Assembly (NCBI GenBank): GCA_964016885.1
Contig: OZ024756.1
Location: forward strand, 43,338,001 to 43,402,000
Length of the DNA stretch: 64,000 nt
Direction: 5' to 3'
From: Eledone cirrhosa
Taxonomy: Eukaryota
Part shown: piece after piece, positions 1 to 64,000 of the stretch
Position numbering within the stretch: the first letter of the stretch is position 1
Layout of the letters: each line of letters starts with the position of its first letter
The notes under the pieces: model-generated
The model's input: the letters and a program-made list of their open reading frames with translations, nothing else
Told to the model about the DNA's origin: nothing
The model's database searches: none
Program-made: the position numbers and the translations under genes

Positions 1-3000
1 TTGGACACGCACTAGAGAGAGAAATTGGACACACACTAGAGAGAGACATTGCACACACACAAGAGCACAGACATTGGACACCCACTAGAGACAGACATTG
101 GACACACACTAGAGACAGACATTGGACACACACTAGAGACAGACATTGGACACACACTAGAGACAGATATTGGACACACACTAGAGACAGACATTGGACA
201 CACACACAAGAGACAGACATTGGACACCCACTAGAGACAGACATTGGAGACACACACTAGAGACAGTCATTGGACACACACTAGAGATAGATATTGTATA
301 CATTAGAGACAGACATTGGACACACACTAGAGACAAACATTGGACACACTAGAGACAGTCATTGGACACACACTAGAGACAGACATTGGACACACACTAG
401 AGACAGACATTGGAAACACACTAGAGACAGACATTGGACACACACTAGAGACAGACATTGGACACACACTAGATACAGACATTGGACACACACACTATAG
501 ACAGATATTGGACACACACTAGAGACAGACATTGGACACACACTAGAGACAGACATTGGAGACACACACTAGATACAGACATTGTACACACACTAGAGAT
601 AGACATGGGACACACACTAGAGACAGACATTGGACACACACTAGAGACAGACATTGGACACACACTAGAGAGACAGACATTGGACACACACTAGAGACAG
701 ACATTGGACACACACTAGAGACAGACATTGGACAGACACTAGAGAGAGAAATTGGACACACACTAGAGAGAGACATTGCACACACACTAGAGTCAGACAT
801 TGGATACACACTAGAGACAGACATTGGACACACACTAGAAACAGACATTGGACACACACACTAGATACAGACATTGGACACACACTAGAGACAGACATTG
901 GACACACACTAGAGACAGACATTGGACACACACTAGAGTCAGACATTGGATACACACTAGAGACAGACATTGGACACACACTAGAGACAGACATTGAAGA
1001 CACACACTAGATACAGACATTGGACACACACTAGAGACAGACATTGGACACACACTAGAGTCAGACATTGGATACACACTAGAGACAGACATTGGAGACA
1101 CACTAGAGACAGACATTGAAGACACACACTAGATACAGACATTGGACACACACTAGAGACAGACATTGGCCACACACTAGAGACACACATTGGACACACA
1201 CTAGAGACAGATATTGGACACACACTAGAGACAGACATTGGACACACACACAAGAGACAGACATTGGACACACACTAGAGACAGACATTGGAGACACACA
1301 CTAGAGACAGACATTGGACACGCACTAGAGAGAGAAATTGGAGACACACTAGAGAGAGACATTGCACACACACAAGAGCACAGACATTGGACACCCACTA
1401 TAGACAGACATTGGACACACACTAGAGACAGACATTGGACACACACTAGAGACAGACATTGGACACACACTAGAGACAGATATTGGACACACACTAGAGA
1501 CAGACATTGGACAGACACACAAGAGACAGACATTGGACACCCACTAGAGACAGACATTGGAGACACACACTAGAGATAGTCATTGGACACACACTAGAGA
1601 TAGTCATTGGACACACACTAGAGATAGATATTGTATACATTAGAGACAGACATTGGACACACACTAGAGACAAACATTGGACACACTAGAGACAGTCATT
1701 GGACACACACTAGAGACAGACATTGGACACACACTAGAGACAGACATTGGAAACACACTAGAGACAGACATTGGACACACACTAGAGACAGACATTGGAC
1801 ACACACTAGAGACAGACATTGGAGACACACACTAGATACGGACATTGGACACACACTAGAGACAGACATTGGACACACACTAGAGACAGACATTGGACAC
1901 ACACTAGAGACAGACGTTGGACACACACTAGAGACAGACATTGGAGACACACACTAGATACAGACATTGGACACACACTAGAGACAGACATTGGACACAC
2001 ACTAGATACAGACATTGGATACACACTAGAGATAGACATTGGACACACACTAGAGACAGACATTGGACACATACTAAATACAGACATTGGACACACACTA
2101 GAGACAGACATTGGACACACACACTAGACAGACATTGGACACACACTAGAGACAGACGTTGGAAACACACTAGAGACAGACGTTGGATACACACACTAGA
2201 GACAGACATTGGACACACACTAGAGACAGACATTGGACACACACACTAGACAGACATTGAACACACACTAGAGACAGATATTGGAAACACACTAGAGACA
2301 GACTTGGACACACACACTAGAGACAGGCATTGGACACACACTAGAGACAGACATTGGACAAACACTAGAGACAGACATTGGACACACACTAGAGACAGAC
2401 ATTGGAGACACACACTAGATACAAACATTGGACACACACTAGAGACAGACATTGGACACACACACTAGATACAGACATTGGACACACACTAGAGATAGAC
2501 ATTGGACACACACTAGAGACAGACATTGGACACACACTAGAGATAGACATTGGACACACACTAGAGACAGACATTGGACACACACTAGAGACAGACATTG
2601 GAGACACACACTAGAGACAGACATTGGACACACACTAGAGACAGACATTGGACACACACTAGATACAGACATTGGACACACACTAGAGATAGACATTGGA
2701 CACACACTAGAGACAGACATTGGACACACACTAGATACAGACATTGGACACACACTAGAGACAGACATTGGACACACACACTAGACAGACATTGGACACA
2801 CACTAGAGACAGATATTGGACACACACTAGAGACAGACATTGGACACACACTAGAGACAGACATTGGACACACACTAGAGAGAGAAATTGGACACACACT
2901 AGAGAGAGACATTGCACACACACTAGAGTCAGACATTGGATACACACTAGAGACAGACATTGGACACACACTAGAGACAGACATTGGAGACACACACTAG

Positions 3001-3599
3001 ATACAGACATTGGACACACACTAGAGACAGACATTGGACACACACTAGAGACAGACATTGGACACACACTAGAGTCAGACATTGGATACACACTAGAGAC
3101 AGACATTGGACACGCACTAGAGAGAGAAATTGGACACACACTAGAGAGAGACATTGCACACACACAAGAGCACAGACATTGGACACCCACTAGAGACAGA
3201 CATTGGACACACACTAGAGACAGACATTGGACACACACTAGAGACAGACATTGGACACACACTAGAGACAGATATTGGACACACACTAGAGACAGACATT
3301 GGACACACACACAAGAGACAGACATTGGACACCCACTAGAGACAGACATTGGAGACACACACTAGAGACAGTCATTGGACACACACTAGAGATAGACATT
3401 GTATACATTAGAGACAGACATTGGACACACACTAGAGACAAACATTGGACACACTAGAGACAGTCATTTGACACACACTAGAGACAGACATTGGACACAC
3501 ACTAGAGACAGACATTGGAAACACACTAGAGACAGACATTGGACACACACTAGATACGGACATTGGACACACACTAGAGACAGACATTGGACACACAAG

Positions 3600-6400
3600 A
3601 CATTGGACACACACTAGAGACAGACATTGGACACACACTAGAGACAGACATTGGAGACACACACTAGATACAGACATTGGAGACACACTAGAGACAGACA
3701 TTGGACACACACTAGATACAGACATTGGACACACACTAGAGATAGACATTGGACACACACTAGAGACAGACATTGGACACATACTAAATACAGACATTGG
3801 ACACACACTAGAGACAGACATTGGACACACACACTAGACAGACATTGGACACACACTAGAGACAGACGTTGGAAACACACTAGAGACAGACATTGGATAC
3901 ACACACTAGAGACAGACATTGGACACACACTAGAGACACATTGGAGACACACACTAGATACAGATATTGGACACACACTAGAGACAGACATTGGACACAC
4001 ACTAGATACAGACATTGGACACACACTAGAGATAGACATTGGACACACACTAGAGACAGACATTGGACACACACCAGAGACAGACATTGGACACACACTA
4101 GATACAGACATTGGACACACACTAGAGACAGACATTGGACACACACACTAGAGACAGACATTGGACACACACTAGAGACAGACGTTGGAAACACACTAGA
4201 GACAGACGTTGGATACACACACTAGAGACAGACATTGGACACACACTAGAGACAGACATTGGAGACACACACTAGATACAGATATTGGACACACACTAGA
4301 GACAGACATTGGACACACACTAGATACAGACATTGGACACACACTAGAGATAGACATTGGACACACACTAGAGACAGACATTGGACACACACACTAGACA
4401 GACATTGGACACACACTAGAGACAGATATTGGAAACACACTAGAGACAGACTTGCACACACACACTAGAGATAGACATTGGACACACACTAGAGACAGAC
4501 ATTGGAGACACACAGTAGAGACAGACATTGGACACACACTAGAGACAGACATTGGACACACACTAGATACAGACATTGGACACACACACTAGAGACAGAT
4601 ATTGGACACACACTAGAGACAGACATTGGACACACACTAGAGACAGAAATTGGACACACACTAGAGACAGACATTGGACACACACTAGAGAGAGAAATTG
4701 GACACACACTAGAGACAGACATTGGACACTCACTAGAGACAGACATTGGTCACACACTAGAGAGACAGACATTGGACACACACTAGAGACAGACATTGGA
4801 CACGCACTAGAGAGAGAAATTGGACACACACTAGAGAGAGACATTGCACACACACAAGAGCACAGACATTGGACACCCACTAGAGACAGACATTGGACAC
4901 ACACTAGAGACAGACATTGGACACACACTAGAGACAGACATTGGACACACACTAGAGACAGATATTGGACACACACTAGAGACAGACATTGGACACACAC
5001 ACAAGAGACAGACATTGGACACCCACTAGAGACAGACATTGGAGACACACACTAGAGACAGTCATTGGACACACACTAGAGATAGATATTGTATACATTA
5101 GAGACAGACATTGGACACACACTAGAGACAAACATTGGACACACTAGAGACAGTCATTGGACACACACTAGAGACAGACATTGGACACACACTAGAGACA
5201 GACATTGGACAGACACTAGAGACAGACATTGGACACACACTAGAGACAGACATTGGAGACACACACTAGATACGGACATTGGACACACACTAGAGACAGA
5301 CATTGGACACAAACTAGAGACAGACATTGGACACACACTAGAGACAGACATTGGACACACAAGACATTGGACACACACTAGAGACAGACATTGGACACAC
5401 ACTAGAGACAGACATTGGAGACACACACTAGATACAGACATTGGAGACACACTAGAGACAGACATTGGACACACACTAGATACAGACATTGGACACACAC
5501 TAGAGATAGACATTGGACACACACTAGAGACAGACATTGGACACATACTAAATACAGACATTGGACACACACTAGAGACAGACATTGGACACACACACTA
5601 GACAGACATTGGACACACACTAGAGACAGACGTTGGAAACACACTAGAGACAGACATTGGATACACACACTAGAGACAGACATTGGACACACACTAGAGA
5701 CACATTGGAGACACACACTAGATACAGATATTGGACACACACTAGAGACAGACATTGGACACACACTAGATACAGACATTGGACACACACTAGAGATAGA
5801 CATTGGACACACACTAGAGACAGACATTGGACACACACCAGAGACAGACATTGGACACACACTAGATACAGACATTGGACACACACTAGAGACAGACATT
5901 GGACACACACACTAGAGACAGACATTGGACACACACTAGAGACAGACGTTGGAAACACACTAGAGACAGACGTTGGATACACACACTAGAGACAGACATT
6001 GGACACACACTAGAGACAGACATTGGAGACACACACTAGATACAGATATTGGACACACACTAGAGACAGACATTGGACACACACTAGATACAGACATTGG
6101 ACACACACTAGAGATAGACATTGGACACACACTAGAGACAGACATTGGACACACACACTAGACAGACATTGGACACACACTAGAGACAGATATTGGAAAC
6201 ACACTAGAGACAGACTTGCACACACACACTAGAGATAGACATTGGACACACACTAGAGACAGACATTGGAGACACACAGTAGAGACAGACATTGGACACA
6301 CACTAGAGACAGACATTGGACACACACTAGATACAGACATTGGACACACACACTAGAGACAGATATTGGACACACACTAGAGACAGACATTGGACACACA
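3600..6400. repeat. Higher-order duplication, period ~1764 bp
   Basis: Identical ORF-track translations recur at +1764 (3638/5402, 3880/5644, 4196/5960, 4394/6158). Boundaries are approximate. Confidence 0.85.
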
Positions 6401-6899
6401 CTAGAGACAGAAATTGGAGACACACACTAGATACAGACATTGTACACACACTAGAGATAGACATTGGACACACACTAGAGACAGACATTGGACACTCACT
6501 AGAGACAGACATTGGTCACACACTAGAGAGACAGATATTGGACACACACTAGAGACAGACATTGGACACGCACTAGAGAGAGAAATTGGACACACACTAG
6601 AGAGAGACATTGCACACACACAAGAGCACAGACATTGGACACCCACTAGAGACAGACATTGGACACACACTAGAGACAGACATTGGACACACACTAGAGA
6701 CAGACATTGGACACACACTAGAGACAGATATTGGACACACACTAGAGACAGACATTGGACACACACACAAGAGACAGACATTGGACACCCACTAGAGACA
6801 GACATTGGAGACACACACTAGAGACAGTCATTGGACACACACTAGAGATAGATATTGTATACATTAGAGACAGACATTGGACACACACTAGAGACAAAC

Positions 6900-9800
6900 A
6901 TTGGACACACTAGAGACAGTCATTGGACACACACTAGAGACAGACATTGGACACACACTAGAGACAGACATTGGAAACACACTAGAGACAGACATTGGAC
7001 AGACACTAGAGACAGACATTGGACACACACTAGAGACAGACATTGGAGACACACACTAGATACGGACATTGGACACACACTAGAGACAGACATTGGACAC
7101 AAACTAGAGACAGACATTGGACACACACTAGAGACAGACATTGGACACACACTAGAGACAGACATTGGAGACACACACTAGATACAGACATTGGACACAC
7201 ACTCGAGACAGACATTGGACACACACTAGATACAGACATTGGACACACACTAGAGATAGACATTGGACACACACTAGAGACAGACATTGGACACATACTA
7301 AATACAGACATTGGACACACACTAGAGACAGACATAGGACACACACACTAGACAGACATTGGACACACACTAGAGACAGACGTTGGAAACACACTAGAGA
7401 CAGACATTGGATACACACACTAGAGACAGACATTGGACACACACTAGAGACAGACATTGGAGACACACACTAGATACAGATATTGGACACACACTAGAGA
7501 CAGACATTGGACACACACTAGATACAGACATTGGACACACACTAGAGATAGACATTGGACACACACTAGAGACAGACATTGGACACAGACTAGAGACAGA
7601 CATTGGACACACACACTAGACAGACATTGGACACACACTAGAGACAGATATTGGAAACACACTAGAGACAGACTTGGACACACACACTAGAGACAGGCAT
7701 TGGACACACACTAGAGACAGACATTGGACACACATTAGAGACAGACATTGGACACACACTAGAGACAGACATTGGAGACACACACTAGATACAAACATTG
7801 GACACACACTAGAGATAGACATTGGACACACACTAGGACAGACATTGGACACACACTAGAGATAGACATTGGACACACACTAGAGACAGACATTGGACAC
7901 ACACTAGAGACAGACATTTGAGACACACACTAGAGACAGACATTCGACACACACTAGAGACAGACATTGGACACACACTAGATACAGACATTGGACACAC
8001 ACACTATAGACAGATATTGGACACACACTAGAGACAGACATTGGACACACACTAGAGACAGACATTGGAGACACACACAAGATACAGACATTGTACACAC
8101 ACTAGAGATAGACATTGGACACACACTAGAGACAGACATTGGACACACACTAGAGACAGACATTGGACACACACTAGAGAGACAGACATTGGACACACAC
8201 TAGAGACAGACATTGGACACACACTAGAGACAGACATTGGACACACACTAGAGAGAGAAATTGGACACACACTAGAGAGAGACATTGCACACACACTAGA
8301 GTCAGACATTGGATACACACTAGAGACAGACATTGGACACACACTAGAGACAGACATTGGAGACACACACTAGATACAGACATTGGACACACACTAGAGA
8401 CAGACATTGGACACACACTAGAGACAGACATTGGACACACACTAGAGTCAGACATTGGATACACACTAGAGACAGACATTGGACACTCACTAGAGACAGA
8501 CATTGAAGACACACACTAGATACAGACATTGGACACACACTAGAGACAGACATTGGCCACACACTAGAGACAGACATTGGACAGACACTAGAGACAGACA
8601 TTGGACACACACTAGAGACAGACATTGGAGACACACACTAGATACAGACATTGGACACACACTAGAGACAGACATTGGACACACACTTGATACAGACTTT
8701 GGACACACACTAGAGATAGACATTGGACACACACTAGAGACAGACATTGGACACATACTAAATACAGACATTGGACACACACTAGAGACAGACATTGGAC
8801 ACACACACTAGACAGACATTGGACACACACTAGAGACAGACGTTGGAAACACACTAGAGACAGACATTGGATACACACACTAGAGACAGACATTGGACAC
8901 ACACTAGAGACAGACATTGGAGACACACACTAGATACAGATATTGGACACACACTAGAGACAGACATTGGACACACACTAGATACAGACATTGGACACAC
9001 ACTAGAGATAGACATTGGACACACACTAGAGACAGACATTGGACACACACTAGATACAGACATTGGACACACACTAGAGACAGACATTGGACACACACAC
9101 TAGAGACAGACATTGGACACACACTAGAGACAGACATTGGACACACACTAGATACAGACATTGGACACACACTAGAGATAGACATTGTACACACACTAGA
9201 GACAGACATTGGATACACACACTAGAGACAGACATTGGACACACACTAGACACAGAGATTGGAGACACACACTAGATACAGACATTGGACACACACTAGA
9301 GACAGACATTGGACACACACTAGATACAGACATTGGACACACACTAGAGATAGACATTGGACACACACTAGAGACAGACATTGGACACACACTAGATACA
9401 GACATTGGACACACACTAGAGACAGACATTGGACACACACACTAGACAGGCATTGGACACACACTAGAGACAGATATTGGAAACACACTAGAGACAGACT
9501 TGGACACACACACTAGAGACAGGCATTGGACACACACTAGAGACAGACATTGGACACACACTAGAGACAGACATTGGACACACACTAGAGACAGACATTG
9601 GAGACACACACTAGATACAGACACTGGACACACACTAGAGACAGACATTGGACACACACACTAGATACAGACATTGGACACACACTAGAGATAGACATTG
9701 GACACACACTTGAGACAGACATTGGACACACACTAGAGATAGACATTGGACACACACTAGAGACAGACATTGGACACACACTAGAGACAGACATTGGAGA

Positions 9801-12800
9801 CACACACTAGAGACAGACATTGGACACACACTAGAGACAGACATTGGACACACACTAGATACAGACATTGGACACACACAGTAGAGACAGTCATTGGACA
9901 CACACTAGAGACAGACATTGGACACACACTAGAGACAGACATTGGAAACACACTAGAGACAGACATTGGACACACACTAGAGACAGACATTGGACACACA
10001 CTAGAGACAGACATTGGAGACACACACTAGATACGGACATTGGACACACACTAGAGACAGACATTGGACACAAACTAGAGACAGACATTGGACACACACT
10101 AGAGACAGACATTGGACACACACTAGAGACAGACATTGGAGACACACACTAGATACAGACATTGGACACACACTCGAGACAGACATTGGACACACACTAG
10201 ATACAGACATTGGACACACACTAGAGATAGACATTGGACACACACTAGAGACAGACATTGGACACATACTAAATACAGACATTGGACACACACTAGAGAC
10301 AGACATAGGACACACACACTAGACAGACATTGGACACACACTAGAGACAGACGTTGGAAACACACTAGAGACAGACATTGGATACACACACTAGAGACAG
10401 ACATTGGACACACACTAGAGACAGACATTGGAGACACACACTAGATACAGATATTGGACACACACTAGAGACAGACATTGGACACACACTAGATACAGAC
10501 ATTGGACACACACTAGAGATAGACATTGGACACACACTAGAGACAGACATTGGACACAGACTAGAGACAGACATTGGACACACACACTAGACAGACATTG
10601 GACACACACTAGAGACAGATATTGGAAACACACTAGAGACAGACTTGGACACACACACTAGAGACAGGCATTGGACACACACTAGAGACAGACATTGGAC
10701 ACACATTAGAGACAGACATTGGACACACACTAGAGACAGACATTGGAGACACACACTAGATACAAACATTGGACACACACTAGAGATAGACATTGGACAC
10801 ACACTAGGACAGACATTGGACACACACTAGAGATAGACATTGGACACACACTAGAGACAGACATTGGACACACACTAGAGACAGACATTTGAGACACACA
10901 CTAGAGACAGACATTCGACACACACTAGAGACAGACATTGGACACACACTAGATACAGACATTGGACACACACACTATAGACAGATATTGGACACACACT
11001 AGAGACAGACATTGGACACACACTAGAGACAGACATTGGAGACACACACAAGATACAGACATTGTACACACACTAGAGATAGACATTGGACACACACTAG
11101 AGACAGACATTGGACACACACTAGAGACAGACATTGGACACACACTAGAGAGACAGACATTGGACACACACTAGAGACAGACATTGGACACACACTAGAG
11201 ACAGACATTGGACACACACTAGAGAGAGAAATTGGACAAACACTAGAGAGAGACATTGCACACACACTAGAGTCAGACATTGGATACACACTAGAGACAG
11301 ACATTGGACACACACTAGAGACAGACATTGGAGACACACACTAGATACAGACATTGGACACACACTAGAGACAGACATTGGACACACACTAGAGACAGAC
11401 ATTGGACACACACTAGAGTCAGACATTGGATACACACTAGAGACAGACATTGGACACTCACTAGAGACAGACATTGAAGACACACACTAGATACAGACAT
11501 TGGACACACACTAGAGACAGACATTGGCCACACACTAGAGACAGACATTGGACAGACACTAGAGACAGACATTGGACACACACTAGAGACAGACATTGGA
11601 GACACACACTAGATACAGACATTGGACACACACTAGAGACAGACATTGGACACACACTTGATACAGACTTTGGACACACACTAGAGATAGACATTGGACA
11701 CACACTAGAGACAGACATTGGACACATACTAAATACAGACATTGGACACACACTAGAGACAGACATTGGACACACACACTAGACAGACATTGGACACACA
11801 CTAGAGACAGACGTTGGAAACACACTAGAGACAGACATTGGATACACACACTAGAGACAGACATTGGACACACACTAGAGACAGACATTGGAGACACACA
11901 CTAGATACAGATATTGGACACACACTAGAGACAGACATTGGACACACACTAGATACAGACATTGGACACACACTAGAGATAGACATTGGACACACACTAG
12001 AGACAGACATTGGACACACACTAGAACCAGACATTGGACACACACTAGAGACAGACATTGGACACACACACTAGAGACAGACATTGGACACACACTAGAG
12101 ACAGACATTGGACACACACTAGATACAGACATTGGACACACACTAGAGATAGACATTGTACACACACTAGAGACAGACATTGGATACACACACTAGAGAC
12201 AGACATTGGACACACACTAGACACAGAGATTGGAGACACACACTAGATACAGACATTGGACACACACTAGAGACAGACATTGGACACACACTAGATACAG
12301 ACATTGGACACACACTAGAGATAGACATTGGACACACATTAGAGACAGACATTGGACACACACTAGATACAGACATTGGACACACACTAGAGACAGACAT
12401 TGGACACACACACTAGACAGGCATTGGACACACACTAGAGACAGATATTGGAAACACACTAGAGACAGACTTGGACACACACACTAGAGACAGGCATTGG
12501 ACACACACTAGAGACAGACATTGGACACACACTAGAGACAGACATTGGACACACACTAGAGACAGACATTGGAGACACACACTAGATACAGACACTGGAC
12601 ACACACTAGAGACAGACATTGGACACACACACTAGATACAGACATTGGACACACACTAGAGATAGACATTGGACACACACTAGAGACAGACATTGGACAC
12701 ACACTAGAGATAGACATTGGACACACACTAGAGACAGACATTGGACACACACTAGAGACAGACATTGGAGACACACACTAGAGACAGACATTGGACACAC

Positions 12801-15800
12801 ACTAGAGACAGACATTGGACACACACTAGATACAGACATTGGACACACACACTAGAGACAGATATTGGACACACACTAGAGACAGACATTGGACACACAC
12901 TAGAGACAGACATTGGAGACACACACTAGATACAGACATTGTACACACACTAGAGATAGACATTGGACACACACTAGAGACAGACATTGGACACACACTA
13001 GAGACAGACATTGGACACACACTAGAGAGACAGACATTGGACACACACTAGAGACAGACATTGGACACACACTAGAGACAGACATTGGACACACACTAGA
13101 GAGAGAAATTGGACACACACTAGAGAGAGACATTGCACACACACTAGAGTCAGACATTGGATACACACTAGAGACAGACATTGGACACACACTAGATACA
13201 GACATTGGACACACACTAGAGACAGACATTGGACACACACTAGAGATAGACATTGGACACACACACTAGAGACAGACATTGGACACACACTAGAGACAGA
13301 CATTGGACACACACTAGATACAGACATTGGACACACACTAGAGATAGACATTGTAGACACACTAGAGACAGACATTGGATACACACACTAGAGACAGACA
13401 TTGGACACACACTAGACACAGAGATTGGAGACACACACTAGATACAGACATTGGACACACACTAGAGACAGACATTGGACACACACTAGATACAGACATT
13501 GGACACACACTAGAGATAGACATTGGACACACACTAGAGACAGACATTGGACACACACTAGATACAGACATTGGACACACACTAGAGACAGACATTGGAC
13601 ACACACACTAGACAGGCATTGGACACACACTAGAGACAGATATTGGAAACACACTAGAGACAGACTTGGACACACACACTAGAGACAGGCATTGGACACA
13701 CACTAGAGACAGACATTGGACACACACTAGAGACAGACATTGGACACACACTAGAGACAGACATTGGAGACACACACTAGATACAGACACTGGACACACA
13801 CTAGAGACAGACATTGGACACACACACTAGATACAGACATTGGACACACACTAGAGATAGACATTGGACACACACTAGAGACAGACATTGGACACACACT
13901 AGAGATAGACATTGGACACACACTAGAGACAGACATTGGACACACACTAGAGACAGACATTGGAGACACACACTAGAGACAGACATTGGACACACACTAG
14001 AGACAGACATTGGACACACACTAGATACAGACATTGGACACACACACTAGAGACAGTCATTGGACACACACTAGAGACAGACATTGGACACACACTAGAG
14101 ACAGACATTGGAAACACACTAGAGACAGACATTGGACACACACTAGAGACAGACATTGGACACACACTAGAGACAGACATTGGAGACACACACTAGATAC
14201 GGACATTGGACACACACTAGAGACAGACATTGGACACAAACTAGAGACAGACATTGGACACACACTAGAGACAGACATTGGACACACACTAGAGACAGAC
14301 ATTGGAGACACACACTAGATACAGACATTGGACACACACTCGAGACAGACATTGGACACACACTAGATACAGACATTGGACACACACTAGAGATAGACAT
14401 TGGACACACACTAGAGACAGACATTGGACACATACTAAATACAGACATTGGACACACACTAGAGACAGACATAGGACACACACACTAGACAGACATTGGA
14501 CACACACTAGAGACAGACGTTGGAAACACACTAGAGACAGACATTGGATACACACACTAGAGACAGACATTGGACACACACTAGAGACAGACATTGGAGA
14601 CACACACTAGATACAGATATTGGACACACACTAGAGACAGACATTGGACACACACTAGATACAGACATTGGACACACACTAGAGATAGACATTGGACACA
14701 CACTAGAGACAGACATTGGACACAGACTAGAGACAGACATTGGACACACACACTAGACAGACATTGGACACACACTAGAGACAGATATTGGAAACACACT
14801 AGAGACAGACTTGGACACACACACTAGAGACAGGCATTGGACACACACTAGAGACAGACATTGGACACACATTAGAGACAGACATTGGACACACACTAGA
14901 GACAGACATTGGAGACACACACTAGATACAAACATTGGACACACACTAGAGATAGACATTGGACACACACTAGGACAGACATTGGACACACACTAGAGAT
15001 AGACATTGGACACACACTAGAGACAGACATTGGACACACACTAGAGACAGACATTTGAGACACACACTAGAGACAGACATTCGACACACACTAGAGACAG
15101 ACATTGGACACACACTAGATACAGACATTGGACACACACACTATAGACAGATATTGGACACACACTAGAGACAGACATTGGACACACACTAGAGACAGAC
15201 ATTGGAGACACACACAAGATACAGACATTGTACACACACTAGAGATAGACATTGGACACACACTAGAGACAGACATTGGACACACACTAGAGACAGACAT
15301 TGGACACACACTAGAGAGACAGACATTGGACACACACTAGAGACAGACATTGGACACACACTAGAGACAGACATTGGACACACACTAGAGAGAGAAATTG
15401 GACAAACACTAGAGAGAGACATTGCACACACACTAGAGTCAGACATTGGATACACACTAGAGACAGACATTGGACACACACTAGAGACAGACATTGGAGA
15501 CACACACTAGATACAGACATTGGACACACACTAGAGACAGACATTGGACACACACTAGAGACAGACATTGGACACACACTAGAGTCAGACATTGGATACA
15601 CACTAGAGACAGACATTGGACACTCACTAGAGACAGACATTGGAGACACACACTAGATACAGACATTGGACACACACTAGAGACAGACATTGGCCACACA
15701 CTAGAGACAGACATTGGACAGACACTAGAGACAGACATTGGACACACACTAGAGACAGACATTGGAGACACACACTAGATACAGACATTGGACACACACT

Positions 15801-17400
15801 AGAGACAGACATTGGACACACACTTGATACAGACTTTGGACACACACTAGAGATAGACATTGGACACACACTAGAGACAGACATTGGACACATACTAAAT
15901 ACAGACATTGGACACACACTAGAGACAGACATTGGACACACACACTAGACAGACATTGGACACACACTAGAGACAGACGTTGGAAACACACTAGAGACAG
16001 ACATTGGATACACACACTAGAGACAGACATTGGACACACACTAGAGACAGACATTGGAGACACACACTAGATACAGATATTGGACACACACTAGAGACAG
16101 ACATTGGACACACACTAGATACAGACATTGGACACACACTAGAGATAGACATTGGACACACACTAGAGACAGACATTGGACACACACTAGATACAGACAT
16201 TGGACACACACTAGAGACAGACATTGGACACACACACTAGAGACAGACATTGGACACACACTAGAGACAGACATTGGACACACACTAGATACAGACATTG
16301 GACACACACTAGAGATAGACATTGTACACACACTAGAGACAGACATTGGATACACACACTAGAGACAGACATTGGACACACACTAGACACAGAGATTGGA
16401 GACACACACTAGATACAGACATTGGACACACACTAGAGACAGACATTGGACACACACTAGATACAGACATTGGACACACACTAGAGATAGACATTGGACA
16501 CACACTAGAGACAGACATTGGACACACACTAGATACAGACATTGGATACACACTAGAGACAGACATTGGACACACACACTAGACAGGCATTGGACACACA
16601 CTAGAGACAGATATTGGAAACACACTAGAGACAGACTTGGACACACACACTAGAGACAGGCATTGGACACACACTAGAGACAGACATTGGACACACACTA
16701 GAGACAGACATTGGACACACACTAGAGACAGACATTGGAGACACACACTAGATACAGACACTGGACACACACTAGAGACAGACATTGGACACACACACTA
16801 GATACAGACATTGGACACACACTAGAGATAGACATTGGACACACACTAGAGACAGACATTGGACACACACTAGAGATAGACATTGGACACACACTAGAGA
16901 CAGACATTGGACACACACTAGAGACAGACATTGGAGACACACACTAGAGACAGACATTGGACACACACTAGAGACAGACATTGGACACACACTAGATACA
17001 GACATTGGACACACACACTAGAGACAGATATTGGACACACACTAGAGACAGACATTGGACACACACTAGAGACAGACATTGGAGACACACACTAGATACA
17101 GACATTGTACACACACTAGAGATAGACATTGGACACACACTAGAGACAGACATTGGACACACACTAGAGACAGACATTGGACACACACTAGAGAGACAGA
17201 CATTGGACACACACTAGAGACAGACATTTGACACACACTAGAGACAGACATTGGACACACACTAGAGAGAGAAATTGGACACACACTAGAGAGAGACATT
17301 GCACACACACTAGAGTCAGACATTGGATACACACTAGAGACAGACATTGGACACACACTAGATACAGACATTGGACACACACTAGAGACAGACATTGGAC
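6900..17400. repeat. HOR domain with periods 2971, 1195 and 4166 bp (4166=2971+1195)
   Basis: Offsets 7030/10001, 8052/11023 and 9442/12413 are +2971; 12413/13608 is +1195; 10001/14167, 11023/15189 and 12900/17066 are +4166. Rare variants (CACTAGGACAG, CATTCGAC, CTTGATACAGACTTT) recur at these offsets. Confidence 0.9.
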
Positions 17401-20400
17401 ACACACTAGAGATAGACATTGGACACACACACTAGACAGACATTGGACACACACTAGAGACAGACGTTGGAAACACACTAGAGACAGACATTGGATACAC
17501 ACACTAGAGACAGACATTGGACACACACTAGAGACAGACATTGGAGACACACACTAGATACAGATATTGGACACACACTAGAGACAGACATTGGACACAC
17601 ACTAGATACAGACATTGGACACACACTAGAGATAGACATTGCACACACACTAGAGACAGACATTGGACACACACTAGATACAGACATTGGACACACACTA
17701 GAGACAGACATTGGACACACACACTAGAGACAGACATTGGACACACACTAGAGACAGACATTGGACACACACTAGATACAGACATTGGACACACACTAGA
17801 GATAGATATTGGACACACACTAGAGACAGACATTGGATACACACACTAGAGACAGACATTGGACACACACTAGAGACAGACATTGGAGACACACACTAGA
17901 TACAGACATTTGACACACACTAGAGAGAAGACATTGGACACACACTAGATACAGACATTGGACACACACTAGAGATAGACATTGGACACACACTAGAGAC
18001 AGACATTGGACACACACTAGATACAGACATTGGACACACACTAGAGACAGACATTGGATACACACACTAGACAGACATTGGACACACACTAGAGACAGAT
18101 ATTGGAAACACACTAGAGACAGACTTGGACACACACACTAGAGACAGGCATTGGACACACACTAGAGAAAGACATTGGACACACACTAGAGACAGACATT
18201 GGACACACACTAGAGACAGACATTGGACACACACTAGAGATAGACATTGGACACACACTAGAGACAGACATTGGACACACACTAGAGACAGACATTGGAG
18301 ACACACACTAGAGACAGACATTGGACACACACTAGAGACAGACATTGGACACAGACACTAGAGACAGACATTGGACACACACTAGAGACAGACATTGTAC
18401 ACACACTAGAGACAGACATTGGACACACACACTAGAGACAGGCGTTTAGACACACATTAGAGACAGATATTAGACACACGCTAGAGACAGACATTTGACA
18501 CACACTAGAGACAGACATTGGACACACACTAGAGACAGACATTGGACACACACTAGAGACACATTGGACACACACTAGAGACAGACATTGGACACACACT
18601 AGAGAGAGACATTAGACACACACTAGAGACAGACATTGGACAGACACTAGAGACCGACATTGGACATACACTAAAGACAGACATTAGACACACACTAAAG
18701 ACATAAATTGGACACATACACTTGAGACAGACATTGGACACACACTAGAGACAGACATTGGACTCACACTAGAAACTGACATTGGACACACACTAGAGAC
18801 AGACATTGGACACACACTAGAGACAGACATTGGACACACTCTAGAGACAGACATTGGACACACATTCGAGACAGATATTGGACACACATTAGAGACAGAC
18901 ATTGGACACACACTAGAGAGAGAAATTGGACACACACTAGAGAGACACATTGCACACACACAAGAGCACAGACATTGGACACACACTAGAGACAGACATT
19001 GGACACACACTAGAGACAGACATTGGACACACACTAGAGACAGACATTGGACACACACTAGAGACAGACATTGGAGACACACAATAGATACAGACATTGG
19101 ACACACACTAGAGACAGACATTGGACACACACTAGATACAGACATTGGACACACATTAGAGATAGACATTGCACTCACATTAGAGACAGACATTGGACAC
19201 ATACTAAATACAGACATTGGACACACACTAGAGACAGACATTGGACACACACACTAGACAGACATTGGACACACACTAGATACAGACATTGGAGACACAC
19301 ACTAGAGACATACATTGGACACACACTAGAGACAGACATTGGACACACACTAGATACAGACATTGGACACACACACTAGAGACAGATATTGGACACACAC
19401 TAGAGACAGACATTGGACACACACTAGATACAGACATTGGACACACACTAGAGACAGACATTGGACACACACTAGAGACAGACATTGGACACACACTAGA
19501 GACAGACATTGGACACATACTAAATACAGACATTGGACACACACTAGAGACAGACATTGGACACACACACTAGACAGACATTGGACACACACTAGAGACA
19601 GACGTTGGAAACACACTAGAGACAGACATTGGATACACACACTAGAGACAGACATTGGACACACACTAGAGACAGACATTGGAGACACACACTAGATACA
19701 GATATTGGACACACACTAGAGACAGACATTGGACACACACTAGATACAGACATTGGACACACACTAGAGATAGACATTGCACACACACTAGAGACAGACA
19801 TTGGACACACACTAGATACAGACATTGGACACACACTAGAGACAGACATTGGACACACACACTAGAGACAGACATTGGACACACACTAGAGACAGACATT
19901 GGACACACACTAGAGACAGACATTGGACACACACTAAAGATAGATATTGGACACACACTAGAGACAGACATTGGATACACACACTAGAGACAGACATTGG
20001 ACACACACTAGAGACAGACATTGGAGACACACACTAGATACAGACATTGGACACACACTAGAGACAGACATTGGACACACACTAGATACAGATATTGGAC
20101 ACACACTAGAGATAGACATTGGACACACACTAGAGACAGACATTGGACACACACTAGATACAGACATTGGACACACACTAGAGACAGACATTGGACACAC
20201 ACACTAGACAGACATTGGACACACACTAGAGACAGACATTGGACACACACACTAGACAGACATTGGACACACACTAGAGACAGATATTGGAAACACACTA
20301 GAGACAGACTTGGACACACACACTAGAGACAGGCATTGGACACACACTAGAGACAGACATTGGACACACACTAGAGACAGACATTGGACACACACTAGAG

Positions 20401-23400
20401 ACAGACATTGGACACACACTAGAGATAGACATTGGACACACACTAGAGACAGACATTGGACACACACTAGAGACAGACATTGGAGACACACACTAGAGAC
20501 AGACATTGGACACACACTAGAGACAGACATTGGACACAGACACTAGAGACAGACATTGGACACACACTAGAGACAGACATTGTACACACACTAGAGACAG
20601 ACATTGGACACACACACTAGAGACAGACGTTTAGACACACATTAGAGACAGATATTAGACACACGCTAGAGACAGACATTTGACACACACTAGAGACAGA
20701 CATTGGACACACACTAGAGACAGACATTGGACACACATTTTAGACAGACATTAGACACGCACTAGAGACACATTGGACACACACTAGAGACAGACATTGG
20801 ACACACACTAGAGAGAGACATTAGACACACACTAGAGACAGACATTGGACAGACACTAGAGACCGACATTGGACATACACTAAAGACAGACATTAGACAC
20901 ACACTAAAGACATAAATTGGACACATACACTAGAGACAGACATTGGACACACACTAGAGACAGACATTGGACTCACACTAGAGACTGACATTGGACACAC
21001 ACTAGAGACAGACATTGGACACACACTAGAGACAGACATTGGACACACTCTAGAGACAGACATTGGACATACATTCGAGACAGATATTGGACACACATTA
21101 GAGACAGACATTGGACACACACTAGAGAGAGAAATTGGACACACACTAGAGAGATACATTGCACACACACAAGAGCACAGACATTGGACACACACTAGAG
21201 ACAGACATTGGACACACACTAGAGACAGACATTGGACACACACTAGAGAAGACATTGGACACACACTAGAGACAGACATTGGAGACACACAATAGATACA
21301 GACATTGGACACACACTAGAGACAGACATTGGACACACACTAGATACAGACATTGGACACACATTAGAGATAGACATTGCACTCACATTAGAGACAGACA
21401 TTGGACACATACTAAATACAGACATTGGACACACACTAGAGACAGACATTGGACACACACACTAGACAGACATTGGACACACACTAGAGACAGACATTGG
21501 AGACACACACTAGAGACAGACATTGGACACACACTAGAGACAGACATTGGACACACACTAGATACAGACATTGGACACACACACTAGAGACAGATATTGG
21601 ACACACACTAGAGACAGACATTGGACACACACTAGATACAGACATTGGACACACACTAGAGACAGACATTGGACACACACTAGAGACAGACATTGGACAC
21701 ACACTAGAGACAGACATTGGACACATACTAAATACAGACATTGGACACACACTAGAGACAGACATTGGACACACACACTAGACAGACATTGGACACACAC
21801 TAGAGACAGACGTTGGAAACACACTAGAGACAGACATTGGATACACACACTAGAGACAGACATTGGACACACACTAGAGACAGACATTGGAGACACACAC
21901 TAGATACAGATATTGGACACACACTAGAGACAGACATTGGACACACACTAGATACAGACATTGGACACACACTAGAGATAGACATTGCACACACACTAGA
22001 GACAGACATTGGACACACACTAGATACAGACATTGGACACACACTAGAGACAGACATTGGACACACACACTAGAGACAGACATTGGACACACACTAGAGA
22101 CAGACATTGGACACACACTAGATACAGACATTGGACACACACTAGAGATAGATATTGGACACACACTAGAGACAGACATTGGATACACACACTAGAGACA
22201 GACATTGGACACACACTAGAGACAGACATTGGAGACACACACTAGATACAGACATTGGACACACACTAGAGACAGACATTGGACACACACTAGATACAGA
22301 CATTGGACACACACTAGAGATAGACATTGGACACACACTAGAGACAGACATTGGACACACACTAGATACAGACATTGGACACACACTAGAGACAGACATT
22401 GGACACACACACTAGACAGACATTGGACACACACTAGAGACAGATATTGGAAACACACTAGAGACAGACTTGGACACACACACTAGAGACAGGCATTGGA
22501 CACACACTAGAGACAGACATTGGACACACACTAGAGACAGACATTGGACACACACTAGAGACAGACATTGGACACACACTAGAGATAGACATTGGACACA
22601 CACTAGAGACAGACATTGGACACACACTAGAGACAGACATTGGAGACACACACTAGAGACAGACATTGGACACACACTAGAGACAGACATTGGACACAGA
22701 CACTAGAGACAGACATTGGACACACACTAGAGACAGACATTGTACACACACTAGAGACAGACATTGGACACACACACTAGAGACAGACGTTTAGACACAC
22801 ATTAGAGACAGATATTAGACACACGCTAGAGACAGACATTTGACACACACTAGAGACAGACATTGGACACACACTAGAGACAGACATTGGACACACATTT
22901 TAGACAGACATTAGACACGCACTAGAGACACATTGGACACACACTAGAGACAGACATTGGACACACACTAGAGAGTGACATTAGACACACACTAGAGACA
23001 GACATTGGACAGGCACTAGAGACCGACATTGGACATACACTAAAGACATAAATTGGACACATACACTAGAGACAGACATTGGACACACACTAGAGTCAGA
23101 CATTGGACTCACACTAGAGACTGACATTGGACACACACTAGAGACAGACATTGGACACACACTAGAGACAGACATTGGACACACTCTAGAGACAGACATT
23201 GGACACACATTCGAGACAGATATTGGACACACATTAGAGACAGACATTGGACACACACTAGAGAGAGAAATTGGACACACACTAGAGAGAGACATTGCAC
23301 ACACACAAGAGCACAGACATTGGACACACACTAGAGACAGACATTGGACACACACTAGAGACAGACATTGGACACACACTAGAGACAGACATTGGACACA

Positions 23401-23550
23401 CACTAGAGACAGACATTGGAGACACACAATAGATACAGACATTGGACACACACTAGAGACAGACATTGGACACACACTAGAGATAGACATTGGACACACA
23501 CTAGAGATAGACATTGGACACACACACTAGACAGACATTGGACACACACT
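17400..23550. repeat. HOR domain, about 3 copies of a ~2.1-2.2-kb unit
   Basis: Offsets 17478/19616 (+2138), 19616/21824 (+2208) and 20252/22412 (+2160). Markers CTAAAGACATAAATTGG, ACACTCTAGAG and CATTCGAGAC recur near 18.7, 20.9 and 23.0 kb. Confidence 0.85.
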
Positions 23551-26500
23551 AGAGACAGATATTGGAGACACACACTAGAGACAGACATTGGACACACACT
23601 AGAGACAGACATTGGACACACACTAGATACAGACATTGGACACACACACTAGAGACAGATATTGGACACACACTAGAGACAGACATTGGACACACACTAG
23701 AGACAGACATTGGACACACACTAGATACAGACATTGTACACACATTAGAGATAGACATTGGACACACACTAGAGACACACGTTGGACACACACTAGAGAC
23801 AGACATTGGACACACACTAGAGAGACAGACATTGGACACACACTAGAGACAGACATTGGACACGCACTAGAGAGAGAAATTGGACACACACTAGAGATGG
23901 ACATTGCACACACACAAGAGCACAGACATTGGACACCCACTAGAGACAGACATTGGACACACACTGGAAACAGACATTGGACACACACTAGAGACAGACA
24001 TTGGACACACACTAGAGACAGACATTGGACACACACACTAGAGACAGACATTGGACACCCACTAGAGACAGACATTGGAGACACACACTAGAGACAGTCA
24101 TTGGACACACACTAGAGACAGACATTGGACACACACTAGAGACAGACATTGGACACACACTAGAGACAGACATTGGACACACATTAGAGATAGACATTGC
24201 ACTCACATTAGAGACGGACATTGGACACATACTAAATACAGACATTGGACACACACTAGAGACAGACATTGGACACACACACTAGACAGACATTGGACAC
24301 ACACTAGAGACAGACATTGGAGACACACACTAGAGACAGACATTGGACACACACTAGAGACAGACATTGGACACACACTAGATACAGACATTGGACACAC
24401 ACACTAGAGACAGATATTGGACACACACTAGAGACAGACATTGGACACACACTAGAGACAGACATTGGACACACACTAGATACAGACATTGTACACACAT
24501 TAGAGATAGACATTGGACACACACTAGAGACACACGTTGGACACACACTAGAGACAGACATTGGACACACACTAGAGAGACAGACATTGGACACACACTA
24601 GAGACAGACATTGGACACGCTCTAGAGAGAGAAATTGGACACACACTAGAGATGGACATTGCACACACACAAGAGCACAGACATTGGACACCCACTAGAG
24701 ACAGACATTGGACACACACTGGAAACAGACATTGGACACACACTAGAGACAGACATTGGACACACACTAGAGACAGACATTGGACACACACACTAGAGAC
24801 AGACATTGGACACCCACTAGAGACAGACATTGGAGACACACACTAGAGACAGTCATTGGACACACACTAGAGACAGACATTAGACATACACACTAGAGAC
24901 AGACATTGGACACACACTAGAGACAGACATTGGACACACACTAGAGACAGACATTGGACACACACTAGAGACAGACATTAGACACACGCTAGAGACAGAC
25001 ATTAGACACACACTAGAAACAGATATTAGACACACGCTAGAGACAGACATTTGACACACACTAGAGACAGACATTGGACACACACACTAGAGACAGACAT
25101 TGGACACACACTAGAGACAGGCATTGGATACACACTAGAGATAGACATTGGACACACACTAGATACAGACATTGGACACACACTAGAGACATACATTGGA
25201 CACACACTAGAGACAGACATTGGACACACACTAGAGACAGACATTGGACACGCTATAGACAGACATTGGACACACACTCGAGACAGACATTGGACACACA
25301 CTAGAGACAGACATTGGACACACACACTAGAGACAAACATTGGACACCCACTAGAGAGAGAAATTGGACACACACTAGAGAGAGACATTGCACACACACA
25401 AGAGCACAGACATTGGACATCCACTAGAGACAGACATTGGACACACACTAGAGACAGACATTGGACACACACACTAGAGACAGACATTGGACACGCACTA
25501 GAGAGAGAAATTGGACACACACTAGAGAGAGACTTTGCACACACACAAGAGCACAGACATTGGACACCCACTAGAGAGAGTCATTGGACACACACTAGAG
25601 ACAGACATTGGACACACACCAGAGCCAGACATTAGACATACACACTAGAGACAGACATTGGACACACACTAGAGAGAGTCATTGGACACACACTAGAGAC
25701 AGACATTGGACACACACCAGAGCCAGACATTAGACATACACACTAGAGACAGACATTGGACACACACTAGAGACAGACATTGGACACACACTAGAGACAG
25801 ACATTGGACACACACTAGAGACAGACATTAGACACACGCTGGAGAAAAACGTGGGACACACACACTAGAGACAGACATTGTACACACACTAGAGACAGAC
25901 ATTGGACACACAAACTAGAGACAGACATTAGACACACACTAGAAACAGATATTAGACACACGCTAGAGACAGACATTTGACACACACTAGGGACAGACAT
26001 TGGACACACACACTACAGACAGACATTGGACACACACTAGAGACAGGCATTGGATACACACTAGAGATAGACATTGGACGCACACTAGATACAGACATTG
26101 GACACACACTAGAGACATACATTGGACACTCACAAGATACAGACATTGGACACACACACTAGAGATAGACATTGGACACACACTAGAGACAGACATTGGA
26201 CACACACTAGAGACAGACATTGGAGACACACTAGAGACAGACATTGGACACACACTCGAGACAGACATTGGACACACACTAGAGACAGACATTGGACACA
26301 CACACTAGAGACAGACATTGGACACCCACTAGAGAGAGAAATTGGACACACACTAGAGAGAGACATTGCACACACACAAGAGCACAGACATTGGACACCC
26401 ACTAGAGACAGACATTGGACACACACTAGAGACAGACATTGGACACACACACTAGAGACAGACATTGGACACGCACTAGAGAGAGAAATTGGATACACAC

Positions 26501-29500
26501 TAGAGAGAGACATTGCACACACACAAGAGCACAGACATTGGACACCCACTAGAGACAGACATTGGACACACACTAGAGATAGACATTGGACACCCACTAG
26601 AGACAGACATTGGAGACACACACTAGAGACAGTCATTGGACACACACTAGATATAGACATTGTATACATTAGAGACAGACATTGGACACACACTAGAGAC
26701 AGACATTGGACACACACTAGAGAGAGTCATTGGACACACACTAGAGACAGACATTGGACACACACTAGAGACAGACATTAGACATACACACTAGAGACAG
26801 ACATTGGACACACACTAGAGACAGACATTGGACACACACTAGAGACAGAGATTGGACACACACTAGAGACAGACATTAGACACACGCTAGAGACAAACGT
26901 GGGACACACACACTAGAGACAGACATTGTACACACACTAGAGACAGACATTGTACACACACTAGAGACAGACATTGGACACACAAACTAGAGACAGACAT
27001 TGGACACACACTAGAGACAGATATTAGACACACGCTAGAGACAGACATTTGACACACACTAGAGACAGACATTGGACACACACACTAGAGACAGACATTG
27101 GACACACACTAGAGACAGGCATTGGATAAACACTAGAGATAGACATTGGACACACACTAGAGACACACATTGGACACACACACTAGAGACAGACATTGGA
27201 CACACGTTTGAGACAGACATTAGACACGCACTAGAGACACATTGGACACACACTAGAGAGAGACATTAGACACACACTAGAGACAGACATTGGACAGGCA
27301 CTAGAGACAGACATTGGACATACACTAAAGACAGACATTGGACACACACTAGAGACATACATTAGCAACACACTAGAGACTGACATTGGACACACACTAG
27401 AGACAGACATTGGACACACATTAGAAACAGATATTGGACACACATTAGAGACAGACATTGGACACACACTAGAGAGAGAAATTGGACACACACTAGAGAG
27501 AGACATTGGACACACACTAGAGATAGACATTGTATACATTAGAGACAGACATTGGACACACACTAGAGACAGACATTGGACACACACACTAGAGACAGAC
27601 GTTGGACACACACTAGAGACAGACATTGGAAACACACTAGAGACAGACATTGGACACACACTAGATACAGCCATTAGACACACACTAGAGACAGGCATTA
27701 GACACACACTAGATACAGCCATTAGACACACACTAGAGACAGACATTAGACACACACACTAGAGACAGACATTGGACACACACCAGAGACAGACATTGGA
27801 CACACACTAGAGACAGACATTGGACACACACTAGAGACAGACGTTGGACACACATTAGAGACAGATATTGGACACACATTAGAGACAGACATTGGACACA
27901 CACTAGAGAGAGACATTGCACACACACAAGAGCACAGACATTGGACACCCACTAGAGACAGACATTGGACACACACTAGAGACAGACATTGGAGACACAC
28001 ACTAGAGACAGTCATTGGACACACACTAGAGATAGACATTGGACACACACTAGAGACAGACATTGGACACACACTAGAGAGAGTCATTGGACACACACTA
28101 GAGACAGACATTGGACACACACTAGAGACAGACATTGGACACACACTAGAGACAGACATTAGACACACGCTAGAGACAAACGTGGGACACACACACTAGA
28201 GACAGACATTGTACACACACTAGAGACAGACATTGGACACACAAACTAGAGACAGACATTGTACACACATTAGAGATAGACATTGGACACACACTAGAGA
28301 CACACGTTGGACACACACTAGAGACAGACATTGGACACACACTAGAGAGACAGACATTGGACACACACTAGAGACAGACATTGGACACGCACTAGAGAGA
28401 GAAATTGGACACACACTAGAGATGGACATTGCACACACACAAGAGCACAGACATTGGACACCCACTAGAGACAGACATTGGACACACACTGGAAACAGAC
28501 ATTGGACACACACTAGAGACAGACATTGGACACACACTAGAGACAGACATTGGACACACACACTAGAGACAGACATTGGACACCCACTAGAGACAGACAT
28601 TGGAGACACACACTAGAGACAGTCATTGGACACACACTAGAGACAGACATTAGACATACACACTAGAGACAGACATTGGACACACACTAGAGACAGACAT
28701 TGGACACACACTAGAGACAGACATTGGACACACACTAGAGACAGACATTAGACACACGCTAGAGACAGACATTAGACACACACTAGAAACAGATATTAGA
28801 CACACGCTAGAGACAGACATTTGACACACACTAGAGACAGACATTGGACACACACACTAGAGACAGACATTGGACACACACTAGAGACAGGCATTGGATA
28901 CACACTAGAGATAGACATTGGACACACACTAGATACAGACATTGGACACACACTAGAGACATACATTGGACACACACTAGAGACAGACATTGGACACACA
29001 CTAGAGACAGACATTGGACACGCTATAGACAGACATTGGACACACACTCGAGACAGACATTGGACACACACTAGAGACAGACATTGGACACACACACTAG
29101 AGACAAACATTGGACACCCACTAGAGAGAGAAATTGGACACACACTAGAGAGAGACATTGCACACACACAAGAGCACAGACATTGGACATCCACTAGAGA
29201 CAGACATTGGACACACACTAGAGACAGACATTGGACACACACACTAGAGACAGACATTGGACACGCACTAGAGAGAGAAATTGGACACACACTAGAGAGA
29301 GACTTTGCACACACACAAGAGCACAGACATTGGACACCCACTAGAGAGAGTCATTGGACACACACTAGAGACAGACATTGGACACACACCAGAGCCAGAC
29401 ATTAGACATACACACTAGAGACAGACATTGGACACACACTAGAGAGAGTCATTGGACACACACTAGAGACAGACATTGGACACACACCAGAGCCAGACAT

Positions 29501-32500
29501 TAGACATACACACTAGAGACAGACATTGGACACACACTAGAGACAGACATTGGACACACACTAGAGACAGACATTGGACACACACTAGAGACAGACATTA
29601 GACACACGCTGGAGAAAAACGTGGGACACACACACTAGAGACAGACATTGTACACACACTAGAGACAGACATTGGACACACAAACTAGAGACAGACATTA
29701 GACACACACTAGAAACAGATATTAGACACACGCTAGAGACAGACATTTGACACACACTAGGGACAGACATTGGACACACACACTACAGACAGACATTGGA
29801 CACACACTAGAGACAGGCATTGGATACACACTAGAGATAGACATTGGACGCACACTAGATACAGACATTGGACACACACTAGAGACATACATTGGACACT
29901 CACAAGATACAGACATTGGACACACACACTAGAGATAGACATTGGACACACACTAGAGACAGACATTGGACACACACTAGAGACAGACATTGGAGACACA
30001 CTAGAGACAGACATTGGACACACACTCGAGACAGACATTGGACACACACTAGAGACAGACATTGGACACACACACTAGAGACAGACATTGGACACCCACT
30101 AGAGAGAGAAATTGGACACACACTAGAGAGAGACATTGCACACACACAAGAGCACAGACATTGGACACCCACTAGAGACAGACATTGGACACACACTAGA
30201 GACAGACATTGGACACACACACTAGAGACAGACATTGGACACGCACTAGAGAGAGAAATTGGATACACACTAGAGAGAGACATTGCACACACACAAGAGC
30301 ACAGACATTGGACACCCACTAGAGACAGACATTGGACACACACTAGAGACAGACATTGGACACACACACTAGAGATAGACATTGGACACCCACTAGAGAC
30401 AGACATTGGAGACACACACTAGAGACAGTCATTGGACACACACTAGATATAGACATTGTATACATTAGAGACAGACATTGGACACACACTAGAGACAGAC
30501 ATTGGACACACACTAGAGAGAGTCATTGGACACACACTTGAGACAGACATTGGACACACACTAGAGACAGACATTAGACATACACACTAGAGACAGACAT
30601 TGGACACACACTAGAGACAGACATTGGACACACACTAGAGACAGAGATTGGACACACACTAGAGACAGACATTAGACACACGCTAGAGACAAACGTGGGA
30701 CACACACACTAGAGACAGACATTGTACACACACTAGAGACAGACATTGTACACACACTAGAGACAGACATTGGACACACAAACTAGAGACAGACATTGGA
30801 CACACACTAGAGACAGATATTAGACACACGCTAGAGACAGACATTTGACACACACTAGAGACAGACATTGGACACACACACTAGAGACAGACATTGGACA
30901 CACACTAGAGACAGGCATTGGATAAACACTAGAGATAGACATTGGACACACACTAGAGACACACATTGGACACACACACTAGAGACAGACATTGGACACA
31001 CGTTTGAGACAGACATTAGACACGCACTAGAGACACATTGGACACACACTAGAGAGAGACATTAGACACACACTAGAGACAGACATTGGACAGGCACTAG
31101 AGACAGACATTGGACATACACTAAAGACAGACATTGGACACACACTAGAGACATACATTAGCAACACACTAGAGACTGACATTGGACACACACTAGAGAC
31201 AGACATTGGACACACATTAGAAACAGATATTGGACACACATTAGAGACAGACATTGGACACACACTAGAGAGAGAAATTGGACACACACTAGAGAGAGAC
31301 ATTGGACACACACTAGAGATAGACATTGTATACATTAGAGACAGACATTGGACACACACTAGAGACAGACATTGGACACACACACTAGAGACAGACGTTG
31401 GACACACACTAGAGACAGACATTGGAAACACACTAGAGACAGACATTGGACACACACTAGATACAGCCATTAGACACACACTAGAGACAGGCATTAGACA
31501 CACACTAGATACAGCCATTAGACACACACTAGAGACAGACATTAGACACACACACTAGAGACAGACATTGGACACACACCAGAGACAGACATTGGACACA
31601 CACTAGAGACAGACATTGGACACACACTAGAGACAGACGTTGGACACACATTAGAGACAGATATTGGACACACATTAGAGACAGACATTGGACACACACT
31701 AGAGAGAGACATTGCACACACACAAGAGCACAGACATTGGACACCCACTAGAGACAGACATTGGACACACACTAGAGACAGACATTGGAGACACACACTA
31801 GAGACAGTCATTGGACACACACTAGAGATAGACATTGGACACACACTAGAGACAGACATTGGACACACACTAGAGAGAGTCATTGGACACACACTAGAGA
31901 CAGACATTGGACACACACTAGAGACAGACATTGGACACACACTAGAGACAGACATTAGACACACGCTAGAGACAAACGTGGGACACACACACTAGAGACA
32001 GACATTGTACACACACTAGAGACAGACATTGGACACACAAACTAGAGACAGACATTAGACACACACTAGAAACAGATATTAGACACACGCTAGAGACAGA
32101 CATTTGACACACACTAGAGACAGACATTGGACACACACACTACAGACAGACATTGGACACACACTAGAGACAGGCATTGGATACACACTAGAGATAGACA
32201 TTGGACGCACACTAGATACAGACATTGGACACACACTAGAGACATACATTGGACACACACTAGATACAGACATTGGACACACACACTAGAGATAGACATT
32301 GGACACACACTAGAGACAGACATTGGACACACACTAGAGACAGACATTGGACACACACTAGAGACAGACATTGGACACACACTCGAGACAGACATTGGAC
32401 ACACACTAGAGACAGACATTGGACACACACACTAGAGACAGACATTGGACACCCACTAGAGAGAGAAATTGGACACACACTAGAGAGAGACATTGCACAC

Positions 32501-35500
32501 ACACAAGAGCACAGACATTGGACACCCACTAGAGACAGACATTGGACACACACTAGAGACAGACATTGGACACACACACTAGAGACAGACATTGGACACG
32601 CACTAGAGAGAGAAATTGGATACACACTAGAGAGAGACATTGCACACACACAAGAGCACAGACGTTGGACACCCACAAGAGACAGACATTGGACACACAC
32701 TAGAGACAGACATTGGACACACACTAGAGACAGACATTGGACACACACTAGAGACAGACATTGGACACACACACTAGAGACAGACATTGGACACCCACTA
32801 GAGACAGACATTGGAGACACACACTAGAGACAGTCATTGGACACACACTAGAGATAGACATTGTATACATTAGAGACAGACATTGGACACACACTAGAGA
32901 CAGACATTGGACACACACTAGAGAGAGTCATTGGACACACACTAGAGACAGACATTGGACACACACTAGAGACAAACATTAGACATACAGACTAGAGACA
33001 GACATTGGACACACACTAGAGACAGACATTGGACACACACTAGAGACAGACATTGGACACACACTAGAGACAGACATTGGACACACACACTAGAGACAGA
33101 CATTGAACTCACACTAGAGACAGACATTGGAAACACACTAGAGACAGACATTGGACACACACTAGATACAGCCATTAGACACACACTAGAGACAGGCATT
33201 AGACACACACTAGATACAGCCATTAGACACACACTAGAGACAGACATTAGACACACACACTAGAGACAGACATTGGACACACACCAGAGACAGGCATTGG
33301 ACACACACTAGAGACAGACATTGGACACACACTAGAGACAGACGTTGGACACACATTAGAGACAGATATTGGACACACATTAGAGACAGACATTGGACAC
33401 ACACTAGAGACAGACATTGGACACACACTAGAGACAGACATTGGACACACACTAGAGACAGACATTAGGCACACACTAGAGACAGCCATTGGACACACAT
33501 TAGAGACAGATATGGGACACACACTAGAGACAGACATTGGACACACACTAGAGACAGACGTTGGACACACATTAGAGACAGACATTGGACACACACTGGA
33601 GACAGACATTGGACACACACACTAGAGACAGATATTGGACACACACTAGAGACAGACATTGGACACACACTAGAGACAGACATTGGACACACACTAGATA
33701 CAGACATTGTACACACATTAGAGATAGACATTGGACACACACTAGAGACAGACGTTGGACACACACTAGAGACAGACATTGGACACACACTAGAGAGACA
33801 GACATTTGACACACACTAGAGACAGACATTGGACACGCACTAGAGAGAGAAATTGGACACACACTAGAGATGGACATTGCACACACACAAGAGCACAGAC
33901 ATTGGACACCCACTAGAGACAGACATTGGACACACACTGGAAACAGACATTGGACACACACTAGAGACAGACATTGGACACACACTAGAGACAGACATTG
34001 GACACACACACTAGAGACAGACATTGGACACCCACTAGAGACAGACATTGGAGACACACACTAGAGACAGTCATTGGACACACACTAGAGACAGACATTA
34101 GACATACACACTAGAGACAGACATTGGACACACACTAGAGACAGACATTGGACACACACTAGAGACAGACATTGGACACACACTAGAGACAGACATTAGA
34201 CACACACTAGAGACAGACATTGGACACACACTAGAGACAGACATTGGACACGCTATAGACAGACATTGGACACACACTCGAGACAGACATTGGACACACA
34301 CTAGAGACAGACATTGGACACACACACTAGAGACAAACATTGGACACCCACTAGAGAGAGAAATTGGACACACACTAGAGAGAGACATTGCACACACACA
34401 AGAGCACAGACATTGGACATCCACTAGAGACAGACATTGGACACACACTAGAGACAGACATTGGACACACACACTAGAGACAGACATTGGACACGCACTA
34501 GAGAGAGAAATTGGACACACACTAGAGAGAGACTTTGCACACACACAAGAGCACAGACATTGGACACCCACTAGAGAGAGTCATTGGACACACACTAGAG
34601 ACAGACATTGGACACACACCAGAGCCAGACATTAGACATACACACTAGAGACAGACATTGGACACACACTAGAGAGAGTCATTGGACACACACTAGAGAC
34701 AGACATTGGACACACACCAGAGCCAGACATTAGACATACACACTAGAGACAGACATTGGACACACACTAGAGACAGACATTGGACACACACTAGAGACAG
34801 ACATTGGACACACACTAGAGACAGACATTAGACACACGCTGGAGAAAAACGTGGGACACACACACTAGAGACAGACATTGTACACACACTAGAGACAGAC
34901 ATTGGACACACAAACTAGAGACAGACATTAGACACACACTAGAAACAGATATTAGACACACGCTAGAGACAGACATTTGACACACACTAGGGACAGACAT
35001 TGGACACACACACTACAGACAGACATTGGACACACACTAGAGACAGGCATTGGATACACACTAGAGATAGACATTGGACGCACACTAGATACAGACATTG
35101 GACACACACTAGAGACATACATTGGACACTCACAAGATACAGACATTGGACACACACACTAGAGATAGACATTGGACACACACTAGAGACAGACATTGGA
35201 CACACACTAGAGACAGACATTGGAGACACACTAGAGACAGACATTGGACACACACTCGAGACAGACATTGGACACACACTAGAGACAGACATTGGACACA
35301 CACACTAGAGACAGACATTGGACACCCACTAGAGAGAGAAATTGGACACACACTAGAGAGAGACATTGCACACACACAAGAGCACAGACATTGGACACCC
35401 ACTAGAGACAGACATTGGACACACACTAGAGACAGACATTGGACACACACACTAGAGACAGACATTGGACACGCACTAGAGAGAGAAATTGGATACACAC

Positions 35501-38500
35501 TAGAGAGAGACATTGCACACACACAAGAGCACAGACATTGGACACCCACTAGAGACAGACATTGGACACACACTAGAGACAGACATTGGACACACACTAG
35601 AGACATACATTGGACACACACTAGAGACAGACATTGGACACACACACTAGAGACAGACATTGGACACCCACTAGAGACAGACATTGGAGACACACACTAG
35701 AGACAGTCATTGGACACACACTAGATATAGACATTGTATACATTAGAGACAGACATTGGACACACACTAGAGACAGACATTGGACACACACTAGAGAGAG
35801 TCATTGGACACACACTAGAGACAGACATTGGACACACACTAGAGACAGACATTAGACATACACACTAGAGACAGACATTGGACACACACTAGAGACAGAC
35901 ATTGGACACACACTAGAGACAGAGATTGGACACACACTAGAGACAGACATTAGACACACGCTAGAGACAAACGTGGGACACACACACTAGAGACAGACAT
36001 TGTACACACACTAGAGACAGACATTGTACACACACTAGAGACAGACATTGGACACACAAACTAGAGACAGACATTGGACACACACTAGAGACAGATATTA
36101 GACACACGCTAGAGACAGACATTTGACACACACTAGAGACAGACATTGGACACACACACTAGAGACAGACATTGGACACACACTAGAGACAGGCATTGGA
36201 TAAACACTAGAGATAGACATTGGACACACACTAGAGACACACATTGGACACACACACTAGAGACAGACATTGGACACACGTTTGAGACAGACATTAGACA
36301 CGCACTAGAGACACATTGGACACACACTAGAGAGAGACATTAGACACACACTAGAGACAGACATTGGACAGTCACTAGAGACAGACATTGGACATACACT
36401 AAAGACAGACATTGGACACACATTAGAGACAGATATTGGACACACATTAGAGACAGACATTGGACACACACTAGAGAGAGAAATTGGACACACACTAGAG
36501 AGAGACATTGGACACACACTAGAGATAGACATTGTATACATTAGAGACAGACATTGGACACACACTAGAGACAGACATTGGACACACACACTAGAGACAG
36601 ACGTTGGACACACACTAGAGACAGACATTGGAAACACACTAGAGACAGACATTGGACACACACTAGATACAGCCATTAGACACACACTAGAGACAGGCAT
36701 TAGACACACACTAGATACAGCCATTAGACACACACTAGAGACAGACATTAGACACACACACTAGAGACAGACATTGGACACACACCAGAGACAGACATTG
36801 GACACACACTAGAGACAGACATTGGACACACACTAGAGACAGACGTTGGACACACATTAGAGACAGATATTGGACACACATTAGAGACAGACATTGGACA
36901 CACACTAGAGAGAGACATTGCACACACACAAGAGCACAGACATTGGACACCCACTAGAGACAGACATTGGACACACACTAGAGACAGACATTGGAGACAC
37001 ACACTAGAGACAGTCATTGGACACACACTAGAGATAGACATTGGACACACACTAGAGACAGACATTGGACACACACTAGAGAGAGTCATTGGACACACAC
37101 TAGAGACAGACATTGGACACACACTAGAGACAGACATTGGACACACACTAGAGACAGACATTAGACACACGCTAGAGACAAACGTGGGACACACACACTA
37201 GAGACAGACATTGTACACACACTAGAGACAGACATTGGACACACAAACTAGAGACAGACATTAGACACACACTAGAAACAGATATTAGACACACGCTAGA
37301 GACAGACATTTGACACACACAAGAGACAGACATTGGACACACACACTACAGACAGACATTGGACACACACTAGAGACAGGCATTGGATACACACTAGAGA
37401 TAGACATTGGACGCACACTAGATACAGACATTGGACACACACTAGAGACATACATTGGACACACACTAGATACAGACATTGGACACACACACTAGAGATA
37501 GACATTGGACACACACTAGAGACAGACATTGGACACACACTAGAGACAGACATTGGACACACACTAGAGACAGACATTGGACACACACTCGAGACAGACA
37601 TTGGACACACACTAGAGACAGACATTGGACACACACACTAGAGACAGACATTGGACACCCACTAGAGAGAGAAATTGGACACACACTAGAGAGAGACATT
37701 GCACACACACAAGAGCACAGACATTGGACACCCACTAGAGACAGACATTGGACACACACTAGAGACAGACATTGGACACACACACTAGAGACAGACATTG
37801 GACACGCACTAGAGAGAGAAATTGGATACACACTAGAGAGAGACATTGCACACACACAAGAGCACAGACGTTGGACACCCACTAGAGACAGACATTGGAC
37901 ACACACTAGAGACAGACATTGGACACACACTAGAGACAGACATTGGACACACACTAGAGACAGACATTGGACACACACACTAGAGACAGACATTGGACAC
38001 CCACTAGAGACAGACATTGGAGACACACACTAGAGACAGTCATTGGACACACACTAGAGATAGACATTGTATACATTAGAGACAGACATTGGACACACAC
38101 TAGAGACAGACATTGGACACACACTAGAGAGAGTCATTGGACACACACTAGAGACAGACATTGGACACACACTAGAGACAGACATTAGACATACAGACTA
38201 GAGACAGACATTGGACACACACTAGAGACAGACATTGGACACACACTAGAGACAGACATTGGACACACACTAGAGACAGACATTGGACACACACACTAGA
38301 GACAGACATTGGACACACACTAGAGACAGACATTGGAAACACACTAGAGACAGACATTGGACACACACTAGATACAGCCATTAGACACACACTAGAGACA
38401 GGCATTAGACACACACTAGATACAGCCATTAGACACACACTAGAGACAGACATTAGACACACACACTAGAGACAGACATTGGACACACACCAGAGACAGG

Positions 38501-41500
38501 CATTGGACACACACTAGAGACAGACATTGGACACACACTAGAGACAGATGTTGGACACACATTAGAGACAGATATTGGACACACATTTGAGACAGACATT
38601 GGACACACACTAGAGACAGACATTGGACACACACTAGAGACAGACATTGGACACACACTAGAGACAGACATTAGGCACACACTAGAGACAGCCATTGGAC
38701 ACACATTAGAGACAGATATGGGACACACACTAGAGACAGACATTGGACACACACTAGAGACAGACGTTGGACACACATTAGAGACAGACATTGGACACAC
38801 ACTGGAGACAGACATTAGACATACACACTAGAGACAGACATTGGACACACACTAGAGACAGACATTGGACACACACTAGAGACAGACATTGGACACACAC
38901 TAGAGACAGACATTGGACACACACTAGAGACAGACATTGGACACACACTAGAGACAGACATTGGACACACACTAGAGACAGACATTGGACACACACCAGA
39001 GACAGACATTGGACACATACGAGAGACAGACATTAGACACACACTAGAGACAGACATTGGACACACACCAGAGACAGACATTGGACACACACTAGAGACA
39101 GACATTGGACACACACTAGAGAGAGACATTGGACACACACTAGAGAGAGACATTGGACACACACTAGAGACAGACATTGGACACACACTAGAGACAGTCA
39201 TTGGACACACACTAGAGACAGACATTAGACATACACACTAGAGACAGACATTGGACACACACTAGAGACAAACATTGGACACACACTAGAGACAGACATT
39301 GGACACACACTAGAGACAGACATTAGACACACGCTAGAGACAAACGTGGGACACACACACTAGAGACAGACATTGTACACACACTAGAGACAGACATTGT
39401 ACACACACTAGAGACAGACATTGGACACACAAACTAGAGACAGACATTAGACACACACTAGAAACAGATATTAGACACACGCTAGAGACAGACATTTGAC
39501 ACACACTAGAGACAGACATTGGACACACACACTAGAGACAGATATTGGACACACACTAGATACAGACATTGGACACACACTAGAGACAGACATTGGACAC
39601 ACACACTAGAGACAGACATTGGACACCCACTAGAGAGAGAAATTGGACACACACTAGAGAGAGACATTGCACACACACAAGAGCACAGACATTGGACACC
39701 CACTAGAGACAGACATTGGACACACACTAGAGACAGACATTGGACACACACACTAGAGACAGACATTGGACACGCACTAGAGAGAGAAATTGGACACACA
39801 CTAGAGAGAGACATTGCACACACACAAGAGCACAGACATTGGACACACACTAGAGACAGATATTGGACACACACTAGAGACAGACATTGGACACACACTA
39901 GAGACAGACATTGGACACACACTAGAGACAGACATTGGACACACACACTAGAGACAGACATTGGACACCCACTAGAGACAGACATTGGAGACACACACTA
40001 GAGACAGTCATTGGACACACACTAGAGATAGACATTGTATACATTAGAGACAGACATTGGACACACACTAGAGACAGACATTGGATACACACTAGAGAGA
40101 GTCATTGGACACACACTAGAGACAGACATTGGACACACACTAGAGACAGATATTGGACACACACTAGAGACAGACATTGGACACACACACTAGAGACAGA
40201 CATTGGACACCCACTAGATACAGACATTGGACACCAACTAGAGACAGACATTGGAAATACACTAGAGACAGATATTGGACACACACACTAGAGACAGACA
40301 TTGGACACACACTAGAGACAGACATTGGAAACACACTAGAGACAGACATTGGACACACACTAGAGAGAGACATTAGACACACACTAGAGACAGACATTAG
40401 ACACACACACTAGAGACAGACATTGGACACACACCAGAGACAGACATTGGACACACACTAGAGACAGACATTAGACACACACTAGAGACTGACATTGGAC
40501 ACACACCAGAGACAGACATTGGACACACACTAGAGACAGACATTGAACACACACTAGAGAGAGACATTGGACACACACTAGAGAGAGACATTGGACACAC
40601 ACTAGAGACAGACATTGGACACACACTATAGACAGTCATTGGACACACACTAGAGAAAGACATTAGACATACACACTAGAGACAGACATTGGACACACAC
40701 TAGAGACAGACATTGGACACACACTAGAGACAGACATTGGACACACACTAGAGACAGACATTAGACACACGCTAGAGACAAACGTGGGACACACACACTA
40801 GAGACAGACATTGTACACACACTAGAGACAGACATTGTACACACACTAGAGACAGACATTGGACACACACACTAGAGACAGACATTGGACACACACTAGA
40901 GATAGACATTGGACACACACTAGAGACACACATTGGACACACACACTAGAGACAGACATTGGACACACGTTTGAGACAGACATTAGACACGCACTAGAGA
41001 CACATTGGACACACACTAGAGAGAGACATTAGACACACACCAGAGACAGACATTGGACAGGCACTAGAGACAGACATTGGACATACACTAGAGACAGGCA
41101 TTGGATACACGCTAGAGATAGACATTGGACACACACTAGAGACACACATTGGACACACACACTAGAGACAGACATTGGACACACGTTTGAGACAGACATT
41201 AGACACGCACTAGAGACACATTGGACACACACTAGAGACAGACATTGGACATACACTAAAGAGAGACATTAGACACACACTAGAGACATACATTGGACAC
41301 ACACTATAGACAGACATTGGACACACACTAGAGACAGACATTGGACACACATTAGAGACAGATATTGGACACACACTAGAGACAGACATTGGACACCCAC
41401 TAGAGACAGACATTGGAGACACACACTAGAGACAGTCATTGGACACACTAGAAAGAGATATTGGACACACACTAGAGACAGACATTGGACACACACACTA

Positions 41501-44500
41501 GAGACAGACATTGGACACACACTAGAGACAGACATTGGACACACACTAGAGAGAGACATTGAATACACACACTAGACAGACATTGGACACACACTAGAGA
41601 CAGACAATGGACACACACCAGAGACAGACATTGGACACACACTAGAGACAGACATTGAATACACACATTAGACAGATATTGGACACACACTAGAGAGAGA
41701 TATTGGACACACACTAGAGACAGACATTGGACACACACTAGAGACTGACATTGGACACACACTAGAGACAGACATTGTATACATTAGAGACAGACATTGG
41801 ACACACACTAGAGACAGACATTGGACACACACTAGAGAGAGTCATTGGACACACACTAGAGACAGACATTGGACACACACTAGAGACAGACATTAGACAT
41901 ACAGACTAGAGACAGACATTGGACACACACTAGAGACAGACATTGGACACACACTAGAGACAGACATTGGACACACACTAGAGACAGACATTGGACACAC
42001 ACACTAGAGACAGACATTGGACACACACTAGAGACAGACATTGGAAACACACTAGAGACAGACATTGGACACACACTAGATACAGCCATTGGACACACAC
42101 TAGAGACAGGCATTAGACACACACTAGATACAGCCATTAGACACACACTAGAGACAGACATTAGACACACACACTAGAGACAGACATTGGACACACACCA
42201 GAGACAGGCATTGGACACACACTAGAGACAGTCATTGGACACACACTAGAGACAGACGTTGGACACACATTAGAGACAGATATTGGACACACATTAGAGA
42301 CAGACATTGGACACACACTAGAGACAGACATTGGACACACACTAGAGACAGACATTGGACACACACTAGAGACAGACATTAGGCACACACTAGAGACAGC
42401 CATTGGACACACATTAGAGACAGATATGGGACACACACTAGAGACAGACATTGGACACACACTAGAGACAGACGTTCGACACACATTAGAGACAGACATT
42501 GGACACACACTAGAGACAGACATTAGACATACACACTAGAGACAGATATTGGACACACACTAGAGACAGACATTGGACACACACTAGAGACAGACATTGG
42601 ACACACACTAGAGACAGACATTGGACACACACTAGAGACAGACATTGGACACACACTAGAGACAGACATTGGACACACACTAGAGACAGACATTGGACAC
42701 ACACCAGAGACAGACATTGGACACATACGAGAGACAGACATTAGACACACACTAGAGACAGACATTGGACACACACCAGAGACAGACATTGGACACACAC
42801 TAGAGACAGACATTGGACACACACTAGAGAGAGACATTGGACACACACTAGAGAGAGACATTGGACACACACTAGAGACAGACATTGGACACACACTAGA
42901 GACAGTCATTGGACACACACTAGAGACAGACATTAGACATACACACTAGAGACAGACATTGGACACACACTAGAGACAAACATTGGACACACACTAGAGA
43001 CAGACATTGGACACACACTAGAGACAGACATTAGACACACGCTAGAGACAAACGTGGGACACACACACTAGTGACAGACATTGTACACACACTAGAGACA
43101 GACATTGTACACACACTAGAGACAGACATTGGACACACAAACTAGAGACAGACATTAGACACACACTAGAAACAGATATTAGACACACGCTAGAGACAGA
43201 CATTTGACACACACTAGAGACAGACATTGGACACACACACTAGAGACAGATATTGGACACACACTAGATACAGACATTGGACACACACTAGAGACAGACA
43301 TTGGACACACACACTAGAGACAGACATTGGACACCCACTAGAGAGAAAAATTGGACACACACTAGAGAGAGACATTGCACACACACAAGAGCACAGACAT
43401 TGGACACCCACTAGAGACAGACATTGGACACACACTAGAGACAGACATTGGACACACACACTAGAGACAGACATTGGACACGCACTAGAGAGAGAAATTG
43501 GACACACACTAGAGACAGACATTGGACACCCACTAGAGACAGACATTGGAGACACACACTAGAGACAGTCATTGGACACACACTAGAGATAGACATTGTA
43601 TACATTAGAGACAGACATTGGACACACACTAGAGACAGACATTGGATACACACTAGAGAGAGTCATTGGACACACACTAGAGACAGACATTGGACACACA
43701 CTAGAGACAGATATTGGACACACACTAGAGACAGACATTGGACACACACACTAGAGACAGACATTGGACACCCACTAGAGACAGACATTGGACACCAACT
43801 AGAGACAGACATTGGAAATACACTAGAGACAGATATTGGACACACACACTAGAGACAGACATTGGACACACACTAGAGACAGACATTGGAAACACACTAG
43901 AGACAGACATTGGACACACACTAGAGAGAGACATTAGACACACACTAGAGACAGACATTAGACACACACACTAGAGACAGACATTGGACACACACCAGAG
44001 ACAGACATTGGACACACACTAGAGACAGACATTAGACACACACTAGAGACTGACATTGGACACACATCAGAGACAGACATTGGACACACACTAGAGACAG
44101 ACATTGGACACACACTAGAGAGAGACATTGGACACACACTAGAGAGAGACATTGGACACACACTAGAGACAGACATTGGACACACACTATAGACAGTCAT
44201 TGGACACACACTAGAGATAGACATTAGACATACACACTAGAGACAGACATTGGACACACACTAGAGACAGACATTGGACACACACTAGAGACAGACATTG
44301 GACACACACTAGAGACAGACATTAGACACACGCTAGAGACAAACGTGGGACACACACACTAGAGACAGACATTGTACACACACTAGAGACAGACATTGTA
44401 CACACACTAGAGACAGACATTGGACACACACACTAGAGACAGACATTGGACACACACTAGAGATAGACATTGGACACACACTAGAGACACACATTGGACA

Positions 44501-45000
44501 CACACACTAGAGACAGACATTGGACACACGTTTGAGACAGACATTAGACACGCACTAGAGACACATTGGACACACACTAGAGAGAGACATTAGACACACA
44601 CCAGAGACAGACATTGGACAGGCACTAGAGACAGGCATTGGATACACACTAGAGATAGACATTGGACACACACTAGAGACACACATTGGACACACACACT
44701 AGAGACAGACATTGGACACACGTTTGAGACAGACATTAGACACGCACTAGAGACACATTGGACACACACTAGAGACAGACATTGGACATACACTAAAGAC
44801 AGACATTAGACACACACTAGAGACATACATTGGACACACACTATAGACAGACATTGGACACACACTAGAGACAGACATTGGACACACATTAGAGACAGAT
44901 ATTGGACACACACTAGAGACAGACATTGGACACCCACTAGAGACAGACATTGGAGACACACACTAGAGACAGTCATTGGACACACACTAGAAAGAGATAT
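23550..45000. repeat. HOR domain with periods ~755, 3770/3796, 5206-5278, 3708 and 3561 bp
   Basis: Offsets: 23549/24304 (+755); 24880/28650 (+3770); 26887/30683 (+3796); 29585/34815 (+5230); 32260/37466 (+5206); 38172/41880 (+3708); 40164/43725 (+3561). The markers AAACGTGGGAC and CAGCCATTAGAC characterise this domain. Confidence 0.9.
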
Positions 45001-45399
45001 TGGACACACACTAGAGACAGACATTGGACACACACACTAGAGACAGACATTGGACACACACTAGAGACAGACATTGGACACACACTAGAGAGAGACATTG
45101 AATACACACACTAGACAGACATTGGACACACACTAGGCACAGACAATGGACACACACCAGAGACAGACATTGGACACACACTAGAGACAGACATTGAATA
45201 CACACATTAGACAGATATTGGACACACACTAGAGAGAGATATTGGACACACACTAGAGACAGACATTGGACACACACTAGAGACTGACATTGGACACACA
45301 CTAGAGACAGACATTGGACACACACCATAGACAGACATTGGACACACACTAGAGACAGACATTGAATACACACACTAGACAGATATTGGACACACACTA

Positions 45400-47600
45400 G
45401 AGACAGATATTGGACACACACACTAGAGACAGACATTAGACACACACTAGAGACAGACATTGGACACACACTAGAGACAGACATTGGACACACACTAGAG
45501 ACAGACATTGGACACACACTAGAGACAGACATTGAATACACACACTAGACAGACATTGGACACACACTAGAGACAGACAATGGACACACAGCAGAGACAG
45601 ACATTGGACACACTCTAGAGCCAGACATTGAATACACACACTAGACAGACATTGGACACACACTAGAGACAGACATTGGACACACACTAGAGACTGACAT
45701 TGGACACACACTAGAGACAGACATTGGACACACACCATAGACAGACATTGGACACACACTAGAGACAGACATTGAATACACACACTAGACAGATATTGGA
45801 CACACACTAGAGACAGATATTGGACACACACTAGAGACAGACATTAGACACACACTAGAGACAGACATTGGACACACACTAGAGACAGACATTGGACACA
45901 CACACTAGACAGACATTGGACACACACTAGAGAGAGAGCCATTGGACACACACCATAGACAGACATTGGACACACACTAGAGACAGACATTGAATACACA
46001 CACTAGACAGACATTGGCCACACACTAGAGACAGATATTGGACACACACTAGAGACAGACATTAGACACACACTAGAGACAGACATTGGACACACACTAG
46101 AGACAGACATTGGACACACACTAGAGACAGACATTGTACACACACTAGAGACAGACATTGGACACACACTAGGGACAGACATTGGACACACACTAGAGAC
46201 AGACATTGGACACACACTAGAGACAGACATTGGACACACACTAGAGACAGACATTGGACACACACTAGAGACAGACATTGGACACACACTAGAGAGAGAC
46301 ATTGGACACACACTAGAAACAGACATTGGACACACAATAGAGACAGACATAGGACACACACCAGAGACAGACATTGGACACACACTAGAGACAGACATTG
46401 GATACACACTAGAGACAGACATTGGACACACACTAGAGACCGACATTGGACACACACCAGAGACAGATATTGGAGACACACTAGAGACAGACATTGAATA
46501 CACACACTAGACAGATATTGGACACACACTAGAGACAGATATTGGACACACACACTAGAGACAGACATTAGACACACACTAGAGACAGACATTGGACACA
46601 CACTAGAGACAGACATTGGACACACACTAGAGACAGACATTGGACACACACTAGAGACAGACATTGAATACACACACTAGACAGACATTGGACACACACT
46701 AGAGACAGACAATGGACACACACCAGAGACAGACATTGGACACACACTAGAGACAGACATTGAATACACACACTAGACAGACATTGGACACACACTAGAG
46801 ACAGACATTGGACACACACTAGAGACTGACATTGGACACACACTAGAGACAGACATTGGACACACACCATAGACAGACATTGGACACACACTAGAGACAG
46901 ACATTGAATACACACACTAGACAGATATTGGACACACACTAGAGACAGATATTGGACACACACTAGAGACAGACATTAGACACACACTAGAGACAGACAT
47001 TGGACACACACTAGAGACAGACATTGGACACACACACTAGACAGACATTGGACACACACTAGAGAGAGAGCCATTGGACACACACCATAGACAGACATTG
47101 GACACACACTAGAGACAGACATTGAATACACACACTAGACAGACATTGGCCACACACTAGAGACAGATATTGGACACACACTAGAGACAGACATTAGACA
47201 CACACTAGAGACAGACATTGGACACACACTAAAGACAGACATTGGACACACACTAGAGACAGACATTGTACACACACTAGAGACAGACATTGGACACACA
47301 CTAGGGACAGACATTGGACACACACTAGAGACAGACATTGGACACACACTAGAGACAGACATTGGACACACACTAGAGACAGACATTGGACACACACTAG
47401 AGACAGACATTGGACACACACTAGAGAGAGACATTGGACACACACTAGAGACAGACATTGGACACACAATAGAGACAGACATAGGACACACACCAGAGAC
47501 AGACATTGGACACACTAGAGACAGACATTGGATACACACTAGAGACAGACATTGGACACACACTAGAGACCGACATTGGACACACACCAGAGACAGATAT
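45400..47600. repeat. Higher-order duplication, period 1132 bp
   Basis: Offsets 45436/46568 and 46003/47135 are both +1132. Markers are CATTGAATACAC, CACCATAGAC and GAGAGAGCCATTGG. Confidence 0.85.
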
Positions 47601-50399
47601 TGGAGACACAATAGAGACAGACATTGGACACACAGTAGAGACACACATTGGACACACACTAGAGAGAGACATTGGACACACACTAGAGACAGACATTGTA
47701 CACACACTAGACAGACATTAGACACACACTAGAGACAGACATTAGACACACATACTAGAGACAGACATTGGACACACACACTAGAGACAGACATTAGACA
47801 CACACACTAGAGACTTTGGACATCCACACTAGATACAGACATTGGACACGCACTAGAGACAGACATTAGACACACACAATAGAGACAGACATTGAACACG
47901 CACTAGAGACATACTTTAGACAGACACTAGAGACAGACATTAGACACACGCTAGAGACAGACATTGCACACACACACTAGAGACAGACATTGGACACACA
48001 CTAGAGACAGACATTGGACACACATTATAGACAGACATTGGACACACACTAGAGACAGGCATTGGACACACACACTAGAGACTGACATTAGACACACACT
48101 AGAAACAGACATTGGACACACACTAGAGAGAGACATTGGACACACACACTAGAGACAGACATTGGACACACACTAGAGACAGACATTGGACACACACTAG
48201 AGACTGATATTGGACACACACTAGAGACTGACATTGGGCACACACTAGAGACATACATTGGACACACACTAGAGACTGATATTGGAGACACACTAGAGAC
48301 AGACATTGGACACACACTAGATACAGACATTGGACACACACTAGAGACAGACATTGGACACACAGTAGAGACAGACATTGGACACACACTAGAGACAGAC
48401 ATTGGACACACACTAGAGACAGATATTGGACACACACTAGAGACAGACATTGGACACACACACTAGAGACAGACATTAGACACACACTAGAGAGATATAT
48501 TGGACACACACTAGAGACAGACATTGGACACACACTATTGACAGACATTGGACGCACACTAGAGACAGACATTGGACACACACACTAGAGTCAGACATTG
48601 GACACACACACTAGAGTCAGACATTAGACACACACTAGAGACAGACATTGGACACACACTAGAGACAGACATTGGACACACACTAGAGACAGACATTGGA
48701 CACACACTAGACAGACATTGGACACACAATAGAGACAGACATTGGACACACACTAGAGAAAGACATTGGACACACACTAGAGACAGACATTAGACACACA
48801 CTAGAGACAGACATTGGACACACACTAGAGACAGACATTGGACACACACTAGAGACAGACATTGGACACACACTAGAGACAGACATTGGACAAACACTAG
48901 AGATAGACATTGGACACACACTAGAGAAAGACATTGGACACACACTAGAGACAGACATTGGACACGCACACTAGGGACAGACATTGGACACACACTAGAG
49001 ACAGACATTGGACACACACTAGATACAGACATTGGACACACAGTAGAGACAGACATTGGACACACAGTAGAGACAGACATTGGACACACACTAGATACAG
49101 ACATTGGACACACACTAGAGACAGACATTGGACACACACTAGAGACAGACATTGGACACACACTAGAGACAGACACTGGACACACACTAGAGACAGACAT
49201 TGGACACACACACTAGAGTCAGACATTGGACACACTAGAGACAGACATTGGACACACACTAGAGACAGACATTGGACAAACACTAGAGATAGACATTGGA
49301 CACACACTAGATAGACATTGGACACACACTAGAGACAGACATTGAACACACAGTAGAGACAGACATTGGACACACACTAGATACAGACATTGGACACACA
49401 CTAGATACAGACATTGGACACACACTAGAGACAGACATTAGACACACACTAGAGAGAGATATTGGACACACACTAAAGACAGACATTAGACACACACTAG
49501 AGACAGACATTGGACACACACTAGAGACAGACACTGGACACACACTAGAGACAGACATTGGACACACACACTAGAGTCAGACATTAGACACACACTAGAG
49601 AGAGACATTGGACACACACTAGAGACAGACATTGGACACACACTATAGACAGACATTGGACACACACTAGAGACAGACATTGGACACACACTAGACAGAC
49701 ATTGGACACACAATAGAGACAGACATTGGACACACACTAGAGAGAGACATTGGACACACACTAGAGACAGACATTGGACACACACTAGAGACAGACATTG
49801 GACACACACAAGAGACAGACATTGGACAAACACTAGAGATAGACATTGGACACACACTAGAGAAAGACATTGGACACACACTAGAGACAGACATTGGACA
49901 CACACACTAGAGACAGACATTGGACACACACTAGGGACAGACATTGGACACACACTAGAGACAGACATTGGACACACACTAGAGACTGATATTGGACACA
50001 CACTAGAGACTGACATTGGACACACACTAGAGGCAGACATTGGACACACACTAGAGACTGGCATTGGACACACACTAGAGACTGATATTGGACAGACACT
50101 AGAGACTGACATTGGACACACACTAGAAACAGACATTGGACACACACTAGAGACAGACATTGGACACACACTAGAGACTGATATTGGACACACACTAGAG
50201 ACAGACATTGGACACACATTAGAGAGAGACATTGGACACACATTAGACACTGATATTGGACACACACTAGAGACTGACATTGGACACACACTAGAGACTG
50301 ATATTGGACACACACTAGAGACAGACATTGGACACACACTAGAGACAGACATTGGACACACACTAGAGACTGACATTGGACACACACACTAGAGTGAAA

Positions 50400-51180
50400 C
50401 ATACACACAAAGACAGAGGAAACATTACATTACGCAGACACATACACACATATATACATACATACACACACATACAAACAGTCATACATACACACAGATA
50501 TACATACATACACACACATACAAACAGGCATACATACACATACAAACAGATATACATACATACACACACATACAAACAGTCATACATACACATACATACA
50601 GATATACATACATACACACCCATACAAACAGTCATACATACACATACACACTTATATACATACATACACATACAAACAGTCATACATACACATACACACA
50701 TATATACATACATACACACACATACAAACAGTCATACATACATATACACACAGATATACATACATACACACACATACAAACAGTCATACATACACATACA
50801 CACATATATACATACATACACACACATACAAACAGTCACATATACACATATATACATACATACACACACATACAAACAGACATACATACACATACACACG
50901 TATATGCATACATACACATACACACGTATATGCATACATACACAACAAAACAGTCATACATACACATACACACAGATATACATACACAAACATACAAACA
51001 GTCATACATACACATATACACAGATATACATACATACACATACAAACAGTCATACATACACATACAAACAGTCATACATACATACACACACATACAAACA
51101 GATACATACATACACACACGTACAAACAGTCACCCATACACATACACACACATACATACATGTGCACACATATATATGTA
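50400..51180. repeat. CA/TA-rich compound mini/microsatellite with variable ~30-56-bp units anchored on CATACAAACAG(T/A)CATAC
   Basis: Read directly: the motif CATACAAACAG recurs more than 10 times amid (CATA)/(CA) runs. Confidence 0.95.
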
Positions 51181-51262
51181 ATATAGATAAAATTAAAAAC
51201 AATAAGTATTTCTAACTGAAATGAAACAACAAAAGTGATGACTAATGAGAAAATGGAATAAA

Positions 51263-51268
51263 ACTTAC
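51263..51268 (-). promoter_or_regulatory. 5' splice donor A|GTAAGT of Ig exon B
   Basis: The + strand ACTTAC at 51263-51268 is a perfect GTAAGT, in phase 1 relative to the ORF frame. Confidence 0.85.
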
Positions 51269-51595
51269 TTTTTACAGACTTCGGTGACGATATATTCGTA
51301 TTTGCTGCACAATGAAAATGTGTTGCATCTTCGCAATTAGGGTTATTTTTCCAGCACTGATACTCTCCATTCCATCCCTTATGTGCTGGTATTTTACAGT
51401 CAAAACCAGGTGTAACTTGTCCTCTCCTAAATCCACCTGTACCTTTGTTGTAATTCCATTGTATAACCTGAGTTCTATTTCGTAGGAGTTTCAAGACAGT
51501 TACCACATTTAAGTCACCAGTTGCCTTACATGTTATATTTATTCTAGCTGATGATCCAACTCGAAATTCAGGTGTTATAGATTTGATATATATAT
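51269..51595 (-). CDS. Internal exon B (327 nt, phase 1-1): V-like Ig domain of an uncharacterised IgSF protein
   Basis: Acceptor ...TTCCATATTTTATATACAG|AT and donor A|GTAAGT; no stops. Translation: IYIKSITPEFRVGSSARINITCKATGDLNVVTVLKLLRNRTQVIQWNYNK...FDCKIPAHKGWNGEYQCWKNNPNCEDATHFHCAANTNISSPKSVK. It has a B-strand 'G..A.I..TC' and an F-strand D-x-x-x-F-x-C, plus sequons NIT, NRT and NIS. The V-set assignment is by eye. Confidence 0.85.
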
Positions 51596-51739
51596 CTGTA
51601 TATAAAATATGGAAGAGGAGAAAATGTTTAGACAAAGATTTATTTAAAAAATAACATATATAATGGCGGGTAGAGAACAACTAAGACGGAGAAGAAATCA
51701 ATAATAGAAAAACTAGAGAAATACAGTTGTGAATGATAA

Positions 51740-51841
51740 AAGAAGAAGAAGAAGAAGAAGAAGAAGAAGAAGAAGAAGAAGAAGAAGAAGAAGAAGAAGA
51801 AGAAGAAGAAGAAGAAGAAGAAGAAGAAGAAGAAGAAGAAG
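51740..51841. repeat. Perfect (AAG)34 microsatellite; (CTT)n on the gene's sense strand
   Basis: 102 bp of uninterrupted AAG. Confidence 0.97.
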
Positions 51842-52090
51842 CATGGAGACATGAATAAGTCTGTATTTCAAACATTAACATATCTCACATGGAAACATAC
51901 AATCATGTATATATACAAACATGTATTGATAGAGGCAGACATATATTTAAAAATATGGAATCTCTCTCATCTAATATGCCCAATCTCAATTTTTTCAAAT
52001 TCCATCCCACCCGTCCCCTCAATCTATTTTCTTTCTCATTCTTTCTTTTGATGAAGGACTAGCGTCCGAAACGTTAAGACCCTCTTCCTG
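51842..52090 (+). mobile_element. Decayed Penelope-like element remnant: GIY-YIG endonuclease C-terminal trace followed by a pseudo-LTR-like region
   Basis: Frameshifted translation HGDMNKSVFQ.../...CIDRGRHIFKNMESLSSNMPNLN resembles the PLE endonuclease C-terminus (S.vf.H...R...ES.i....P.LN). It is followed by a pyrimidine-rich tract and TGATGAAGGAC...GTCCGAAACGTT, typical of PLE termini. Recognised by eye; no search was run. Confidence 0.55.
52044..52079 (+). ncRNA. Minimal type-I hammerhead ribozyme-like motif (core variant, possibly inactive)
   Basis: Stem I is TCTT (52044-47)/AAGA (52076-79). The core is UUGAUGA (52048-54; U replaces C3) plus an extra A. Stem II is GGAC-tagc-GTCC (52056-67), followed by GAAA, a palindromic loopless stem III (ACGT) and a GUU cleavage triplet (52073-75). 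Confidence 0.65.
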
Positions 52091-52163
52091 CTATATCAAG
52101 TCTTAACCTAATATATACCTTCCATATACGGTACCGATTGTGTGGTTATTTCTGTTTACCTTT

Positions 52164-52190
52164 TACATACATACATATATATATATACAT
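52164..52190. repeat. Short (CATA)/(TA) microsatellite
   Basis: ACATACATACATATATATATATACAT read directly. Confidence 0.8.
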
Positions 52191-52211
52191 AAAAGAAAAT
52201 ATTTTGCTTAC

Positions 52212-52526
52212 ATCTATCTGTAGGGTTGAATACAAAGCCAAGTTTCATTTTAAATGCTGAACAGGTGATGGTTATATTGGGGTAGTCTTCAATTGTTACG
52301 TTGTAGGCAAACTGTGACTCTAATGAAACATAACATTTGTTAATTTTTGGAATCTTCACAGATTTTTGACTGACTTCTGTTTCATTACTTCCATGTGTTA
52401 CACTCCATCTAAACAGGACAGTCTCTTCAGCATTTGGAACAATATTTAAATGACATCTGAAGGTAGATATCTCATTACGTATGTGGTTCTCAGTGTCAGA
52501 CGTCAGAGTATTCATTGAAGATTTCA
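52212..52526 (-). CDS. Internal exon A (315 nt, phase 1-1): C2-like Ig domain of the same IgSF protein
   Basis: Acceptor TTTTATCTTTTCAG|TG and donor T|GTAAGC; no stops. Translation: KSSMNTLTSDTENHIRNEISTFRCHLNIVPNAEETVLFRWSVTHGSNETEVSQKSVKIPKINKCYVSLESQFAYNVTIEDYPNITITCSAFKMKLGFVFNPTDR. It has a B-strand Cys (FRC), C-strand Trp (FRW) and F-strand Cys (ITC), plus sequons NET, NVT and NIT. Confidence 0.87.
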
Positions 52527-52540
52527 CTGAAAAGATAAAA
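52527..52540 (-). promoter_or_regulatory. 3' splice acceptor and polypyrimidine tract of exon A
   Basis: The reverse complement of CTGAAAAGATAAAA is TTTTATCTTTTCAG. Confidence 0.85.
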
Positions 52541-52547
52541 TGTTAAA

Positions 52548-52684
52548 TAAATAATTGTTTCTACTTTTGGCACAACGCCATCAAATACCCAATGTATTAC
52601 TGGTACTTTATTTTATCGACCCTGTAAGGATGAAAGGCAAAGTTATCCTCAACGGGATTTGAACACAGATCATAAAGGGCCGTA
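52548..52684 (-). mobile_element. 5'-truncated tRNA-derived SINE, copy 1 (octopus-like family)
   Basis: On the minus strand, a Pol III B-box GTTCAAATCC (52655-52664) is followed by CTTTGCCTTTCATCCTTACAGGGTCGATAAAATAAAGTACCAG and a 3' end TTGTGCCAAAAGTAGAAAC. It resembles abundant octopus SINEs as I recall them; the family name is unverified. Confidence 0.8.
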
Positions 52685-52846
52685 TAAATAATTGTTTCTA
52701 CTTTAGGCACAAGGCCAGCAATTATCCAGTACATTACTGGTACTTTATTTTATCGACCCCGTAAGGATGAAAGGCAAAGTTAACCTCGGCGGGATTTGAA
52801 CTCAGACTGTAAAGGGACGTAACTATGCTAGAAAGCATGGCTTCGG
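52685..52846 (-). mobile_element. 5'-truncated tRNA-derived SINE, copy 2, flanked by an 18-bp direct repeat
   Basis: Same motifs as copy 1, offset 137 bp (B-box 52792-52801). AAGGGCCGTATAAATAAT occurs at 52675-52692 and at 52847-52864. Confidence 0.8.
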
Positions 52847-52864
52847 AAGGGCCGTATAAATAAT

Positions 52865-52971
52865 GGAATGAAATCTTGGCTGGTTTCATTGATGCAAACA
52901 ACTAAAATGTTGAATGGGAGGTTGCTTCTGATAGGACACTCTGGAAGGCATGTGTGAGGACTCTGCCCTAA
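52865..52971 (+). mobile_element. Possible degenerate RTE-type LINE ORF2 C-terminal fragment
   Basis: The frame reads WNEILAGFIDANN*NVEWEVASDRTLWKACVR, similar to the 'W...A.DR..W+..V' motif at RTE-clade ORF2 ends. It is short and has an in-frame stop. Confidence 0.35.
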
Positions 52972-53094
52972 CAATACTCTCATGTTGAGGAAGAGAAGAA
53001 TATCAACCAAATATTTTCTGACACAGAAGCAGGGTAAATGCAATGAGGAACAAGATGTATATGACAATAACTACACACCCGCTAATGACACCCA

Positions 53095-56000
53095 ATTGGA
53101 CACACACTAGAGACAGACATTGGACACACACTAGAGACAGATATTGGACACACACTAGAGACAGACATTGGACACACACACTAGAGACAGACATTGGACA
53201 CACACTAGAGACAGACATTGGACACACACTAGAGACAGATATTGGACACACATTACAGACAGACATTGGACACACACTTGAGACAGAAATTGGACACACA
53301 CTAGAGACAGACATTGGACACACACACTAGAGACAGCCATTGGACACACACTAGAGACAGACATTGGACAGACACTAGAGACATACAGTGGACACACACT
53401 ACAGACAGACATTGGACACACACTAGAGACAGACATTGGACACACACACTAGAGACAGACATTGGACACACACTAGAGACGGACATTGGACACACACTAG
53501 AGACAGACATTAGACACACACTAGAGACAGACATTGGACACACACTAGAGACAGACATTGGACACACACTAGAGAGAGATATTGGAGACACACACTAGTG
53601 ACCGACATTGGAGACACACACTAGAGACAGACATTGGACACACACTAGAGACAGACATTGGACACACACTAGAGACAGACATTGGACACACACTAGAGAC
53701 AGACATTGGACACACACCAGAGACAGACATTGGACACACAATAGAGACAGACATTGGACACACACTAGAGACAGACATTAGACACACACTAGAGACAGAC
53801 ATTGGACACACACTAGAGACAGAAATTGGACACCCACTAGAAACAGACATTGGACACACACACTAGAGACAGACATTGGACACACACTAGAGACAGACAT
53901 TGGACACACACTAGAGACAGACATTGGACACACACTAGAGACAGACATTGGACACACACTAGAGACAGACATTGGACACAGACACTAGACACATACATTG
54001 GACACACACAGTAGAGAAAGACATAGGACACACACTAGAGACAGACATTAGACACACACTAGAGACAGACATTGGACACACACTAGAGACAGACATTGGA
54101 CACACACTAGAGACAGACATTGGACACACTAGAGACAGACACTGGACACACACTAGAGACAGACATTGGACACACACTAGAGACAGACATTGGACATAGA
54201 CACTAGAGACAGACATTGGACACACACAGAAGAGAAAGACATTGGACACACACTAGAGACAGACATTTGACACACACTAGAGACAGACATTGGACACACA
54301 CTAGAGACAGACATTGGACACAGACACTAAAGACAGACATTGGACACACACTAGAGACAGACATTGGACACACACTAGAGACAGACATTGGACACACACT
54401 AGAGACAGACATTAGACACACACTAGAGACAGACATTGGACACACACTAGAGACAGAAATTGGACACCCACTAGAAACAGACATTGGACACACACACTAC
54501 AGACAGACATTGGACACACGCTAGAGACAGACATTGAACACACTAGAGACAGACATTGGACACACACTAGAGACAGACATTGGACACAGACACTTGACAT
54601 ATACATTGGACACACACAGTAGAGAAAGACATAGGACACACACTAGAGACAGACATTAGACACACACTAGAGACAGACATTGGACACACACTAGAGACAG
54701 ACATTGGACACACACTAGAGACAGACATTGGACACACTAGAGACAGACATTGGACACACATTAGAGACAGACATTGGACACACACTAGAGACAGACATTG
54801 GACACAGACACTAGAGACAGACATTGGACACACACAGAAGAGAAAGACATTGGACACACACTAGAGACAGACATTTGACACACACTAGAGACAGACATTG
54901 GACACACACTAGAGACAGACATTGGACACAGACACTAAAGACAGACATTGGACACACACTAGAGACAGACATTGGACACACACTAGAGACAGACATTGGA
55001 CACACACTAGAGACAGACTTTAGACACACACTAGAGACAGACATTGGACACACACTAGAGACAGAAATTGGACACCCACTAGAAACAGACATTGGACACA
55101 CACACTACAGACAGACATTGGACACACGCTAGAGACAGACATTGAACACACTAGAGACAGACATTGGACACACACTAGAGACAGACATTGGACACAGACA
55201 CTTGACATATACATTGGACACACACTAGAGACAGACATTGGACACAGACACTAGACACATACATTGGACACACACAGGAGAGAAAGACATAGGACACACA
55301 CTAGAGACAGACATTAGACACACACTAGAGACAGACATTGGACACACACTAGAGACAGACATTGGACACACACTAGAGACAGACATTGGACACACATTAG
55401 AGTGAGACATTGGACACACACTAGAGACAGACATTGGACACACACTAGAGACAGACATTTGACACACACAGTAGAGAAAGACATTGGACACACACTAGAG
55501 ACAGACATTGGACACACACTAGAGAGAGATATTGGAGACACACACTAGTGACCGACATTGGAGACACACACTAGAGACAGACATTGGACACACACTAGAG
55601 ACAGACATTGGACACACACTAGAGACAGACATTGGACACACACTAGAGACAGACATTGGACACACACCAGAGACAGACATTGGACACACAATAGAGACAG
55701 ACATTGGACACACACTAGAGACAGACATTAGACACACACTAGAGACAGACATTGGACACACACTAGAGACAGAAATTGGACACCCACTAGAAACAGACAT
55801 TGGACACACACACTAGAGACAGACATTGGACACACACTAGAGACAGACATTGGACACACACTAGAGACAGACATTGGACACACACTAGAGACAGACATTG
55901 GACACACACTAGAGACAGACATTGGACACAGACACTAGACACATACATTGGACACACACAGTAGAGAAAGACATAGGACACACACTAGAGACAGACATTA

Positions 56001-59000
56001 GACACACACTAGAGACAGACATTGGACACACACTAGAGACAGACATTGGACACACACTAGAGACAGACATTGGACACACACTAGAGACAGACATTGGACA
56101 TAGACACTAGAGACAGACATTGGACACACACAGAAGAGAAAGACATTGGACACACACTAGAGACAGACATTTGACACACACTAGAGACAGACATTGGACA
56201 CACACTAGAGACAGACATTGGACACAGACACTAAAGACAGACATTGGACACACACTAGAGACAGACATTGGACACACACTAGAGACAGACATTGGACACA
56301 CACTAGAGACAGACATTAGACACACACTAGAGACAGACATTGGACACACACTAGAGACAGAAATTGGACACCCACTAGAAACAGACATTGGACACACACA
56401 CTACAGACAGACATTGGACACACGCTAGAGACAGACATTGAACACACTAGAGACAGACATTGGACACACACTAGAGACAGACATTGGACACAGACACTTG
56501 ACATATACATTGGACACACACAGTAGAGAAAGACATAGGACACACACTAGAGACAGACATTAGACACACACTAGAGACAGACATTGGACACACACTAGAG
56601 ACAGACATTGGACACACACTAGAGACAGACATTGGACACACTAGAGACAGACATTGGACACACACTAGAGACAGACATTGGACACACACTAGAGACAGAC
56701 ATTGGACACAGACACTAGAGACAGACATTGGACACACACAGAAGAGAAAGACATTGGACACACACTAGAGACAGACATTTGACACACACTAGAGACAGAC
56801 ATTGGACACACACTAGAGACAGACATTGGACACAGACACTAAAGACAGACATTGGACACACACTAGAGACAGACATTGGACACACACTAGAGACAGACAT
56901 TGGACACACACTAGAGACAGACATTAGACACACACTAGAGACAGACATTGGACACACACTAGAGACAGAAATTGGACACCCACTAGAAACAGACATTGGA
57001 CACACACACTACAGACAGACATTGGACACACGCTAGAGACAGACATTGAACACACTAGAGACAGACATTGGACACACACTAGAGACAGACATTGGACACA
57101 GACACTTGACATATACATTGGACACACACAGTAGAGAAAGACATAGGACACACACTAGAGACAGACATTAGACACACACTAGAGACAGACATTGGACACA
57201 CACTAGAGACAGACATTGGACACACACTAGAGACAGACATTGGACACACTAGAGACAGACATTGGACACACATTAGAGACAGACATTGGACACACACTAG
57301 AGACAGACATTGGACACAGACACTAGAGACAGACATTGGACACACACAGAAGAGAAAGACATTGGACACACACTAGAGACAGACATTTGACACACACTAG
57401 AGACAGACATTGGACACACACTAGAGACAGACATTGGACACAGACACTAAAGACAGACATTGGACACACACTAGAGACAGACATTGGACACACACTAGAG
57501 ACAGACATTGGACACACACTAGAGACAGACATTAGACACACACTAGAGACAGACATTGGACACCCACTAGAAACAGACATTGGACACACACACTACAGAC
57601 AGACATTGGACACACGCTAGAGACAGACATTGAACACACTAGAGACAGACATTGGACACACACTAGAGACAGACATTGGACACAGACACTTGACATATAC
57701 ATTGGACACACACTAGAGACAGACATTGGACACAGACACTAGACACATACATTGGACACACACAGGAGAGAAAGACATAGGACACACACTAGAGACAGAC
57801 ATTAGACACACACTAGAGACAGACATTGGACACACACTAGAGACAGACATTGGACACACACTAGAGACAGACATTGGACACACATTAGAGTGAGACATTG
57901 GACACACACTAGAGACAGACATTGGACACACTAGAGACAGACATTTGACACACACAGTAGAGAAAGACATTGGACACACACTAGAGACAGACATTGGACA
58001 CACACTAGAGAGAGATATTGGAGACACACACTAGTGACCGACATTGGAGACACACACTAGAGACAGACATTGGACACACACTAGAGACAGACATTGGACA
58101 CACACTAGAGACAGACATTGGACACACACTAGAGACAGACATTGGACACACACCAGAGACAGACATTGGACACACAATAGAGACAGACATTGGACACACA
58201 CTAGAGACAGACATTAGACACACACTAGAGACAGACATTGGACACACACTAGAGACAGAAATTGGACACCCACTAGAAACAGACATTGGACACACACACT
58301 AGAGACAGACATTGGACACACACTAGAGACAGACATTGGACACACACTAGAGACAGACATTGGACACACACTAGAGACAGACATTAGACACACACTAGAG
58401 ACAGACATTGGACACAGACACTAGACACATACATTGGACACACACAGTAGAGAAAGACATAGGACACACACTAGAGACAGACATTAGACACACACTAGAG
58501 ACAGACATTGGACACACACTAGAGACAGACATTGGACACACACTAGAGACAGACATTGGACACACTAGAGACAGACATTGGACACACACTAGAGACAGAC
58601 ATTGGACACACACTAGAGACAGACATTGGACATAGACACTAGAGACAGACATTGGACACACACAGAAGAGAAAGACATTGGACACACACTAGAGACAGAC
58701 ATTTGACACACACTAGAGACAGACATTGGACACACACTAGAGACAGACATTGGACACAGACACTAAAGACAGACATTGGACACACACTAGAGACAGACAT
58801 TGGACACACACTAGAGACAGACATTGGACACACACTAGAGACAGACATTAGACACACACTAGAGACAGACATTGGACACACACTAGAGACAGAAATTGGA
58901 CACCCACTAGAAACAGACATTGGACACACACACTACAGACAGACATTGGACACACGCTAGAGACAGACATTGAACACACTAGAGACAGACATTGGACACA

Positions 59001-62000
59001 CACTAGAGACAGACATTGGACACAGACACTTGACATATACATTGGACACACACTAGAGACAGACATTGGACACAGACACTAGACACATACATTGGACACA
59101 CACAGGAGAGAAAGACATAGGACACACACTAGAGACAGACATTAGACACACACTAGAGACAGACATTGGACACACACTAGAGACAGACATTGGACACACA
59201 CTAGAGACAGACATTGGACACACATTAGAGTGAGACATTGGACACACACTAGAGACAGACATTGGACACACACTAGAGACAGACATTGGACACACTAGAG
59301 ACAGACATTGGACACACATTAGAGACAGACATTGGACACACACTAGAGACAGACATTGGACACAGACACTAGAGACAGACATTGGACACACACAGAAGAG
59401 AAAGACATTGGACACACACTAGAGACAGACATTTGACACACACTAGAGACAGACATTGGACACACACTAGAGACAGACATTGGACACAGACACTAAAGAC
59501 AGACATTGGACACACACTAGAGACAGACATTGGACACACACTAGAGACAGACATTGGACACACACTAGAGACAGACATTAGACACACACTAGAGACAGAC
59601 ATTGGACACACACTAGAGACAGAAATTGGACACCCACTAGAAACAGACATTGGACACACACACTACAGACAGACATTGGACACACGCTAGAGACAGACAT
59701 TGAACACACTAGAGACAGACATTGGACACACACTAGAGACAGACATTGGACACAGACACTTGACATATACATTGGACACACACTAGAGACAGACATTGGA
59801 CACAGACACTAGACACATACATTGGACACACACAGGAGAGAAAGACATAGGACACACACTAGAGACAGACATTAGACACACACTAGAGACAGACATTGGA
59901 CACACACTAGAGACAGACATTGGACACACACTAGAGACAGACATTGGACACACATTAGAGTGAGACATTGGACACACACTAGAGACAGACATTGGACACA
60001 CACTAGAGACAGACATTTGACACACACAGTAGAGAAAGACATTGGACACACACTAGAGACAGACATTGGACACACACTAGAGAGAGATATTGGAGACACA
60101 CACTAGTGACCGACATTGGAGACACACACTAGAGACAGACATTGGACACACACTAGAGACAGACATTGGACACACACTAGAGACAGACATTGGACACACA
60201 CTAGAGACAGACATTGGACACACACCAGAGACAGACATTGGACACACAATAGAGACAGACATTGGACACACACTAGAGACAGACATTAGACACACACTAG
60301 AGACAGACATTGGACACACACTAGAGACAGAAATTGGACACCCACTAGAAACAGACATTGGACACACACACTAGAGACAGACATTGGACACACACTAGAG
60401 ACAGACATTGGACACACACTAGAGACAGACAATGGACACACACTAGAGACAGACATTGGACACACACTAGAGACAGACATTGGACACAGACACTAGACAC
60501 ATACATTGGACACACACAGTAGAGAAAGACATAGGACACACACTAGAGACAGACATTAGACACACACTAGAGACAGACATTGGACACACACTAGAGACAG
60601 ACATTGGACACACACTAGAGACAGACATTGGACACACTAGAGACAGACATTGGACACACACTAGAGACAGACATTGGACACACACTAGAGACAGACATTG
60701 GACATAGACACTAGAGACAGACATTGGACACACACAGAAGAGAAAGACATTGGACACACACTAGAGACAGACATTTGACACACACTAGAGACAGACATTG
60801 GACACACACTAGAGACAGACATTGGACACAGACACTAAAGACAGACATTGGACACACACTAGAGACAGACATTGGACACACACTAGAGACAGACATTGGA
60901 CACACACTAGAGACAGACATTGGACACAGACACTAGACACATACATTGGACACACACAGTAGAGAAAGACATAGGACACACACTAGAGACAGACATTAGA
61001 CACACACTAGAGACAGACATTGGACACACACTAGAGACAGACATTGGACACACACTAGAGACAGACATTGGACACACTAGAGACAGACATTGGACACACA
61101 CTAGAGACAGACATTGGACACACACTAGAGACAGACATTGGACATAGACACTAGAGACAGACATTGGACACACACAGAAGAGAAAGACATTGGACACACA
61201 CTAGAGACAGACATTTGACACACACTAGAGACAGACATTGGACACACACTAGAGACAGACATTGGACACAGACACTAAAGACAGACATTGGACACACACT
61301 AGAGACAGACATTGGACACACACTAGAGACAGACATTGGACACACACTAGAGACAGACATTAGACACACACTAGAGACAGACATTGGACACACACTAGAG
61401 ACAGAAATTGGACACCCACTAGAAACAGACATTGGACACACACACTACAGACAGACATTGGACACACGCTAGAGACAGACATTGAACACACTAGAGACAG
61501 ACATTGGACACACACTAGAGACAGACATTGGACACAGACACTTGACATATACATTGGACACACACAGTAGAGAAAGACATAGGACACACACTAGAGACAG
61601 ACATTAGACACACACTAGAGACAGACATTGGACACACACTAGAGACAGACATTGGACACACACTAGAGACAGACATTGGACACACTAGAGACAGACATTG
61701 GACACACACTAGAGACAGACATTGGACACACACTAGAGACAGACATTGGACACAGACACTAGAGACAGACATTGGACACACACAGAAGAGAAAGACATTG
61801 GACACACACTAGAGACAGACATTTGACACACACTAGAGACAGACATTGGACACACACTAGAGACAGACATTGGACACAGACACTAAAGACAGACATTGGA
61901 CACACACTAGAGACAGACATTGGACACACACTAGAGACAGACATTGGACACACACTAGAGACAGACATTAGACACACACTAGAGACAGACATTGGACACA

Positions 62001-64000
62001 CACTAGAGACAGAAATTGGACACCCACTAGAAACAGACATTGGACACACACACTACAGACAGACATTGGACACACGCTAGAGACAGACATTGAACACACT
62101 AGAGACAGACATTGGACACACACTAGAGACAGACATTGGACACAGACACTTGACATATACATTGGACACACACAGTAGAGAAAGACATAGGACACACACT
62201 AGAGACAGACATTAGACACACACTAGAGACAGACATTGGACACACACTAGAGACAGACATTGGACACACACTAGAGACAGACATTGGACACACTAGAGAC
62301 AGACATTGGACACACACTAGAGACAGACATTGGACACACACTAGAGACAGACATTGGACACAGACACTAGAGACAGACATTGGACACACACAGAAGAGAA
62401 AGACATTGGACACACACTAGAGACAGACATTTGACACACACTAGAGACAGACATTGGACACACACTAGAGACAGACATTGGACACAGACACTAAAGACAG
62501 ACATTGGACACACACTAGAGACAGACATTGGACACACACTAGAGACAGACATTGGACACACACTAGAGACAGACATTAGACACACACTAGAGACAGACAT
62601 TGGACACACACTAGAGACAGAAATTGGACACCCACTAGAAACAGACATTGGACACACACACTACAGACAGACATTGGACACACGCTAGAGACAGACATTG
62701 AACACACTAGAGACAGACATTGGACACACACTAGAGACAGACATTGGACACAGACACTTGACATATACATTGGACACACACTAGAGACAGACATTGGACA
62801 CAGACACTAGACACATACATTGGACACACACAGGAGAGAAAGACATAGGACACACACTAGAGACAGACATTAGACACACACTAGAGACAGACATTGGACA
62901 CACACTAGAGACAGACATTGGACACACACTAGAGACAGACATTGGACACACATTAGAGTGAGACATTGGACACACACTAGAGACAGACATTGGACACACA
63001 CTAGAGACAGACATTTGACACACACAGTAGAGAAAGACATTGGACACACACTAGAGACAGACATTGGACACACACTAGAGAGAGATATTGGAGACACACA
63101 CTAGTGACCGACATTGGAGACACACACTAGAGACAGACATTGGACACACACTAGAGACAGACATTGGACACACACTAGAGACAGACATTGGACACACACT
63201 AGAGACAGACATTGGACACACACCAGAGACAGACATTGGACACACAATAGAGACAGACATTGGACACACACTAGAGACAGACATTAGACACACACTAGAG
63301 ACAGACATTGGACACACACTAGAGACAGAAATTGGACACCCACTAGAAACAGACATTGCACACACACACTAGAGACAGACATTGGACACACACTAGAGAC
63401 AGACATTGGACACACACTAGAGACAGACATTGGACACACACTAGAGACAGACATTGGACACACACTAGAGACAGACATTGGACACAGACACTAGACACAT
63501 ACATTGGACACACACAGTAGAGAATGACATAGGACACACACTAGAGACAGACATTAGACACACACTAGAGACAGACATTGGACACACACTAGAGACAGAC
63601 ATTGGACACACACTAGAGACAGACATTGGACACACTAGAGACAGACATTGGACACACACTAGAGACAGACATTGGACACACACTAGAGACAGACATTGGA
63701 CATAGACACTAGAGACAGACATTGGACACACACAGAAGAGAAAGACATTGGACACACACTAGAGACAGACATTTGACACACACTAGAGACAGACATTGGA
63801 CACACACTAGAGACAGACATTGGACACAGACACTAAAGACAGACATTGGACACACACTAGAGACAGACATTGGACACACACTAGAGACAGACATTGGACA
63901 CACACTAGAGACAGACATTGGACACACACTAGAGACAGATATTGGACACACACTAGAGACAGACATTAGACACACACTAGAGACAGACATTGGACACACA
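53095..64000. repeat. Second array of the same 24-bp satellite in the same orientation, ~450 monomers, with 608-bp HOR subunits; open at the right window edge
   Basis: Starts ATTGGACACACACTAG at 53095, with a degenerate monomer from ~53073. The +608 offset recurs (54203/54811, 56107/56715/57323, 61151/61759/62367). The marker CTAGTGACCGAC recurs at ~53.6, 55.5, 58.0, 60.1 and 63.1 kb (spacings 1950, 2486, 2072, 2998). Confidence 0.99.

Follow-up and report, generated by a model that had tools for sequence, protein, structure and literature searches.

AGCT-rich sequence is the common denominator of the immunoglobulin (Ig) heavy-chain switch regions of mouse and Xenopus, which depend on it, with help from a G-rich coding strand (PMC2442634). 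Another arrangement is found in the sea urchin SpTrf (Sp185/333) genes, where each whole gene is bordered by 30-165 GA units, while GAT repeats mark the ends of 13.5-kb duplications whose genes are 99.7% identical (PMC3342357). B7-H3 (CD276), a type I membrane protein with 4Ig and 2Ig forms, is built from tandem IgV-IgC modules that arose by exon duplication, and occurs in single-module form in relatives; the passages on it mention no satellite arrays (PMC13680445). Small exons lying within giant, satellite-containing introns have been described for the Drosophila kl-3 and kl-5 genes (PMC6508621), while the Alr cluster of Hydractinia is an invertebrate example of a group of atypical IgSF receptors that begin with a V-set domain, some of which carry ITIMs (PMC9546547).

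A 24-bp satellite on both sides of a 2.7-kb island

The window, i.e., the whole 64-kb stretch of DNA analysed here, consists of a single 24-bp satellite that is interrupted by one island, so that the two arrays stand 2.7 kb apart. The left array (positions 1-50401) and the right array (53096-64000) are both open at the window edge, with at least 50 kb and 11 kb in view, respectively; on the strand of the gene described below, the left array lies downstream of a V-type exon and the right array upstream of a C-type exon. Wraparound alignment parsed them into 2075 (left) and 447 (right) units, with a mean identity of about 94% to the modal unit in both. As the first-pass annotation had noted, the arrays have the same orientation and the same consensus: a common modal unit accounts for 31% of the left and 41% of the right units. 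Its further remark that the variant sets are distinct holds as well, with 248 distinct units on the left, 39 on the right, and 16 in common. The long open reading frames of the satellite and of the minisatellite that adjoins the left array are mere repeat translations and were set aside.

An assembly error in the array sizes or in the position of the island is extremely improbable. Exact duplications of 1.2-1.5 kb within arrays can trouble assemblers, but the 64-kb window contains no N, the variant profiles of the left array shift gradually, and both array edges are unique.

The SpTrf genes had been proposed as a loose analogy, and in both cases simple repeats adjoin duplicated immune-type coding sequence. 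The analogy fails on position, since the SpTrf microsatellites surround whole genes, whereas here hundreds to thousands of 24-mers lie in introns, beside internal phase-1 exons; in addition, a single cassette is present in the 64 kb, with no duplicate in view. Drosophila kl-3 and kl-5 offer a different comparison, in which the present locus stands out by introns of at least 11 and at least 50 kb, a 24-bp unit with higher-order repeats, and an Ig-fold receptor gene.

Structure of the two exons

The island contains two exons on the minus strand: exon A (52212-52526, 315 nt), which is transcribed first and probably encodes a C-type (C2/C1-set-like) Ig domain, and exon B (51269-51595, 327 nt), for a V-type Ig-fold domain. 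Both are preceded by a pyrimidine tract and an AG acceptor and followed by a GTAAG donor, with phase 1 at all four ends. When spliced across the 616-nt C-to-V intron (51596-52211, minus strand), they give 642 nt, i.e., 213 codons without a stop. The first-pass annotation emphasized that this two-exon cassette is frame-neutral (642 nt, phase 1 at both ends). While this is true, it is not a property of the pair, as each exon on its own is a multiple of three with phase 1-1. In-frame skipping of the exons by splicing is already possible. Phase 1-1 is the usual state of Ig domains that are encoded by one exon. The same phase-1 bias has been described for the sponge AF genes (PMC5400394). Importantly, the order of the exons, C-type and then V-type, implies that the pair is not one natural module.

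Identity of the encoded domains

Pfam detected no Ig family in either exon, and nothing at all for exon B at E<=1; with the relatives described below, Ig matches were found in three of six and were sub-threshold only. Sequence searches of solved structures returned only three weak, unrelated matches for each exon, and none of the 39 candidates that a word search for exon B drew from proteins 190-2000 aa long was a match. A phmmer search with the exon A product among 1.84 billion proteins, by comparison, retrieved seven sequences at E<=0.001, six of which belong to one family (best E 2.5e-12), so that the exons cannot be put down to chance. One match, the 1691-aa repeat protein P0007 (E 1.7e-4), was judged unrelated and was excluded prior to all alignments. 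P0004, which is without the junction motif, was omitted from the identity tables and trees. When the relatives were searched back against the window with tblastn, they matched exactly exons A and B, and the domain boundaries of the family coincide with the exon ends.

The exon B product aligns with the first domain of the Octopus family with pairwise E values of 8e-21 to 1e-15. Hallmarks of V domains are the B- and F-strand Cys, the latter within a D-x-x-x-aromatic-x-C motif, and IgSF V-type domains usually have a Trp in the C strand. Exon B has both Cys and the motif, with C22, D89, and C95 invariant in all eight rows of the alignment, but no C-strand Trp, in place of which there is an invariant Leu36. 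Of its five Cys (positions 22, 66, 80, 87, and 95), all are invariant in the family. In the Atlas, exon B lies closest to unnamed mollusc clusters (0.95), followed by V-set clusters (0.91-0.93). Its AlphaFold2 model (pLDDT 76.7, pTM 0.71), compared with 48,161 chains, matches domain 1 of nectin-2 best (Z 9.1, rmsd 2.6, 87 residues aligned); 22 chains reach Z>=8, and among those listed most are V domains of antibodies, TCRs, nectins, and Siglecs. As modelled, the exon B product is a V-type Ig-fold domain with the Ig beta-sandwich fold.

Exon A retains the Cys/Trp core of a C domain. In the Atlas its top matches (0.93) are clusters of the C1-set and C2-set_2 types, and the best family matches fall into one clan in 10 of 10 cases. 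In addition, the model of the relative P0003 matches Fab chains across V and C (E 6e-8). Given the Atlas placement and this model, the exon A product is likely a C-type (C2/C1-set-like) Ig domain.

An uncharacterised Octopus family of V-C proteins

Both exons were assigned, on the basis of homology and shared domain boundaries, to an uncharacterised Octopus V-C family (LOC115221679, LOC118766833, LOC106878948, LOC106883640). A profile search listed eight members, all named Octopus, which makes an octopod the likely source of the window. Identity to the relatives is 31-44% for the V domain (exon B) and 26-40% for the C domain (exon A). P0003, P0009, and P0010 consist of a signal peptide, a V domain, a C domain, and a membrane anchor, while P0006 and P0008 end in a hydrophobic tail instead; the V/C junction of the relatives falls at the end of exon B and the start of exon A. 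No signal-peptide or membrane-anchor exon was found with the relatives by tblastn in the island, including its C-to-V intron; such exons, and those for a tail, would be expected past the arrays. The build of the family, the reversed order of the two exons, and the absence of an anchor or signal between them together indicate that the island likely straddles two successive V-C modules, closing the first and opening the second, in an uncharacterised receptor gene whose product is probably located at the cell surface. Both arrays would then sit in V-to-C introns, with the outer V and C exons beyond the window.

Other gene models bear on the number of modules. P0001 reads as a V end, a C domain, and a V domain, with its two V ends identical at 12 of 14 positions, and P0005 has two C domains that are 85% identical to each other, although both are "hypothetical predicted" models of an ab initio type, which may fuse separate neighbouring genes. 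P0001, P0005, and P0010 may come from one cluster, as the length of the longest contig is the same for all three. No relative exceeding 706 aa was found, and the profile search among proteins of 707-2015 aa yielded none from 5488 candidates and hence no long (V-C)n protein, an absence that weighs little. The transcript may be V-C-V-C, as in 4Ig B7-H3, or carry one module at a time on shared ends. The octopus gene would follow the V-C repeat logic of B7-H3, which is a resemblance in build rather than a demonstrated kinship in sequence; its V domain differs from that of B7-H3 by three extra invariant Cys and by the missing C-strand Trp.

Comparison of the relatives with each other reveals an uneven divergence. 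P0010 and P0009 are only 53% identical across V residues 63-144, compared with 98% for the C domain and 100% for the tail; for P0008 and P0005, the V domains are 45% identical and the last C domains 98%. Across P0009, P0010, P0001, P0008, and P0005, V domains are 45-62% identical, C domains 97-98%, and tails 100%. A divergent V domain with a nearly fixed C domain and tail is a pattern typical of recognition receptors, and judged from these sequences the family may be a candidate variable recognition receptor. P0009 carries an ITIM consensus at residue 403, in a region that is missing from the P0010 model; this adds a likeness to the Alr receptors of Hydractinia (ITIM definition from PMC9546547). 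In trees, the V and C domains of the window form long end branches with no supported (starred) placement. A search of the open-access main-text literature found no report on this family or locus.

Exchange within and between the arrays

The presence of direct repeats on both sides of the exons had led to the claim that a crossover between the arrays would delete or duplicate two Ig domains in frame. As a conditional statement this is right, and indeed stronger than it was put: given that both arrays probably occupy introns of the V-to-C class, recombination between them would take out or insert a C exon together with a V exon, in frame, and leave the alternation of V and C intact. The same annotation went on to propose a system for recombinational shuffling or diversification, and here the arrays themselves are informative.

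Within each array, duplication is extensive. The longest exact match is 1517 bp on the left and 1245 bp on the right, and tracts with at least three variant units number 530 and 168, respectively, some of them with copies more than 30 kb apart. Internally duplicated tracts take up 84% of the units of the left array, where the commonest offsets are 1.8-9 kb, and 93% of those of the right array, where the shortest common offset is 608 bp. Between the arrays, the longest exact match is 127 bp. Tracts with at least three variant units shared by left and right number zero in this one haplotype, where about 86 would be predicted from the way the rate depends on distance in the left array (tracts not being independent events). 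Tracts with at least two variants number five, compared with a shuffled mean of 3.3 (sd 2.8), and the 20 substitution types common to both arrays are at chance level (19.6 expected). Where they meet the island, both arrays are unamplified, over the last 2.8 kb on the left and the first 0.44 kb on the right. The arrays thus show no trace of mutual DNA exchange in the one haplotype available, a comparison to which other haplotypes and one-way deletions are invisible. Of the features expected for repeat-mediated recombination (NAHR), flanking direct repeats of high identity are present, while signs of exchange such as conversion tracts and hybrid arrays are absent from this haplotype. The proposal of a diversification system accordingly finds no positive support in the shared tracts or the shared substitutions, and the arrays likely reflect ordinary repeat growth instead.

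Homology length bears on this as well. In mouse cells, recombination is 20-fold lower when uninterrupted homology falls from 232 to 134 bp, yet human crossovers at matches of less than 50-114 bp do occur, especially between nearby repeats (PMC2583991). With a maximal match of 127 bp, a crossover between left and right would be disfavoured but not barred, to the extent that these data carry over to octopus.

A germline role for the arrays, in which occasional unequal crossovers between them make haplotypes differ in the number of V-C modules or the pairing of V with C, a variation maintained by selection acting on a variable receptor, nonetheless has several points in its favour: the arrays are in perfect register, agreeing in intron class, orientation, and phase, tens of kb at about 94% identity lie only 2.7 kb apart, and the relatives pair varied V domains with a nearly fixed C domain and tail. 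The total lack of shared multi-variant tracts, however, means that neither rounds of duplication and deletion nor long conversions have affected this haplotype after its higher-order repeats arose. Furthermore, P0010 and P0009 are 92% identical over the first 25 V residues and their identity drops within the V exon rather than at the intron between V and C; selection or patchy conversion would account for this better than crossovers in the intron. Such a role is therefore unlikely.

The structure of the left array calls for some caution. By its higher-order repeats it falls into sectors at about 1-22 kb, 24-45 kb, and 45-50 kb, and its 1-5 kb block has tracts in common with the 30-40 kb region. 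The 45-50 kb block has a single tract in common with the remainder of the left array, so that a block can be isolated without the island intervening, a point that counts against the preferred reading given below. In addition, the right array resembles the left array in its substitution spectrum at 25-45 kb (correlation 0.37-0.50) but hardly over the first 20 kb (-0.07 to 0.16), and a variant of 7 bases is found nowhere but in the final, degenerate unit of the left array (50390) and in five units of the right array (55398, 57886, 59226, 59956, and 62954). The latter is the one hint of a history shared by left and right beyond the modal unit. Either an exchange long ago or a shared origin could account for both the correlation and the variant.

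Comparison with programmed rearrangement

An analogy with Ig switch regions had also been drawn. As in those regions, long direct tandem repeats lie in introns upstream of C-type exons, provided that the left array is followed by a C exon, as the build of the family predicts, and a deletion would stay in frame. This position, together with the strand bias of the arrays (AT skew of about 0.5), would suit a programmed somatic deletion in which breaks are targeted by transcription and joining in immune cells drops the C-V pair and brings V1 onto C2; arrays that are distinct in the germline are compatible with such one-way deletion. The hallmarks that were tested fail, however. AGCT is absent from both arrays (50,392 bases scanned on the left and 10,905 on the right), there are no G4 patterns in them, and the sense strand, with 24% G, 20% C, and 42% T, is not G-rich, in contrast to the coding strand of mammalian switch regions, which can form R loops. 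In contrast to switch regions, moreover, a V exon lies between the arrays. The signals of V(D)J rearrangement are an RSS heptamer and nonamer beside the exons; there is no heptamer on either strand of the 64-kb window and no nonamer in the island. In-frame skipping by splicing could, besides, already leave out the exons. A switch-like somatic deletion is very unlikely.

Origin of the arrays

The best explanation, to which we assign a probability of roughly 0.58, is a tandemly duplicated V-C gene in which the two arrays are copies of one intronic repeat that were carried along and have grown separately since. According to this scheme, the 24-mer would have arisen from an AC-rich minisatellite in a V-to-C intron, and tandem duplication of the V-intron-C module would have left each of the two V-to-C introns with a copy of the repeat, oriented alike. 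Growth of each array would then have come from slippage or unequal exchange within that array or with its allele, the other array taking no part, as perfect matches of 1.2-1.5 kb within arrays but of 127 bp between them suggest. The arrays would be removed by splicing as giant introns, without any programmed function, and in-frame gain or loss of a C-V pair might happen as a rare accident of the germline and not as a system. That both arrays occupy the same class of intron in the same orientation is what a module duplication predicts; the duplication itself is deduced rather than seen, since the neighbouring V and C exons lie beyond the window. Octopus genomes have a high content of simple repeats, which account for 14.7% of the genome in Octopus minor (PMC6279123).

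A source for the satellite may be present next to the left array, where a degenerate AC-rich minisatellite with a spacing of 22-52 bp (50420-51170) resembles the 24-mer. Their local alignment score of 56, against a null mean of 25.8, was reached by one of 1000 shuffles of the 24-mer, which is a crude null; on sequence grounds the minisatellite is a candidate progenitor or sister of the satellite.

Alternatively, the arrays could owe their kinship to local seeding and not to duplication of a module, a few units of a satellite born in one intron having been copied past the 2.7-kb island to the following large intron of the gene and expanded there, with no role in recombination. The common modal unit and orientation at such a short distance would be expected in that case, as would a candidate progenitor on the left only and the rare variant that the left edge shares with the right array. 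Seeding leaves unexplained, however, why the arrays fill both V-to-C introns but skip the C-to-V intron, and just one 13-base look-alike of the satellite is found inside the island, which makes this route rather improbable.

It is also conceivable that the 2.7-kb island is a gene fragment that was copied into a pre-existing satellite block, and that its exons are a young, unexpressed relic. No other exon was found in the 61 kb of the window that flank the island, and both domains have long end branches in the trees, although a distant species would give the same. The exons have nevertheless kept their open frames, canonical splice sites, all five family Cys in V, and the Cys/Trp core in C, and no target-site duplication is evident by eye at the junctions. 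The left array fades into the related minisatellite, and both edges are unamplified, as at old borders, which points to a satellite born in a V-to-C intron more than to an island inserted into a block; we consider an inserted relic quite improbable.

Significance of the locus and minor features of the island

If the module duplication is the correct reading, the locus would be a clear case of satellite growth within the introns of a duplicated V-C Ig gene, in which a unique stretch of 2.7 kb coincides with the complete absence of shared tracts between the arrays, while sharing within one array spans 30-45 kb. The more valuable by-product may be the unstudied octopus V-C family itself, with its strongly divergent V domain, nearly fixed C domain and tail, and one ITIM consensus. 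A satellite in each V-to-C intron might also serve as a recombination register, with crossovers that add, drop, or re-pair modules without a frameshift and thereby set a new V domain on the C domain and ITIM tail; this is doubtful for the germline and scarcely credible for somatic cells, but would, if true, mean a polymorphic self/non-self or immune receptor in cephalopods. Module shuffling driven by the arrays would amount to a DNA-level route to receptor diversity in cephalopods, and the mollusc and cephalopod parts of a 2026 review list no such route (PMC13428168).

The island also contains a number of features outside the exons. The Rfam search across it gave 18 matches, all in or near AC-rich repeats and far under the gathering scores, which were rejected. 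A hammerhead-ribozyme-like core is present at 52048-52110 on the plus strand, antisense to the gene, whose 4-bp hairpin and 8-bp stem adopt the expected fold; its stability (z -1.76) was equalled in nine of 200 shuffles, the core contains mismatches, and it has no match in Rfam. It may be a relic of a Penelope-type retroelement. Two tandem copies of a 137-bp unit (52547-52821, strand unassigned), with 87% match, begin 20 bases upstream of the exon A acceptor and are presumably octopus SINE-like. Finally, the C-to-V intron carries a perfect (AAG)34 microsatellite at 51740-51841 on the plus strand.
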